A stretch of DNA of 64,000 bases, taken from positions 68,770 through 132,769 of the forward strand of contig JANNXA010000007.1 of assembly GCA_031409275.1 (NCBI GenBank), given 5' to 3'. Source of the DNA: Planctomycetota bacterium. Lineage in GTDB: Bacteria; Planctomycetota; B15-G4; SIAN01. A model generated the notes under the pieces. The model saw only the letters and a program-made list of their open reading frames with translations. It was not told where the DNA came from and ran no database searches. The position numbers and the translations under genes were made by a program. Shown piece after piece: positions 1 to 64,000 of the stretch. Each line of letters opens with the position of its first letter. Positions within the stretch are counted from its first letter, which is position 1.

Positions 1-1665
1 CTCAAGTGCGATGTCGCCTCGAATCCGCAATCGCACCTCTACGACCCCACCGCCGATGCCTGGACGATCCTTGCCGACACTCCGGTCGACCTGGTCGGCA
101 ACACGAGTGACATCGGCCCCGCGATCTTCCGGAACGACGGCAGCTGCGTCTGTTTCGGTGCGACGCAGCACAATTGCCAATACGTACCCGCGGCCACGCC
201 CGGTGGCGTCGGAACCTGGACGCAGCTGGCCGACTACCCGAAAGTCAACGGGAGCCTTGTGACGGCGGACTACTCGAGCGCGGTCCTGCTTCCCAATGGC
301 GACATCTTCTGCGCGCTCGGCGACCCGCAGCGAGCGCCGACCTACTTCTTCACGTTCGATGGTGTCACCTTCACGCGAATCACGGACGCGCCGAACCAAT
401 CGGGAGTCGCGTACGCGGGGCGCCTGCTGTTGCTCCCCTCCGGCGAGGTCCTCTACACCAACGGCGATGTCTCCCTCTACTCGCCGGACGGTGCCCCCGA
501 CCCGAGTTGGAAGCCCACGATCACCGCCGTCCCGCGCGACTTGATCCCCGGCACGACCTATCGCGTCGAGGGCACGCAGCTGAACGGCCGCTCGAACGGC
601 TCCAACTACGGCAACGGCGCCGGGATCGCCACCAACTACCCGCTCGTCCGGCTGCGCTTCGAGAACAGCGGCCATGTCGTCTACTGCCGCGCCTTCGAGC
701 CCAGCACGATGGGCTACGCGACCGGCGCCGCGCTCCACTCGACCCGCTTCGTCGTGCCGAGCGGCGAGACCGGACCGGCGCTGCTCGAGGTCTGCGCCAA
801 CGGCATCGCGTCGGACAGCGTGAGCGTCACCGTCCGCGACCCGATCGCGATCGACTTCGACGCGCTCACGCTCGGCAGCGTCGTGACCAGCCAATACGCG
901 GACGCGACCTTCTCCGCCGAGAGCGGCCACGAGAACCTCGTCGTCGCAGCGACCGCCGGAGCGAGCGCGCCGCACATGCTCGCCACCGCGCCGATCGGTG
1001 GACTCCCCGACGGCTCTCACTCCACGATCGTCGACTTCCCCTGCCCGGTCGCCTCGCTCTCCTTCGCCGCGATCGGCGTCGACAGCGTCGGCACCGCAGC
1101 CACTGTCGATGTCTGGAGCGCTGGCATTCTCGCCGGCTCGATCGACGTGGCTGGCACCGGCACGCCGGGCGTCCCGGTGCGCATCGACCTCACCTCCTTC
1201 ACCGAGGTCACGCGCCTCGAGATCCGCTCGATCGCCGACGTCGGCGGCATCGGCTGGGACGACTTCCTCTTCTGCGAAGCAACCACCGCCGCGTGGAGCA
1301 ACTACGGCGCCGGCTGGCCCGGCACGCTCGGAGTGCCCGGTTTCACCTGCAGCACGCAGCCGGTGATCGGCACGACGCTCACCGCGAGGATCGACAACTC
1401 CGCCGGGATCACCACCATCGCCGTGGTCCTGCTCGGAGTGCAACAGGCCCAGATCCCCACTCGCAAGGGCGGCGACTTCCTCGTGCTGCCGTTGCTCTCC
1501 TTCACGTTTTCGATGCCGCCCGGCACCCTCACGCTCAATGCCGACCTCGACGACGACCCGACGCTGTGCGGCCTCGAGTTCTTCGCGCAGGCGCTCGAGC
1601 TCGATTCCGGCGCGAGCGGCGGCCTCTCCTTCACGCCGGGATTGAAGCTCGTGCTCGGCCACTGA
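1..1665 (+). CDS. 5'-truncated Kelch/beta-propeller-like protein with C-terminal beta-rich domain (WSNYGAGWPGTLGVP...GLKLVLGH)
   Basis: Frame 1 is open from base 1 (LKCDVASNPQSHLYDPTADAW...) into ORF 259..1665; Kelch-like LYDP..W and LLPNG/LLPSGEVL motifs; TNYPLVRL motif. Confidence 0.7.
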   Translation, partial: LKCDVASNPQSHLYDPTADAWTILADTPVDLVGNTSDIGPAIFRNDGSCVCFGATQHNCQYVPAATPGGVGTWTQLADYPKVNGSLVTADYSSAVLLPNGDIFCALGDPQRAPTYFFTFDGVTFTRITDAPNQSGVAYAGRLLLLPSGEVLYTNGDVSLYSPDGAPDPSWKPTITAVPRDLIPGTTYRVEGTQLNGRSNGSNYGNGAGIATNYPLVRLRFENSGHVVYCRAFEPSTMGYATGAALHSTRFVVPSGETGPALLEVCANGIASDSVSVTVRDPIAIDFDALTLGSVVTSQYADATFSAESGHENLVVAATAGASAPHMLATAPIGGLPDGSHSTIVDFPCPVASLSFAAIGVDSVGTAATVDVWSAGILAGSIDVAGTGTPGVPVRIDLTSFTEVTRLEIRSIADVGGIGWDDFLFCEATTAAWSNYGAGWPGTLGVPGFTCSTQPVIGTTLTARIDNSAGITTIAVVLLGVQQAQIPTRKGGDFLVLPLLSFTFSMPPGTLTLNADLDDDPTLCGLEFFAQALELDSGASGGLSFTPGLKLVLGH

Positions 1666-1943
1666 TCGAAGCCCAAGCCCGCTCGCGAGGCAGCCGACGC
1701 CCGATGCACGGCGGCGCGTCGTGAGCGGCGCCGGCTAGCGGGCCTGGGACGCACTGGCGTTCTCGTCGCCCGCACGATGCCTGCCTGACCTTCGACACCG
1801 AGAAGAACACCTGCCGCCGCGTCGAACTGCGGTTCGACACTGTCGCCCAGAGTTGACCGGAGACGCCCGCAAACGCGGGCTTCGTTTCACCGCGGCTACC
1901 ATGCGCGTTCGTCGCGAACGGAGAGGCTCGCGACGCGCTGGAT

Positions 1944-2945
1944 GTGCCGCCTGTGACGAACCGATCTCCTGCGGTGGCCGCGCCGTCCCCTGGACTGGTG
2001 CGCGTGCTGTGGCTCGCCGGCCTCTACAACCTGGCGTGGGGCGCGTTCGCGGTCCTCTTCCCCTCCACGCTGTTTCACTGGTGTGGGATGGCGCCGCCCG
2101 ACTACCTGTGGTTGTGGCAATGCATCGGGATGATCGTCGGCGTCTACGGAGTCGGCTACCTGATCGCCGCCCGCGATCCGCGCCGCCACTGGCCCATCGT
2201 GCTGGTGGGCCTGCTCGGGAAGATCTTCGGCCCGCTCGGCTTTGCGATGCAACTGGCCGATGGCGCGGTGCCGCTGCGATTCGGCGCCACGATCCTCACC
2301 AATGACCTGATCTGGTGGGTGCCGTTCACGTTGCTGCTGTGGGATGCGGCGCGCTCCGCCGACGCGCCCGCTTCCAACACGCCACTGCAGTCGGTCGCGG
2401 AAGCGCTTGCCACGCGAAGCGTCGAGGGCGGTCGCGACGCGGGTGTGGCGCTCGATGCACTGTCGCGGTCCGCTCCGCTGCTGATCGTCTTCCTGCGCCA
2501 CTCCGGCTGCACGTTCTGTCGCGAAGCGCTCGCCGACCTCGCCGCGCAACGAACGCGGATCGAAGCCGATGGCACGCGCCTGCTCCTCGTTCACCTCGCG
2601 AGCGACGCGGATGCCGCCGCGTTCTTCCGCGGCTTTCGACTCGACGACGTGGCGCGAATCGCCGATCCGCAGCGCTCGCTCTATCGCGCCTTCGCGCTCG
2701 GACGCGGGAGCTTCTGGCAACTGTTCGGGCCGCGCATCTGGTGGCGCGGCTTCATGGCCGGTGTGGTGCGCGGCCACGGCGTCGGCCGTCTCGCCGGCGA
2801 TGGGTTCCAGATGCCCGGCACTTTCCTCGTGAAGGATGGCGCGATCGTCGCCGGCCGCGCGCATCGCGACGCCGCGGAACGGCCCGACTACGCCGCGCTG
2901 GCCTGCTCGGTACGCGGTCCATCAACGCGGGAAGCTCCTCGATGA
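1944..2945 (+). CDS. membrane-anchored AhpC/TSA-like (SelL-related) redox protein
   Basis: About 4 N-terminal TM helices followed by a thioredoxin-fold domain with VFLRHSGCTFCRE (CxxC) and GDGFQMPG; start uncertain. Confidence 0.8.
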   Translation: MPPVTNRSPAVAAPSPGLVRVLWLAGLYNLAWGAFAVLFPSTLFHWCGMAPPDYLWLWQCIGMIVGVYGVGYLIAARDPRRHWPIVLVGLLGKIFGPLGFAMQLADGAVPLRFGATILTNDLIWWVPFTLLLWDAARSADAPASNTPLQSVAEALATRSVEGGRDAGVALDALSRSAPLLIVFLRHSGCTFCREALADLAAQRTRIEADGTRLLLVHLASDADAAAFFRGFRLDDVARIADPQRSLYRAFALGRGSFWQLFGPRIWWRGFMAGVVRGHGVGRLAGDGFQMPGTFLVKDGAIVAGRAHRDAAERPDYAALACSVRGPSTREAPR

Positions 2946-3382
2946 CCCTCCCCACGATCGAGCTGCGAGTCGTCCATGCGCTGGCCACGCTGCCGTTGGC
3001 GGGACTGATCTGGACCGTGCAGCTGGTCCACTACCCGCTCTTCGAACAGGTCGGCGAGGAGGCGTGGCCCGCCTATCACCGACGGCACTGCGCGCGCATG
3101 AGCTGGCTGGTGGGACCGCTCATGGCGGTCGAGGCACTGGCGGCGGCACTGCTGCTGACCGACGCCTGGCAGCGAGGCGATCGAGCCGCGCTCGAAACGG
3201 CCGGCGCACTGCTCGTCCTCGTCCACGGAGCGTCGACGGCGTTCGTGCAGATGCCACTGCACGCGGCGCTCGGCCGCGGCTTCGACCGCCGCCGCATCGC
3301 GCTCCTCGTTTCCACCAACTGGGTGCGGACGCTGGCGTGGTCGGCACGTGCGTGGATCGCGGTCGAACTGCTGCGGCGTTAG
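2942..3382 (+). CDS. hypothetical membrane protein
   Basis: ATG overlaps the upstream stop (ATGA); GLIWTVQLVHYPLF and NWVRTLAW segments; 4 hydrophobic stretches. Confidence 0.75.
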   Translation: MTLPTIELRVVHALATLPLAGLIWTVQLVHYPLFEQVGEEAWPAYHRRHCARMSWLVGPLMAVEALAAALLLTDAWQRGDRAALETAGALLVLVHGASTAFVQMPLHAALGRGFDRRRIALLVSTNWVRTLAWSARAWIAVELLRR

Positions 3383-4287
3383 CCCGGCTCGGCGGGACTC
3401 TCGGCCTCCGGTTTCGCATGTCGCGGCGCGGTCGTGATGCGTTCCACCTCGGCACGCGCTTCCGCCTCGGCCTGCGCCTGCTCGTCGTCCTCGGCCACGA
3501 AGCCGAGCGTCGGCGGCGCCTTCAACTCCTCCTCGCTTGGCGCCTTGCTCGACCACAGCTCGGCGGCCGGTTCCCACCGTTCGGGGATCTCGCGCAGCGC
3601 CTCGATCACGATCTCGCCGAACGCCGCGTCCTGCACCGCCCGGATCACGCAGGCGCGCATCAGCTCGAGCACCGCGAGGAAGTGGCCGATCAGGTCGACC
3701 CGCGAGGTGTCGCTCTTGAAGATCTCGTGGAACGCCAGCTTCGGCGATGCGCGCAGCGCGCCGAGCAGGTCGCCGATGTAGTCGGAGAGCGGGCGATCGG
3801 CGACGATCGTCTTTCCGCTCTGCTGGTCGAGGCCGGTGTCGGCGAGCACCTTCCGGAACGCCTCGACCAGATGCCACAGCCCGAGCTCTTCGAGCGGCAC
3901 GCCGGCGTCGGTCACCTGCGGCCGACTCTGGTGGATCAGGTCGCGTCCCACCGAGCGGCGATCGAGGATGCGCGTCGCCTCCTTCAGCTGCCGGTACTCG
4001 AGGAGCCGCTGGATCAGCTCCTCCTCGGGATCGAGCTCGCGCGCCAGATCGACCTCTTCGCGCGGCAGGAGGCTCCTCGCCTTGATCGCCATCAGCGTCG
4101 TCGCCATGACGAGGAACTCGCCGGCGGTGTCGACGTCGATCGACTTCAGGTCCTTCAGGTGCGCGAGGTACTGGTCGCAGATGCGGATCAGCGACACCTC
4201 GCGGATGTCCATCTCCTCCTTCTGCACCAGGTAGAGCAGGAGGTCGAGCGGACCCGCGAAATTGCCGAGTTCGAAGTGGTGGTCCAT
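3379..4287 (-). CDS. scpA: segregation and condensation protein A
   Basis: N-terminal FAGPLDLLLYLV and EFLVMATTLMAIKARSLLP; C-terminal FLAVLEL...QDAAFGEI. Confidence 0.92.
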   Translation of the reverse strand: MDHHFELGNFAGPLDLLLYLVQKEEMDIREVSLIRICDQYLAHLKDLKSIDVDTAGEFLVMATTLMAIKARSLLPREEVDLARELDPEEELIQRLLEYRQLKEATRILDRRSVGRDLIHQSRPQVTDAGVPLEELGLWHLVEAFRKVLADTGLDQQSGKTIVADRPLSDYIGDLLGALRASPKLAFHEIFKSDTSRVDLIGHFLAVLELMRACVIRAVQDAAFGEIVIEALREIPERWEPAAELWSSKAPSEEELKAPPTLGFVAEDDEQAQAEAEARAEVERITTAPRHAKPEAESPAEPG

Positions 4288-4294
4288 CGCGTCG

Positions 4295-5023
4295 TCAGCG
4301 GCCGTAGCCGTACAGCGGCATGCCGCCCGGCATCAGCGCACCCCACAGATCGCCAAGCGGGAAGAGGATCGAGCGCTGCATCTGGCTCAACACGCCAAAC
4401 CACATCAACGCGAGCAGCAGGAGGATCCCTGCGCCTCCGCTCAGGCGGTAGTAGAGCTCGCGCAGCTTCGGCGGCAGGAAGTAGCCCGCCACGCGATGGC
4501 CGTCGAGCGGCGGGATCGGGAGCATGTTGAAGACCGCGAGGTTCAGGTTGAGCTGGATCGCCTGGATGATCATCAGCGACGACAACTTGCCTGGATCGAT
4601 GTTGCGCAACTCGGTGTGGAACCAGTAGGCGGCCGTGAAGAAGAGCGCCAGCAGGATGTTCATCGCCGGCCCGGCCGCCGAGGTCAGCATCATGTCGCGC
4701 GTCGGCTTGCGCAGATTGAAGGGATTCACGGGAACCGGCTTGGCGGCGCAGATGCCGATCGGCGTGCCCTGCAGCGGACCGAACAACATCATCAGCGGCA
4801 TGATCACCGTGAAGAACAGGTCCATGTGGACGATCGGGTTCAGCGTCAGCCGGCCCATGCGCTCGGCGGTGTCATCACCGAGCTGCTTCGCGCTCCAGGC
4901 GTGGCCGTACTCGTGGAACGACAGCGAGATCAGCAGCAGCACGTAGAAGACGATCTTCGAGATCGTCACTTCGTCGAGGTCCATCGCCGCGTAGCGCGCC
5001 GGCTCGAAGAGGAAGGCGGGCAT
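4295..5023 (-). CDS. site-2 protease family (M50) membrane metalloprotease
   Basis: HEYGH zinc motif, GRLTLNP, AGPAMN, FNMLPIPPLDG; start at 5023 or 4984. Confidence 0.9.
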   Translation of the reverse strand: MPAFLFEPARYAAMDLDEVTISKIVFYVLLLISLSFHEYGHAWSAKQLGDDTAERMGRLTLNPIVHMDLFFTVIMPLMMLFGPLQGTPIGICAAKPVPVNPFNLRKPTRDMMLTSAAGPAMNILLALFFTAAYWFHTELRNIDPGKLSSLMIIQAIQLNLNLAVFNMLPIPPLDGHRVAGYFLPPKLRELYYRLSGGAGILLLLALMWFGVLSQMQRSILFPLGDLWGALMPGGMPLYGYGR

Positions 5024-5167
5024 GGCGACGGCAACCACTCCTCGGGCGGCGCGGCGCGCGGCCCGGTCAGGGAAGTCGGACGGGGGACGCGGGTACCATA
5101 CTTCGCGCCCGCGCCCCCCGGAACCCGCGCGCAACGAGCCGGTGGCCGCGCTTCGCGCACGAGGACC

Positions 5168-6166
5168 ATGGCCGACAACGACTTGTCCCCGCCGGCGCTG
5201 CTGCGTGCGGCGCGCGACGTCCTCGAACAGGAGGCGCGCGCCATCCTGCGTCTCGCCGAGCAGCTCGGGCCGGCGTTCCTCCAAGCGGCCGAGTTGCTGC
5301 GCGCCTGTCGCGGGATGGTCGTCGTCACCGGCATGGGCAAGGCGGGTCTCGTGGGCGCCAAGCTCTCGGCGACCCTCGCGTCGACCGGAACGCGTTCGCA
5401 CTTCCTCCACCCCGCTGAAGCCGCCCACGGCGACCTCGGCCGCCTCGACGAGCAGGACCTCGTGTTGGCGCTGTCGTTCTCCGGCACCACCGAGGAGGTC
5501 GTGCGGCTGCTCGAGCCGATCCGTCGCATCGGCGCCCGGTTGATCGCGCTGACCGGCCACCCGGAGAGCCCGCTCGGGCGCTACGCCGACCACGTGCTCG
5601 ACGTCGGCAAGGTCGTCGAGGCGTGCCCGCTCGGGCTCGCCCCCACCACCAGCACGTCGGTGATGCTCGCGCTCGGCGACGCGCTGGCGCTGACGGTGAT
5701 GCGGCTGCGCAACTTCTCGCCGGAGGATTTCGCGCGCTTCCACCCGGCCGGCGCGCTGGGGCGCAAGCTGCTGACCGTCGGCGAGGTGATGCGGCGCGGT
5801 CGCGATGCGCCGATCGTCGCGTGCGGAACGCGGTTGATCGACGCCGTGAAGGCGATGACCGACACGCGCGCCGGCGCCGTCACCGTGGTGGACGCCGGCG
5901 GCAAGGCGATCGGCTTCTACACCGATGGCGATCTGCGCCGGAACCTGCTGCAGCGCGAAGACCACGGCAGCGTCGACCTCGCCGGGCCAACCATCGACGA
6001 CGTGATGACGCGCTCGCCAAAGACCATCGGACCGAGCCACCTCGCCACCGAGGCGCTGCACGTCATGAAAGAGCGGCAGTTTGACCAGATCCTGGTCGTC
6101 ACCGACGATGGGCGCCCCGCCGGCCTGCTCGACGTGCAGGACCTGCTGCGGGTCGGCCTCGTCTAA
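5168..6166 (+). CDS. kdsD: KpsF/GutQ family arabinose-5-phosphate isomerase (SIS + CBS)
   Basis: TGMGKAG, ASTGT..FLHPAEAAHGDLG, EACPLGLAPTTST, FHPAGALG, CBS pair; GAGGA RBS. Confidence 0.92.
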   Translation: MADNDLSPPALLRAARDVLEQEARAILRLAEQLGPAFLQAAELLRACRGMVVVTGMGKAGLVGAKLSATLASTGTRSHFLHPAEAAHGDLGRLDEQDLVLALSFSGTTEEVVRLLEPIRRIGARLIALTGHPESPLGRYADHVLDVGKVVEACPLGLAPTTSTSVMLALGDALALTVMRLRNFSPEDFARFHPAGALGRKLLTVGEVMRRGRDAPIVACGTRLIDAVKAMTDTRAGAVTVVDAGGKAIGFYTDGDLRRNLLQREDHGSVDLAGPTIDDVMTRSPKTIGPSHLATEALHVMKERQFDQILVVTDDGRPAGLLDVQDLLRVGLV

Positions 6167-6324
6167 CGACCCGCTCACCGGAAACCGCACTCTCCGCGCA
6201 GAAATTGGCATCTGCGGCGCCGCTGAAATTCCTATTCAGCACGCTGCCGCACGTCATTTCGAGTGATGGTGCGGAAACAGCGGGAGAAAGATCCCCGCCA
6301 CCTGAGTTGATTGAGGGAGCCTCC

Positions 6325-6891
6325 ATGGTGCGGAAAGCGAAATCGGAGAAGTCAGCCGGGCCTGCGCCGCTCGAGCGCAAGCAGCTCGCGCGCATCGTGC
6401 TTCTGGCGATGGATGTCGACGGAACGCTCACCGACGGCACCATCTCGCTGTCGGAGTCGGGCGAGGAAACCAAGGCGTTTCACTCGCGCGACGGCATCGG
6501 GCTGCGGCTCTGGAAGCTGGCCGGCCACGAGTCGGCGTTCATCACGGCACGCCGCAGCAAGGCCGTGACGCGCCGCGCGGGCGAAATCGGCGTGCGCGAC
6601 GTGATCCTCGGCTCGAACGACAAAGGCGCGTCCTTGCGCGAGCTCTGCACCAAGCGCGGGGTCGCGCTCGACCAGGTCGCCTTCATGGGTGACGACCTGC
6701 AGGACCTCGCGGCGCTGCAGATCGCCGGCTTCTCAGTCGCTGTCGCTGACGCGCCGATCGAAGTGCGCCAGCGCGTCCACCTCGTCACCCGCGCGCGCGG
6801 CGGCGAGGCCGCGGTGCGTGAAGCGATCGAGACGATCCTGAAAGCACAGGGCCGCTTCACCGCCGCCGTCGCCCAGTTCGCGCGCGACTGA
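6325..6891 (+). CDS. kdsC: 3-deoxy-D-manno-octulosonate 8-phosphate phosphatase (HAD)
   Basis: MDVDGTLTDG, KAFHSRDGIG, FMGDDLQD, GGEAAVRE; follows kdsD. Confidence 0.92.
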   Translation: MVRKAKSEKSAGPAPLERKQLARIVLLAMDVDGTLTDGTISLSESGEETKAFHSRDGIGLRLWKLAGHESAFITARRSKAVTRRAGEIGVRDVILGSNDKGASLRELCTKRGVALDQVAFMGDDLQDLAALQIAGFSVAVADAPIEVRQRVHLVTRARGGEAAVREAIETILKAQGRFTAAVAQFARD

Positions 6892-6919
6892 CGCCGATTC
6901 CTTTACTCTCTCGCCTTCG

Positions 6920-9900
6920 ATGAAGCGCCTGCTCATCTTCGGCTCGATCTTCGGCTTCGGGCTCCTGGTGTTGGTGCTCGTGCTCGGGCCGAGTCGTCTC
7001 GTGCGTCAGTCGGAAGATCCGGAGATCGGCGGATCCGATCTCACGGACGTTCGTGGCGCAGTCGAGATGAAGGAGTCGAGCGCGGAAGGCCGGACCATCA
7101 GCTTCGCGATGGAAGGGGCCGGCCGTATCCCGATCTGGAAGGAGCAGCAGCTTCCCGACGGATCGCTGCAGCGGCTGAAGGCCGCGCTGCTCGCCTACCG
7201 CGGGATCGAACCGTTCGTCGGCGGCTTCCACTTCGAGCAGCCGAGCCTCGACTTCTTTCCCGGCCTCGGCGTCGACGAATCGCGATCCGCATCGATCGTC
7301 GCCGGCGGCTGCGACCTCGCGTTGCGCGGTGAAACGTCCGGCGCCACGCAGTTCTCGCAGGGACTGCGTCCCGCGGACATTCGCGCGTTCACCTTCTCGC
7401 CCGCGGTCGTCATCCAGCAGTTCGACGCCGCCGGCAACGTCACCATGCGCTTCGAGACCGAGCGCCTCGAAGCTCCCGAGGTCCCGCTCGTCGACGTGGA
7501 GGCGGCGCTCTTCCTCGAGAAGCTCGTCGCGCCAGGCGCGCTGCGCTTTCGCCAGGGCGATGGGGCCTTCGATCTGCGCGCTGGCGGACTCGAGCTCGAC
7601 CGCGCCAGCGGTCGGCTGACGCTGCAGCCGCCGCTGGTGTTGGAGGCGACTTCGCTGGCGCTGCCCGGGATGAACGGCGCGTCACCGGCGTCGCCTCCCG
7701 CAACCGCGCCCGCCGCCTCGCGCGCACCCATGACGCTGACGAGCGATGGTCCCGCTACCTTCGTCAGCGCGCCTGCCGCGACGCCCGACGGCGCCGCACG
7801 TAACGCTGCGAAACCTGCGACGGTGGATGCCGCCGCCGCCTTCGATGTCGCCAACGTCATCGGCCCAGGCGAACTCGTCTTCACCAAGAACGTCCTGCTG
7901 AAGCAGGAAGAGCGCTGGCTTCGGACCGAGCGGCTGGCGCTGACGATCGTGCGCGACGCGGCCGGCGCGCTGATCGTCTCGCATGTCGACGCGGGCCGTC
8001 CGCAAACGCCGATCGCGCTCGGCGTGATGGGCGGCGAAGGCGAAGCGACGCGGCTCGACTGGAACGCGAGCGACGAGCAGCTGACGCTGGCGGGCCCGGT
8101 TGCTCTGCACGACCTCGTGCTCGGCGAGGGCGCGGCAGCGCGCAAGCTCGAACTCTCCGCGCGCGAGCGAGTGACCATCCGTCAGCTGCCGGCGCTCGGG
8201 CAGCTGCCGGCGCGCGTCGAGGTGATCCTCGAACAGGCCGCGCATGTCGCGATCGCGGGCGAGCTCGCCGCCGACGGCGACCGTGTCGTGGCCGTGCTGC
8301 TGCCGCCGAACAAGCAGCCTGGACAGGAACGCGCGCTGCGCCTCCTGAGCGTCGAGGTCACCGGCGCGCTCGCCGTCGCCAACCTCACCGGCCGCGGTCA
8401 CGCGCAGGCGCGAACGCTGCGCCTCGGCGAAAGCGACGATGGGACGCGCACGGTTCATCTCGATGGCGACGCGCGCGCCGACTTCGATCGCGGCTTCGTG
8501 GTGGGCCCGACGCTCGACCTCACGATTCCGCCCGATCCGAAGCAGCCGACGACGGTGCTCGTGCCGCAGCTCCTCGCCGCCGAGCTGGCTCTTCCAGCCG
8601 GCGCCGCGCTGTTCGAGCCGCGCCTCGTCGGCGCGGCGCAACCGACTGCCTTGGTCGTTGCGAAGAACGACACTCCGTCACCGCCGCTCGTCCGGCGCCT
8701 CGTGATCGAGCCGGCGGGACCGTGCTCCTTCACGCAGATCGGCGAAGCCGTCGATTTAATCGGCCGTGCCTGCTACCGCGTGCGCGCGGGGGTCGATGCC
8801 GGCGCTGCGGACCTGCAGACGCTGCATGCCGACGAGCTCCATCTGCAGCCCGAGGGCGATGGCCAGTACCGCGCACGTGCGCTGGGTGACGTGACGCTGA
8901 AGGACGCTACGCGCGGACTCGACTTGCATGCCGCAACGGCGCGAACGGAGACGCAGCGGCGCGGCGATCGCGACGCGCGACTGCTGCTGCTCGACGGCGC
9001 ACCCGCACGCATCGAACGATCGGAAGCGGGCAAGGTTGACGCGCCGCTCGTCGTCGAATCGCCGTCGTTCGAGTTCGATCTCGACACCGAAGCGCTGCTG
9101 GCCGTCGATCCCGCGGGCCACGTGCGGGTCGAGGCGCCCGAAGCGCTGCTCGCCGACCTCTTCCCGAGCCACGCGTTGCCCGACCCGCCACCCGATGCCG
9201 TTCCCGCAGCGATTGCCGCCGCCGCACCGCCGTTGGTGCTCACCGCGGAACGGGTCGAGTTCACGCCCGGCGCAGGCGCCAAGCCCTTCGAAAGCGGAGC
9301 GCTGTTGCTGCACGGCGCCGTCGTCGTCGAGCGGCCGCTCGATGGCAGCACGGTCACCTGCGAGCAGCTCGCATTCGACCTCGCCGCCGGCACCGCCACG
9401 GTCGACGGACGTGAGGGCGTACCCGTCGTGCTGCGGCGACCGAAGCCCTACGACGCGACTCGGGTCGAGTCGCTGACCGCGGCATGGCTGCGGATCGACC
9501 GTCCCAAGCAGCGCATCACCGCAGCTCCCGGCTCGATCTTCGTGCTCCATCCTGAAGAGCCGCCAAGCGCGAGCCGACCGCTGCCGCCCTTGCGGCGCGT
9601 CGAGCTACGCGCGACCGACGCGCCGGAACTGCTGCGCCGCCGCCTCTCCTTCGACGGCGGTGTCGAACTCGACTTCACGTTCGGCGAGCTCACCGCCCAC
9701 GCGCGCGCCGAGCGCGCCGAGCTGCTGCTGGCGCGCGGACTCGACGAGGGCCCCTTCGAACCGCTGCGCCTCAACCTCACTCAGCGCGTGCGACTCGACT
9801 ACGGCGCCTACCACGCCACCGGCAACCTGCTCTCCTACCGAGTGCACTCCGATCCGGGCGAACGGGCCGGTCCCGGCTCGATCGAGTTGAAGGAAGGCGT

Positions 9901-10060
9901 CGAACGCGGGGCACTGCTCGGGCAGGATGACGGCGGCCGCTGGCAGGTCACCGCTTGGTTCAAGCTGATGCTGATCCATCCGCCGACGAGCGAGGATCCC
10001 GAGGAGCGGATCGAATTCGACGCACTGGAGCTCGGTGTCGAGGCGCTGCGTGGTGAGTGA
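6920..10060 (+). CDS. 1046-aa membrane-anchored beta-rich protein, probably LptC/LptA (OstA-like jellyroll) multi-domain
   Basis: One N-terminal TM anchor; OstA-like segments (ATRLDWNASDEQLTLAGPV, CEQLAFDLAAGTATVDG, ATGNLLSY); sits between kdsC and lptD; function inferred. Confidence 0.55.
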   Translation: MKRLLIFGSIFGFGLLVLVLVLGPSRLVRQSEDPEIGGSDLTDVRGAVEMKESSAEGRTISFAMEGAGRIPIWKEQQLPDGSLQRLKAALLAYRGIEPFVGGFHFEQPSLDFFPGLGVDESRSASIVAGGCDLALRGETSGATQFSQGLRPADIRAFTFSPAVVIQQFDAAGNVTMRFETERLEAPEVPLVDVEAALFLEKLVAPGALRFRQGDGAFDLRAGGLELDRASGRLTLQPPLVLEATSLALPGMNGASPASPPATAPAASRAPMTLTSDGPATFVSAPAATPDGAARNAAKPATVDAAAAFDVANVIGPGELVFTKNVLLKQEERWLRTERLALTIVRDAAGALIVSHVDAGRPQTPIALGVMGGEGEATRLDWNASDEQLTLAGPVALHDLVLGEGAAARKLELSARERVTIRQLPALGQLPARVEVILEQAAHVAIAGELAADGDRVVAVLLPPNKQPGQERALRLLSVEVTGALAVANLTGRGHAQARTLRLGESDDGTRTVHLDGDARADFDRGFVVGPTLDLTIPPDPKQPTTVLVPQLLAAELALPAGAALFEPRLVGAAQPTALVVAKNDTPSPPLVRRLVIEPAGPCSFTQIGEAVDLIGRACYRVRAGVDAGAADLQTLHADELHLQPEGDGQYRARALGDVTLKDATRGLDLHAATARTETQRRGDRDARLLLLDGAPARIERSEAGKVDAPLVVESPSFEFDLDTEALLAVDPAGHVRVEAPEALLADLFPSHALPDPPPDAVPAAIAAAAPPLVLTAERVEFTPGAGAKPFESGALLLHGAVVVERPLDGSTVTCEQLAFDLAAGTATVDGREGVPVVLRRPKPYDATRVESLTAAWLRIDRPKQRITAAPGSIFVLHPEEPPSASRPLPPLRRVELRATDAPELLRRRLSFDGGVELDFTFGELTAHARAERAELLLARGLDEGPFEPLRLNLTQRVRLDYGAYHATGNLLSYRVHSDPGERAGPGSIELKEGVERGALLGQDDGGRWQVTAWFKLMLIHPPTSEDPEERIEFDALELGVEALRGE

Positions 10061-12608
10061 ACGGCGCGACTCTCGCGGCGCCGCCTTCGCGGTGCTGTTC
10101 GTCGTCGCGCTGCCGGTCGCGGCGCAGGAGGTTCCGGCGCCCGCGGTGACGCCGACGGCGCCGAGCGCCGACACGCCACCGATCGCCGCGCTGCTGAACG
10201 CCACCCGTCTCGACGTCGTGTCGAGCAAGGACTCCGACCAGGCGATCCTGGTGGCCGAGAATCTGTCGCTGCGGCTTGCCGACGGCACCATCGAGCTGCG
10301 CGCCGATCGCGCGATCCTCTGGGGCGATCGCGATCTGCTGCTCCTGCATCGCGTGGGCGGCGGTCGCCGCGACGAGGCTTTACCGCCGTTCGCGCCCGAA
10401 GTGCCGCCCGCGCCAGGTCGCGCACCGCTGGCGTTCGCCGGCGGATCCGCCGACTCGGTGTCGACGATGGTGCAGGGACTGCACGAGATCTACGCCGAGG
10501 GGCACGTCTACTTCCGCCAGGGCGCGGAGCAGGTGCTCTTCGCGCAGCAGCTCTACCAGCACCTGTTGGAACAGCGCGGCGTGCTGGTCGAGGCCGACGC
10601 GTTTGGTCGCTCGGCCTTCCGTGAATCAACGATCGACGTGCATGTCCGCGCTGCGGCGTTGCGCACGCTCGGGCCGCGTCAGCTGGTCGCCGAGGATGCG
10701 CAGTTCTCGACCTGCGCCTACGGCCATCCGCACTACCACGTGGAGAGCGGAACGCTGACGGTGACGCTGCGCGATCCGTTCGCGACGCCGGCAGCGGATG
10801 GCACGACGGCGGCACCCGGCATCGAGAGCCTCTCGCTGCGCGACAACTGGCTCGAGCTCGACGACAGCGCGTTCCTGCCGTTGCCCGGCTTCACCGCCCG
10901 CCTCGACGCCGGCGACGGGCTGCCGTTGAAGAAGGTGCGCGCCGGCCATTCGAAGCGCTTCGGCTCCTACCTGGAGACGCTTTGGGGTGCCGATCTGCCG
11001 GAGGAGTCGCTGGCGCTGCAGGAGGCGCTCGCGCTCGATCCGAAGCGGCCGCTCGAATTGGGCTGGGAGCTCGACGTCGATGGCTACTCGCGACGCGGCG
11101 GCGGCCTCGGTCCAGCGCTGCAATGGAAGGTGCCGGAGCTCATCGAGGGCGAGATCGGCGGCTTCTGGATTCATGACCGCCGCAGCGACGACTTCGGAGT
11201 GCCCTTCGAGATCGACCACGCCGACCGTGGCCGTGCCTACCTGCGCGACCGCTTCACGCCGATCGAGCACTGGCGCCTCGACACCGAAGTGCAGTGGCTC
11301 TCCGACCCCGGCTTCCAGCCGGAGTACTTCGAGCGCGAGTTCAAGGAAGAGAAGGAGCCGGAGAGCTACGCCCACCTGGTGCGCCAGGAAGAGCAGACGC
11401 GCTGGCGCTTCCTCTACCGCAACCGCCTGAATGACTTCACCACGCAGGTCGATCAGTTGCCGCGCGCCGGCTTCGACCACGTCGGCGAAACGCTCCTCAA
11501 AGTGCCGCTGCCGTCGTTCCTCGAGTACGAGCGGCGCCCCGCGTGGCTGGTGCTCACCCAGGCGCACGACATCGCCCACCAGCGGCTCCATCAAGCGGAT
11601 GGCGTCCTCGCCGACGACGAGCGCGTGCTGCGCGCCGATTCGCTGCTCGACCTCTCGACGACGCTCTCGCTCGGGCCGATGTCCTTGCGGCCCTTCACCG
11701 CGGGTCGCTTCACCGGCTGGAATCGCGACGCCAACGACAGCAGCCCGCTCGGCCGCGGCGCCGGGATCGCGGGCGCGCGCAGCGAGTGGATGGTGCATCG
11801 CAACTACGACGCGTGGTTCCCGTCGCTCGGCATCGACGGGTTGCGCCACGTGGTGCTGTTCGATGCCGACTACATGAACGTCTACGACGTCTCGCGCGAC
11901 CCGGCCGAGCTGGTGCAGATCGACGACATCGACGCCCTGACCGAGCGCGAGGTCTACCTGCTCGCGGTGCGCCAGCGCGTTCAGACCCATCGCGAGCGGC
12001 GCGATGTCGCCACCGGCAAGGTCATCGTCTCGACCGAGAACGCCTTCGAGCTCGACCTCGAGCAACCGCTCTACCCGCAGGCGCAGCGCGACAACATCGG
12101 CCCGATCGCCGGCACGACGGCCGGCCGCACCGCGGGGCCGCTTCACTACGACGCCGTGGTGCGGCCGGGGCTGCGCGACAAGATCCTGCGCGACGCCTAC
12201 GCCTGGTCCGAGGGCGACTGGAACTTCAACGATGGCGCGCTCGACACCGTCAGCGTCGGCGCGGCGCTGCAACCGACGCCGGACTGGACGACGCTGCTGA
12301 GCTGGCGCGTCACGCGCGGCTTCTCGCGCGTCATCACCGGCGAGCTCGATTGGCGCCTCACCGACAAGTGGTCGGTCGCGCTGCTCGAGCAGTACGACCT
12401 CGAACAGGACAACGGCCTCGAGCATCGCTACGAGCTGCGCCGCCACGGTCACGACTTCACGCTCGCCTTCGGCTTCGAGCGCGATCGCGGCGACGGCGAC
12501 CTCGCCTTCACCTTCTCCCTCTATCCGAGCTTCCTCTCGCGCGGTCGCGCGGGGCGCTCGCTCAGCTCGGGTCGCGGCGACCGGCCGCAGTTGAGCGAGG
12601 GGTACTGA
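10053..12608 (+). CDS. lptD: LPS-assembly outer membrane protein LptD
   Basis: Signal peptide, IYAEGHVYF, FSTC..GHPHY, YSRRGGGLG, SDPGFQPEYF..EF, beta-barrel-like C-terminus; GTG overlaps the upstream stop. Confidence 0.8.
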   Translation: MSERRDSRGAAFAVLFVVALPVAAQEVPAPAVTPTAPSADTPPIAALLNATRLDVVSSKDSDQAILVAENLSLRLADGTIELRADRAILWGDRDLLLLHRVGGGRRDEALPPFAPEVPPAPGRAPLAFAGGSADSVSTMVQGLHEIYAEGHVYFRQGAEQVLFAQQLYQHLLEQRGVLVEADAFGRSAFRESTIDVHVRAAALRTLGPRQLVAEDAQFSTCAYGHPHYHVESGTLTVTLRDPFATPAADGTTAAPGIESLSLRDNWLELDDSAFLPLPGFTARLDAGDGLPLKKVRAGHSKRFGSYLETLWGADLPEESLALQEALALDPKRPLELGWELDVDGYSRRGGGLGPALQWKVPELIEGEIGGFWIHDRRSDDFGVPFEIDHADRGRAYLRDRFTPIEHWRLDTEVQWLSDPGFQPEYFEREFKEEKEPESYAHLVRQEEQTRWRFLYRNRLNDFTTQVDQLPRAGFDHVGETLLKVPLPSFLEYERRPAWLVLTQAHDIAHQRLHQADGVLADDERVLRADSLLDLSTTLSLGPMSLRPFTAGRFTGWNRDANDSSPLGRGAGIAGARSEWMVHRNYDAWFPSLGIDGLRHVVLFDADYMNVYDVSRDPAELVQIDDIDALTEREVYLLAVRQRVQTHRERRDVATGKVIVSTENAFELDLEQPLYPQAQRDNIGPIAGTTAGRTAGPLHYDAVVRPGLRDKILRDAYAWSEGDWNFNDGALDTVSVGAALQPTPDWTTLLSWRVTRGFSRVITGELDWRLTDKWSVALLEQYDLEQDNGLEHRYELRRHGHDFTLAFGFERDRGDGDLAFTFSLYPSFLSRGRAGRSLSSGRGDRPQLSEGY

Positions 12609-12618
12609 GCGGCGCTGG

Positions 12619-14037
12619 TCAGTCGCGGATCGCGCGATCGGGAAGGTGGCGGACGGGGTCGGTCGCCTGGTCCAACGTGGCGAGCCGCAGCAACGCCAGC
12701 GCTTCACCAGCGGCGCCGAGCATCAAGTCGACGCTGTCGGCACCGCTGCTCGAGTCGTGCGTCGCGCCGCGCCGCCACTTGAGGCCGTCGCCGTCGGGCA
12801 CCGCGGCGTGGATCAGATAGTCGCCTGCGCGTGCGGCGAACGCGGCGTGCTCCGCGCGACCAGTGGCACGATGGAGATCGCAGAAAAAGTCGAGCGCGCC
12901 GGCGACGCCGCAGCAGAAGCTCGGCGGGAATGCGACCGGTGCGGCACCTCCAGCGGAACCGGCCGCCGCCTCGGCGGGCGCCTGCGCCATCACGAACCGC
13001 GCCGACGCCAGCGCGACCTCGAGGAAGCGCGCTTCGCCCGTCTGCTGATGCAGGAGCAGGAAGAGGCGCGCGGTGCCGGGCGGGCCGTGACACCATCCGC
13101 CAAGGGTCGCCTCCGTACCTGCGACCACCGGCCACGCCAGCCCGTCGCCGCGCGGGATCGAGTTCGCCATCAACCACGCGGCGCCATCGCGAGCCGCACC
13201 GGCGCAGTCGGCGTCACCCGTCGCGCCCGCCACTCGCGCCAGCGCGTAGGCGACACCCGCCGTGCCGTGGCTGAAGTTGACATAGGGCTGGTTGCCCGCG
13301 AGCTGCCATTGCCAGTGGAGCAGGCGCTGAGTGGCGCTGGGGCGCTCGATCGCCGCTTGCCGGATCAGCCAGCGCGAGGCCGCCAGCGCGGCATCGACGA
13401 AGCTCTCCTCGCCGCTCGCGTCGGCGACATCCAGCAGGAACAGGACCGTGCCAGCGGCGCCGTAGATGATCTCGACCTGTTGGTCCCACCAGAGCTCGTC
13501 GCCCTTCCGTACACCGCGCGCGACGATCGAGTCGCCGACCGCCACGGCCAGCGCCAACGCCTCGGCGTCGTCGCGCAACCGCGCGCGCGCGAGGAACGCC
13601 GCGCCAACCCCGGCATCGCCCATGTAGAGCGACGTCGCTCCTTCGCGCATGCCATCGGGCATCCACGTCAGCTCGCCCGACGGAGTGAGTTGGCGCGTCG
13701 CCAACAGGCCTTTCACGGCGGCATCGGCCAGCCGCCGCGCGCGCGCATCGCCCAAGACCGCCGCGGCGTTCTCGAGGAAGAGCAGCACGCCGCTGCTTCC
13801 GCCGTAGAGCTGCGCACCGAGGTTCGCGCTGCGCGTCTCCGGATCGACGAAGCGGATCGCCCCTTCTTCACCTTCGATCGGCGCGGCCTGCCGCTCGATC
13901 CAGTCGATGGCGCGCACGATGGTGGCGCGCACCGGGTCGGTCGCCTGCGCCGTCGGCACCGGCGCGACCTCCTGCGCCGTGAGCGGCGCCAGCAACCATG
14001 CGCAGGCGAGGCTGACTCCGATCGTGATCGATTGCAT
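12619..14037 (-). CDS. exported lanthionine synthetase C-like (LanC-like) protein
   Basis: Signal peptide; LYGGSSG, LYMGDAG, IYGAAG, FSHGTAG, GWCHGPPG, FCCGVAG, LMLGAAG motifs of the alpha/alpha toroid. Confidence 0.85.
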   Translation of the reverse strand: MQSITIGVSLACAWLLAPLTAQEVAPVPTAQATDPVRATIVRAIDWIERQAAPIEGEEGAIRFVDPETRSANLGAQLYGGSSGVLLFLENAAAVLGDARARRLADAAVKGLLATRQLTPSGELTWMPDGMREGATSLYMGDAGVGAAFLARARLRDDAEALALAVAVGDSIVARGVRKGDELWWDQQVEIIYGAAGTVLFLLDVADASGEESFVDAALAASRWLIRQAAIERPSATQRLLHWQWQLAGNQPYVNFSHGTAGVAYALARVAGATGDADCAGAARDGAAWLMANSIPRGDGLAWPVVAGTEATLGGWCHGPPGTARLFLLLHQQTGEARFLEVALASARFVMAQAPAEAAAGSAGGAAPVAFPPSFCCGVAGALDFFCDLHRATGRAEHAAFAARAGDYLIHAAVPDGDGLKWRRGATHDSSSGADSVDLMLGAAGEALALLRLATLDQATDPVRHLPDRAIRD

Positions 14038-14315
14038 TCGGCCGCTCCATTCGTGGGAGGGCGGACGCTACTGCAGCGCTTGACGATTTTCATCGAGCGA
14101 CTCGACGCACTGCTGCTGCTGGCGTTCGCGATCCCGGCGGTGGCGGAGCGCTTCACCGTCGGCTTCGCACCGATCTGCGGTTTCCTGCGCCGGACCATGG
14201 GCAGCGCAAACGGCGCCATCGCGTGGCTGTCGATGTCAGTCGCGCTGTCGTTCGCGTTGTGGGTCGCTTGAGCGGCGTCGTGTCAACGACCGCCAGCGCG
14301 CTGACCGCGCCTCGA

Positions 14316-15902
14316 TCAAGCTTTCGGCTTGGTCGCTGCGGGCGCGGGTGGCACCGCGTCCGCGGTCGCATCGCCGACGACCTTGCCGAAGAACTCGGGC
14401 ATCTTCACGCCGCCGACATCCTGCATGAGGTTCATCATCGGCGGGATCGAGCGCGCAAGGCTCTGGAGGAAGCCCGCCGCGCCACCGCTGCCGTCGACGC
14501 CCTTGCCCGAATCCCAGACGACGACCTTGTCGAACTTGATGTTGGAGATCGCGGTCGCCGCGGTCGCCGCCAGCGCCTCGACATGCTCCAGCATCATCAT
14601 CTGAAAGGCGGGCTGCGCGCCTCCGCACGCATCGATGATGCGCTTCAACCCTTCGCCCTTCTTGGCGAGGATCTCGTACTCGCCGCGCGCCTGCGCTTCG
14701 AGCTTGGCGTAGAGCCCCTTCGCCTCGCCTTCCGCCTCGATGCGCGTCTTCTCCGCCTGCGCCTCGGCGTCGACGATCTGCTTCGCCTTCGACGCCTTCG
14801 CGACCGCCTCGAACTCGCCGCGCTTCTCCTGCTCGATCCGCTCGGCGAGCGCCTGCATCGCACGCGCCTCGGCGATGTAGCCAGCCTCGGCAACCGCCGC
14901 CTGCGCCTCGCGGTGCTTGGTCTCCGCCGACTGGAACGCGGTCGCTTCCTTGATGCGCAGCTCGGCGTTGGTCGCGGCGATCTGCGCTTTCGAGTTGTTC
15001 TCGCCCACCACCGCCTTCGCGTTGGCGTCAGCGATCGCGATGCGCATCTGGCGCTCGCGCTCCTTGACCTGCGCCTCCTGCTCGAACGCCGCGGTCCGCT
15101 CGCCGACCGTCTTCTCCTTGGTCAGCTCGGCGATCTTCACGATCTGGTCGCGCTCGGCCTCCTTGGTGCCGATCTCCTGCAGCTTGCGCGCATTCGAGAC
15201 TTCGATCGCCTTCACTCGGTCGGCCGCGGCGACGCCGATGGCGCCCTTCTTCACCTGCTCGGCGACGTCGATGATCGCCTGCTGGACCGCTTCGCTGGCC
15301 GCCTTGCGGCCGATCGCCTCGATGTAGCCCGACTCATCCGTGATGTCGGTGATGTTGACGTTGATCAGGACGAGGCCGACCTTCTCGAGCTCGGGTTCGA
15401 GCGACTTCTGGATCGCGGCGAGGAACTGGTCGCGATTGCGATTGATGTCCTCGATGCGCATCGAGGCGATCACCTGGCGCAGCTGGCCGAAGATGATGTC
15501 CTCCGTCTGCTTGACGATCTGCGGGATCTGCAACCCGAGCAGGCGGATGGCGGCGTTCTGCATCGGGACCGGATCGGTGCCGATGGCGACAGTGAACACG
15601 CTCGGGACGTTGACGCGGATGTTCTCCGCCGACAAGGCGCCCTTCAGCGGGATGCCGATCTGCATCGGCTCGAGGTGGAGGAAGTCGTAGTCCTGGATCA
15701 GCGGCCACACGAAGGCGCCGCCGCCGTGCAGCGTCTTGGCCGAGCGGCCTTCGCTGGTCTTGCCGTAGATGACCAGGATCTTGTTGCTGGGGCAGCGCTT
15801 GTAGCGCTTGGCCAGGAGCACGACGAAGCCGAACAGGATCAGGACAGCGGCGACCACCATCGCGAGGGTGAATGGATTCTGGCCGGCGAGTTCAGGGGGC
15901 AT
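14316..15902 (-). CDS. flotillin/SPFH family protein
   Basis: TM anchor, RYKRCPSNKILVIYG, NINVPS-like VNVPSVFTVAI, NVNITDITD, AEA-rich coiled coil, IKFDKVVVWD. Confidence 0.92.
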   Translation of the reverse strand: MPPELAGQNPFTLAMVVAAVLILFGFVVLLAKRYKRCPSNKILVIYGKTSEGRSAKTLHGGGAFVWPLIQDYDFLHLEPMQIGIPLKGALSAENIRVNVPSVFTVAIGTDPVPMQNAAIRLLGLQIPQIVKQTEDIIFGQLRQVIASMRIEDINRNRDQFLAAIQKSLEPELEKVGLVLINVNITDITDESGYIEAIGRKAASEAVQQAIIDVAEQVKKGAIGVAAADRVKAIEVSNARKLQEIGTKEAERDQIVKIAELTKEKTVGERTAAFEQEAQVKERERQMRIAIADANAKAVVGENNSKAQIAATNAELRIKEATAFQSAETKHREAQAAVAEAGYIAEARAMQALAERIEQEKRGEFEAVAKASKAKQIVDAEAQAEKTRIEAEGEAKGLYAKLEAQARGEYEILAKKGEGLKRIIDACGGAQPAFQMMMLEHVEALAATAATAISNIKFDKVVVWDSGKGVDGSGGAAGFLQSLARSIPPMMNLMQDVGGVKMPEFFGKVVGDATADAVPPAPAATKPKA

Positions 15903-15920
15903 CGATACGTTCTCCTTCGA

Positions 15921-16496
15921 TCAGGGAGCTTCGAGCGCGGTGACTTCGATGGTGTCGGCGGCGTGCAGCGCAACGACCTTCACGGGAACTCCGGTCGGCA
16001 GCGCCGGGCCATGCGAGATCGCCTTCAACTCGACCGTGCGACCCTGCAGCGCCAGCGTGACCTTGCCGAGCCCTTCGCCGCCGCCCGGCACGCTCAGGTA
16101 GACGGTGCCACTCAGTCCGACGGCTCGCTCGAGGCGGACGTTGCCGCGCGACTGCAGCCGGGCGAGCCCCTTCATCATCCACGCGACTCCGGTCAGCGCG
16201 AACGCACCCGCGATCAGCGCGAGGAGGAACCCGTTGGTGGGATCGACGTGGGACCACTCGCTCGCGAGACCAGCGAGTCCGAAGAAGGTGAGGAAGGCGA
16301 CGATCGTCTTCAGCGTGAAGAGCTTGACGAAGACGTCGCCGTCGACATGTCCCTCGCCGGAGTGCCCGGCCTCGTGCGCGTCGTCGAAGCCGCCGTGCGC
16401 GTCGTGATGGCCGCCACCGATCAGCGACAGGAGGGTCTGCAAGACGAGGACGGTGCCGCCGACCGCAGCGCAACCGAAGTAGACGTTCTGGAGCAT
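15921..16496 (-). CDS. NfeD-like membrane protein (flotillin partner)
   Basis: TM helices, His/Asp-rich loop, C-terminal OB-like GTVYLSVP..GKV; directly upstream of the flotillin gene. Confidence 0.85.
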   Translation of the reverse strand: MLQNVYFGCAAVGGTVLVLQTLLSLIGGGHHDAHGGFDDAHEAGHSGEGHVDGDVFVKLFTLKTIVAFLTFFGLAGLASEWSHVDPTNGFLLALIAGAFALTGVAWMMKGLARLQSRGNVRLERAVGLSGTVYLSVPGGGEGLGKVTLALQGRTVELKAISHGPALPTGVPVKVVALHAADTIEVTALEAP

Positions 16497-16616
16497 CGAG
16501 TACCCCCAACGCGCGCGCCGTTCGTGCGCGGGTCGGGCTGGAACCGCGGCGCGAGCGTGGCGCATGCTACTGCGCGACGGAGGGTGCGGTTCGCCGCTCT
16601 GGCACGGCCCGCTGCT

Positions 16617-16934
16617 TCAGCGCGTCCGCGCCGGCTGCGATCCCGACGCGAACAGGGCCTCCAGCAACCCGTGCTGGCCTCCCTGCACGATCAACCACAC
16701 GCCGCCGGCACCCAACGCCACGTCGAGCGTCAACGTGATGGGAGTGATGACGATCGCGGTGATCGTCCCGCCATCGGTCCAGTCGATCACGCCGCGCGAC
16801 TCCTTCGGCAGCTCATTCCAAACGGCGCTGGTGATGCAGCCCGCCAGCAGAAGCGGTGCAACGACAGCGAACCGGACTGCCGCGCGGCCGGCCGCAGCGA
16901 ACGAACGCCAGCGACCAATAGAACGCGCGGGCAT
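16617..16934 (-). CDS. small hypothetical lipoprotein
   Basis: LLLAG-C lipobox; TPITLTLDV hydrophobic segment. Confidence 0.5.
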   Translation of the reverse strand: MPARSIGRWRSFAAAGRAAVRFAVVAPLLLAGCITSAVWNELPKESRGVIDWTDGGTITAIVITPITLTLDVALGAGGVWLIVQGGQHGLLEALFASGSQPARTR

Positions 16935-17221
16935 GCGGGAACTCCGAGCTTGGCGACGTTGTCGCTGAAGCCGGCCGTCACGATCGCATTGGTGCCTTCG
17001 ATGGTCCGGATCGACTCGGTCGCGCCATCCGCAGAGTGGAGACTCATCGTCGTCACCGACTCGCGCGCTGGCGCATTCGCCGGAGCGTCGGTGACGTGAT
17101 CATCGGGTGCCCTTCGGCCAGCGCCGGCAGCTCCTCGAGCGGGACGGCGACCTTGATCATGTCGGCGATCATGTCGGCCGCGGTCGACGCCCTGCACCGA
17201 CTCCCCTTCCGTCTCCGTGAA

Positions 17222-18496
17222 CTACGGCGGTGCGCCGCTCTTGCCGCCCGCCTCGCCCGGCCTCTGCACTTCCGCCAGCAGCTCCTTCACCTTCGCCGCC
17301 ATCGCCTCGTCGCGCAGGTCCTTCGCGCGGATCACGCCTTTGGCATCGACGATGTAGATCGTCGGCCAACCGCTGACGTTCCACGCGCTCGCGATCGGGC
17401 CCGACGTGTTGCCGCCGTCCCAGAAGCTGCGCCAGGAGATGCCCTCCTTGACCATCGCGTCGCGCAGCACGTCCTTCGGATCGCTGTTGATGCCGACCAG
17501 GGCGAACGGCGCATCCTTCAGTTCAGCCACGAGCGACCGCTCGTGCGGGATCATGGCCCGGCAAGGGCCTCACCAGAAACCCCAGAAGTCGAGCACGACC
17601 ACCTTGCCGCGGTAGTCCGACAGCTTGAACTTCACGCCGTCGAGGTCTTCGCCCTCGATCTCCGGCGCCACCTTGCCGATCTGCAGGTTGCGCAGCTCGA
17701 ACAGCTGCGCCTCCGCCATCTTCCCGAGCGAACCGCGCCGCGGATGCGACACGTCGGCGAACTCCTTCGTCACCTTCTCGAACAGCGCCTCGCTCGCGGC
17801 GGTGTCGGCGGCGACGTCGGACTGCTCGAGGAAGGCGATGAACTCGTCCCCGTAATACTGGCGATAGCTCGGGCCCTGCTCCGCGTCGGCCTTGATGCTC
17901 TCCCAGCGTTCGCGCAGGCTCGCGTGGCTGGCGAGTCGCCACGCCAGCGTGATCGTCGCGAAGCCCTGCACGTCGTGGTGCGGGCTGCTCGCGATGACGG
18001 CGCGCAGGAACGGCTCGACCTTCATCGAGTTGGGGCCGTAGCGCAGCGACCCGATCAGGTCCGCGAGCGCCGGGCTCGCCAGATGGTCGGCCTGCAGCGT
18101 GTCGAGGATCTGCTCCGCGACCGCGCGTTCCTGATTCTGGCGCAGCACCCAGGTGAAGCACTCGATCGCGAGCGGATCGCCCTTCGCCTGCTGCCCGATC
18201 GCCAGGATGCGCGGCACGTACTCCGCCGCCTCGGGATAGCTCTCGGCGACCTTCTGCTTTTCCTCGTCGCTGGTCGCCGCCTTGTAGCGCGCGGAGAAGT
18301 CGTTCTGCTTCTTCATGTACTCGTCGCGCAACGCGACGAACTGCTCGCGCAACGACTCGACCGTCGTTGCCGCCGCGGCTCGAGCGGCCGGCGTCTCCGC
18401 AGCGGGTGCGACCGGAACGGGCGGTGCGCCTTGTTGGGGAGGCGCGGCAATCGGCACCGCGCACGCCAGCAACGCGCCCTGCATCCATCGAACCAT
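17222..18496 (-). CDS. exported TlpA/thioredoxin-like selenoprotein (UGPC; Sec at residue 309), 424 aa
   Basis: ORFs 17570..18757 and 17222..17554 share a frame and are joined by TGA 17570-17572: VVLDFWGFW-TGA-GPCRAMIPHERSLV; AGGAGG RBS; signal peptide; WNVSGWPTIYIVD. Confidence 0.88.
17528..17545 (-). promoter_or_regulatory. putative bacterial SECIS hairpin CACGAGC-GGTC-GCTCGTG
   Basis: 7-bp perfect stem with GGUC loop starting 31 nt 3' of the in-frame UGA; identical in the paralogue. Confidence 0.75.
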
Positions 18497-18603
18497 CGGC
18501 GGGTCCTCCTGCTTCGAATGAACGGTCCGCAGTATGGCGTCGCGCACCGGTCCGTACACTCGGCGCGCGTCTCCCCTCGATCGCCACCGGAAAGCCGAAC
18601 TCG

Positions 18604-21483
18604 ATGCCGACACTCGCGATTGCATCCGTCTATTTCGGCGTCGTCGCCATGCATGCGCAGGAGGCCCCTCGTCGCATCCGCCTCTTCGATCGCCTGATCG
18701 ACGAGTCGCCCGCGATCGCGCCCGCCGCGGAGCCCTCCACCGCGACCTCGCTGGCACTCGGCTTCGAGCCCGACTTCGCGCGACCCGCGTGGCTCGCGCG
18801 TCGGATCGGCCGCGACGCCCGCTTCGAGGCCGGCGCCTGGTCGCTCGCGACGCTGACCGCGGAGAGCGGCGTCACCGGCGGCGCGCTGCGCCTCGGGCCG
18901 AACCTGCAAGAGGACGGCAGCTTCCTCTCGTTCCTCCTCGATGCGAAGCCGCTGACCCGCTACGTGCTGCGCGGCCGCGTCCGGCTCGTCGGCCATCCAG
19001 CCCCGGACGAGGCGAGCTCGCGCGAGGTCGCCCGCCTGCTCGAGCATCTCGGCACGTTCGCCGACCCGAGCCGCTTCGCCCGTTTCGCGCCGACGCTGAT
19101 CGAGACCCATCGCGCGACCCGGCAGCGCGACCCGGGCGACTGGGATCGCTTCGAGATCGAGATCCCGTTGACCAACGCGAGCACCGGCAAGCTCGAGATC
19201 CGGCTGCTCCATCGCAGCGGCGGCAGCACCGAGGCGTCCACGTGGTTCGATGACCTGGTCCTGAGCGAGCAGCCGCTGGCGGACGCCGATGTGCTGGCGG
19301 ACATGGTCGCCGGACTGCGCGCCACCGATCGCGACGCCGCCAGCACGCCGTGGCGGTTGCGCGTCACGCTGCCCGACGATGGCGGCGTGAAGGAGACGAC
19401 GCGCGATGCGGCGCTCCTGCTGCCGGGTCGGCGACTCGAGTTCGAGCTGGCGCTGCCGGAGGTCGCCGCAGCGCCGCAGTTGCGATTCAGCTACGCGATG
19501 TTGCCGGGGTGCTTCGCGATTCCCGGCGACGGCGCGCGCATCGACGCGCTCTTCACGCCAAGCGACGGGCCGGCGATCGCGCTCGGCTCGTTCCAGTTCG
19601 ACCCGAAGAACGATCCGACGGAGCGCTGCTGGTTGCACGCGCGCGTCGACCTGACGCCGATGGCGGGACGCCGCGGCAAGCTCGCCTTCGTCTGCAGCGA
19701 CGTCGGCGAACCCGATCGCCTCGACGCGGTCGTCGTGGCCAACCCGCGGATCGAACCGCGCGAGGAGGCGCCGGCCGGCATGAACGTGCTGGTCATCGCT
19801 TCGGACACGCTGCGCGCCGATCGTCTCTCCGCATTCGGCTACGACCGTCCGACCACGCCCAACCTCGAGGCGCTCGCCAGCCACGCGATCCTCTTCATGC
19901 AGGCGCGATCGCAAGCGCCGTGGACGCTGCCGAGCTTCAGCTCCATCCTCACGTCGCAGTACCCGTCCGAGCACGGCGCCGGCCGCGGCGGCCACGACGA
20001 ATGGACGCCGCTCGCGCCGGGCGTGACGACGCTGGCCGGCACGCTGGCGCGCGCGGGCTACGAGACGGTCGGCATCACCGCGAACCACCTCATCTCGCCC
20101 GACTACGGCCTCGACCAGGGTTTCGAGAGCTACGCGGTGCCGGGCGAAGTCGAGTGGCAGCGACTCGGTCTCGAGTCGGTCGAACTCGATGCGCCGCTGG
20201 TGGTGCAGTTCCTCGAACAGCACCGCACGACGCCCTTCTTCCTCTTCTGGCACTTGATGGACCCGCACCTGCCCTACACGACCGACGCGGCGCTGCGGCG
20301 GGAGTTCACCGCCGCCGACTACGACGGCCGCTTCAAGGGCCGCGATCGCGAGGTGCCGTTCGAAGTGCTCGATCCGCGGCCGGGGCGCCGCTGGTTCACC
20401 CACGAGGGGCCGCCCAAGCCGCCGCCGCTCACCGTCGCCGATCAGCAATTCGTCAGCGACTACTACGACGCCGAGGTCGCGCAGATCGATCGCGCGATCG
20501 GCACCGTGATCGACACGCTGAAGCGCGCCGGACTGTGGGAGCGCACGATCGTCGCGCTGGTGGCGGACCATGGCGAGGGGCTCGGCGACCACGGCCACTA
20601 CCACCACGGTTACACGCTCTTCGACGATCAGGTGCACATCCCGCTGTTGGTGCGCGTGCCCGGAATGCACGAAGGCAGCAGCCGCGAGGAGCCGGTGCAG
20701 TCGATCGATCTGGCGCCGACGCTGCTGGCCGCGGTGGGGCTGCCGCAGCCGGAGAGCTTCGCCGGCTGCGACCTGCTGGCGCAGCGCGGTCGCGGCGAGC
20801 GACCGGTCTTCCTCGAATACCCGAGCTACGACAGCTCGGCGGAGAAGGGGCTGCTGCAGGGTCGCTTCAAGTACCTGCACGACCCCTGGTTCCACACCGA
20901 GGCGCTCTACGACGTCGTCGCCGATCCCGGCGAGAAGCGCGACGTGAAGGCCGACCACCCCGACGTCGTCGCCCGCTCGCGCGAGCAGCTCGACGCCTTC
21001 CGCTGGGAGCACCTGCAGCGCGGCCGCTTCCATCTGCGCGTGCACGGAAAGCCCGGCGCGAAGCTGCGCGTGGCGCTCGCCACCGACGACCTCTTCGATG
21101 CCAACTTCGCCGCCCGCCCCGCACCTTCCGAACGCGACTTCACGCTCGACCTCGACCGTCGCCACCTCGTGCTCGAAACGACGCTGACGAGCGAGCGATT
21201 CGAGCTGGTCTGCTGGTGCCGCGGCAGCGAGCTGACCCTCGACGTGACGCTGGACGGCGCAGCGCTGGAGCACGGCGTGCGCCTCGGCTCGACGCTCGAG
21301 TCGCAGCCGTCGCCGCTGCGGCTCCCGCTCGCGGCGATTCCCGCGCTCGCGGGCGCGACGCTCGAACCGCCCAAGCGCGGCGAGGCGCTCTTCTGGCTCG
21401 AGCCGGGAGGCGGTAACGCGGCTCCGGTCGTGCCGTCACCCGCCGAGCTCGAATTGCTGCGCAAGCTCGGCTACGCGCACTGA
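18604..21483 (+). CDS. large exported sulfatase-like (alkaline phosphatase superfamily) protein
   Basis: NVLVIASDTLRADRL, TPNL, APWTLPS, HLMDPHLPY, YDAEV, ADHGEGLGDHG, EALYD...DPGE; about 390-aa N-terminal beta-rich region. Confidence 0.85.
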   Translation: MPTLAIASVYFGVVAMHAQEAPRRIRLFDRLIDESPAIAPAAEPSTATSLALGFEPDFARPAWLARRIGRDARFEAGAWSLATLTAESGVTGGALRLGPNLQEDGSFLSFLLDAKPLTRYVLRGRVRLVGHPAPDEASSREVARLLEHLGTFADPSRFARFAPTLIETHRATRQRDPGDWDRFEIEIPLTNASTGKLEIRLLHRSGGSTEASTWFDDLVLSEQPLADADVLADMVAGLRATDRDAASTPWRLRVTLPDDGGVKETTRDAALLLPGRRLEFELALPEVAAAPQLRFSYAMLPGCFAIPGDGARIDALFTPSDGPAIALGSFQFDPKNDPTERCWLHARVDLTPMAGRRGKLAFVCSDVGEPDRLDAVVVANPRIEPREEAPAGMNVLVIASDTLRADRLSAFGYDRPTTPNLEALASHAILFMQARSQAPWTLPSFSSILTSQYPSEHGAGRGGHDEWTPLAPGVTTLAGTLARAGYETVGITANHLISPDYGLDQGFESYAVPGEVEWQRLGLESVELDAPLVVQFLEQHRTTPFFLFWHLMDPHLPYTTDAALRREFTAADYDGRFKGRDREVPFEVLDPRPGRRWFTHEGPPKPPPLTVADQQFVSDYYDAEVAQIDRAIGTVIDTLKRAGLWERTIVALVADHGEGLGDHGHYHHGYTLFDDQVHIPLLVRVPGMHEGSSREEPVQSIDLAPTLLAAVGLPQPESFAGCDLLAQRGRGERPVFLEYPSYDSSAEKGLLQGRFKYLHDPWFHTEALYDVVADPGEKRDVKADHPDVVARSREQLDAFRWEHLQRGRFHLRVHGKPGAKLRVALATDDLFDANFAARPAPSERDFTLDLDRRHLVLETTLTSERFELVCWCRGSELTLDVTLDGAALEHGVRLGSTLESQPSPLRLPLAAIPALAGATLEPPKRGEALFWLEPGGGNAAPVVPSPAELELLRKLGYAH

Positions 21484-21504
21484 CCCGTTCCTGAGGAGCG
21501 TCCG

Positions 21505-22272
21505 TTGCCCCACCTGCTGATCTGCGCGACGCAACGAAGCGGCAGCACGCTCGTCGCCGAGCTGCTGGCGCAGACGGGAGTGGCCGGCTTCCCCGACGAG
21601 TTCCTGCTGCTGTGGCTGCGCGATCGGCAGCGCACGGAAGCGGCGTTCTGGCTCGAGACGATCCAGCGCACCGTCGACGCCGGCATGACGAAGAACGGCG
21701 TCTTCAGCTGCAAGGTGATGGCGAACTACTTCGTCGAGGCGATGGACCTGCTGCGCGCGATCCCCGGTGGCGAGGGACTCGACGCCTGGCAGATCGCGAC
21801 GCGGGCGTTCGTCGGGCCGCAGGTGATCCGGGTGCGCCGCCGCGAGCGGCTGCGGCAGGCGATCTCGATCTACATCGCCGAATCGACGGGCATCTACCAC
21901 ATGGCTCGACGCAGCGGGGCGAGCGACCCGTTCCTGCGCGGCGCGCTGGCGCCGCCGCGAGCCGACCACGGTGGCGACGTCGCCTTCGACTTCGAGCGCA
22001 TCCGTTCGCATCTCGCCGGGATCGAGACCGGCGAGCGCTATTGGGACGAGACCTTCGCGCGCCACCACGTGCGCCCCTTCGAAGTGATCTACGAAGAGTT
22101 CGTCCGCGATCGCCGCGCGCAGGTGCTGGCGATGCTCGACTTCATGCGCGTCACCTACGACCCGGCGCGGATCACCCTCGACGAGCACCTCGACCGCCTC
22201 TCGAACGCCACCAACGAGCGCTTCCTCGACCTCTATCGCGAGGAAGAGGCGCGGCGATCACCACACCTGTAG
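21505..22272 (+). CDS. Stf0 family sulfotransferase
   Basis: ICATQRSGSTL PAPS loop, TKNGVFSCKVM, RQAIS, YEEF; GAGGAG RBS before TTG. Confidence 0.88.
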   Translation: MPHLLICATQRSGSTLVAELLAQTGVAGFPDEFLLLWLRDRQRTEAAFWLETIQRTVDAGMTKNGVFSCKVMANYFVEAMDLLRAIPGGEGLDAWQIATRAFVGPQVIRVRRRERLRQAISIYIAESTGIYHMARRSGASDPFLRGALAPPRADHGGDVAFDFERIRSHLAGIETGERYWDETFARHHVRPFEVIYEEFVRDRRAQVLAMLDFMRVTYDPARITLDEHLDRLSNATNERFLDLYREEEARRSPHL

Positions 22273-22444
22273 CGGCGCGCCCCTCGTCGCCGCCGGGTCC
22301 GCCCCCCTCGTCGACCAGGGCGCAGCCGACGAAGGTGACGTCGGCTCGAAGACGCTAGGTAATCTCCCTCGCTCGAATTTCGCGCGGCGGCGACCTCGAA
22401 CGGCCGTCCCGAGCCTCCCCCTCGTCTGCTCAAAGGATCTGACC

Positions 22445-22894
22445 ATGAAGCACCTGAACTTCGGCGCGCTCGCGCTGGCCACGCTGCTGTCGGCGAACGC
22501 CTGCTCGAAGGAAGGCACCGAAGGCGGCGGCGGCGGCAGCTTCGTCTCGGCGGCGAAGGGCGCTCTCGACGACGCGTCGAAGAAGCTCGCCACGCTCGAC
22601 CTTGGCAGTCTCAAGCCGGCGGAGCTGATCGAGAAGGCCAAGTCGATGACTGGCGACCTGTCGACGCAACTCGCCGGCATCAAGGACTCGGCGACCGCGA
22701 AAGAGATCGTCGCCAAGGTGTCGCCGCTGCTCGACCAGCTGATCGGCGCGAAGAACACGCTGATGGCGCAGCACTTCGACATGAGCGGCCTGAAGGCGGC
22801 GGGCGAGCAGCTGCTCGCCAAGTTCAAGGGCGACGCTGGCGTGATGGGAATCGTGCAGCCGCTGCTCGACAAGATCACGGCCCTGACCGGCTGA
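22445..22894 (+). CDS. hypothetical helical lipoprotein
   Basis: AAGGA RBS, signal peptide ending SANA-C, Lys/Ala-rich helical body. Confidence 0.75.
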   Translation: MKHLNFGALALATLLSANACSKEGTEGGGGGSFVSAAKGALDDASKKLATLDLGSLKPAELIEKAKSMTGDLSTQLAGIKDSATAKEIVAKVSPLLDQLIGAKNTLMAQHFDMSGLKAAGEQLLAKFKGDAGVMGIVQPLLDKITALTG

Positions 22895-22920
22895 GCGAGC
22901 CGCCGCGAACCGCACGAATG

Positions 22921-22964
22921 AAAAAGGGCCGGCCGCAGCGCCAGTGAAGGCGCCGCGGCCGGCC
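22921..22964 (-). terminator. intrinsic terminator, probably for the S8 protease gene
   Basis: 16-bp stem 22927-22942/22949-22964 with one G-U; A-run on the left reads as a U-tail on the minus strand. Confidence 0.7.
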
Positions 22965-22989
22965 TGCTCATTTCATCGAGCGGTCGCGG

Positions 22990-25900
22990 CTACTGCGCGC
23001 CGAGCGACAGCGTCCAGCTGTTCAACTTGCCGGTGTCGCTTGCGGCGAGGTCCCGCACTTTCAGCGTCCAGTTGCCGGCGATGCTCTTGCCGGTGAAGGC
23101 GGAGAGCGAGCCCGCGGGCGCCGTCAGGTCGGGGTACTCGGTCTGGATGTTGTCGGCCGCTCCGCCGGTGCGATTGTGCAGCAGCACCGTCGTCCCGTCG
23201 GGCGCGATCAACGACACCTCGAGGTCGCCCTTGTAGGTGTGGGTGATGTCGACCTTCACCTTCACGCTGGCCACGGTGCCCGTCTGGCTGAAGGTCATCG
23301 GGCTCGACACGCCCGTCGTGTTGTTGTCAGGAATCGACAGGTTGGGGGCCAGCGACTGCTCGCCGTTGAACGTGATCGTCCACGACACGAGCGTCCCGGT
23401 ATCCGTCGCCGCCAGGTCGCGCACCTTGAGGCTCCAGTTGCCCGAGGTGTTCTTGCCGTTGAACGCGGTCAGCGCGGCAAAGGGTGCCGTGGCCACCGCA
23501 AAGGTCGTCTTGATGTGGTCGGTCGCGCCGCCGGTCCGGTTGTGCACGATCACCGTCGTCCCGTCCGGCCCGATCAGCGACACTTCGAGGTCGCCCTTGT
23601 AGGTGTGCGTGATGTCGGTGGTCAGCGCGATCGACGAGACCGTCAAGCTGTTGGAAACGTTGACCGTGCTGGTCACGCCGGTCGTGTTGTTGTCGGGGAT
23701 CGCCACGTTCGGCGCGGTGGTGAAGGTCTTCACCGGGTTGCCGCCGCCCGTTGCGTTGATGATCAGTTGCACGGTGGTCGAATGGACCAGGGCGCCGCTG
23801 GTGCCGGTGATCGTCACCGTGTGCGTGCCGGTGGTCGCCGTCGGCGTCGTCGTGACCGTCAACGTCGAGCTGCCGTTGGCGGCGATGGGATTCGGCGCGA
23901 AGGAGTAGGTCACTCCGCTGATGACCGGAGAAGCCGCCAGCGAAACGCTGCCAGCGAAGCCGTTGCTGGGCGTGCTGGTCGCCGTGTAGGTCGTCGACTG
24001 CCCCTGCGTGATCGTTCGCGAAGCGGGCGTCGCCGTCAGCGCGAAGTCCGGCGGCGGCGCACCCGCCGTCGCGTTGTAGACCACGAGCGCGAAGTCTTGG
24101 TCCGTGGTGTCGGCGTTGCCCGGCACGCCATCGCCCGCGATGTTGGTCGCGCGCACGGTGACCGAGATGGCGCCGGTGGTGCCGGCCGGCAGGAAGACGC
24201 TCTCGATGTTGTTGCGCAGGTCGGCGCTGCCGCCGGTGATCGACGTGCCCGCCGTGAAGACGTTGCCGCGATAGAGCGTTCCGTTGACCGTCACCTCGAG
24301 GTCGAGGTTGTTGACGTACGCGTTGCCGGTGGTCGGGCCTGGCGCATCGGTCCACGCCAGCGACACGCGCAGCGGCTGCGCGGAGTTGGCGACGTTGCCG
24401 GTCGTGGTGTAGGTGGCGCCGGTCGCGCCGAGCACCTGCGTCTCGTCGACCGTGATGCGCGACGTGGTGTCGAACGTGCGACCGAGGTCGACGCGGCCGT
24501 AGCCCTGATTGTTGGAAGGCAGGGTGTCGTTCGCGCCGACGCCCGTCATGTAGGCGGTGGTCGAAGTGAGGCACGCCTTCAGCATCGCCGGGCTCGGCGC
24601 CGGCAGCCCGTTGTTGAGGAACCACTGGCGCAGCAACGCGCACGCGCCCGAAATGGCCGGCGTCGAGTGGCTGGTGCCGGATGACCACGCATAGAGCGTC
24701 TGTCCGGCCGGCCAGTACTGATTGCAGACGCCCGAGCCGTTGTAGCCCACGGCGCGGCTCGCGGCGCCCTGGATGTGGGTACCCGGCGCCATGATGTCAG
24801 GCTTCTTGCGCGAGTCGGAGGTCGGCCCGCGCGACGAGAAGCTGATGATGTCCTTCGCGTTGTCCGCGCCCGAGTTCGCGATCGCACAGCCATCGGTGCC
24901 GGTGAGGCGGTAGTTCTCCGAGGCGCCGATCGTGAAGACGTTCTTCGCGGTGCCGGGCGGATGGATGGTCGACGCGCCCGAGCCGTCGTTGCCGGCCGCG
25001 AAGACGATCGCCATCGACTGGTTGCCGGCCGTGCCGCTCACCGAGTCGCGCACCGCCGCGTCATGCGCCTGGCTGTCGCTGTTGTAGGTGGTGCCGCTGG
25101 TGTAGCCCCACGAGTTGGACGAGATGCGCGCGCCGGCGTTCCACGCGTTGGCCATGCGGGTCGGCGTCGATTGATTGAAGACGCCCGCGCCCGCGTTGGA
25201 GAAGACCTTGGAGTTGCCGATCTTGACCCACGGCGCGACGCCGAGTCCGTAGTTGAAGCCGCTCGCATCTTCGGCGGAGCTGCCAGTGAGATCGTTGTAG
25301 CCGCCAATGATCGAGGCGTTGATGTTGCCGTGGCCAGCCTGGCTGTCGCCGAGCGGGTCGCCCGAGTAGTTGTTGGTGAAGACGAAACGGCTCGCGCCGG
25401 TCGACACGCCATCGACGCGGTACTCGACGTTGATGTCGGTCAGACTGCCCTTGTCGACACCGTCATCCACGACGTCGACCGAGAAGCTGAACGGGTTGGC
25501 ACCGGCACCCGGAAAGCCGAGTCCCTGCAGCCAGCTCAGGTAACCCGGTCCGGTCGGCTGCGTGCCCGCCGCGTTCAGGTTGCCCGCCATGATCTGGCCC
25601 TGCGCCTCGTCCAACAACATCGCATCGAGCTTCGGCTCGACCGCGAAGACGTGACTGTCGCGCGCCAGCGCCAGTGCCATCGCACCGCTGGTGTAGAGCT
25701 CGACGTTGATGTAGTCGAGCACGCGCCACGGATCGCACAGCGACTGCTCGCGCGCGATGAGGCGATCCACAAACTCCTGCCCCTTCGCATCGGCGATCAC
25801 CTGCACGATGATCCGCTGCAGCGCGTTCTCGAGCAGGAACGGCGGCCGCAACTCGGGGCGCAGCTTGAATGCCGGCTCGTAGGTGGAAATCGACAGCAGC

Positions 25901-26553
25901 CAGTCGTTCACGCGCAGCTTGCCGAGCGCCCCGTCGGAGAGCGGGTCGGTCACGACCACGTAGGCGTTGCTCGGCAGGTAGGAGACGAGGAAGGCACCGG
26001 TCGCGCGCAGCTGGTCGAGCCACGCATCCTTGACCGGGCCGTCGAACTGGACGATGCGCAGCCGGCGCTCGCCATCCGCGGGCGGCTCGACCGGGCCGCG
26101 CAGATCGGCGGGGATCGAGGCGAGGCGCGAGCGGGTGCCGGGGCGATCGGCGCCGTCCAGCACGAAGCCGTTGATCGGCACCAGCGTCTGCTCATCGGCG
26201 AGCTGAGCCCCCGCTGCAAGCCACTGAGCGAGGCTCAGGTCGAGCGAAGTGTCGACGAGCGCGTAGACGAAGGAGCCGTAGTCCTCGGCGCGCTCGACCG
26301 CGACGCTGGTCGCGAGTTGCTCGTGGGCGGAAGTGCCAAGCGGCGCCAACAAGCGATGGTGGTCGCCCTTCGCGACGAAACCGTCGGGGAGCGCCCCGCC
26401 GGTGGTCGCCTGGGCACCGAGCCCGTCCTGAGTCGACCCGAGGGCGACTCCTTGCGGCGGCGCAGTCGCGACCGCGGGTCTGGAACCAATCAACGGCGCG
26501 GCGCCCAACGCCAACAGTGCCGGAATGACCAACATTCGCGAATCGCGACGCAT
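22990..26553 (-). CDS. exported S8 subtilase with propeptide, Ig-like domain and two proprotein-convertase P-domains
   Basis: VVDDG, GHG and SGTSHSTP triad; FAAGNDG; FSSRGPT..KPDIMAPG; two IPDNNTTGV...ITHTYKGDLEVSL...GNW.LKV repeats. Confidence 0.92.
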   Translation of the reverse strand: MRRDSRMLVIPALLALGAAPLIGSRPAVATAPPQGVALGSTQDGLGAQATTGGALPDGFVAKGDHHRLLAPLGTSAHEQLATSVAVERAEDYGSFVYALVDTSLDLSLAQWLAAGAQLADEQTLVPINGFVLDGADRPGTRSRLASIPADLRGPVEPPADGERRLRIVQFDGPVKDAWLDQLRATGAFLVSYLPSNAYVVVTDPLSDGALGKLRVNDWLLSISTYEPAFKLRPELRPPFLLENALQRIIVQVIADAKGQEFVDRLIAREQSLCDPWRVLDYINVELYTSGAMALALARDSHVFAVEPKLDAMLLDEAQGQIMAGNLNAAGTQPTGPGYLSWLQGLGFPGAGANPFSFSVDVVDDGVDKGSLTDINVEYRVDGVSTGASRFVFTNNYSGDPLGDSQAGHGNINASIIGGYNDLTGSSAEDASGFNYGLGVAPWVKIGNSKVFSNAGAGVFNQSTPTRMANAWNAGARISSNSWGYTSGTTYNSDSQAHDAAVRDSVSGTAGNQSMAIVFAAGNDGSGASTIHPPGTAKNVFTIGASENYRLTGTDGCAIANSGADNAKDIISFSSRGPTSDSRKKPDIMAPGTHIQGAASRAVGYNGSGVCNQYWPAGQTLYAWSSGTSHSTPAISGACALLRQWFLNNGLPAPSPAMLKACLTSTTAYMTGVGANDTLPSNNQGYGRVDLGRTFDTTSRITVDETQVLGATGATYTTTGNVANSAQPLRVSLAWTDAPGPTTGNAYVNNLDLEVTVNGTLYRGNVFTAGTSITGGSADLRNNIESVFLPAGTTGAISVTVRATNIAGDGVPGNADTTDQDFALVVYNATAGAPPPDFALTATPASRTITQGQSTTYTATSTPSNGFAGSVSLAASPVISGVTYSFAPNPIAANGSSTLTVTTTPTATTGTHTVTITGTSGALVHSTTVQLIINATGGGNPVKTFTTAPNVAIPDNNTTGVTSTVNVSNSLTVSSIALTTDITHTYKGDLEVSLIGPDGTTVIVHNRTGGATDHIKTTFAVATAPFAALTAFNGKNTSGNWSLKVRDLAATDTGTLVSWTITFNGEQSLAPNLSIPDNNTTGVSSPMTFSQTGTVASVKVKVDITHTYKGDLEVSLIAPDGTTVLLHNRTGGAADNIQTEYPDLTAPAGSLSAFTGKSIAGNWTLKVRDLAASDTGKLNSWTLSLGAQ

Positions 26554-26782
26554 CTCTTCCTCCCGAGTGGGCGTCCGTTGACGCAGCGACTACCGATCCG
26601 CCTTCCCAAGCGGATTGTCTGGACCGACCGAACGCTAGCCCGACCGCACTGCAGCCGACACCTTGCGAGTGATCGCCTCGGGTTCCATCGCCGTGGCAAA
26701 GCGCGGCCGATTTCGCGGTCGCTCGAATTCAATGTCCAAGCAGCGGTGGCGAACGAGTCGGCGGCGGGCGAACTTGCCTCGC

Positions 26783-27865
26783 ATGAGTCCCACCCCCGCC
26801 GCCGTCGTTGCCCCACCGCCCCTGCCACCACGCCCGGTGCTGCTGCGCGCGCTCGCCAAGCGCGATCGCAGCTTCGAGGGGCTCGTCTTCGTCGCCGTGC
26901 GCACCACCGGGATCTTCTGCCGACCGGGCTGCCCGGCTCGCACGTCGCGACCGGAGAACGTCGACTTCTTCGCCACCGCTCGCGAGGCGCTCTTCGCCGG
27001 TTTCCGGCCGTGCCTGCGCTGCCGGCCGCTCGCACCGCGCGACGCGCCGCCCGAATGGCTCGTCACGCTGCTCGCCGCCATCGAGTCCGAGCCGCAGCGG
27101 CGCTGGCGCGACGCCGACCTGCGCGCGCGTCAGCTCGACCCGACGCGGGTGCGCCGCTGGTTCGTGCGCCAGCACGGGATGACCTTCCAGGCCTACTCGC
27201 GCGCTCGCCGGTTGGGGACGGCGCTCTCCGAGCTGCGCCGCGGCCACAAGCTCGACGCCGTCGCGCTCGATCACGGCTTCGAATCGCACAGCGGCTTCCG
27301 CGACGCCTTCGCCCGCTGGTTCGGGGCGCCGCCCGGCCGCGCCCGCCGCGCCGACTGCATCACCTTCGCGTGGATCGAGAGCCCGCTCGGGCCGCTGATC
27401 GCCGCCGCGGTCGACGAAGGGCTCTGCCTGCTCGAATTCACCGATCGGCGCATGCTCGAAGCGCAGCTCAAGCGCCTGCGCCGCTGCTTCGATCGCCCCG
27501 CTCTCGAGGGGGACCACCCCCACCTCGCGCAGCTGCGCCGCGAACTCGCCGAGTACTTCGCCGGCACGCGTCAGCGTTTCGAAGTGCCGCTGCACGCCCC
27601 CGGCTCCGACTTCGAGCAGCGCGTCTGGCGCGAGCTGCAGCGGGTCCCGTGCGGCGAAACACGCAGCTACGTCGAACTCGCCCGCGCCATCGGCGCCCCG
27701 AAAGCGGCGCGCGCCGTCGGCCGCGCCAACGGCATGAACCGCCTCGCCATCGTGATCCCATGTCACCGCGTCATCCGCGACGACGGCAGCGTCGGCGGCT
27801 ACGGCGGCGGCAAGTGGCGCAAGGAGCGGTTGCTGCGATTGGAGCGCGGGAACGACCGCGTTTGA
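26783..27865 (+). CDS. ada: bifunctional Ada regulator / methylated-DNA-protein-cysteine methyltransferase
   Basis: AVRTTGIFCRPGC and FRPCLRCRP Zn site, AraC-type HTH, IPCHRV active site. Confidence 0.93.
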   Translation: MSPTPAAVVAPPPLPPRPVLLRALAKRDRSFEGLVFVAVRTTGIFCRPGCPARTSRPENVDFFATAREALFAGFRPCLRCRPLAPRDAPPEWLVTLLAAIESEPQRRWRDADLRARQLDPTRVRRWFVRQHGMTFQAYSRARRLGTALSELRRGHKLDAVALDHGFESHSGFRDAFARWFGAPPGRARRADCITFAWIESPLGPLIAAAVDEGLCLLEFTDRRMLEAQLKRLRRCFDRPALEGDHPHLAQLRRELAEYFAGTRQRFEVPLHAPGSDFEQRVWRELQRVPCGETRSYVELARAIGAPKAARAVGRANGMNRLAIVIPCHRVIRDDGSVGGYGGGKWRKERLLRLERGNDRV

Positions 27866-28129
27866 CGCAAGGGGCGCGGCGCACGCCCAGGCTCGGTGCG
27901 CCTCGTTACGCACTGCCCGCGGACGACGTGACTTTTCTTCGTCGGCGACCGCTGCGGCGATCGCGACGTTGACCGCTCGCAATCAATCGCTGACGGCCGT
28001 CGCGCCCACCGCCATGGTCGCCTTCCCGCCTGAAGGAAGGCGGACGTTCAACGACGAACGTGATTTCAAGGCGCTCTTCGTCGCGAAAAAGAAGGGGTGA
28101 CGACGGCGAGCGAGCGGGAGGCTCCGCGC

Positions 28130-30445
28130 CTACTCTTCATCCGCCGGGGCATCGGCGTTCGGGCTGATCAAGAACTCGATTCCAGCATCGAGTTGAAAGT
28201 TGCCGCTGCCGTCGGGCGCGAGGTCGCCGAAACTCCATGTGATCACGCTGCCGCGGCGCTGCTCGTGGCACTTGGTGCACGATTCAGGGACCGGGAGCGC
28301 GATCCAGTCGAGCTCCTCGCGACGCCGGTCGGTGATGGTCAGCGGAACGACGCACGGAAGCGGTTCGCCGAATCGCAGGTCGAGCACCATCGGTTCGCTC
28401 TGGTAGCCACCGCAGCGCACCGTGACCGTCAAGAGCGCGCGCGGCAGCGGTGCCAGCGCGAACGCGTCGGGACGCGTGCTCGTGGCTTCGAGTCCTGCCG
28501 CGGAGAGTTCCGGCTCGTTCGCCGCGAGCACCAGCGAATCGCCTTCGGCGCGCGCGCGATCGAGGCGATCGGCGCCGTTGTCGCCGGCGAGGACTCGAAT
28601 CGCGCCGTCCGACGGCGCGACCAGCCAGTCGCCGAGATCGGTCGTGGCCTCGTTCACGCGGTACACGGTGAGAGCCCGCCCCAAGGAGATCGTGATCGCC
28701 TGGTTGACCGCGCCATCGCCTTCTGGCTCCACGGCATCGGCATTCAGCGGCACCAACGGCTCGCCCACCGAGGCACGCACCGCCTCGACATCGGGCTTCC
28801 AGTTTCCTTGCGCGATCACCTTGCCGTCGCGCTCGATGGTGAACTCGAGGTCGGTCGGAGTCTCCTTGTGGAAGCTCGACCAGTCGCCACTGAAGAGGGC
28901 GCCGCGCGCGTGACGCAGCTCGATGCGCGCGAGGGTTGGCGCACTGACCTCCAGCGATTGCCAGACGTAGCCGCCACGCGTCACTTCCACGCGTCGCTGC
29001 TCCACGATCTGCCGCGCGGGATCGAAGGCGCGCAGGAAGTAGGTGCCCTCCGCCAGCTGCTGGAAGCGGAAGCTGCGATCTCCGGTCAACGTGAACCAGG
29101 TCGGTTCGTCGCCTTCGCCACAGCCGTGCGCCGGCTCCGTTTCTTGCCCCTTGCTGCGCTCCGATTCGACCCGCGGCGCCAGGCAGTCGGCGCAGCGGCG
29201 GCGGCCGTAACCGCGCAACTCGACCTGCACCGGCGCGTCGAGCGCGAGGTGGCGCGCGATGACGTCGCCCTCGATCACGCCATTGCCGCGCGCCATCACG
29301 ACGTGGCCGAGGTCGAGCGGGAGCGCCGGGTCGACGGTGAACTCCGGGAGCTCGAGCGGCTCGTAGCCGCGCGCGTGCAGCCGCGCCGTCCAGCGGCCCG
29401 CGGTCAGCGCCGCGTCGATCGCCGCGCCGCTGGTGGTCTCGGCGAAGCGCTGTTCCGACAAGAAGCGCACCGCCACTTCGCCTTCGATCGGCAGGCCGCT
29501 GTCGCGATCGAGGACTTGCAGATGGACGCGGCCCGCCTGCGGCAGCGCCACCTCGGCGCCCGCCCCCGCAGAGCCGTCGCTCCCGACGAGCTCGCGCTGC
29601 GCGCCCAGTGCCGCCGCGTCGGGCAACGCCGCACTGTGCGCTGGATCGGCCAGTGGCGCGTCGGCTCGCGGTGCATCGAGACGCGCCCGCACGCCACCCA
29701 TCGATGGCGGCAACCAGCTCGACCGCGTCGTGACGCCCGCGACCACGACCGTCACGCCGGCGAGCCCGGCCAGCAGCCAACCCTTCACCGCCATGATCGA
29801 GACTCCTGCCACGCACGCCGCACTCGTCGCGGTCGCCAACACCCCGCCACTCGCCGCCGTCGCACCGACCGCCGCCGTCTTCCAGCCCGCCACCGGAAGC
29901 AACAACGGGACCCACGCCTGCGCCCCGAACTTCGTGTCGAGCTGCGCGCGCAACCGATCGAGTCCGCGGCGCACTCGGACCCGCACGGTGTCGGCCGGAA
30001 GGCCGACTCGCGCGGCGATCTGCGCCGTCGTGAGCCCTTCATGGAAGCGCAGCAGCAACGTCGTGCGCTCCGGTTCGCGCAAGTCGAGAACGGCGCGCGC
30101 CAACGTTTGTTCGAGCTCGACCTGGGCGACCAGCTCCTGCGTCGAGGGCAGCGCTTCGTGGCGCGCCGCCGCCTGCTCGCGAGCATCTCGCCGCGACTCG
30201 CCACGCCGCCACTTCGCGGCCAGATGGCGCGTCGCCGTGGCCAACCAGCTGCGCAGCGCCGAGGACTCGCGCGGCGGATGCTCGAGCCCCGCGATCAGCA
30301 CCTCTTGCGCGACATCGTCCGCCGCCGCCGGCGCCACCAACCGCCGCGCCAACGCGCGCACGAAGCCGCGCTGCGCCAGCAACCGCGCGGCGTGCGGCGA
30401 TGCGTGCATCGGATCGTCGTCGAAGGAGTTGATGGGCGGGTTCAT
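28130..30445 (-). CDS. ECF sigma-70 factor fused to a long C-terminal extension (TM, beta-sandwich domains, CxxCH)
   Basis: ADDVAQEV, LRSWLAT, LLRFHEGLTTAQIA...TVRVRVRRG; hydrophobic stretch; ARGYEP and LAEGTYFL; CTKCH. Confidence 0.85.
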   Translation of the reverse strand: MNPPINSFDDDPMHASPHAARLLAQRGFVRALARRLVAPAAADDVAQEVLIAGLEHPPRESSALRSWLATATRHLAAKWRRGESRRDAREQAAARHEALPSTQELVAQVELEQTLARAVLDLREPERTTLLLRFHEGLTTAQIAARVGLPADTVRVRVRRGLDRLRAQLDTKFGAQAWVPLLLPVAGWKTAAVGATAASGGVLATATSAACVAGVSIMAVKGWLLAGLAGVTVVVAGVTTRSSWLPPSMGGVRARLDAPRADAPLADPAHSAALPDAAALGAQRELVGSDGSAGAGAEVALPQAGRVHLQVLDRDSGLPIEGEVAVRFLSEQRFAETTSGAAIDAALTAGRWTARLHARGYEPLELPEFTVDPALPLDLGHVVMARGNGVIEGDVIARHLALDAPVQVELRGYGRRRCADCLAPRVESERSKGQETEPAHGCGEGDEPTWFTLTGDRSFRFQQLAEGTYFLRAFDPARQIVEQRRVEVTRGGYVWQSLEVSAPTLARIELRHARGALFSGDWSSFHKETPTDLEFTIERDGKVIAQGNWKPDVEAVRASVGEPLVPLNADAVEPEGDGAVNQAITISLGRALTVYRVNEATTDLGDWLVAPSDGAIRVLAGDNGADRLDRARAEGDSLVLAANEPELSAAGLEATSTRPDAFALAPLPRALLTVTVRCGGYQSEPMVLDLRFGEPLPCVVPLTITDRRREELDWIALPVPESCTKCHEQRRGSVITWSFGDLAPDGSGNFQLDAGIEFLISPNADAPADEE

Positions 30446-30630
30446 GGAACTCCACTTGTGTCCCGTAACAGAAGTTCACGAACAGATCCGGGTGTCCGCG
30501 TCGTTTGCGGCGAGGAGGCCCGACGAAGCGGCGGACGAGGTGGGCCCCGCAGATGGAAGTGAACTTCAGTTACTGGACACTACGGAGTACCCGCGAAGGC
30601 GCCGGCCGCGAAGGGGGCACCGATTTTTCG

Positions 30631-31329
30631 TCAGAGCGCGGCGAGCGCGCGCCGGGCGGCCGCGGTCGCGTGCAAGCTCGTCGTGTCGTAGAGCGGGATG
30701 GGCGAGTCCGCGGCGCCGATCAGCAGCGTGATCTCGGTGCACCCGAGGATCACCGCCTGCGCTCCACGCGCCGCCAACGTGCGCACGATGCGGCGGTACT
30801 CCTCGCGCGAACTCTCCAGCACGCGGCCGCGGCAGAGCTCCTCGAAGATCACGCGGTTCACAACCTCGCGATCGGCGCCATCGGGCACCAGCGCCTCGAT
30901 GCCGTGGCTCACGCGCAACCGCTCCCGATAGAACTCCTCCTCCATCGTGAAGCGCGTGCCGAGCAGCCCGACTTTGCGCCACCCGGCCTGCGCGATCGCC
31001 TGCGCCGTCGGATCGACGATGTGCAGCAGCGGAAGCCCGACCTGCGCTTCGATCCGTGGCGCGACCTTGTGCATCGTGTTGGTGCAGAGCACCAGGAAGT
31101 CCGCCCCCGCGGCCGCCACGCGCCGCGCGGCTTCGACCAGCCCGTCGCCGATCTCCTCCCAAGCGCCGCTGCGCAGTCGCGGCTCGTACTCGGCGAAGTC
31201 GACGCTGTAGAGCGCCACCTTCGCGGAGTGGAGCCCGCCGCACTGCGCGCGGACCACCTCGTTCAGCACGCGGTAGTAAGGAATGGTCGATTCCCAGCTC
31301 CTCCCGCCGATCAGCCCGATGGTCTGCAT
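30631..31329 (-). CDS. aspartate/glutamate racemase family protein (YgeA/RacX-like)
   Basis: IGLIGG.SWEST..YY, LCTNTMH, GLLGTRFTME, ILGCTEI. Confidence 0.92.
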   Translation of the reverse strand: MQTIGLIGGRSWESTIPYYRVLNEVVRAQCGGLHSAKVALYSVDFAEYEPRLRSGAWEEIGDGLVEAARRVAAAGADFLVLCTNTMHKVAPRIEAQVGLPLLHIVDPTAQAIAQAGWRKVGLLGTRFTMEEEFYRERLRVSHGIEALVPDGADREVVNRVIFEELCRGRVLESSREEYRRIVRTLAARGAQAVILGCTEITLLIGAADSPIPLYDTTSLHATAAARRALAAL

Positions 31330-31459
31330 GATTTGCTCGTCCGCTCTTCCTCGCCTGCCGCAGGAGCCCCCATTTCACGCGACGCGACCGGCGTGCCTCC
31401 CCGCAAATGGCGTCGCGAGCGAACCTCTCGCCCCGGGCGCGTCCCAATTCCGCTGCTAG

Positions 31460-31619
31460 CAGCCCGTTGGAGAAGTCACCGCGAGTCTGGCGAGCGGATT
31501 TCGAGTCGGGACGAGGAGGAGGTTCGAAGCCAACTCCCCGGTGAGTTGTCGAGAGCCTCCGACGAAATACCGCCTTGAAAGACGCCGCTAGGCGACACGG
31601 GGAGTTCTCCAACGGGCTG
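31460..31619. mobile_element. 160-bp MITE-like non-autonomous element
   Basis: Perfect 15-bp TIRs CAGCCCGTTGGAGAA / TTCTCCAACGGGCTG, with CTAG on both sides (31456-59, 31620-23); no transposase inside. Confidence 0.65.
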
Positions 31620-31840
31620 CTAGCCCGTTTGATTCACGAGCCCCGTCGCGAGGAGACGGGATGTCGGCGCAGGACGAGGAGGGAAATCGCGGCTCCGACG
31701 ATGCGGGTCTGCCGACCCGCTGAGGAAGGAGCGCGGTTTTCCGACGATGTCATGCGTCGACAGACCGAGCTGTAGCAGGGCGCTCGCGAATAAAGCGGGT
31801 TAGGCGTCGCCGCACGGGAGCGATTCGAAGGAAAACCCCG

Positions 31841-33970
31841 ATGCCGTCGAATTCGTCGCATGCACAGCGCCGGTCAAGTGTTGCCAGCGCTCAGCCCTTC
31901 GGCGCTGCGCTGGCGGTTCTCGCGTTCGTGCCGCCGGCTTTCGCGCAGGAGACGCGCTGGACACGAGCCGGGTCGCCAGGACTCGACGAACTTGGGCGCG
32001 CAGTCGCGTGGGTCGAGGACTGGGATGGCGACGGCAAGCGGGGCATCGCGGTTGGCGTGCCGACGGACGATCCGTTCGCGGTTCTACGCGTCATCGTCTA
32101 CGCGACCGGCGACGGCGCGACCCTCCTCGGACGGCAGGACGAACCGGGCACCGGCTTCGGCGCGCGAGTGGACGCGTTGGGCGACGCTGACGGCGACGGC
32201 CGATCGGAGCTGCTCATCGCGGCGCCCCGCGCTCTGGATGCGGCGACCGACATCACGGGCGAGGTCGCGCTCTTCGACGCGAGCGGGCAAGTGCGCTGGA
32301 CTTGGCGCGATACGGTCGCTGGCAGCGACATGACCTACGCGGCCGTGATCGGCGATGTCGATCGGCGACGTCGACGCCGATGGAGTCGAGGACCTTCTCC
32401 TGATCGTCCCCTTCCGATTCCGTGACGGCGCTTGCTACGCGTACTCCGGTGCGACCGGCTCTTTCCTCTACCGCATGTCCGTGTGGGATCCCCGGGGCGC
32501 GGTTGCGAATCTGGGCGATGTCGACGGCGACGCGATCCCCGACTTCGCCTTGCTCGGATTCGTGACCGAAATCAGCGACAACTATCTCGTCATCGGTTCT
32601 GGAATCGACGGTGCGACGATCCAACGCGCCGATGTCGCGGGCTACGCGCTGGCGCCGGTGGGCGACGTCGACGGTGACGGCGCAATCGACTTCGACGGCG
32701 ATGGATCGCTCGAGCTTCTCTGCGGGTTGGGAGACGAGCCCGATCCGGCGGGAAGCGCGATGACCGGCGCGGTGAAGGTCATGCGCGTCGCGGATGGGGC
32801 GCTGCTGTTCGAGCGGTCGGCCGCAGGATTTTCGGACGTGCGATTCGGCGACGGCATCGCGCTGCTGCCCGATCGCGACGGTGACGGCGCTCCCGAGGTT
32901 CTGATGGCGTCACTGAAGGAGGCCGGGGATCTGGCGCCGAACCCGAAGGTGCAGATCCTCTCGTCCATCGATGGCCACACGTTGTCGAGCTTCCCCGTTG
33001 CGGGAGGGATCGGAACGAGCGGCCTGCCGATGATCGGCATCTCCGACGTCAGCGGTGACGCGGTCGACGACTGGCTCTTCGCGAGTGCCGATCGGACGGT
33101 CGAGGTGCGTTCCGGCGTCGATGACGCACTGCTTCAGACGTGGTCGCTGCCGATGGGCGAGCCGATCGCGATCGCCGCAGCGACCGACGCTGCCGGCCAC
33201 GCGATCGTGGCCTTCGTCTCCTACGACAGCGTTGCCAAGGACTCGGAGATCCGCGTGCATGACGTCACCGCAGTCGCGGATCTCGTCGTGGTCAAGGCGA
33301 AACACTGGAGCAGCGTCGCTTGCCTCGGCGACGTGAACGGCGATGCGGTCCGCGACTGGGTGGGATGCGACGTGGCGCCGCTTTATGGCAAGGTCCTCGC
33401 GTTCTCCGGCTCGGACGGCAAAACGCTGTGGAGCCACACCGGAACGAGCGTCGTCCAGGACCACCACGTCTGGTCGCCCGGCCTCCTGATGTCGCCGCAC
33501 AAGCTGCTCGGCCGCAGCGGCGCGAACGGCACGAAGCTGTTCGAGATCTCGAATCCGCCGGGCGGCGACGACTTCGCCACGGCAGTCAGTTCGATCGGCG
33601 ACGTGAATCACGATGGCTGCCGCGATTTCGCCGTCGGCTCTCCCAAGGCGAGCGCGGTCGTCGAATTCGTCGACCTCTTCCTCGAGATCGATCCGCCGTT
33701 CGCCTTCGAGCTGCAGACCGTCGTCGCCTCCACGCGCGGCGGCGGCCCCAGCCGGCTCACCGGCCTCTACATCGTCTCGATCGACGGTGTCCCCGTCGAT
33801 GAGTTCGGCGAGTTCGGCGAGTTCGGCGTGCTCGACACGTTCGGCGAGTGGACGACCAGTGACGTGATCCCGAGGGCTTCAGCGGCACCGACTTCGAGTT
33901 CCAGTCGTGGGCGTTCGGCGCGGACGGGAAGTTGTCGTGGTCGACGCCGGAGACGCTGACGATCCGGTGA
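31841..33970 (+). pseudogene. FG-GAP/integrin-alpha repeat exported protein with two frameshifts (pseudogene or assembly error)
   Basis: Repeated GDxDGDG motifs across ORFs 31841..32425 and 32355..33959; 13-nt tandem duplication near 32347-32372; second shift near 33870 restores ...EGFSGTDFEFQSWAFGADGKLSWSTPETLTIR*. Confidence 0.7.
33801..33827 (+). repeat. GAGTTCGGC x3 tandem repeat (EFG x3)
   Basis: Read directly from the sequence. Confidence 0.8.
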
Positions 33971-34281
33971 GGAAGCCGGCCGCGACGACTCGAAGCGTGT
34001 CGAGTTTCCCCGCCGCATCGCGTTGCTCGCGCTGACGGTCGCGCTCGTGGGACAGGCGTCACCGGCCATCCTCCCCGGAACGGGGTCAGATGGACCGAAA
34101 CCAGACCGGAAGCTCTCCGACCTAGTGGCTCAGAAGCGGGGAGCAGAGCCGGCCGCGTCACCGTGTCGATCGGTTGAGCAGTATGGTCGCGCGAACCCGC
34201 GCCATCGGACGCGCAGGAACAGGATCCACGGAACCTATGAGTGCAGCGCGAACTGGATCCATCACGGACGCGGAGCATGGG

Positions 34282-35391
34282 ATGGCGCGCGGCGGAGTGC
34301 GTGCGGCGTTGGCAGCAGTCGTCATGTTTGCCCTTGTCCCGGCAACCTCCTGCACGACGACCCATGACGCGGCGAGATCGGGGCGGAACGACAGCGTCAC
34401 CGGCCCGCCTGCACTGCTCCGATATGAAACCGTGCGCTCGATCCTCGAGGACAGCAAAGGCAACTACTGGTTCGGCAGTTGGAACCAGGGTGTCTGCCGC
34501 TTCGACGGCAAGCGCCTCACTTATTTCACGGTCGAGGACGGCCTGAGTGACAACCAGATCCGGTCGATCCATGAGGATCGCAACGGGGTGGTGTGGTTCG
34601 AGGGCGGCGTCGGCATCAGCGGCTTCGACGGGGAGCGGATCATCACGCCGACCAACAAGAGCTACGCCTCGAAGCGCGACTGGCAGCTGGGGGCGGGCGA
34701 CCTGTGGTTCAAGGAGGAGGGGTCGATCGGGGCAACCGCACTCGAGGCGCTACCGGGCGCGTATCGGTACGACGGATCGACTTTCACCTACCTGGCCTAC
34801 CCCGTCGCCGCAGATCGCGACCGCATCAGCGGCTACGCGACCACATGCATTGCCAGGGGGGAAGGCGGGCGGACCTGGTTTGCGACCTACAGCGCGGTGT
34901 TTGGATACGACGGCGATGCCTTCACCGTCCTTGATGACAAGAGCCTGGGGCTCGGCGAGAACGCGGGGCGGCTGCACGTTCGTTGTGTCTTCGAGGACAG
35001 CAAAGGGCGGCTCTGGATCGGCAACAACGGAATCGGGGTCATCCTGCGCGATGGCTCCACCGTCACGCAGTTCACGCAGGAGAAGGGGCTCGGAAAGATG
35101 GGACCGCACGGCGGGCGATCGACGCCGTTGCCCGGAGACGTGACCGATGGTTCGCCCACGCTGCATCGCGTCTTCTCGATCGGCGAAGACCGCGCTGGGA
35201 ACATCTGGTTTGGCACCGTCGAGAACGGCGCCTGGCGATACGACGGCAAGTCGATTCGCAACTACACGGCCGCCGACGGGTTGACGAGCAAGGACATCAT
35301 GGGCATCTACACGGATCGGCATGGCGACCCGTGGTTGGCAGGGAACGGTGTGTTCAAGTTCAACGGCGCGTCGTTCGACCGGATTCACTGA
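34282..35391 (+). CDS. two-component-regulator-propeller repeat protein, probable lipoprotein
   Basis: Repeats of EDSKGNYWFG, EDRNGVVWF, EDRAGNIWFG and DGL; signal peptide ending ATS-C. Confidence 0.85.
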   Translation: MARGGVRAALAAVVMFALVPATSCTTTHDAARSGRNDSVTGPPALLRYETVRSILEDSKGNYWFGSWNQGVCRFDGKRLTYFTVEDGLSDNQIRSIHEDRNGVVWFEGGVGISGFDGERIITPTNKSYASKRDWQLGAGDLWFKEEGSIGATALEALPGAYRYDGSTFTYLAYPVAADRDRISGYATTCIARGEGGRTWFATYSAVFGYDGDAFTVLDDKSLGLGENAGRLHVRCVFEDSKGRLWIGNNGIGVILRDGSTVTQFTQEKGLGKMGPHGGRSTPLPGDVTDGSPTLHRVFSIGEDRAGNIWFGTVENGAWRYDGKSIRNYTAADGLTSKDIMGIYTDRHGDPWLAGNGVFKFNGASFDRIH

Positions 35392-35639
35392 CACCGTCGG
35401 CGCGCTCCGAGCGTCGCGCTACGCCGCGAGGCGGTGCGAGGACAGCGGAAGGGGGACTTGCTCGGTGCCGGAGCAACCGGTCAATGCGAACAGAGATCAG
35501 CGATCGCAAATGTCGCCCTGGGGCGGTGCGCCCGATCCCTTGAATCCCGCTGTCAACCGGCCGCTCCGAGTTCGAGTCCCTCTCGGCCCCAATTACCCCC
35601 GACGCGAACAGACAGCAGTTCGCTTTTGCGAAGCACTCG

Positions 35640-35940
35640 CGGAGCCAGAAGCTTCCCACGCCGCCGCGGCCGAGCTCCCGCATCAGGCGATCGCTGGCGA
35701 TCTGCGGCGTGCGCGGCGGGTGGCGGACGGCGATCGTCCCCGCCAGCGCGAGCAGCTCGCCGAGGGGCTCCACGCGGTCGGGCCACTCCGTACCGGCCGC
35801 CTCGTCCTGCGACTTCGACGGTCGATTCGACGCTCCTGCCACGGCGACGCCCCCTCACGCGGCGCCGGCGGGACCCGGCGTCGCGAAGAAAAGGCCTTCA
35901 CGAGCAACACTTCCGCCGCACGTCTGCGCTCTTACCCGAC
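35640..35940 (-). pseudogene. decayed remnant of a Ser/Thr kinase N-terminus, possibly preceded by an ECF sigma C-terminal remnant
   Basis: LALAGTIAVRHP..QIASDRLMRELGRGGVGSFWL aligns by eye with QLAEKVAVRRP..RIGGFEIVAEIGRGGMGAVFL of the adjacent kinase; upstream GKSAD/AAEVLLVKA across a frameshift. Confidence 0.5.
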
Positions 35941-36025
35941 GTAGTGCGTCACTCATCGGACGGGTGAAGCGCAGCGGCCTCCGGAAGAGCCTCGCGGCGC
36001 GTCACCCAAGAACCAGGAGCGAACC

Positions 36026-36235
36026 ATGAAGCACGATCCGAAGACGGAAGTGGTGAAGGCGATCCAGATCCGGACGGGTTTGCGGTGCGGCGGGACCAGA
36101 CTGAACCACTCGGCCGTCGCGATCCGAACCGGCATCCGCGGCGGCGCCTCGCGAACGAATCACGCCGTGATCTCGGTTCGGACCGGAGTGCGCGGCGGCG
36201 GGCTGCGGACGAACCACTCCACCGCGAAGGTGTGA
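36026..36235 (+). CDS. 69-aa peptide with three 18-aa repeats (RTGxRxGxxRxNH)
   Basis: AGGAG RBS and ATG; repeats conserved as protein while codons diverge. Confidence 0.75.
   Translation: MKHDPKTEVVKAIQIRTGLRCGGTRLNHSAVAIRTGIRGGASRTNHAVISVRTGVRGGGLRTNHSTAKV
36059..36220 (+). repeat. 3 x 54-bp imperfect tandem repeat inside the peptide gene
   Basis: AIQIRTGLRCGGTRLNHS / AVAIRTGIRGGASRTNHA / VISVRTGVRGGGLRTNHS. Confidence 0.8.
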
Positions 36236-38791
36236 TCAAGGAGGCTTCTCCTGCGGCAACGCCGCGAGCTTCGCCTGAATCTCATCGGCGAGCTCGCGGC
36301 GACCGGCCGCCTCCGCGGCCAGCAGTTCGAGCCCGAACTGCTTGCGCTGCGCACGATCCGGCAGCGGACCAGCGACCTCGCGCTCCGTCCGATCGGCCGC
36401 GAGGAACTCGACCGCTTCGGCGGCCCGGCCGAGCTTCACGAGCGAGAGCACCAGTTCGCGTCGCGCGCGCGACGCCGGCGGCGTGTCGGCGCCGTAGGAA
36501 TCGCGCAGCACGGGATAGCAGGCTTGAGCGAGCGGCAGCGCCTCCTCGAACCGGCCGAGCTTGACGAGGATCTCCGCGAGCTGGTTCGCGAACTGCTGCG
36601 TCAAGGCGCTCGCGTCGCCGTCCAGGCGACGGTTCGCGGCAAGCGCGATCTCCTGCGCGCTGCGTGCTTCGTCGAGCCGCTCCGCGTCCATCAGCATCCC
36701 GGCGTGGTTGTGGAGCGTGTTGATCGTCAGGCTGTGATCGTCGCCGAGCGTCCGGCGCAGCTCCGCGACGGCGTGCTCGCTGTCGCGCAGCGCCGCATCG
36801 AGCTGCCCCGCCTCCTTCTCGAGCTGCGGCAGCGTCGCGTGCGTCATGAGCGTGTCGAGGTCGGTCACCCCGAACGCGGCGCGCCGCGCCTCGAGCGTCC
36901 GGCGCATCAGGGTCGCCGCCTCCTCCGCGGCGCCCGAATCGGCGAGCGCGAGCGAGAGGTTGTGGGCGATCGTCCACGTGATGCGATGGTGTTCGCCGAG
37001 CTTCTCGCGGCTCTCGGCGAACGCCGCGCGCATCCCGGCGACCACGCTTGCACCCTCTCCCGTCTGCTGAAGGCACGACCACAAGGTCTGGCGCACGTTC
37101 AGGACCAGCTCGGGATCGGGATCCTTCACTCCGGCCAGTCGGGCGAGCGCGTCCTCCGCGACGACTCGCGCCTCCTCTTCACGTCGCGCGGCGACGAGCG
37201 CGGCGCAGAGATCGAGCAGGCTCGTCACGGACTCTGAGCTCAGGCGTCCGTACCGTTCATCGCACCACTTTCGCACCGACTCGAGGAGCTCGATCGCTGC
37301 CGCATGCTGTCCGAGCCCGGCAAAGCACGTCGCGAGCGTCCGCTCGAGCGACACGCGCACCGCTGGCCGGCCGGCGTACTTCATCGTCAGCTCGCGCCGC
37401 GCTTTGTCGAGCAGGTCGACGACCTTCACCTCTTTGCCGTCGATGCCGGGGTCGGCGGCCGAGAGCATCTGCCGGACGAAGTCGTTGTGCTCGTTCGCGG
37501 CGTCCAGTGAATCGAGCGCCTCGCGGTTTGCCTTTTCGAGGCGAGCGTTCACGCCGCGCTGCTGCAGCCAGAGAGCCGTCGGCGTGCCGACGACGAACAG
37601 GAACGCGCATGCGACGGCGACGGTCGCCATCGTGTGGCGCCGCACGAAGCGGACGGAGCGCTGCGCTGCGCCGATCGGGCGCGCATGCACCGGGCGGAAC
37701 TCGAGGAAGCGGCGCAGGTCGGCGGCGAGATCGGCGGCGGTCGCGTAGCGGCGCGCGCGATCGCGTTCGAGCGCCATCAAACCGATCGTCTCGAGATCGC
37801 GCGGGAGCTGCGGGTTGTGCTTCCGCGGCGCGAGCGGCGCGTCGCGCTGGATCGCGCGCAGGATGTCCGGCGTCGTCGCGCCATTGAACGGGACAGCGAG
37901 CGTCAGCAGTTCGTAGAGCGTCGCGCCGAGCGACCAGACGTCGCTCTGCGCGTCCACCTGCGCGAGGTCGCCGGCCGCCTGCTCGGGCGAGACGTAGTGC
38001 GCCGTCCCCATGAAGTCGCCGCTGCACGTCAGCGACGCCTCGCTCTCGACGCTCGCGAGGCCGAAGTCGAAAAGGAGTGCCCGCCCATCGGGCCGCACCA
38101 TCACGTTCGACGGCTTCACGTCGCGGTGGACGACGCCGTTCGCGTGCGCGTGGGCGAGCGCGTCGGCGATTTCCGCGACGAGGCGCGCAATCCCGGCGAC
38201 GTAGGACGGCTCGCGGACCGGCGCACCGGCGCCAAACGCGGCCGCCGCGAAGTCGGCGCCGGTCAGGCTTTCGCATGGACGATCGAGCGCGCGCAGCGCG
38301 GCGAGCACGGCGGCGAGCGTCCGTCCTTCGACCCACTCCATCGCGAACCACGGTGTCCCGTCGTCCTCACCGATCTCGTAGATCGGGACGATGCTCGGAT
38401 GGCGCAGCCGCGCGACCGCGCGCGCCTCGCGCTCGAATCGATCGCGCGCGCGGCCGCTCGATTGCCAGCGGCCGGGGAGGATCTTCAGCGCGACGCGGCG
38501 CGCGAGCGCCGGCTGCTCGGCGAGGAAGACGGCGCCCATGCCGCCGCGGCCGATCTCCGCGACGATCTCGAAGCCGCCGATGCGACGGCGCGTGAGCGGC
38601 CGGCGGACCGCGACCTTCTCGGCAAGTTGCCAGGTCTGCTCGATCGCGGCGCGCAGCTCGGGGCGATCGGGCGCCACCGCGGCGAGGTCGACGGCGCGGC
38701 CCGCCGCGATCGCCTCGACGAATTCGCCGAGCAGGCGATCGAGCAGTTCGGAAGCGCCCGGGTCGGGCGGCGGCGTGATGGGCTCGCTCAT
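36236..38791 (-). CDS. Hanks-type Ser/Thr protein kinase with TM helix and C-terminal TPR repeats
   Basis: GRGGMGAV, ALK, HRDVKPSN, DFGLA, GTAHYVSPEQ, DVWSLG; TM; LG.HH..T TPR repeats. Confidence 0.93.
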   Translation of the reverse strand: MSEPITPPPDPGASELLDRLLGEFVEAIAAGRAVDLAAVAPDRPELRAAIEQTWQLAEKVAVRRPLTRRRIGGFEIVAEIGRGGMGAVFLAEQPALARRVALKILPGRWQSSGRARDRFEREARAVARLRHPSIVPIYEIGEDDGTPWFAMEWVEGRTLAAVLAALRALDRPCESLTGADFAAAAFGAGAPVREPSYVAGIARLVAEIADALAHAHANGVVHRDVKPSNVMVRPDGRALLFDFGLASVESEASLTCSGDFMGTAHYVSPEQAAGDLAQVDAQSDVWSLGATLYELLTLAVPFNGATTPDILRAIQRDAPLAPRKHNPQLPRDLETIGLMALERDRARRYATAADLAADLRRFLEFRPVHARPIGAAQRSVRFVRRHTMATVAVACAFLFVVGTPTALWLQQRGVNARLEKANREALDSLDAANEHNDFVRQMLSAADPGIDGKEVKVVDLLDKARRELTMKYAGRPAVRVSLERTLATCFAGLGQHAAAIELLESVRKWCDERYGRLSSESVTSLLDLCAALVAARREEEARVVAEDALARLAGVKDPDPELVLNVRQTLWSCLQQTGEGASVVAGMRAAFAESREKLGEHHRITWTIAHNLSLALADSGAAEEAATLMRRTLEARRAAFGVTDLDTLMTHATLPQLEKEAGQLDAALRDSEHAVAELRRTLGDDHSLTINTLHNHAGMLMDAERLDEARSAQEIALAANRRLDGDASALTQQFANQLAEILVKLGRFEEALPLAQACYPVLRDSYGADTPPASRARRELVLSLVKLGRAAEAVEFLAADRTEREVAGPLPDRAQRKQFGLELLAAEAAGRRELADEIQAKLAALPQEKPP

Positions 38792-38795
38792 CGTG

Positions 38796-39440
38796 TCAGG
38801 TCGCGCCACGCTGCTGCGTCGCCTTCGTGCGCAGCACCTCGAGCGCCTGCGCGTAGAGCGTTGAGCCTTTGCGGAAACGGTACCACGCAGCGGAAAGGCC
38901 GATCGAGAGCTCGGCCGCGATCTGCTCCATCGGCTTCTCCTCGAATAGGTAGAGCCGCACGACCGGCTCGATCTCTTCAGGCAGCGAAGCGAGCGCGTCG
39001 GCCATCACCTGTGCTCGCTCGCGCTGGATCGCGATACGGCTTGGCGTCGTCGAGCCGGCCGGCAGTCGCTGCGAGAAGGGACGGTCGTCGCCGTCGTCGA
39101 GATCGCTGAAGGCGGACATCTGTCTCGCTCCGCCGCGCTTGCCGGCCGTCGCGCGCCGCGCGAGGTCGGTGAGGCGGTTGCGCGCGATCGTGAGGATCCA
39201 GGCGCGATAGGCGCGGACCCCCTCCCAGCGATGCTGTTCGCGATCGCGCCAGGCGAGGGCGAGCGTCTCCTGGAAGACGTCCTCCTCGGAGACGAAGCTC
39301 GCGAGTTGCTTGCTCATCCCGCGTCGAAAGATGACCAGCAGCGAATCGGGGCCGATCGCCTCGACGAGCCGATCCCACTGAGCGGCGTCACAATGCGGCG
39401 CAACGCCGCTGAAGTCCTGGGAGTCACTAGGTTCCGTCAT
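38796..39440 (-). CDS. ECF RNA polymerase sigma factor (kinase-associated type)
   Basis: EDVFQET, RAWILTIARNRLTD, STTPS, region 4 EQIAAELSIG; directly upstream of the kinase. Confidence 0.88.
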   Translation of the reverse strand: MTEPSDSQDFSGVAPHCDAAQWDRLVEAIGPDSLLVIFRRGMSKQLASFVSEEDVFQETLALAWRDREQHRWEGVRAYRAWILTIARNRLTDLARRATAGKRGGARQMSAFSDLDDGDDRPFSQRLPAGSTTPSRIAIQRERAQVMADALASLPEEIEPVVRLYLFEEKPMEQIAAELSIGLSAAWYRFRKGSTLYAQALEVLRTKATQQRGAT

Positions 39441-39777
39441 CGTGCTCGCCGGGCTCCGAATGCGCGTGGTGCGCGAGAGGAGATGCGAAGCCTCGCCACT
39501 TTGCGGGTCGAATCGCGCTTCTGGAAGACCGCGGAGGCTGGCGAATGGTACGCGCGAGCGCGCGAGGACCTCGCCATCCTCGGATTCTCTGAAGCGGCCG
39601 CGATCGGAAGCACTCCGCATCGTCCTCGAATGTCGTGACCTGCGCGGCGCGTCGCTGCCGCCACTTCGACTGCCACGCCGGCAGAGGTCCGCCCCGAGAT
39701 CTGCGCCATCCGCGGTGAGCGGCACGTGGCGATGATGGGTCCGCTCGCGCGATGGGGCGCGAATGGGAGGTCGATCG

Positions 39778-40143
39778 ATGGACGAGGTGACCCGGCGACA
39801 GGCATTGGGGACGTTGGTGGCCTTGGGGACGGTGGGAATCGCTCCGAGCGTCGTCGCGCCTGCGACCGCGGTCGCGGCTCAGGACGCGGCGAGCGAGTCG
39901 CCGCACCGCTGGAGCGACAGCGAGTTGCGCGACCGGCGCAACTGCGTCGACGCCGGCATGAGCGAGGCGGAGGCCGATTGCTGGGAGCTGTTCGTACGCG
40001 CCGGCGCCGCGTTCTTCGCGCTGCCGAAGCTCCATCCGGCCGCCGATGCAGAGTTCGCCGCCGCGATGCACGTGATCCAGAAGGAGCTCTTGAGCCGGCC
40101 GACCTACCGGCGCTACCTCGAAGTTTCGCGCGGAGCAAAGTAG
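39778..40143 (+). CDS. small hypothetical protein with Tat-like signal peptide
   Basis: GGGAGG RBS; TRRQAL twin-arginine motif, h-region, AVAA-Q; two Cys; LPKLHP..HVIQ..LLSRPTYR. Confidence 0.7.
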   Translation: MDEVTRRQALGTLVALGTVGIAPSVVAPATAVAAQDAASESPHRWSDSELRDRRNCVDAGMSEAEADCWELFVRAGAAFFALPKLHPAADAEFAAAMHVIQKELLSRPTYRRYLEVSRGAK

Positions 40144-40548
40144 GCAAAGGATGGTGAATCGCGCGACCCATCGCGCGGTCGCGCTGAGGCGACGCGTCGT
40201 CGTTGCGCGCGGGCGATTCCCACCGCCCGGCGCCGCTGACCGGTGCCGCGAAGTCCTTGCTCCGCAGTCAGGCCGTGGAACTCAATGAGCCGCGATTGGA
40301 CTGTGGGATACAGCAACCCGCGAACGCGAAGCGCTGTTCGACGCGGTGCTTGTCTCATCGGCGCGCTTCACGCCCGACGGCCGATCGGTGGTCGCCGTGG
40401 GGGGAAGCAGAGCCTGCGTTCAACCTGGCGGTGAGCCGGTCGACTGGTGTTTTTGGGGGCAGGTCATTCGGTCGATTCTGCCATGCGATCAGACGCGAGG
40501 TGGCGCTTCGGTGGCGCCGCTCGGTCGCAGCCGACGCGCGCCATCCGA

Positions 40549-41313
40549 CTAACCGTTCCCCGCCTTGTGGCCGATCACGTAGCCGACTTGAACCGATCCG
40601 AACGTGATCACGGTCAGCAGGAGCGAGACGATCCCCTGGACGAACCGCGCATCCAGGCCGGCATCGCGCAGGGTGGCGGCGTATTGCCTGATGTGGCGCA
40701 CGTCCACGATCAGCACGCGTCCGCCGGACCTGAGCACCCGCGCGATCTCGCGTACGGCGGTTTGCCGCTCGCCGGCGTTGTAGATGTTGTGCAACGCCAT
40801 GCTCGAGAGGACGACGTCGAAGCTCGCGTCGTCGAATGGCAGCTTGCGTGCATCGCCGGTGTGCACCTCGACCTTGTCGGCCACGCCTTCGATCGTGGCG
40901 TTTCGAAGTGTCCCCGCAGCGTTGTTGCCGCTGAGATCCTCTTGCTGCCATTTGTCGATTCCGACCGCGCGGCCGGTGGAGAGCCGCTTGGCGGCGCCAA
41001 TCAGGAACAGTCCAAGACCGCACCCCACATCCAGCACGCGCTCATCACCGCGCCAGGCGATCTTGTCGAGGTACTTTTCGCGCTCGCGCACCTTGCTGAA
41101 CTTGCTGTCGTAGATCATCCACACGCCCATCGCGCCGCAGGTCAGGCCGGCCGAGATCAATGGCAACGCGATCACCGCGATGAGGTCTTCCTTTGACCAC
41201 AGGCCGAGCAGCCGCGTGATCAGCGAGATCACCCCGAGCCCCGCCACGATCAGCAGGTTGCGCACCGCGGTTGGCGCATCGATTCCGTAGTTGGGGGCGC
41301 GAACGTCTTTCAT
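40549..41313 (-). CDS. membrane-anchored class I SAM-dependent methyltransferase
   Basis: YGIDAP, 2 TM, VLDVGCGLG, GDARKLPF..FDVV, EIARVLRSGG. Confidence 0.9.
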   Translation of the reverse strand: MKDVRAPNYGIDAPTAVRNLLIVAGLGVISLITRLLGLWSKEDLIAVIALPLISAGLTCGAMGVWMIYDSKFSKVREREKYLDKIAWRGDERVLDVGCGLGLFLIGAAKRLSTGRAVGIDKWQQEDLSGNNAAGTLRNATIEGVADKVEVHTGDARKLPFDDASFDVVLSSMALHNIYNAGERQTAVREIARVLRSGGRVLIVDVRHIRQYAATLRDAGLDARFVQGIVSLLLTVITFGSVQVGYVIGHKAGNG

Positions 41314-41422
41314 GGTGCGGCGGAATCTAATCAGCGGCCGCAGCGATGACAGCAACTTCATGCCGAGCGATGGGTGCTGCGACGTCGAGCCGTTCTCGCT
41401 GCACGCCACCATCCACGATCGC

Positions 41423-41684
41423 ATGCCGGTTGTCGTGCTGATCGGACCGGCGGCCGTACGGGGCAACCTTCCGCTTCCCGCTTCCGTGCGGCCGCATGGC
41501 GTGCATTCGCACCAAACGCGACGTTGCGCCGGATGGGACCGACTTCATCGGCGTCGGCTTCGCGCCAGACATCGAAGTCGTGCCCACCGTCGCTGCCGCA
41601 CGCGCGGGCCGTGACGAAATGCTCGAGCGCGCCGTCGCGTGGCTCTGCCCGCCACGGTTCCCGTTCACGGCCGATTGCTCATGA
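41423..41684 (+). pseudogene. C-terminal remnant of an S41 family peptidase
   Basis: PVVVLIGP, TGQP and TKRD..PDG..FIGVG..PDIEV.PT....AGRD.MLE.A spread over different frames. Confidence 0.55.
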
Positions 41685-43407
41685 GCGCCAGCGAACCAAC
41701 ACGCCCCTTCTCGTGGAGCGTGAGGCCGCGCGCGCGCAGGTGCTCGAAGATCTTGGTCTCGCCGATGAGCCAGACGCGAGTCGGGCCGCTCCAGGCGGCA
41801 GCAAGTGCGTCGCGCGTGGCGAGCCATGGATGGTCGGGGAGCAGCTCGGCGTTCACCTCGTCGGGCTTCGGTGGGAGCGGGACGTCGCGCGGGCGCACTT
41901 CGACGAAGTGGCCGACGCCAAGCTCGCGGCAACGATCGACGATGTGCAGGCGCTCGCCGATGGCGTCATAGAGCAGGTACTCCTGCACCGCGCGCTCCTG
42001 GATGTAGATCGGCTCGTCGGGCTTGCGCTCGCCGGCGAGAGCGGCGATGGCCGGCCGCGGGTCGAGCTCGGGCACGATCGCGGTGACGCTCGGCAGCACG
42101 CTGCAGATGAAGAGCGTCGTGCCCGCCGCGAGCGCTGCGAGGCCCGCGAGCAGGCGCCGCCGCATCGCGAGCACGAGCGCTGCGAGGAACGCCACGGACG
42201 CGACGGCACCTCCGATGTAGAGCGCCGGTTGCGGCACGATCCGCGTCTGGAGCTCCTGCAGGCGACCGGGCAGGTCGCCGGGTTGCAGCAGCAGCAGCCC
42301 GCACACGCCGCCGATCGCGACGAGGATGGTCGCGGCAGCGGCGACGACCGTGGCGTTGGCGAGCCGCGAGCGCCGCGCGTCCCATCCGACGAGGACGTCG
42401 TACCCGAGCAGCGCGAACGCAGGAAAGAGCGGCAGCGTGTAGGCGCTGAGCTTCGAAGTCGACACCGACAGGAAGAGGAGCGGGAAGAGGGCGACCGCCG
42501 TGAGGAAGAGCCCGATGCGCTGCGGATCGCGGCGCGAACGCACCTCGCGCACGCCGCCGATCAGCGCGCCCGGCAGCAGCAGCAGCGACGCCGGCGCGAG
42601 CGTGAGCAGCAGCGACGGCGCGTAGTACCACCACGCGCCTTCGTGGTGGACCGATTGGTCGAAGAAGCCCTGGAAGTTGCAGCGAACGTAGAAGTACCAG
42701 AGCAGACGCGGATCGCGCTGCGCGACGAGGAGCGTCAGCGGCAGGTTGAGCGCGAGCACGATCGCCATTCCCGAGACCGGGCCGATCTCCTTCGCGAGCC
42801 GCAGGGCGCCGCGCCAGCCGCCGGCGAGCAGTGCGTAACCGCCGAGCGCGAGGGCCGGCATCACCAGCGCGATCGGCCCCTTGGCAAGCGTCCCGACGCC
42901 GAGCGCGAGCCAGAAGCAGATGCGCCAGCGCGTGGCGCGCGCCTCCTCCCAACGCAGGAACGCCCACCACGCGACGGCGATGCAGGCGGCGAGGATCGCG
43001 TCGGTCGTCAGCGTCGTCATCATCACGAGGATCGAGCCGCAGGTCGCGAGGAGCAGCGCGGCTCCCAGCCCGAACTCGCGGCTGCGCCAGCGTGCGCCGA
43101 TCGCGTAGGTCGCGAGCAGGACGACCAGGATCGCAAGGCCGCCTGGAAGCTGAGCCGCGACCCATGAATCGCCGAACGCGACGCGCGAGAGCGCGCCGAG
43201 CCAGAAAGTGAGCTGGGGCTTCTCGAAGTAGGGGACGTGGCCGAGGTGCGGGACGATCCAGTCGCCGCCCTCCGCCATCTCCTGCGCTGCGCGCACGTAG
43301 CGCGACGAACTCCCGAGCGCTGGATGGTGACCGCTCGTCATCACGACGGCGGTGACGAGCGCCGCCAGCGTCATGAGCGGCGCGCGCGCGAATTCCTTCA
43401 GGCTCAT
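41665..43407 (-). CDS. ArnT/GT39-like membrane glycosyltransferase
   Basis: RY..AAQEM...GDWIVP...PYFEKP, LAKGP, H....WYY, SKL.AY.LP.FP; many TM helices. Confidence 0.88.
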   Translation of the reverse strand: MSLKEFARAPLMTLAALVTAVVMTSGHHPALGSSSRYVRAAQEMAEGGDWIVPHLGHVPYFEKPQLTFWLGALSRVAFGDSWVAAQLPGGLAILVVLLATYAIGARWRSREFGLGAALLLATCGSILVMMTTLTTDAILAACIAVAWWAFLRWEEARATRWRICFWLALGVGTLAKGPIALVMPALALGGYALLAGGWRGALRLAKEIGPVSGMAIVLALNLPLTLLVAQRDPRLLWYFYVRCNFQGFFDQSVHHEGAWWYYAPSLLLTLAPASLLLLPGALIGGVREVRSRRDPQRIGLFLTAVALFPLLFLSVSTSKLSAYTLPLFPAFALLGYDVLVGWDARRSRLANATVVAAAATILVAIGGVCGLLLLQPGDLPGRLQELQTRIVPQPALYIGGAVASVAFLAALVLAMRRRLLAGLAALAAGTTLFICSVLPSVTAIVPELDPRPAIAALAGERKPDEPIYIQERAVQEYLLYDAIGERLHIVDRCRELGVGHFVEVRPRDVPLPPKPDEVNAELLPDHPWLATRDALAAAWSGPTRVWLIGETKIFEHLRARGLTLHEKGRVGSLALMSNRP

Positions 43408-43641
43408 GGAGCTCCCTTCTTCTCGCAAACCCGGATCGTCCGCACGTTCTAGACGACGCCCGTTGCCGTCAGGTCGCCCAAGTCGCTCGATCGCCATTGC
43501 GGCGCTCCACGAGCGGGTTGCCGGCCAGACGCCGGCCCCTTCACGATGTTGCGTCCGAGGTCTCCGCGCGCGCGTCGGCTGGCGAGTCGCGGCGCTTCGG
43601 ACGCAGTCGATTGTCAAACCCTGGGGGCTTCGGTGCGGAGG

Positions 43642-44853
43642 TCAGCGCCCGCCGGCCGATGGCGGTGCGGCCCGCTTTGCTTTGATTTCGGCGAGCAGTT
43701 CCTCGACCTTCTTCCCCAACTCGTCGTCGCGCAGGTCCTTCGCGCGGATCACTCCGTTCGCGTCCAGGACGAAGATCGTCGGCCATCCGTGGACGTTCCA
43801 GTTCGAGGCGATCGGACCGGTCGTGCCGCCGCCATCCCAGAACGAGCGCCAGGTGATCCTCTCGCTTGCCATCGCCTTGCGCAGCGTCTCCTTCGGATCA
43901 CTGTTGACGCCGACCAGTGCGAAGGGCTCGTCCTTCAGCTTCTCCACGAGCGACCGCTCGTGCGGGATCATTGCCCGGCATGGGCCTCACCAGAATCCCC
44001 AGAAGTCGAGCACCACGACCTTCCCGCGGTAGTCCGAGAGCTTGAAAGCGACGCCGTCGACGTCCCATCCGACGATGTCGGGCGCGACCTTGCCGACCGC
44101 GAGGTGGCGCAGCGCGTAGAGCTCGCTCTCGACGGTCGTCCCCAGCGGCTTGCCGTTTCGCTTGAGCTGCTTCCATTCGGCCAGCACGTCTTCGAGGAGG
44201 TCCTCCGACTCCGCGCCGAGCTCCTCCGGGTCGCGCGCTTTCAGGTCGTCGATCGTCTCCTGACCGTAGTGCATCGCGTTCGCAGCGTCGCCGGCCGGCG
44301 GTGACGGCGATGAGTGGATGGAGGCCGCGAGTTCCGCAAGCCCGCTCAGCACCTGTGCCAGCGAATAAGTCGCCTGCCCCTTCGTCTCCCAATCGGCGCT
44401 CTTCGCGAGGACCGCGCGCAGGAAACGCTCGGCACCGAGCGATCGAGAGTAGAGGGTCATCGCGCTCACGGCGCCGATCACCCTGGGATCGGCGGCGTGG
44501 TCCTCGAGCAGTGCGTAGGCCGGCGCCTTCTGGCGCTCGTTCTCGCCGTGCAGCAGGATCCAGGAACAGGCGTCGATCGCGGCCGGAGTCCCCTTCGCTG
44601 GGGCGAGAAGCGCGAGGAAGCGCGGGATGTACTCGGGGATCTTCGGCATGTCGGCGCTGAAGATCCGCTGGCGCTCCTCGTCCGTGGTTGCGGCGGCGTA
44701 CTTCTGCTCGAAGGCGGCGCGCGCCGTGTCGTACTCCTTGACGAGCGCGGCGACCTGCGCCGAGACATCGGTCGTTGCCGACGATGGCGACGCCGCCGGC
44801 GATGGCTGGCGAATCGGCGCGACGAGCGCCAGGAGCAGGATCCAAGCGTGCAT
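43642..44853 (-). CDS. second exported TlpA/thioredoxin-like selenoprotein (UGPC; Sec at residue 289), 403 aa
   Basis: ORFs 43987..44868 and 43642..43971 share a frame and are joined by TGA 43987-43989: DFWGFW-TGA-GPCRAMIPHERSLV; signal peptide. Confidence 0.88.
43945..43962 (-). promoter_or_regulatory. putative SECIS hairpin, identical to 17528..17545
   Basis: CACGAGC-GGTC-GCTCGTG at the same distance from the UGA. Confidence 0.75.
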
Positions 44854-45736
44854 GGGATCACCTTCCACGGAAAGGGGCGCCTACAAGACGGCGCCATTGT
44901 GACGGCGGACGACGGACTCTGCCAGAAAACGCATCAGCGCTTCATTGCGCCGGACCAGTACTCCGACGGTCCGAGCCAGCCGTAGCGGATGCCGTCGGTC
45001 GTGAAGCTCGGTGCGCTCGTAGCCGCCGTCGTCGCCGAGCACCGCGACGCCGTCGTAGAACCACGGCGCGCTTTCCCAAGAAAAGTAGGCGTCGATCGAG
45101 ACGGAGTAGAGATCGACGCTCGGCTCAGGCGGACCTCCGCCTCCCAAAGAGCCGCGTTGACACGTCGGCGCCACCGTCGCGATGACAAGCATCGCAAGGA
45201 AGTCGCGGGCAGCTCGGCGAGGCGGCGCGCTGCAGGCGTCGGTCGACGACTCATGCGCACTCCGGATCGAACCGTCGGCGTCGCGGGGTACTCCTAGAAC
45301 AAACCATGCCGAGTCGGCCCTGCGGCGAAGAGCGGTGGCGGCGGCCTCACCGGGCACACTTCACCGTGATCGCGCTCGATTCACTGCGGGGCCGACACCG
45401 TCCGGCTCAGGCGTTCGACCGTCGGTTTTCGGCGGAGCTGTTGCCTCGACGCCGAGCAAGCTGGAGAGACCCGGTCGCGCGATCGGGCGGCGAAGCGCGA
45501 CGCCGTTGCAACGCTCCGAACGAGAAGAAGGTGCCCTCGACCCCGCCGGTCGCGCTCACGGCGGCTCAGCGTTCTCCCTGACCCTTCCCGCGAAGGGAGC
45601 ACGGGGCAGGGTGCGGAACTCGGCTTGCAATGCTCAAGCGTTCCGATCCCGAGGGTCGATGTTTCGGGGCGTTTGGCCCCAATCGCGGCACCGAGCTGTC
45701 CCGATCGACCCAAGAACCCACTGGAGCCTTTGATGA

Positions 45737-46870
45737 CTGCCTCGAGACCGTTCAGCTTTTGGCGCGTTTGCCATTCCATTGCTGCTCGCGATGGTGGGGG
45801 CGAAGGAAGCTTTCGGTCAGGGCTGAGTCGCCGCGCGTTCCAGTGCGCCCGTGGTTGGCGCACAAGGCAGCCCCTACCTCGCTCCCGATCAGTGGCAGTT
45901 CAACTTCGGCTATCGCTACCAGTTCTCGGACCGCCACTTCACCGGCACGAGCGAGGACGATGACCGTCAGAGCGGTGAGGCCCAGGTCAAGAACACCGTC
46001 CATCTGTTCGACTTCGGCTTCACGCGTGGTTGGAGCAAGCAGACGAGCATCTCGTTCTCGCTGCCGTTCCTCATCGCGAAGCGGTCGATCCCTGGCGTCA
46101 TTCGAAACACCTCCGGCGACATCGTCCGCGTGCCGAATGGCGAGAACCAGACTGGATCCCAGGGCATCGGCGACGTGAGCATCGTCGCCCGCCACTGGCT
46201 CCTCGACGTCGACGACCATCTCGATCAGAACATCTCGCTTGGCTTCGGCATCAAGTTGCCGACTGGCGATCCTGGGACCGAGGACTCGGTGGCGGTACGC
46301 GACAGCAAGGGCACCACCGACGACCCTTCCGATGACACGTTCACCAACGTGGTTCGCACGAACGATCAGTCGATCCAGCCGGGAGACGGCGGATTCGGAT
46401 TCATCCTCGACATGATGGCGTTCAAGCGGCTCGGCCTGTTCACTCCGTACGTGAGCGCCAGCTACCTCTTCAATCCGCAGGAGAAGAACGGCGTCGAGAC
46501 CTACCGCACGCTGAAGGGCGAGGAGATCATGTCGATCGCCGATCAGTACATCGCGCGGCTCGGAACCATGATCAACATCCCGGCCTGGGAGGGCGTGTCC
46601 GCCGGCATCGGCGGTCGTATCGAAGGCGTCCCGGTTCGCGACGCGATCGGCCAGGATGCAGGCTTCCGTCGGCCGGGCTACGCGCTGTCGATCGAGCCAC
46701 AACTGGTCTTCGCGCACGAGAAGGATGTCTTCTCAATCGCGATCCCGGTCGCGGTGCTTCGCGCGCGACACCGCAGCGTTGCCGATCAGGCGAGCGGCAT
46801 TCCGGGCCAACATGGCGACGCGGCGTTCGCCGACTGGGTTCTGCTGTTCAACTGGTCGCGCCGGTTCTGA
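45737..46870 (+). CDS. outer-membrane beta-barrel-like protein, probable selenoprotein (mature N-terminus QG-U-VAAR)
   Basis: ORF 45851..46870 extends upstream through TGA 45824-26 into a signal peptide (RDRSAFGAFAIPLLLAMVGAKEAFG); GIGDV and GIKLPTG motifs; C-terminal Phe; start uncertain (CTG 45737, or ATG 45733 with a 1-nt shift). Confidence 0.72.
45843..45863 (+). promoter_or_regulatory. putative SECIS hairpin GTGCGCC-CGTGGTT-GGCGCAC
   Basis: Perfect 7-bp stem starting 16 nt after the in-frame TGA; G-containing loop. Confidence 0.55.
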
Positions 46871-46900
46871 TCGGATCGGGTAACGAAAGACAGTGACCAC

Positions 46901-46946
46901 GCACGGCTCGGGCGCTTCGAACGGAAGCGCCCGAGCCGTGCCCTTT
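46901..46946 (+). terminator. 18-bp perfect hairpin downstream of the beta-barrel gene
   Basis: GCACGGCTCGGGCGCTTC-GAACG-GAAGCGCCCGAGCCGTGC then CCTTT. Confidence 0.65.
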
Positions 46947-47204
46947 CATGGCTCGTAATGCAGCCGAGTGGGGCGGTGATCGCGAGCCGGTTGCACGGAG
47001 AGCGCCGGCGCCGATGAATGATCGGTTCTGCGTTCGCAGCCGCTTCCGCGGTTCAATTTCGATGCTGGCTTGTGGTTGCTGGTGCGGAAGATCGTCGGAG
47101 CGGGGGCGAGTCGACCGCTTCGGCCGATTGCTCGCACCCGATGCGCTCGGTTCGCGCCGAGCCGCGGCGCGTACCATGCCACACCGCGAAATGGAGCGCT
47201 CGTG

Positions 47205-50200
47205 ATGTACCTCGGGCAGATCTGGATCGCGTCGCGCTTGCTCATCGCTGCCGGCGTCCCCGGCGAGGCACCGAAGCTCGAAGTCGGCAAGCCGATCAAG
47301 GGAGAGATCGGCGCCGACGCGCCGGTCGTCACGACGCCTGCGCTCGCGGCCAACTACACCGATGGGCCGACGCGCGCGAGCGCTTTTCGGCTCGTCTTGC
47401 CGAAGGGCGAGGCGGGACCGCTGACCCTCGATCTCGTCTCGCATCTCTTCGACGCCTACCTCGTCGTGCGCGCCGCGGATGGGACGTCACTCGCCGAGAA
47501 CGACGACGGCTGGCTGCGAACCCACGCGCAGCTCGTCCTCGACGCGACGCTGCTGGCGAAAGGCCCGCTCACCGTCGAAGCCGCGGCGCTCCACGGCGAG
47601 ACGGGGCCGTTCGAGCTCTCGCTGGTGCGTGGTGCCAGAGCGAAACCGGACGACGCGACGCTCACGCAGCTCGTACTCGAGGATCTGCGTGGGGAGGCGC
47701 GGGCCGTCGAGGCGGCGCGCGGACCCGATTCTCCGCGACTCGCGCAGGTGCTCCTCGACCTTGGGCGCGCGCTCGTCCGCGCCGGCGCTTTGGACGAGGC
47801 CGTGGCCGTGTTCGAACGAAGCCTCGACCTCAGCCGCCGCGTCTTCGGGGAGCATCATCGTGAAGCCGGCGTGCGTCGGAACGAGATCGGCGCGGCACTC
47901 GTTCACAGTGACCGCCTCGACGACGCGGTCATGCACTTCACCGAAGCGCTCGCCTGCTTCGACGTCGACGACCTCGCCGAATCGGAGAACGTCGAGCAGA
48001 TCCGCCTCGGGCTCGCGGTCGCGCAAGGCAGGCTCGGCCGTGACGGCGACGCGCTGCCGCAGTTCGAGGCGATCCTCGCGTCGATCGAGCGGCGAGCTGG
48101 TCCAGACGATCCGGCGCTGGTCGAGCCGCTGATTCGCGTCGCTCTCACGCGTCTCGCACTCGGGCTCCCGGGCGTCGATGCGCTGCGCGACCGCGCGCTG
48201 GCGATCTTCCGCGCAGCGAACGAGCCGATCGATGCGAATCGCTGCTACCTACTGAACAATCTGGCGACCCTCTGCACGCAATTGGGCGATCACGCGCGCG
48301 CACGGGACCTGAGCGAAGAGACATGGCACGCGGCGGCCCATGTTTTCGGCGAAACGCATCCGAATACGCTGGCACAGCTTCGGTACCTGGCGCAGGAACT
48401 GGTGCACCTTGGTCGCCATGACGAGGCGCGCGAACTCGCCGAACAGGGGCTCGCGATCAGCGAGCGCGCCTTCGGACCCGACAGCCTCGAGGTCGCAATG
48501 GCGCTCGACAACGTCGGCTTCTGCGCCCACCAAGATGGTGACACGCTCGCCGCGCACCGCTGCTTCGTCCGATCGCTCGCCCTCGAGGAGAGGCTCCTGG
48601 GATTCGACCACCCGACCACCTTGTTGACGGCGCGCAATCTCACGTTCCAGCTCAAGTTGCTCGGTGAGGTTGCGGCCGCGATCGAACTTTCCGAGCGGAC
48701 GATCGCCGCGAAGGTGGCGCGTTTCGGCGCTGAATCGGACGCGGTGGTCGACGCGCTCGGCAGCTTCGCGTACTTGCTACGGGACGCGGGGCTGCCAGGT
48801 CGGAGCGTCGAGGTCCGCGAACGGGTGCTCGCGACCCTGGAGCAGCGGCTGGGTCCTGACGATCCACGCACGCTCGACGCGCTCGACTTGCTGGGCATCA
48901 GCTGCGGAACGATGGGGGACTGGCCTCGAGTCGCTTCGATCGGTGCGGAGCTCTTGCGCCGTGCCGAGCGATCGAGCGGTCGCGGGTCGATCGACTACGC
49001 CCGCGGGCTGTTGCGATCGGCGCAGGTCGCGCGAGCGGGCGGGGATCCGCAGCGTGCGAAGGCGCTGATCGAGGAAGCGATCGAGGTCGAAGAGAAGCAC
49101 CCGATCACGAGCGACCTCGAGCTGGACGCATCGCTGTGGCTCCTCGGCAACGTCCTCAGCGACGACCTCGACGATCCGCGCGCGGCGGCCGACGTGTTGG
49201 AGCGCCGAATTCCGCTCGCGGAACGGGTCTACGGCAATCTTGATGGCGTGAGCACGAAAGCGCGCGCCCTGTTCGGCAGCACGCTCGCGTTGGGCGGGCA
49301 GTACGAGCGGGCCGAACCGGTCCTCGTGGCCGCGTTGCAGTTCGCGACGCAGCTCCAAGGACAGGACAGCCCGCTCGTCGCCGAGATCCGCGACCACCTC
49401 GGTCACACGCTGGACGGGCTAGGCAAACGGCGCGAGGCGCTCGAGCAATGGCTGGCCGCGATGGATTCGGGCGAGCGCCAGCTGCAGGCGAGCTTGCGCA
49501 GCGCGAACGCCGAGGAGCGGCTCGACCTCGTCCGCAGTCAGCGCCATCAACTGAATCACGTGCTCAGCGCGGCCGCGACCGGCGAGACAGCGATCGAGCC
49601 GGCGGCGCTTCACGAACGCATCTTGGTGTGGAAAGGGCAGGTCGCACGGAGTCTTGCGGCCACTCGCGAGCAGCTTTTCGACGCGCCAGGAGCGGGCGGG
49701 TCGGGTTCGGCGGCAACGACGGCAACGGCGGCGATCACGGCGCTCTTCGACGCGCAGCGGCGCCTCTCGCGCCTTGCCTTCTCCGATCCGGCCGACGTGA
49801 AGGACCTCGCCGATTCGCTGGCGCAGGTGCGCGCCGAGGTCGGTCAGCTCGAGCTCGAGGTCGGGAAGCTCGCGCCGGCGAAGGTGGCGGCGATGGCGTC
49901 GCTCGCGGAGGTGCGCGCGGCCCTTCCAGCGGATGCGGCCGCCATCGATTTCGTCGTCTACAACCGCTACGTGCGGGGAGCGACGGCGGAGAACGGCAAG
50001 TGGGTGCAATCCCATTGGGGCGAGGCGCGGCTCGCGGCGTTGGTCATGACCGCGGATCGGCACGAGTCGCGACTCGTCGACGTCGGCGACTGCGATGCGC
50101 TCGACGCCGCCGTCACGGCGTTCCTCGAGCAGATCGAGTCGAGCCGCGGTGCAGCGCCGGCTGCGGTGGCGAGCGGCGCCGGCGACGCCGGCCGACTGCT

Positions 50201-51221
50201 GTCGGAGCGGCTGTGGGCACCGCTCGCACCGCTGCTCGCTGGCGCGAAGCTCGTCGTGATCTCGCCTGATGCCTTCCTCGGCAAGCTGCCGTTCCAGCTG
50301 ATCCCCGACACCGAGGGCAAGCCGCTGATCGAGACGCTCGCCATCGTCTGCGTGCAGGATCTCTCGGCGTTGCCGAAGCTCGTCCTCCCGCGTGAGGCTG
50401 CGTCCGCGACGGCATCGCTGCTGGTCGCGGGTGGCGTCGACTACGACGCGCAAGACACGGCCGCGGGAGCTCCCGTGGCCGCCGGCGGCGGCACCCGCAG
50501 CGCCTCGACCCGCGCCTTCACGAGCTTCTGGGAGCCGCTGCGTGCGACGTCCGCTGAAGCGTCGGCGGTCGCGCGGCTCCACAAGCTTGCATTCGCGGGC
50601 ACGGCAACGCAGGTCGAACTCACCGGCGCGCTCGCCAGCGAAGAGCGCGTGAAGGAGGAGCTGCCGCGCGCGCGCTTCGTCCATCTCGCGACCCACGGCT
50701 TCTTCGAGCCGGAAGGGACCCCGTCGATGCTCGCGACGGTGCGCACGCCCGAAGTCGGCAGCAAGGACGCGCCCGTCGCTGCCCCGCGCCTTCTTCCCGG
50801 CTTCCTGTCGGGGATCGTCTGCGCCGGCGCGAACGTCAAGTCGCCGACCCATCAGGTGCGGGACGACGGCTATCTGAGCGCCGAGGAGCTCTCGTGGTTC
50901 GACTTGCGCGGGGTCGAGCTCGTCGTGCTGTCGGCGTGCGAGACGGGGCTTGGTCGACCCGAGCCAGCCGAAGGGTTGCTCGGGCTGCGTCGGACGTTGC
51001 GCGATGCTGGCGTGAGGACGGTGATCAGTTCGCTGTGGAAGGTCGATGACGAGGCGACCTGCGAGCTGATGAAGCGCTTCTACGTCAACCTCTGGCAGAA
51101 GAAGCAGGGCAAGCTCGAGGCGCTGCGCGGCGCGCAGCTCTCGATGCTGCACGATGGCAACGCGAAGTGGCGCCGGCCCGCGGCGTGGGCGGCGTTCGTG
51201 CTCGACGGAGCGTGGAACTGA
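47205..51221 (+). CDS. TPR-repeat CHAT (caspase-like) domain protein with N-terminal PPC-like domain
   Basis: FDAYLVV...ENDDG; many G.DHP-type TPRs; ISPD..L..LPF, HLATHG, LSACETG, SLWKVDD, EALR.AQ, WAAF. Confidence 0.9.
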   Translation: MYLGQIWIASRLLIAAGVPGEAPKLEVGKPIKGEIGADAPVVTTPALAANYTDGPTRASAFRLVLPKGEAGPLTLDLVSHLFDAYLVVRAADGTSLAENDDGWLRTHAQLVLDATLLAKGPLTVEAAALHGETGPFELSLVRGARAKPDDATLTQLVLEDLRGEARAVEAARGPDSPRLAQVLLDLGRALVRAGALDEAVAVFERSLDLSRRVFGEHHREAGVRRNEIGAALVHSDRLDDAVMHFTEALACFDVDDLAESENVEQIRLGLAVAQGRLGRDGDALPQFEAILASIERRAGPDDPALVEPLIRVALTRLALGLPGVDALRDRALAIFRAANEPIDANRCYLLNNLATLCTQLGDHARARDLSEETWHAAAHVFGETHPNTLAQLRYLAQELVHLGRHDEARELAEQGLAISERAFGPDSLEVAMALDNVGFCAHQDGDTLAAHRCFVRSLALEERLLGFDHPTTLLTARNLTFQLKLLGEVAAAIELSERTIAAKVARFGAESDAVVDALGSFAYLLRDAGLPGRSVEVRERVLATLEQRLGPDDPRTLDALDLLGISCGTMGDWPRVASIGAELLRRAERSSGRGSIDYARGLLRSAQVARAGGDPQRAKALIEEAIEVEEKHPITSDLELDASLWLLGNVLSDDLDDPRAAADVLERRIPLAERVYGNLDGVSTKARALFGSTLALGGQYERAEPVLVAALQFATQLQGQDSPLVAEIRDHLGHTLDGLGKRREALEQWLAAMDSGERQLQASLRSANAEERLDLVRSQRHQLNHVLSAAATGETAIEPAALHERILVWKGQVARSLAATREQLFDAPGAGGSGSAATTATAAITALFDAQRRLSRLAFSDPADVKDLADSLAQVRAEVGQLELEVGKLAPAKVAAMASLAEVRAALPADAAAIDFVVYNRYVRGATAENGKWVQSHWGEARLAALVMTADRHESRLVDVGDCDALDAAVTAFLEQIESSRGAAPAAVASGAGDAGRLLSERLWAPLAPLLAGAKLVVISPDAFLGKLPFQLIPDTEGKPLIETLAIVCVQDLSALPKLVLPREAASATASLLVAGGVDYDAQDTAAGAPVAAGGGTRSASTRAFTSFWEPLRATSAEASAVARLHKLAFAGTATQVELTGALASEERVKEELPRARFVHLATHGFFEPEGTPSMLATVRTPEVGSKDAPVAAPRLLPGFLSGIVCAGANVKSPTHQVRDDGYLSAEELSWFDLRGVELVVLSACETGLGRPEPAEGLLGLRRTLRDAGVRTVISSLWKVDDEATCELMKRFYVNLWQKKQGKLEALRGAQLSMLHDGNAKWRRPAAWAAFVLDGAWN

Positions 51222-51303
51222 GAGCGCCGTCCCCGCCGCATTCCTTCGGTTGCACGATCGCCGTCGATGGGCCGAGTTCGGACGGTTAACAGACAACATC
51301 AAG

Positions 51304-51334
51304 TTCTTGACATCGTCCAGAAGATGGCTCGACT
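51304..51334 (+). promoter_or_regulatory. candidate sigma70 promoter (-35 TTGACA 51307-12) overlapped by an imperfect palindrome, a likely Fur-family operator
   Basis: TTCTTGACATCGTCCAGAA directly upstream of fur; possible -10 TCGACT at 51329-34. Confidence 0.55.
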
Positions 51335-51344
51335 GGCGGCCCGA

Positions 51345-54234
<2,890 letters not shown>

Positions 54235-54257
54235 TCGGATCGGAAGCTGGTTCAACG

Positions 54258-54298
54258 AGCCGCTCGGGTGGCGAACGCGCCGCCCGAGCGGCTTCTTC
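54258..54298. terminator. hairpin between convergent katG and dehydrogenase genes
   Basis: 16-bp stem 54258-73/54278-93 with one G-U, then TCTTC. Confidence 0.6.
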
Positions 54299-54387
54299 GT
54301 GGCTGCTCGCGCCGTGGCCGAGGAGCTCGTCGAGCCGACTGGGGGATGGCTGGCGGCGGCGTCTGAGCTGGGCGCCAGCGCGCACCG

Positions 54388-55593
54388 CTACGACTTCGCC
54401 GCGGCGACGTGGATGCGCGCGAGCGTGCCGTCGAGCGCGATGACGTAGAGCTCGCCGTCGGCGTCTTCGGCGAAGCTCGCCACATTCTTCGGCTGTTCGA
54501 GCAGCGTGCGCTGCACGACGAGCGCTCCGTTCTCGTAGGAGAGGCCGAAGATCGTGCCGAGCGTGAAATCGGCGTAGAGGTAGACGCCGTAGAGGTCGGG
54601 CTCGGCGCGCCCGCGATAGACGTAGCCGCCGGTGATGCTGGTGCCGATGCCGTGGTCGGGGGTCTTCGCCTGCCTGGCGAGCGCGGGGCTGTGCGCGTAC
54701 TCGACGATCGGATCGAGCAGGTCGGTGGCGCCCGCCTTCGCCTTGAACGGGTGGAATCCCTCCGTCACGTTCCAGCCGTAGTTGCCGCCCTTGACGACGA
54801 GGTCGACCTCTTCGAAGCGATCCTGTCCGACGTCGCCGGCCCAGAGTTCGCCGGTTTCGCGATCGAAGCTCATGCGCCAGACGTTGCGCAGGCCGTACGC
54901 GAAGATCTCGCGGCGCACGTCGCGACCGCGTTTCGCGAAGGGGTTGTCGGCGGGGATCGCGTACGGCACGGCGCCGGCCGCGGCGTCGCGGCGATCGACG
55001 TCGATGCGATGGATCTTGCCCAGCATCGTCGCGAGGTTCTGGCCGTTGTCGTGCGGATCGCCGCCGGCTCCGCCGTCGCCGCAGGTGAAGTAGAGGAAGC
55101 CGTCGGGGCCGAAGCCAAGGAAGCCGCCGTCGTGGTTCCAGTAGGGCCGCGGAATCGTCAGCAGGATCTGCTCGCTGTCAAGGTCGCCACGATCAGCGTC
55201 GGTCGCGGAGATGCGAAGCTCGCTGATCACGGTGCGCTTGGGATCCTGCTGCGAATAGAAGACGAAGAAGCGGCCGTTCTCCTTGAACTTCGGATGACAG
55301 GCAAACCCGAGCAACCCCTCCTCGTTCTCGACGTAGGGGCGTCGCGCCGAGACGTCGAGGAAGAGCCTGGCGTCCTTGCCATCGCTGCCCTTCTTCGCGA
55401 CGAAGATGCGCCCGCCCTGCTCGACGATGAAGAGTCGGCCACTCCCGTCAGGCGCCTCCTCCATCCAGATCGGCCGCACGAGCTTCAGCTCCGGCAGGAT
55501 TCGGCGCAGCTCGATCTTCGGCAGCGTCTGGGCGGTGGCGGAGCCGCCCGCGAGCGAGGCCGCGAGCGCGAGGCAAGCGATGCGGACGTTCAT
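54388..55593 (-). CDS. exported PQQ-dependent glucose/sorbosone dehydrogenase family protein
   Basis: Signal peptide; [61 protein letters not shown]. Confidence 0.9.
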
Positions 55594-55743
55594 GCGGATC
55601 GGGCCTCGAGTGGGGGCGGCGCAGGAGCGACGGGAGGATAACGGCGCCACGCGATCGCGTCCTCCTCGTGCCAGCGGGACGCCGCGCCCGACCCGTTGAT
55701 TCCACGCTGAAATCGGCCACCATGCGGCGATTCGGAGATACCC

Positions 55744-56523
55744 ATGGCCGCCAAGAAAACCGTCGCTTCGAAGAAGGCCGCGCCTGCCCGCCTGACGCTC
55801 GCCGAGACGATGGCGCTGCTCGAGAAGGCCGGGTCGGAGCAGACGAAGAAGACCTACCTTCGTCACGGTGTGACGGGGCCGCTCTTCGGCGTCAAGTTCG
55901 CGACCTTGAAGGAACTCCTGAAGCGCATCCGGCTCGATCACGAGCTCGCTCTCGCGCTCTGGGAGACCGGCAACTTCGACGCGCGCAATCTTGCGGTGAA
56001 GATCGCGGACCCCGCGAAGATGACGCCGGCCGCGCTCGACCGGTGGGCGCGCGGCGAGAACGCGATGATGTGCGGCAGCTACGTTGCGGCGCTCGCGAGC
56101 GAGGGACCGCACGGCATGTCGAGAGCAAAGGCGTGGCTCGCGTCGAAGGATGTCGTGGAGCGCGTGGCGGGCTGGATGCTCGTCGGGTCGCTTGCGATGT
56201 GCGATGAGGCGACGCCTGACGCCTGGTTCCTGGCGCGCGTCGGAGAGATCGCGAAGGCGATCCACGCCGCATCGAACGCGGAGCGGTCCGTGATGAACCG
56301 GACGCTCATCTCGCTCGGCGGCCGGAACGAGGCGATGCGCAAGGCGGCGACGGCCGCCGCGAAGAAGATCGGCCCCGTCGAGGTGGATCACGGCGATACG
56401 GCGTGCGAGACGCCCGACGCCGCAGCGTCGATCGAGAAGGCGTGGAGCCGCTCGACGTCGATGGGCTTCGACAGTCCGGCGGCCCATGAACGTTCCCGCG
56501 AATCGATGCGGCTTCGCTGCTGA
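55744..56523 (+). CDS. DNA alkylation repair protein (AlkD-like)
   Basis: [43 protein letters not shown]. Confidence 0.85.
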
Positions 56524-56550
56524 TCGCGACTCGCGAATCGAGCCGCAGCG

Positions 56551-58230
56551 CTACTTCGCCGCCAAGTAGCGCTCGGCGAGCGCTTCGCCGAGCGCGACGA
56601 CGCCGACCGTGGTGAGCACCAGCTTCTCCTGCCCTGGAAGATCGAACAGCTTGAGGTGGATCAGGTTCGGGTCCGCCGCCGCGAGCTTCACGAGATCCCC
56701 CGTGACGTCGATGCCGTTGACGCTCGCGTCGTCCGTCGGGGGCTGCTGGCTGACGAACCATCGCAGCGTCGGCAAGCCGAGCTCCTTTCGGCTCTGCGTG
56801 ACGAGCGCCGCGACGCGCGCCGCGGCCTGTTGCCGGTACGGCGGGAACGACATGTCGTTCTCGCCGAGGTGATAGAAGACGCCCGCGAGCTCGACCTCGT
56901 GGCCATGTTCGGCGAGTTCCTTCATCGACTCGCGGACGAACGCGATGAAGCGCGGGTAGATCGTGCGTGCCGTCGCCTCGCTGCCTTCCGGCGTCCAGTC
57001 GATGATCTGCGAACCGCTGTGGGTGAACTTGGCGATCGCCACGTTGGCAGGCTTCAAGCGCTTGAGTCGGGCGCCGAAGCTCAGCTCGGGTCCGAAGTTG
57101 TCGTAGCAGCCGGCGGGCCCGAGCGGCTCCCAGCCTTCGGAGACCTTGAAGCCGTCACCGAGGCTGTACTTGAAGGCGATGGTGGCGTCGTCCTTGCGCA
57201 GGGATGCCATTTTCGGCCCGTCGAGATCCTGGACGAAGGCTCGTTCGCCCTCCATGTTTCGATGGCCGGCGAGGATGAAGAGTTTGACGGCGGCGCCCTT
57301 CGGGTAAGGCCAACTCGGGAGCGGACGAGCGGCCCGCTTCTCCTTGCCGATGGCGCGCAGATAGGCGTGCGCGTAGTTCACGCCGTGTTCGAGCTGACCG
57401 AGCGTCCCGTAGTGATAGTGCAATCCCACGCCGCCGCCGATCTCGACGCCCACGTGTGAGGTCCGGACCCAATTCGCGAGCGGGTCGCCCTCCGTCACCT
57501 CGCGCTGGCCGCGGGTGATCGCGTCCATCTGCGGGCGCAGATCCATCCCCCAGATCGTCTTCGTGCAGAGTTCGCCGATGTAGAAGCGCAGGTCCGGCGT
57601 GCCGAGGTCGCGTCGCCAGCACGCGAGGAAGTTCTTCAGGTTCTTGCCGTACGCGGCCATGTAGCCCGCGTCGAACATGTCGTTCTCGCCCTGATGCCAC
57701 ATGAAGCCCTCGATCCGGTAGCGGATCTTGCGGCGATCGAGGTCGGCGAGGGCGGCACGAATCCAGCCGAGCGTGAGGGGGTACATCGCGAAGCCGGTCG
57801 GCGCATCGGGATTCCAGTCGCCGCCGAGATGGGTGCCGCCGGCAGCGCACTTGATGATGGCGATCGGGGCCTTGAGGCTCCGGCTGACTTCGCGTGCAAA
57901 GCTCAGCTCGGGTCCGACGACATCGTCGACCGGTTGCAGGTCGACCCAGCCCTCGGACTGCCGCTTCTCCTCGCGGCCGATGCAGTAGGAGAACCTCACC
58001 CCTTTCTGCGATTTCTCCAGCCCGACGAACGGAGGGAAGCGGGCGATGTCGGCCACTCGCGAGTCCGAGCCGACCATGTTCGACTGCCCGGCGAAGATGA
58101 AGACGCGCAGCGTCTTCTCATCCTCTTCTGCGCGCGCAGGTCCGGCACCGGCCGCAACGAGCAGCAGCGCCGCGAGCATGCGGGCGATGGGGGCAAGGTG
58201 CGCGAGCAGCCGAGGCGGTGGCGACGACAT
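56551..58230 (-). CDS. exported sialate O-acetylesterase (SASA/SGNH) protein with two domains
   Basis: FAGQSNM, GPELSF, WHQGEND; second copy LAGHRNM, GPELSF, YHLGEND. Confidence 0.85.
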   Translation of the reverse strand: MSSPPPRLLAHLAPIARMLAALLLVAAGAGPARAEEDEKTLRVFIFAGQSNMVGSDSRVADIARFPPFVGLEKSQKGVRFSYCIGREEKRQSEGWVDLQPVDDVVGPELSFAREVSRSLKAPIAIIKCAAGGTHLGGDWNPDAPTGFAMYPLTLGWIRAALADLDRRKIRYRIEGFMWHQGENDMFDAGYMAAYGKNLKNFLACWRRDLGTPDLRFYIGELCTKTIWGMDLRPQMDAITRGQREVTEGDPLANWVRTSHVGVEIGGGVGLHYHYGTLGQLEHGVNYAHAYLRAIGKEKRAARPLPSWPYPKGAAVKLFILAGHRNMEGERAFVQDLDGPKMASLRKDDATIAFKYSLGDGFKVSEGWEPLGPAGCYDNFGPELSFGARLKRLKPANVAIAKFTHSGSQIIDWTPEGSEATARTIYPRFIAFVRESMKELAEHGHEVELAGVFYHLGENDMSFPPYRQQAAARVAALVTQSRKELGLPTLRWFVSQQPPTDDASVNGIDVTGDLVKLAAADPNLIHLKLFDLPGQEKLVLTTVGVVALGEALAERYLAAK

Positions 58231-58608
58231 CCGATTTCGCTCCGAGTCGTGGTTCGTGTGGAAGCGCAGTGTCTACGCAGTCGTGGGCAAAGCGCAACGA
58301 CCGCTTGAACGCGAGTCGGAATCGGACACGATGCCGCGATCCGTCGGCGCCTTCGCCCGGCGGCGGTTCGCGAGCCGAGAGCTCCTGGAGTCGTCGCCAT
58401 CGAAAGCGATCGCTGCCCATCGTCTGCTGAGGCGCCAGGGCGTGGCAATCGGCCGCGCCACCGAAGATTCGCGATCGGGATTCTGCCTTGGATCGCGCTT
58501 TCGTTCGCGTGGCCCGCCTGCAGCGAACGGCGGCCAGCCCGTGTCGCGCCGCCGCCCATCGTCGCGGCGCTCGCCCAGCCCGGATGGACCTCGCTGACGC
58601 GCGGACTC

Positions 58609-60816
58609 GTGTTGCTCGGCGAGTTGGGGTGCGTCCAGTGTCACGTTCAGGGAGTGAATGCTCCTGCGGTGGAGGCGCGCCTCGCGCCCGACCTCGCGAC
58701 GTTGGGGTCGCGCGTTCGTGCGGAGTGGGTCGCCCGCTTCCTCCGCGATCCGCCGGCAGCGGTACCGGGCACCGTCATGCCGGACCTGCTCGGCGACCTC
58801 GTCGAGCCGGCGCGCTCGAAGGCCGCGGAAGCGCTGTCGAGCTACCTGCGTTCATTCTCGACGGCGGTCGCCGACAGCGGCGTGATCGATCGGGCGGCGG
58901 CGGAACGCGGTCGACCGCTCTTTCATGAGATCGGTTGCGTGGCGTGCCATGCGCCGCGCGACGAATCGGGGCACGAAGTGGCGACACCCGGTTCGGTCCC
59001 GTTGGGACACGTCATCGAGAAGTACCCGCTGCCAGGCCTGAGCGCGTTCCTGCTGGCGCCGCAACTCGCGCACCCGGCGACGCGCATGCCCGATCTGCAC
59101 CTCAGCCCTGCGGAGGCGAACGACCTCGCGAGCTACTTGCTGACGGCCCCTTCGGACCGCGGCCTGCTCACGACGCCAGCGCCGACGCCAGCGCCGACGC
59201 CGGTCGACACGGATCTCGTTGCCACCGGTCGCGCACTCTTCGCGGAACGCGGTTGCGCGCAATGCCACGCCTTGGCCGATCCGCTCCGTGCGGCGAGCCG
59301 GCCGGCGAAAGCGCTGGCGGAGCTCGAGTCGGGGCGCGGATGCTCGTCGGGAGGCGATGGTCCCTGGCCGTTCTACGCGCTCACTTCGGAGCAACGCGCC
59401 GATCTGACGGTCGCGATGGGGGCGGACCTTGCATCCGAGAGCGACGAGCAGCGGATCCTGCGGCTGCTCGCGTCGCGCAACTGCACTGCGTGCCACGCGC
59501 GTGGCGCGGCGGGCGGCGTCGCGCCAGAGCGGTCCGCGTACTTCCTCAGCAACGATCCCAGCGTCGGCGCCGAGAGTCGGCTGCCGCCGCCGTTGACCGG
59601 CGTCGGCGCGAAGCTGCAGCGCGAGTGGCTTTCCGAGGCGATCGCACACGGGCAGTCGGCGCGTCCCTACTTGCGCACGCGCATGCCAGCGTTCGGCGCG
59701 CCGCTCGGAACCGAGCTCGCGGAGCTCTTCTCTCGCGTCGATCTGCTGCCCTCGATCGAGGTCGCTCCGCTTCCGGAGGACGAGAAGCTGGCGCGCGCTG
59801 TCATCGACCTCGGTCGAGAGCTCGTCGGCGACAAGGGAATGAGCTGCATCAGCTGCCATGCCTTCGCGGGTGAGAAGGTCGGCACGATGGGCGGGATCGA
59901 CCTAGTCGAGTCGACCGCGCAGCGATTGCGCCCGCAGTGGTTCGCGCACTTCCTGCGCGCGCCGCTGCGCATGAAGCCTGGCACTTTGATGCCGCAGTTC
60001 TTCCCCGACGGAGTCTCGGTGCGGCCAGAGCTTGGCGGCGGCGACGCCGCGCGGCAGATCGACGCGATCTGGCACTACCTGGCCCAAGGCCGCAACGTCG
60101 GCAAGCCGAGTGGCATGCGCGCCGCATCGATGGAGCTCCTCGTCGGCGAAGAAGCGGTGATGCTGCGACGCAGCGTGCAGCACACGGGCAAGCGCGGCAT
60201 CAGCGTCGGCTACCCGCTCGGGATCAATGTCACCTTCGATGCCGAGCGCCTCGCCTTGAACCAGATCTGGTGGGGGAGGTTCATCGACGCTTCCGGTGTC
60301 TGGACCGGGCAGGGCAGCGGCGAAGCGCGCCTCCTCGGCTCGGAAGTCGCGTCGCTGCCCAATGGCCCCGCGTTCGTTGCGTTGTCGAGTCCGCAGTCGC
60401 CTTGGCCGGAGCAGTCGCGTCGCGAGCTCGGCCAGCGTTTCCTCGGCTACGACCTCGATGCGCAGCAACGGCCCACGTTCCGCTACGTCTGTGAGGAAGT
60501 GACGATCAGCGATGCGCCGCTCGATCAGAAGGAGGATGGCGCGCCCGCCGATGCGAGGGCGCTCCTCCGCCGGACGCTGCGCTTCGCGAGCGCCGTCGAC
60601 AAGACGCTCTACTTCCGGGCAGCGCTCGCGCCACGCATCGACCCGGACGGAGTGTCGGGCGTGCATGTCGGCACCGCGTTGCACCTGCGCTCCTCGCTCG
60701 CGACGCTTTTGATCCGGCCGGCTGGCGAGCAGCGCGAACTGCTCGTCGAGATCCCGATCCGCAACGGCGGCGCGGAGTTGGTGATCGACTACACCTGGCG
60801 GGAGACGGCCAAGTGA
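58609..60816 (+). CDS. pentahaem c-type cytochrome (PVC-type); true start probably further upstream
   Basis: CVQCH, CVACH, CAQCH, CTACH, CISCH; PG..MP and RMP axial-Met motifs; frame open from 58309. Confidence 0.88.
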   Translation: MLLGELGCVQCHVQGVNAPAVEARLAPDLATLGSRVRAEWVARFLRDPPAAVPGTVMPDLLGDLVEPARSKAAEALSSYLRSFSTAVADSGVIDRAAAERGRPLFHEIGCVACHAPRDESGHEVATPGSVPLGHVIEKYPLPGLSAFLLAPQLAHPATRMPDLHLSPAEANDLASYLLTAPSDRGLLTTPAPTPAPTPVDTDLVATGRALFAERGCAQCHALADPLRAASRPAKALAELESGRGCSSGGDGPWPFYALTSEQRADLTVAMGADLASESDEQRILRLLASRNCTACHARGAAGGVAPERSAYFLSNDPSVGAESRLPPPLTGVGAKLQREWLSEAIAHGQSARPYLRTRMPAFGAPLGTELAELFSRVDLLPSIEVAPLPEDEKLARAVIDLGRELVGDKGMSCISCHAFAGEKVGTMGGIDLVESTAQRLRPQWFAHFLRAPLRMKPGTLMPQFFPDGVSVRPELGGGDAARQIDAIWHYLAQGRNVGKPSGMRAASMELLVGEEAVMLRRSVQHTGKRGISVGYPLGINVTFDAERLALNQIWWGRFIDASGVWTGQGSGEARLLGSEVASLPNGPAFVALSSPQSPWPEQSRRELGQRFLGYDLDAQQRPTFRYVCEEVTISDAPLDQKEDGAPADARALLRRTLRFASAVDKTLYFRAALAPRIDPDGVSGVHVGTALHLRSSLATLLIRPAGEQRELLVEIPIRNGGAELVIDYTWRETAK

Positions 60817-62297
60817 AGATGCTCTTGAAAGCCCTGATCGTGGCGTCGGTTGCCGCGACGGCCGGCCGCGCGCAGGAGCTCGGTGCGACCTGGGGGACGG
60901 GCGGCGCCGAGGCCGCCTACTACCGGATCGTCGAAGTGCCGGTACCGCCGGAACTCGCGCTCGAGGTCGGCAGCTTCTGCGCGCTGCCCGATGGTCGTCT
61001 TGCGGCCGGCACTCGCCGCGGCGAGATCCTGCTGCTCTCCGGCGCGTTCGATCAGCGGCCGAACCTGCGAATCGAACGCTTCGCGAGCGGCCTCGATGAG
61101 GTGTTCGGCCTCGGGTTCCGCGACGGCGCCTTCTACGCGACGCAACAGACCGAGTTGACGCGCATCACCGACCGCGACGGCGACGGCCGCGCGGATCGAT
61201 TCGAGAACCTGAGCGACGTGTGGGGGTTCGCCCACTACCACGAGTTCGCGTGGGGCTCGCCGGTCGAGCCGGATGGCAGCGTCTACGTGGTGCTTGGCCT
61301 GTCGGAGTCCTACTACTACCGCTCGCCGTACCGCGGCTTCGCGTTCCAGATCACGCCGGACGGCCGCTCGATCCCGATCGCCTGTGGCATTCGCAGTGCC
61401 GGAGGCGTCGCCGAGAACGAGCACGGCGTGATGTTCTATGTCGAGAGCCAGGGACCTTGGAACGGCTCGTGCTCGCTCAAGCAACTGAAGCCTGGCGGCT
61501 TCATGGGCCATCCGGTCAGTTTCGCCGCCTTCGACCTGCCGCTCGCCGCGACCTTGGGCAAGCGGCCGGTCGAGCCCCGCTCGCCGTCACGGCTTCGCAC
61601 CGAATGCGAGCGCGTCGAGCAGTTGGTGCCCTACGCGGTGGTCTTCCCGTACCGCAAGATGGGCCAGTCGATCACGACCTTCCGCGTCGATCGGACCGAG
61701 GGTCGCTTCGGGCCGTTCACCGGTCAGCTCTTCCTCGGCGACTACAGCTTGAGCGTCGTCATGCGCGCCACCACGGAGCTCGTGGACGGCGTCTGGCAGG
61801 GTGCCTGCTATCCGTTCCGCGAAGGGTTCGGCACTGGCATCCTTGCGGTCGAGTTCTCGCCGCAGGGCGCGCTGATCACCGGCGGCACCAACCGTGGCTG
61901 GCCCGTGCGGGGCAACCGTCAGTTCGTCCTCGAGCGGCTCGAATGGACCGGCCTCACGCCGTTCGAGATCGAGCGCATCGTCGTGCGCCCGGATGGCTTC
62001 GTCGTCTCCTTCACGAAGCCGGTCGATGGCGCGACGGCAGGCGCGGTCGCGAACTGGCGGCTGCAGAGCTACACGCACGTCTACCAGGAGGAGTACGGCA
62101 GTCCCGAGGTCGACCTGACGACGCCGCGCGTCGTACGTGCCGTCGTGCAGCCGGACGGGCGCAGTGTGGCGATCGTGGTCGAGGGGATGGTGCTCGGTCA
62201 CGTGCATGAGTTCGATCTTGCAGGCGTCCGGTCCGTCGACGGCAACGAACTGCTGCACACGAAGGCCTACTACACTTTGAATCGGCTCCCACGATGA
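60813..62297 (+). CDS. exported beta-propeller-like hypothetical protein of the cytochrome cluster
   Basis: GTG overlaps the upstream stop; signal peptide; DRDGDGRAD, YHEFAWG, GPFTGQLF.GD, WQGACYPF, YGSPE. Confidence 0.82.
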   Translation: MKMLLKALIVASVAATAGRAQELGATWGTGGAEAAYYRIVEVPVPPELALEVGSFCALPDGRLAAGTRRGEILLLSGAFDQRPNLRIERFASGLDEVFGLGFRDGAFYATQQTELTRITDRDGDGRADRFENLSDVWGFAHYHEFAWGSPVEPDGSVYVVLGLSESYYYRSPYRGFAFQITPDGRSIPIACGIRSAGGVAENEHGVMFYVESQGPWNGSCSLKQLKPGGFMGHPVSFAAFDLPLAATLGKRPVEPRSPSRLRTECERVEQLVPYAVVFPYRKMGQSITTFRVDRTEGRFGPFTGQLFLGDYSLSVVMRATTELVDGVWQGACYPFREGFGTGILAVEFSPQGALITGGTNRGWPVRGNRQFVLERLEWTGLTPFEIERIVVRPDGFVVSFTKPVDGATAGAVANWRLQSYTHVYQEEYGSPEVDLTTPRVVRAVVQPDGRSVAIVVEGMVLGHVHEFDLAGVRSVDGNELLHTKAYYTLNRLPR

Positions 62298-63316
62298 TCC
62301 CACGCTTTCTTGCTCTGATCGCTCTCCTCGTGGCCGGATGTGCGATCCACCGCCACCCGGTTCCTGACGACCCGCGTTGGCTCACCTATCGAGGTGGCGA
62401 GGGGCCCGGCCGTGGCAAGCACATCGTCCTGATCTCGGCGGAGCAGGAGTACCGCAGCGAACAGTCGCTGCCGATGCTGGCGCGAATCCTCGCCACTCGC
62501 CACGGGTTCGACTGCACGGTGCTCTTCGCGCAGAACCGCGATGGCCTCGTCGACCCGACGCAGAAGATCCGTTGGGAAGACAAGACGGTGACCCACGACA
62601 TCCCCGGTCTCGTGCACCTCGACCAGGCGGACTTGATGATCCTCTTCTGCCGGCTGATCACGCTGCCCGACGACCAGATCGGGCACGTGATCGACTACCT
62701 CGACTCGGGCAAGCCGATCCTGGCGATCCGCACCGCGAACCACGGCTTCCTTGACCACTTCCCCTATGAGATCGCCGGCAAGCCGGTCCGTTTCGGCGAG
62801 GACGTCCTCGGCGGGACCTTCCTCGAGCATCACGGCAACTGGCATCAAGACTCGACCCGCGGAATCCTCGTGGTGGGGCAGGCAGCGCACCCGATCCTGC
62901 GCGGAGTCACCGACCTCTGGGGCCCCTCCGACGTCTATCGCACCTTTCCCGAGGGGGGCAGCTTGCCGGAATGCTGCACGGCGCTCGTCGATGGACAGCC
63001 GTTGCTCGGTCGCCAGCACGACGACGCTCCCAATCCGGAGAAGGAGGCGCTGCCGATCGCCTGGATCAAGAGCTGGAGCGGATCGAGCGGCAAGACCGCT
63101 CGCGTCTTCCACACGACGATGGGCAGCGCGCGCGACTACCAATGCGCCGACCTGCGGCGGCTGACGATCAACGCCGCCTACTGGTGCCTCGGACTCGACG
63201 AGCAGATCGTCGCCGATCGCAGCGTCGACTACGTCGGTCCCTACGAGCCGCTCGACAGCGGCTTCAACTACGCCGAACTCGGCGTCGTGCCGAGGCCCGT
63301 CTCGGACTACCGCTAG
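62294..63316 (+). CDS. ThuA-like (class I glutamine amidotransferase fold) lipoprotein
   Basis: LVAG-C lipobox; GKHIVLI..EQEYRSE..LP.LA.IL, IRTANHGF, HPILRGV, RVFHTTMG, NAAYW.LG. Confidence 0.85.
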   Translation: MIPRFLALIALLVAGCAIHRHPVPDDPRWLTYRGGEGPGRGKHIVLISAEQEYRSEQSLPMLARILATRHGFDCTVLFAQNRDGLVDPTQKIRWEDKTVTHDIPGLVHLDQADLMILFCRLITLPDDQIGHVIDYLDSGKPILAIRTANHGFLDHFPYEIAGKPVRFGEDVLGGTFLEHHGNWHQDSTRGILVVGQAAHPILRGVTDLWGPSDVYRTFPEGGSLPECCTALVDGQPLLGRQHDDAPNPEKEALPIAWIKSWSGSSGKTARVFHTTMGSARDYQCADLRRLTINAAYWCLGLDEQIVADRSVDYVGPYEPLDSGFNYAELGVVPRPVSDYR

Positions 63317-64000
63317 CCGCTCCCAGACGGTGAGCCGCATTCACCGGCAGCGAGCGGAGCGCTTCCGCCACACGTGCGATCGAACCGCACTCCCGCTGCG
63401 CCGCAAGCTCTCGCCCCGTCGCCGCCAAGCCGCTCGCCTCCGACCGCTCCGCCGATTTATCCGGCGTCACCACGCCGCCTAATTCTCCAATCGACGGCCC
63501 ACCACGATCGCCGCAAAGCGTGGTCACTTGGACACTTGTACTGCGCGCCGTATCCTCACCGCCCCCTACGACGATGGCTTCACCCGCAGTCCAACGCCCA
63601 AAGACCCATCGCCGAAGAGACGTTCGCCAGACCCTGTCGAAGTCGATGGTTGATCACGCGGACGGGGAATCGGAAGGCTGAATTCCAATCGCGCGAGAGT
63701 CGCGGGTTCTGCACTCGGCAGGTGCCTCCTTCGCGACCGCAAGTTGATTGGCATTCGTAGGTTCTGGCTCGCGAATGAAGCACTGGTCCGGTGGAACGTC
63801 CCCGCGACGGTGGGTTCCGTGGAAGCGCTCGAAGACGCTCATCGGAGTCCGCCCTTCCACGGTACGCGTCACGTGAACCCCGCCTTGCCTCGTCGCCGAG
63901 CCTGGTCGATCGTCTCCGTCTGGAGACTTCCCAATGGCAGAGCGAGCGAGGGTCCCGTGGTCGGTAAGGCGCGAACAGGTCGCGGATCTGCGATCGCGGC

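Follow-up and report, generated by a model that had tools for sequence, protein, structure and literature searches.

The minus strand of this 64,000-nucleotide stretch of DNA (the window) contains a gene (44853..43642; 403 codons plus a stop) whose frame is interrupted by a single in-frame TGA at codon 289 (43987..43989). Is this TGA a stop codon, an error, or a codon for selenocysteine (Sec)? The translated peptide around codon 289 is FWGFW-U-GPCRAM, and the site is the W-U-G-P-C of TlpA/ResA type. By translation and alignment, U289 takes the first Cys position of CxxC, and the codon for the resolving Cys292 of the same UxxC motif lies at 43978-43980 (minus strand). In public collections, the gene is split into a 288-amino-acid product and a 109-amino-acid product, which we regard as a systematic mis-annotation and correct here by reading the gene through the TGA.

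We are confident in the following reading. The TGA is likely translated as Sec because SelB likely binds a predicted hairpin with a GGUC loop, 24 bases downstream; and the product, a U-x-x-C enzyme, is probably exported and likely acts in the periplasm as a reductant of disulfides.

Around the gene, a purine run resembling a Shine-Dalgarno sequence lies 4 nt 5' of the ATG (44858..44866, minus strand; found by eye) and is a putative ribosome-binding site. A scan for sigma-70 promoters found none, and there are three weak terminator-like sites, versus 1.2 expected. A tRNA scan of the whole window found none, and an Rfam search returned two chance-level matches, neither of them relevant.

The protein and its probable activity

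The N-terminus (44794..44853, minus strand) is a likely signal peptide: judged by hydropathy only, it has a hydrophobic core at about residues 3-11 and no Cys. Hydropathy over 9 residues reaches 3.0 there, and the best later window of 19 residues reaches 1.1, with no later transmembrane stretch. By the same measure, 114 of 150 homologues have a hydrophobic N-terminus. A hydrophobic N-terminus without a later membrane stretch suggests export.

The next domain is all-helical (residues 25-250; 44104..44781, minus strand), and the structure model arranges its helical pairs as a TPR/HEAT-like solenoid (pLDDT 94.4). Its best fold match has a Z score of 10.0 (rmsd 2.8, 117 aligned residues), and in the model such matches look generic for TPR/HEAT-like helical repeats. 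This domain does not match any Pfam family and has no Foldseek match at E = 0.001; HEAT_2 is touched by 8 of 103 members of the alignment.

The thioredoxin domain is of the TlpA/ResA/DsbE type (43669..44103, minus strand), as indicated by Pfam and by fold matches. PF00578 (E = 3e-20, the best match) and PF08534 cover residues 253-384. For the model of the full protein (pLDDT 92.8, pTM 0.87), the top fold matches are DsbE (3gl3; Z = 20.1, rmsd 1.7, 135 aligned residues), ResA (2f9s; Z = 20.0), and oxidoreductases from Bacteroides; across the structures of ResA, DsbE (CcmG), and TlpA (2f9s, 3gl3, 4grf, 1jfu), Z is 19.9-20.1 and rmsd is 1.7-2.3 over about 135 residues. The protein shares with these enzymes the W-C/U-x-x-C motif and, presumably, an extracytoplasmic location. 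In contrast to them, it has Sec instead of the attacking Cys, it has the helical domain, and it lacks a membrane anchor. Also, no cytochrome c maturation genes were seen beside the gene, and the NCBIfam scores are under the cut-offs (65 bits versus 170 for ResA, NF002854; 51 versus 230 for TlpA, NF047696; 32 versus 123 for DsbE, TIGR00385; and 35 versus 300 for WAxxUGC, NF041054). No NCBIfam model reaches its cut-off for this protein, and this includes the selenoprotein models. Some relatives lack the helical domain and others have long C-terminal extensions, so the Sec domain is modular.

Across the loci of homologues, we found no conserved gene neighbourhood, and none that pointed to a substrate. 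Comparing the neighbours in the window to these loci gave one unrelated sulfatase match, and recurring neighbours were seen only among close kin.

Selenoproteins of this kind have been described before. UXXC thioredoxin-fold families were reported in 2005 (PMC1088965, in its available part), and the available part of Table 1 of PMC13188914 lists predicted families of Prx-like thiol:disulfide oxidoreductases (PF00578, UxxC), Redoxin (PF08534, UxxC), and thiol-disulfide isomerase-like proteins (cd02966, UxxC). Compared by table description, our protein resembles these UxxC families in its PF00578/PF08534 thioredoxin fold, in having Sec first in UxxC, in having a UGA with a downstream hairpin, and in having Cys homologues. 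It differs in its helical domain of 225 residues without a Pfam family, in its likely signal peptide, in having four TGA copies and one Cys copy in a single genome, and in not reaching any NCBIfam cut-off. Judging from sequence, it is likely a thiol-disulfide enzyme that contains selenium and is probably exported, and its kind has been described before. Planctomycetes are described as having the Sec machinery and a few selenoproteins (PMC4807772, in its available part). Word searches of the main texts of PMC13326102, PMC12013277, and PMC9402790 found no mention of TlpA or of Planctomycetes (their supplements and BSepDB may hold members), and Planctomycetota are not named in the searched and available portions of the main text of a 2026 review (PMC13188914) or of the BSepDB and deep-Sep papers. 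The titles and abstracts that we searched, as far as these are available, do not include any on this architecture or on an invariant hairpin, and a literature search by motif words gave nothing relevant. This family would add a multi-copy, probably exported subfamily of selenoenzymes to Planctomycetota.

Established knowledge of these protein families outlines the steps from SelB binding onward. SelB with Sec-tRNA would bind the GGUC hairpin and Sec would be inserted at position 289; the protein would be exported by its signal peptide; Sec289 would attack and Cys292 would resolve during disulfide reduction; and a DsbD-type protein would re-reduce the enzyme, supplying the electrons. One gene of the source genome is DsbD-like, and its own UxxC site has a TGA. 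The helical domain may be a substrate-docking module, and the Cys paralogue in this genome could serve when selenium is short.

The same selenoprotein might instead reduce peroxides or sulfenic acids, like peroxiredoxins or GPx, or it might be an isomerase, which would change the functional step only. We consider this unlikely, although several annotations lean this way: the best Pfam match (PF00578) is AhpC-TSA, BCP peroxiredoxins reach Z = 17.4 in the fold search, the Atlas cluster nearest to the helical domain carries the automatic name "peroxiredoxin family," and the catalogue names such proteins "Prx-like" (PMC1088965, in its available part). However, the motif here is FWGFW-U-GPC, that is, W-U-G-P-C and not the TxxU of Sec peroxiredoxins (PMC1088965 and PMC13188914, in their available parts); the full Sec peroxiredoxin motif, PxxxTxxU as defined in the available part of PMC13188914, is not present. 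Furthermore, the top fold and NCBIfam matches are DsbE, ResA, and TlpA, and CGPC is the commonest motif of the Cys forms (48 of 99). We prefer the reduction of disulfides as the activity.

The predicted SECIS and its conservation

The predicted SECIS (43945..43962, minus strand) is a hairpin with a stem of 7 bp and a GGUC loop (43952-43955), and it encodes HERSLV. The hairpin begins 24 nt 3' of the TGA and its loop begins 31 nt 3' of it. The 18-mer alone folds at -10.5 kcal/mol (z = -3.97 versus shuffles), and the folding of the 60 nt 3' of the TGA is no better than that of shuffles (z = -0.49). According to the legend of Fig. 2 of PMC13188914, a bacterial SECIS has a loop of 3-9 nt with a G within its first two bases, a stem of 4-16 bp, a distance of 16-37 nt from the UGA, and an energy of at most -7.5 kcal/mol. 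The hairpin lies within all of these ranges (GGUC, 7 bp, 31 nt, and -10.5 kcal/mol), and its stem, spacing, and energy are inside the bSECISearch consensus as well. But a relaxed scan for the consensus also passes 9 of 17 Cys genes, so the rule discriminates poorly in GC-rich DNA, and we rejected the scan as sole proof.

The element is similar to that of E. coli fdhF, whose sequence we folded here: both have a GGUC loop and lie within the coding region after the UGA. The loop starts 31 nt after the UGA in our gene and 18 nt after it in fdhF. Unlike other bacterial SECIS elements, this one has a perfect 7-bp stem that is sequence-identical across distant genomes, without variation from gene to gene. 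A GGTC loop is also found in three other candidate selenoprotein genes of the source genome.

The initial annotation argued from a second copy about 26 kb away with the same TGA. This copy exists: a paralogue on the minus strand (18496..17222; 424 codons plus a stop) has its TGA at 17570-17572 and its hairpin at 17528-17545, and the two hairpins are exact copies, 26.4 kb apart. As described, the N-terminal domain is strongly diverged (36% amino acid identity, 85 of 235 aligned positions, versus 72%, 115 of 159, in the thioredoxin domain), and the 42 nt 3' of the TGA differ at two wobble positions (Pro CCA/CCT and Ala GCA/GCC), both of them outside of the 18-nt hairpin. What had been concluded from the two copies, namely synonymous constraint over the hairpin, is not clearly seen between these two alone: in the rest of the thioredoxin domain, 68 of the 100 codons that can be compared are identical as well, so finding all six hairpin codons identical has P of about 0.10 and is not significant. 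Among windows of six codons, 14 of 101 are all-identical between the two copies, and an identical run of 29 nt occurs elsewhere in the domain, ending at residue 377.

In the source genome, the family members with TGA number four (two in the window and one on each of contigs C9 and C47), and there is a single member with Cys, on C37. The exact 18-mer is common to all four TGA paralogues and is absent from the Cys paralogue. Outside of the hairpin, 18 of 32 codons are identical in all four TGA paralogues, so the four-way identity of the hairpin has P of about 0.03. A search of the 5.6-Mb genome finds the exact 18-mer four times, each time 24 nt past W-TGA-G-P-C and always oriented so that the mRNA has a GG loop.

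We then turned to homologues from three sources: 41 related genomes, 26 of which gave 46 matches in all, with 30 of these used as loci; a scan of GTDB with six peptide patterns, none of which covered the hairpin codons, for 67 loci; and stretches of the source genome. After removing 8 duplicate rows and 3 alignments without coverage of the TGA site, 104 homologous sites remained, all in one column of the alignment: 86 with TGA, 17 with Cys, and 1 other. Of the 86 TGA homologues, 73 have the exact 17-mer; of the 17 Cys homologues, none has it. The closest named locus (L046) is 83% identical. Record titles place most of the 67 named loci in Planctomycetota or a taxon within it, and identical hairpins occur under the titles Planctomycetota, Verrucomicrobiota, and Acidobacteriota. 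All of the inner six pairs are preserved in 74 of the 86 TGA genes and in none of the 17 Cys genes, a GGTC loop is seen in 76 of the 86 TGA genes, and the distance from the TGA to the hairpin is invariant. The terminal pair is looser (paired in 65 of 86 TGA genes). In context, the pairing probability of the stem is above 0.5 for 57 of the 73 holders of the 17-mer (median 0.95).

Conservation of the hairpin codons across the 86 TGA homologues far exceeds codon bias. The observed share of the modal codon, versus its expected share, is 0.95 versus 0.21 for Arg (CGG), 1.00 versus 0.30 for Ser (TCG), 0.99 versus 0.38 for Leu (CTC), 0.99 versus 0.70 for His, 0.97 versus 0.70 for Glu, and 0.74 versus 0.39 for Val. 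For the 30 codons 5' of the TGA and for the codons past the hairpin, the modal share is near expectation. In the predicted structure, the wobble bases of the His, Glu, Ser, and Leu codons are each paired to the first base of a codon in the other arm, the wobble of Arg is the second G of the loop, and only the wobble of the terminal Val is free. With five of six wobbles either paired or forming the loop G, the structure would explain why we see identity instead of covariation and why HERSLV is pinned. HERSLV is encoded by 75 of 86 TGA genes but by only 2 of 99 CxxC motifs from Cys forms, which have 80 different hexamers at this position. (The 99 motifs are from 95 of the best 150 database proteins; the other 55 had no motif under the pattern used.) The hairpin appears to freeze this peptide. 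The Cys forms favour H-E-R-x-L-V (H in 48, E in 68, R in 75, L in 80, and V in 72 of 99), so the hairpin probably arose on an already close sequence. This would be an unusually clean case of an RNA signal constraining a protein sequence, and a test object for the specificity of SelB; it does not alter the understanding of Sec insertion.

A second synonymous constraint lies outside of the hairpin, at the fourth codon after the TGA (43975..43977, minus strand): this codon is CGG in 69 of the 79 TGA homologues that have Arg there, versus an expected share of 0.20. For an upstream mini-helix, considered as a possible cause, the pairing probability has a median of 0.02 and exceeds 0.5 in 15 of 73; one apparent compensatory change in this mini-helix rests on sister sequences.

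We also built a quick tree from 130 columns, excluding the hairpin codons; many of its forks are open, and related sequences do not count as independent. On this tree, the labels require a total of 8 changes. Cys genes without the hairpin, including the Cys paralogue of the source genome, sit within the TGA-rich part of the tree, and one Cys gene that is nested among TGA genes (L099) has kept the 3' arm and lost the 5' arm.

Could the TGA encode Sec without the 18-mer being a working SECIS? The 18-mer might reflect protein constraint plus codon bias, gene conversion, or an inverted repeat in the DNA, or the real signal might be another or larger structure. The preference of Cys forms for a similar peptide, the constraint on CGG outside of the 18-mer, and the 10 TGA genes that do without the 18-mer speak for such an explanation, as does the near absence of covariation: the pairs hardly vary, a G-U replaces one inner pair in L052, and G-C stands in for C-G at the terminal pair of two sister sequences, both of which have lost the loop. 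Nevertheless, we view this as quite improbable. CGG is rare (0.16 of Arg codons genome-wide) but is fixed at the hairpin Arg in 76 of 80; the 18-mer is identical across a GC3 range of 0.52-0.98 (among the holders of the 17-mer) and across records from three phyla, which is beyond the reach of gene conversion; in the source genome, the exact 18-mer occurs nowhere except 24 nt after a TGA, oriented to give the GG loop; and the nested Cys gene lost one arm of the stem.

The 10 TGA genes without the hairpin have other hexamers (L021, L023, L024, L028, L030, L032, L034, L036, L037, and L093), so the hairpin is not universally required. On the quick tree, its absence needs 3 changes, 1 of which is forced by strongly supported branches. 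In seven of the nine genomes that hold these members (leaving aside L093), selA and selB are both over the cut-off; in G015, selA is in pieces and there is no selB match, and in G037 there is no selB match. All 5 of these genomes that were searched have a TGA-bearing selD; its G-loop hairpin is clear in G021 and G024, and in G017 it is plausible. Atypical SECIS elements are acknowledged in the available parts of PMC13188914 and PMC12013277. One tentative reading, which we think is probably not correct as a whole, is that this is a large uncurated subfamily in which one SECIS froze a hexamer across three phyla and several lineages kept the UGA without it, even though the hairpins of their selD genes are ordinary. 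The hairpin-less members would then insert Sec with a different SECIS, a more distant one, or none, and they would be natural cases with matched SECIS-bearing sisters as controls.

We made several other observations on these homologues. Seven genomes from the same order (G012, G014, G017, G020, G023, G028, and G036) have two selA matches and two or three selB matches each; G017 and G020 have both a Cys selD and a TGA selD, and these two genomes, together with G023, hold three of the members that lack the hairpin. Tandem copies of the family are present in one locus in nine cases (L054, L045, L052, L055, L056, L060, L072, L092, and L094), and one of the copies in L054 has U-G-R-S (the resolving Cys is replaced) yet retains the hairpin. 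A typical TGA member with the hairpin is on a contig titled Bifidobacterium (L057), which is probably a binning error.

Sec machinery in the source genome and its relatives

The source genome (5.59 Mb, 69% GC, 93% complete) encodes the machinery for Sec: selA scores 484 bits (cut-off 268), selB 334 (cut-off 242), and selD 338 (cut-off 125), and tRNA-Sec (selC) scores 76 bits (gathering threshold 47). selD itself carries one TGA. Among 41 close relatives, selA is found in 39 and selB in 39. In an even draw of 201 genomes from the phylum, 148 have a match to selA, and the TGA plus hairpin, searched for as a fixed pattern, is present in 30 (0 for the reverse-read control). All 30 holders have selA, and the pair is in 0 of the 53 genomes without a selA match (Fisher P = 7e-5, which is overstated by kinship and incomplete genomes).

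The same letters were found in other samples of one study (runs X4 and X2). One contig of run X4, 783 nt long, covers 43838-44620, including the TGA and the hairpin, with 0 differing letters, and two contigs of run X2 cover the gene with no differing letter; run X5, which has a small share, has no piece spanning the site. In the same runs, contigs that carry related genes have differences at 43968, 43972, 43981, and 43984, and, among the matches listed, there is no difference within 43945-43967 or at the TGA.

The initial annotation had concluded that this is a real selenoprotein gene with a functional SECIS and not an error or a pseudogene. The two-copy evidence offered for this does not carry it, but the conclusion itself is supported by the Sec machinery, the distribution of the 17-mer (73 of 86 versus 0 of 17), the co-occurrence with selA, and the contigs from other samples. 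It is very improbable that the TGA is a true stop (in a split gene or a pseudogene) or a sequencing error: the public gene calls are split there and a conserved Met six codons past the TGA (83 of 86 TGA homologues) could restart translation, but 86 of 104 sites have TGA and 17 have Cys in the same column, a stop at 289 would cut the modelled fold inside its active site, the contigs of other samples have the same letters, and the TGA plus hairpin is found only in genomes with selA. At least 95 open codons follow the TGA in all but 1 of the 86 TGA genes.

Other candidate selenoproteins and neighbouring genes

A divergent gene in the window (about 45737-46870, plus strand) has a TGA at 45824-45826 and a hairpin at about 45843-45863. 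It encodes a leader resembling a signal peptide, QG-TGA, and then an outer-membrane barrel similar to PF13557 (COG4313; Atlas score 0.98-0.99), with no match in Pfam or NCBIfam. In 7 of 8 loci, QG-TGA precedes a hairpin with the same two arms and a 7-nt loop (the eighth is broken), and in 4 of those 7 this hairpin is the lowest-energy fold. Among 120 database homologues, QGC is seen in 3, and 115 lack any Cys over their first 60 residues; most of these begin just past the site. The barrel family is absent from the 119 families of Table 1 of PMC13188914, in its available part, and is likely an uncatalogued selenoprotein family, judging from these alignments. A functional link between the TlpA-like gene and the barrel gene was considered and is not supported: the two are never together in the loci of relatives that were examined, which have short flanks.

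A coding-score scan of the source genome gave 150 TGA candidates, of which 22 were picked by motif and 20 were scanned. The candidates for read-through include MsrA/B, Trx7/PDZ (NF041199, over its cut-off), VPGUxxT (NF041383, over its cut-off), an AhpD-like protein, deiodinase/EF-hand, BCP, a DsbD-like protein, and several TlpA/Prx-like proteins (L114-L133; C16:170423, C45:88346, and selD on C40). The genome seems to be rich in selenoproteins, with roughly 25-28 genes; this count is a lower-quality estimate because the coding-score scan missed selD and the barrel gene.

Three signalling modules in the window are unrelated to the TlpA-like selenoprotein gene: a 771-amino-acid ORF with an N-terminus like an ECF sigma factor (28130-30445, minus strand), a pair of an ECF sigma factor and a Ser/Thr kinase-TPR protein (36236-39725, minus strand), and a TPR-CHAT protein (47070-51221, plus strand).

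Four FG-GAP propeller genes in the source genome have an in-frame TGA: L118 (C14:294193-298338), L127 (C34:63098-66049), L114 (C3:1660-2736), and L123 (C30:17230-18714). In two of these, ASPIC/UnbV is joined by a TlpA-like domain at the C-terminus, and the G-loop hairpins are clean; in the other two, the TGA is beside a Cys. The available part of Table 1 of PMC13188914 has no FG-GAP selenoprotein family. Four more TGA candidates are in Cys-like contexts, with no Pfam or NCBIfam match at the thresholds used: L120 (C23:24919-26358), L129 (C43:62020-64683), L115 (C6:1617-2738), and L116 (C7:2-691). Of these, L120 has a hairpin with a GGUC loop and L129 has one with a CGUGA loop.

Follow-up and report, generated by a model that had tools for sequence, protein, structure and literature searches.

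The barrel gene and its in-frame TGA

The window analysed here, a stretch of 64,000 nucleotides from a Planctomycetota bacterium, contains on its forward strand a 339-aa open reading frame (45851..46870) whose translation has a C-terminal Phe and no Cys, and which looks like an outer-membrane barrel lacking its signal peptide. The question raised by this locus is whether a TGA just upstream is read as selenocysteine (Sec), restoring an exported protein, and what a selenocysteine might do in an outer-membrane barrel. The frame upstream of the ORF crosses this TGA (45824-26) and then runs 29 codons back to CTG 45737, where two consecutive TGA codons (45731-36) close it. The initial annotation, made from the sequence alone, had described the barrel-like ORF with its terminal Phe and had proposed that reading upstream through the TGA supplies the signal peptide. 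The ORF is as it described, and the read-through frame does supply a signal-like stretch of 27 codons. The features of the gene are the following:

45723..45726, + strand: GGAG, ribosome-binding-site-like by its sequence and aligning with the GGAG of genome G358
45733..45739, + strand: start region, with ATG 45733-35 one base out of frame and CTG 45737-39 as the first in-frame codon after the two TGA codons
45737..45817, + strand: predicted signal peptide of 27 codons, with signal-peptidase-I-type cleavage probably before Q1, judging from the residues at -1 and -3
45818..45892, + strand: mature residues 1-25, predicted lumen plug with U3 and R7 (alignment to the N-terminus of 4RL8; low pLDDT)
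45824..45826, + strand: in-frame TGA, putative selenocysteine at mature residue 3 (Q-G-U), from the TGA or Cys codon at this column in homologous loci
45843..45863, + strand: bacterial SECIS hairpin with a 7-bp stem and a 7-nt loop whose second base is G, from covariation in the family; it fits the consensus in section 5 of PMC13188914
45893..46870, + strand: predicted outer-membrane beta-barrel with terminal Phe and TGA stop 46868-70 (AlphaFold2 model, structure search)

Selenocysteine and cysteine in homologous loci

A protein search gave 3945 matches, and we inspected the top 119, leaving the query aside. Among these, 116 begin just past the Sec column, one is a fragment and two carry a signal peptide followed by Q-G-C, the motif that the initial annotation had named for related proteins. 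Thus, gene callers cut the barrel gene at the UGA and the family stays hidden as a signal-less 'hypothetical protein'. When 1.84 billion representatives were searched with a profile, 1796 matched, and among the matches 1,023 representatives, clustered at 50% identity, have an E of 1e-10 or lower. In the best 150 of these 1796, the column is covered by 75 sequences and all 75 have Cys; 52 begin just past the column, 18 are fragments and 5 are unaligned, four of the latter with a G-C motif and one (P0203) without it.

Regarding the DNA, we collected 96 loci (L020-L115): two on genome contigs, 79 in metagenomes (the best 79 of 492) and another 15, the window copy being one of them, in a sample of the phylum. 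Four of the 96 lack the N-terminus and 92 have the motif, of which 88 are distinct; these 88 include five distantly related loci, L110-L114 (L113 with an hhalign probability of 97.8%). The column holds TGA in 59 and TGC or TGT in 29 of the 88 distinct loci, whose metagenome share is the best 79 of 492, and no other codon was found there. Between the column and the gene end no further TGA occurs in the 92 loci, and one TAA was seen (L049). An order-wide search found Q-G-TGA in four further genomes or copies, and besides numerous metagenome contigs, 14 other genomes of GTDB keep the UGA. A barrel match was obtained in 14 of the 401 genomes that make up the phylum sample.

For 84 rows, 54 with Sec and 30 with Cys, a quick maximum-likelihood tree was built with the Sec/Cys column excluded, leaving out five truncated loci and L049 and adding P0041 and P0081. 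It needs 11 changes between Sec and Cys, 10 of them forced by starred (well-supported) branches. With at least 10 forced switches, the chalcogen has been kept through repeated switching.

The initial annotation had also stressed a lone Sec. This holds for the window copy, which has no other Cys, but not for the family at large: in 34 of 86 loci another Cys stands no more than 24 residues away, in the presumed plug, and the window copy is among the 52 without one. As a separate observation, a vicinal Sec-Cys pair, Q-G-U-C, stands at the mature N-terminus in L021:5058, L023:4025, L119 and L120 (same-genus genomes G293, G414 and G413).

The SECIS hairpin and the selenocysteine machinery

The perfect 7-bp hairpin with a G in its loop, reported to begin 16 nt past the TGA, was confirmed with arms at 45843-49 and 45857-63; its loop lies 23 nt past the UGA and its energy is -11.6 kcal/mol. 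The bSECIS model, as given in PMC13188914, has a loop of 3-9 nt, a stem of 4-16 bp, G in the first two loop positions, a spacing of 16-37 nt and an energy of at most -7.5 kcal/mol. The window hairpin falls within all these ranges according to our own script, written after that published model and distinct from bSECISearch. Single-sequence folding of 77 nt was not significant against shuffles (z 0.61), the hairpin being present in the centroid and absent from the minimum-energy structure. Furthermore, among 3000 random TGA sites of the same genome (69% GC), 14.4% reach -7.5 and 3.2% reach -11.6 kcal/mol. The window hairpin alone is therefore within chance, whereas across the family the hairpin is beyond chance.

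Five core pairs in a fixed register are present in 51 of the 59 TGA loci and in 1 of the 29 Cys loci (the metagenome share again being the best 79 of 492), and the eight failures include all four distant TGA loci. The general bSECIS test was passed by 53/59 TGA loci and 6/29 Cys loci. In the 55 core TGA loci 92.5% of the cells pair, compared with 19.5-48.8% in slid controls. Changes on both sides of a pair were found in 29 cells, compared with 7.6 on average after shuffling, with 0 of 500 shuffles as high and 5 of 7 pairs affected; these counts are inflated by the kinship of the rows and by the structure having been taken from the window sequence. The contrast between TGA and Cys forms is explained neither by row kinship nor by the window-derived structure. 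Several of the compensatory changes alter encoded residues in pairs, so the RNA structure constrains the protein at the SECIS. A scan of 15 loci at the Rfam gathering cut-off gave 0 matches.

The genome of the window (5.59 Mb, 92.9% complete, 69% GC) contains all four genes of the machinery, a check that the initial annotation had suggested: selA (484 bits), selB (334), selD (338) and tRNA-Sec (selC, 76 bits), all above curated cut-offs. The tRNA-Sec has the anticodon TCA, selD has one in-frame TGA, and both selD and a neighbouring redoxin gene carry hairpins comparable to that of the barrel. We also found selB in 13 of the 14 other genomes with the TGA form, which is weak evidence because 288 of the 401 phylum genomes (72%) have it. 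An exception is G178 (90% complete), with a TGA form and intact hairpin (L106/L129) upstream of a B12-dependent methionine synthase gene. It has no selB at 1e-60, no selA above cut-off and a marginal 50.6-bit tRNA-Sec match; an incomplete bin, a mis-binned contig or a recent loss are possible reasons. Apart from this family, selB above cut-off in 288/401 Planctomycetota genomes is a large proportion, given how little the selenoproteome papers searched deal with this group.

The column, the SECIS covariation and the machinery bear out the Sec reading, and on this comparison of sequences TGA 45824-26 is almost certainly read as selenocysteine. None of the outcomes named beforehand as refuting it was found: no non-Cys residue occupies the column, TGA and hairpin are kept in many genomes and the machinery is present.

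Signal peptide, barrel and plug

In the 86 loci, the residue at -1 is always small (A in 69, G in 14, S in 3) and that at -3 always small or aliphatic; the first mature residue is Q in 82, and the distance from the chalcogen to the cleavage site is fixed in all 86. Pfam and NCBIfam scans of the window protein gave no match. The AlphaFold2 model of the mature chain, from a 61-row alignment, had a mean pLDDT of 90.8 and a pTM of 0.88, with pLDDT 51 and 68 over residues 1-20 and 51 at U3. A structure search of 48,161 chains placed 4RL8 (Pput2725) on top (Z 23.8, rmsd 2.6, 253 aligned, 13% identity), followed by FapF, 5O65 (Z 21.7, rmsd 3.3, 251 aligned), and then by autotransporter barrels with Z 18.9 and lower. 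By sequence profile only FapF was found (E 7.6e-11, positions 60-245).

The N-terminal 14 residues of Pput2725 fill its lumen from the periplasmic side, according to PMC4493636. Residue 7 onward of our model aligns with residue 2 onward of 4RL8, at pLDDT 51-68 over this segment. This correspondence places U3 on the presumed plug, and we infer that the N-terminal segment with U3 may occupy the lumen as a plug. There are 21 charged or His positions conserved in at least 90% of the family, ten of them Arg, and R7 on the plug is conserved in 93%. R33, N59, R89, D119, K146, R247, R267, E269 and D339 are conserved too and probably lie on the polar strand face, as judged from hydrophobic alternation and not from coordinates. 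The P-T-G motif of the lateral cluster is kept and H40 is conserved. We are highly confident that these are widespread, exported 12-strand outer-membrane channels with a COG4313/FapF-like fold, in which mature residue 3 is either Sec, inserted via SelB and SECIS, or Cys.

Relation to known families

The family belongs to two known kinds at once, bacterial selenoproteins and COG4313/FapF-like channels. It shares with COG4313/PF13557 (Phenol_MetA_deg) and its member Pput2725 the fold, the short N-terminal segment before strand 1 and the P-T-G motif. PF13557 has a precomputed match in 4 of 120 homologues, is marginal or sub-threshold in some relatives and has none in the window ORF. What sets the window family apart from Pput2725 is that mature residue 3 is invariably Sec or Cys and that numerous charged residues are conserved; in PMC4493636 the word 'cysteine' is absent and the known COG4313 cargoes are hydrophobic. 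As for FapF (NF058560), in addition to the fold likeness 19 of 61 family members match its model (best E 3.5e-8). However, this similarity is weak and partial: the window protein has no NF058560 match and only 25 residues before strand 1, and fap genes are absent among the recurring neighbours.

The GSU2204 family (NF041027, MtrB/PioB-type) and the FCYXU TonB-dependent receptor (NF049945) are likewise exported barrels with a predicted Sec, and they are the only outer-membrane barrels among the 119 families in Table 1 of the 2026 catalogue (PMC13188914). However, the window protein and the 61 members gave 0 matches to either model, and size, fold class and motif differ. YeeE/YedE (PF04143, GUxSG; same Table 1) is likewise a Sec/Cys transport protein, but it is inner-membrane, helical and unrelated in sequence and fold, the analogy being functional only.

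The barrel family is absent from that 119-family table, and none of the 61 members matched a selenoprotein model of NCBIfam release 20.0, which covers the NCBIfam models cited in the table. Term searches did not find it in the main texts of deep-Sep (PMC12013277), SelCysML (PMC13745706) and bioRxiv 2022.07.06.499078, nor in the main text and species-list supplement of BSepDB (PMC13326102). A full-text literature search, within the texts it reaches, found no selenoprotein paired with COG4313, and related searches gave the same result. The family is apparently uncatalogued, although Haft and Tolstoy 2025, Deng et al. 2026 and the contents of BSepDB could still include it.

Catalogued bacterial selenoproteins are nearly all soluble redox enzymes, the two listed outer-membrane barrels being unrelated to this one. 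With this large mixed Sec/Cys family, selenium chemistry within a pore for transport could be put to the test, and the family occurs in soil and sediment lineages poorly covered by selenoproteome surveys. Cys forms are found in cultured bacteria, for instance WP_348970656.1 of Chondrinema litorale, which makes experiments feasible.

Neighbouring genes

About 870 nt upstream of the barrel gene, on the opposite strand, starts a gene that is in all likelihood a second hidden selenoprotein of the window, of a catalogued kind:

43642..44868, - strand: divergent secreted TlpA/ResA-like redoxin with a predicted U-x-x-C, TGA 43989-87 and a SECIS-like hairpin at 43962-43945

Its hairpin has 7 bp and a loop starting with GG, and lies 31 nt past its TGA.

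The neighbour scans covered selected ORFs (30, 69 and 19 proteins). We found a TlpA/ResA-like CxxC gene in the fetched flanks of 15 of the 88 loci, mostly right behind the barrel. Among the loci with at least 800 nt of downstream sequence it is present in 14/59 (11/38 Sec forms, 3/21 Cys forms), while the window's own 5.6-Mb genome has 13 TlpA-type genes, around 0.02 per 8 kb. The positive loci fall into about six lineages of the tree and thus are not 15 independent events. The initial annotation had set this barrel apart from typical redox selenoenzymes; since TlpA-type thiol reductases are found next to the barrel more often than any other gene, that contrast stands only in part and a redox role has to be kept in view.

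A fused MFS/spermidine-synthase-like gene (NF037959) lies behind the barrel in seven Sec loci, and none of the Cys loci examined has it there:

L020:6140, L023, L025, L029, L034, L041, L044: loci with the MFS/spermidine-synthase-like gene

In the window's own genome this gene is on another contig (G000:C16:29577-32036). In L098 and L037, deiodinase-like and DUF3179 genes with an in-frame TGA adjoin the barrel. Three distant Sec barrels (L122-L124, in G279, G223 and G097), with C-G-U or V-G-U near the N-terminus and hairpins outside the register of the core family, adjoin TusA and DsrE genes, and two of them are also beside a cobalamin-independent methionine-synthase-like gene; these surroundings are possibly a sulfur/selenium relay cluster. 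Another distant Sec barrel, L125 (G078), was observed upstream of DUF4266, DUF3570 and ApbE genes. TonB-dependent receptor genes lie right behind some Cys forms. Among the neighbours examined there were no recurring metal transporters or regulators, and no metal-handling, catabolic or amyloid operon or fap genes.

In the window itself, a 1383-aa TPR and CHAT-domain protein (47070..51221, +), whose recurrence elsewhere was not seen, directly follows the barrel. Further on, 4.4 kb downstream, a Fur/PerR-like and then a catalase-peroxidase-like ORF, both named by eye from their translations, occupy 51267..54234 (+).

A possible mechanism and its alternatives

We suggest that, after cleavage, the N-terminal segment would fold into the lumen from the periplasmic side. 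The selenol or thiol of the plug, often with a second plug Cys, would transiently capture a small polar thiophilic substrate such as a sulfur or selenium oxyanion, a thiol compound or a soft metal(loid) species, guided by the conserved lumenal Arg, Asp and Glu. A periplasmic TlpA-type reductase would then reset the selenenylsulfide or adduct, and the substrate would be released to the periplasm. The conserved residues of the polar face, the TlpA neighbours, the second plug Cys (34/86), the other selenoprotein genes close to the barrel (in the window, L098 and L037) and the TusA/DsrE genes beside distant relatives in three genomes argue for such a capture. Against it count the 45 of 59 loci with downstream sequence that lack TlpA, the partial kinship of the 15 positives, the lack of a recurring metal-handling operon, the low confidence of the modelled plug and the hydrophobic molecules imported by characterised COG4313 members (PMC4493636). 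Taken as a whole, that is, the Sec/Cys channel family together with transient capture and reset by TlpA, this reading is a tentative one, somewhat short of an even chance, in which the location of the plug, the cargo and the chemistry are the presumptive parts.

A bolder version, which we regard as doubtful, is that the plug Sec forms a transient Se-S or Se-Se adduct and hands its cargo to TlpA or to TusA/DsrE-type carriers. The YeeE/YedE thiosulfate transporter works with a TusA-like carrier via a cysteine relay. If such a covalent relay existed in the barrel, it would be the outer-membrane counterpart of the YeeE relay and a candidate specific route of selenium or sulfur uptake, and selenium supply would also gate the synthesis and export of the channel itself. 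According to PMC13188914, prokaryotes have no known transport system that is specific for selenium and of high affinity, and a selenol-plugged channel is therefore worth considering for that role.

The capture mechanism has to be weighed against other functions of a real Sec/Cys channel. In the first, the N-terminal X-G-U/C would be a plain metal ligand chelating Ni, Co, Cu or Hg with no redox cycling. The constant spacing between chalcogen and cleavage site (86/86 loci), the conserved H40 and acidic residues and the TonB-dependent receptors behind some Cys forms are consistent with it. However, an N-terminal Gln often cyclises to pyroglutamate, losing its free amine, and this would often happen to Q1, present in 82 of the 86 loci. 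Furthermore, many of the conserved lumen residues are Arg, no metal transporter or regulator recurs among the neighbours and no Rfam element was found in the 15 loci scanned, so we consider this reading unlikely, though it is the strongest competitor.

In the second, residue 3 would be a redox gate or a structural anchor, through a plug disulfide, a selenenylsulfide or an inter-subunit diselenide, and the cargo an organic molecule or a polypeptide, as in SphA/TcpY or FapF. The nearest sequences and folds are indeed FapF and Pput2725, the lateral-cluster P-T-G is kept, and the second plug Cys and the TlpA neighbours fit a gate equally well. Nevertheless, the 52/86 loci without a second Cys within 24 residues include the window copy, and neither a catabolic nor an amyloid operon recurs; this explanation is rather unlikely.

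Much less probable is that the UGA does not encode Sec and is instead a stop, leaving a pseudogene or a shortened periplasmic-less product from GTG 45851, or codes for Trp, Gly or Cys. The lack of detectable machinery in G178 and a hairpin that alone is unremarkable at 69% GC would fit this. However, 59 distinct loci have the TGA at the same column, where its only alternative is Cys, no other internal TGA exists in 92 loci, the hairpin is lost in 28 of 29 Cys forms and the genome has a tRNA-Sec. The barrel gene's own stop is TGA, which also rules out an alternative genetic code. Finally, that Sec is the lipidated +1 residue of a lipoprotein is the least probable reading and can mostly be rejected: a hydrophobic signal and G at -1 do precede the residue and 16/86 loci fit a PROSITE-type lipobox pattern, but 70/86, the window copy included, do not, and cleavage two positions before the residue agrees with the (-3,-1) rule in every one of the 86.

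The start of the window copy

The Sec/Cys channel family thus remains the preferred reading, and this conclusion is independent of whether the window copy is translated. An in-frame ATG lies 17-48 codons before the Sec/Cys in 72 of 77 loci and is missing in the window copy, where a full signal peptide can be obtained only from CTG 45737. The initial annotation had warned about this start, and rightly so: ATG 45733 misses the frame by one base, and CTG 45737 is the first in-frame option. The GGAG lies 6 nt from the ATG and 10 nt from the CTG. A scan for Sigma-70 promoters over 44800-47100 found none.

Contigs of runs X1 and X2, one each, span 45300-47000 with zero differing letters and zero gaps; both runs belong to one study and are possibly the source of the window DNA, and contigs lose rare variants. 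An assembly error behind the missing start is thus unsupported, as the two contigs agree with the window. The slip suspected at TTTT 45757-60 finds no support in them either, and the alignment with the closest relative, weak because of its low identity, keeps the frame up to the CTG and places a one-base offset at the start codon. With no in-frame ATG and no indel in the two contigs, the window copy either starts at CTG or is frameshifted, and we hold it about equally probable that translation begins at CTG and that the copy is a genuine selenoprotein gene recently turned into a pseudogene by a frameshift. In the same genus, G413 has a frameshift around 22 codons past its TGA and no match to the barrel was found in G210; together with the MFS/synthase gene, which comes after the barrel in close relatives, lying on another contig, this hints at decay of the locus in the genus of the window.
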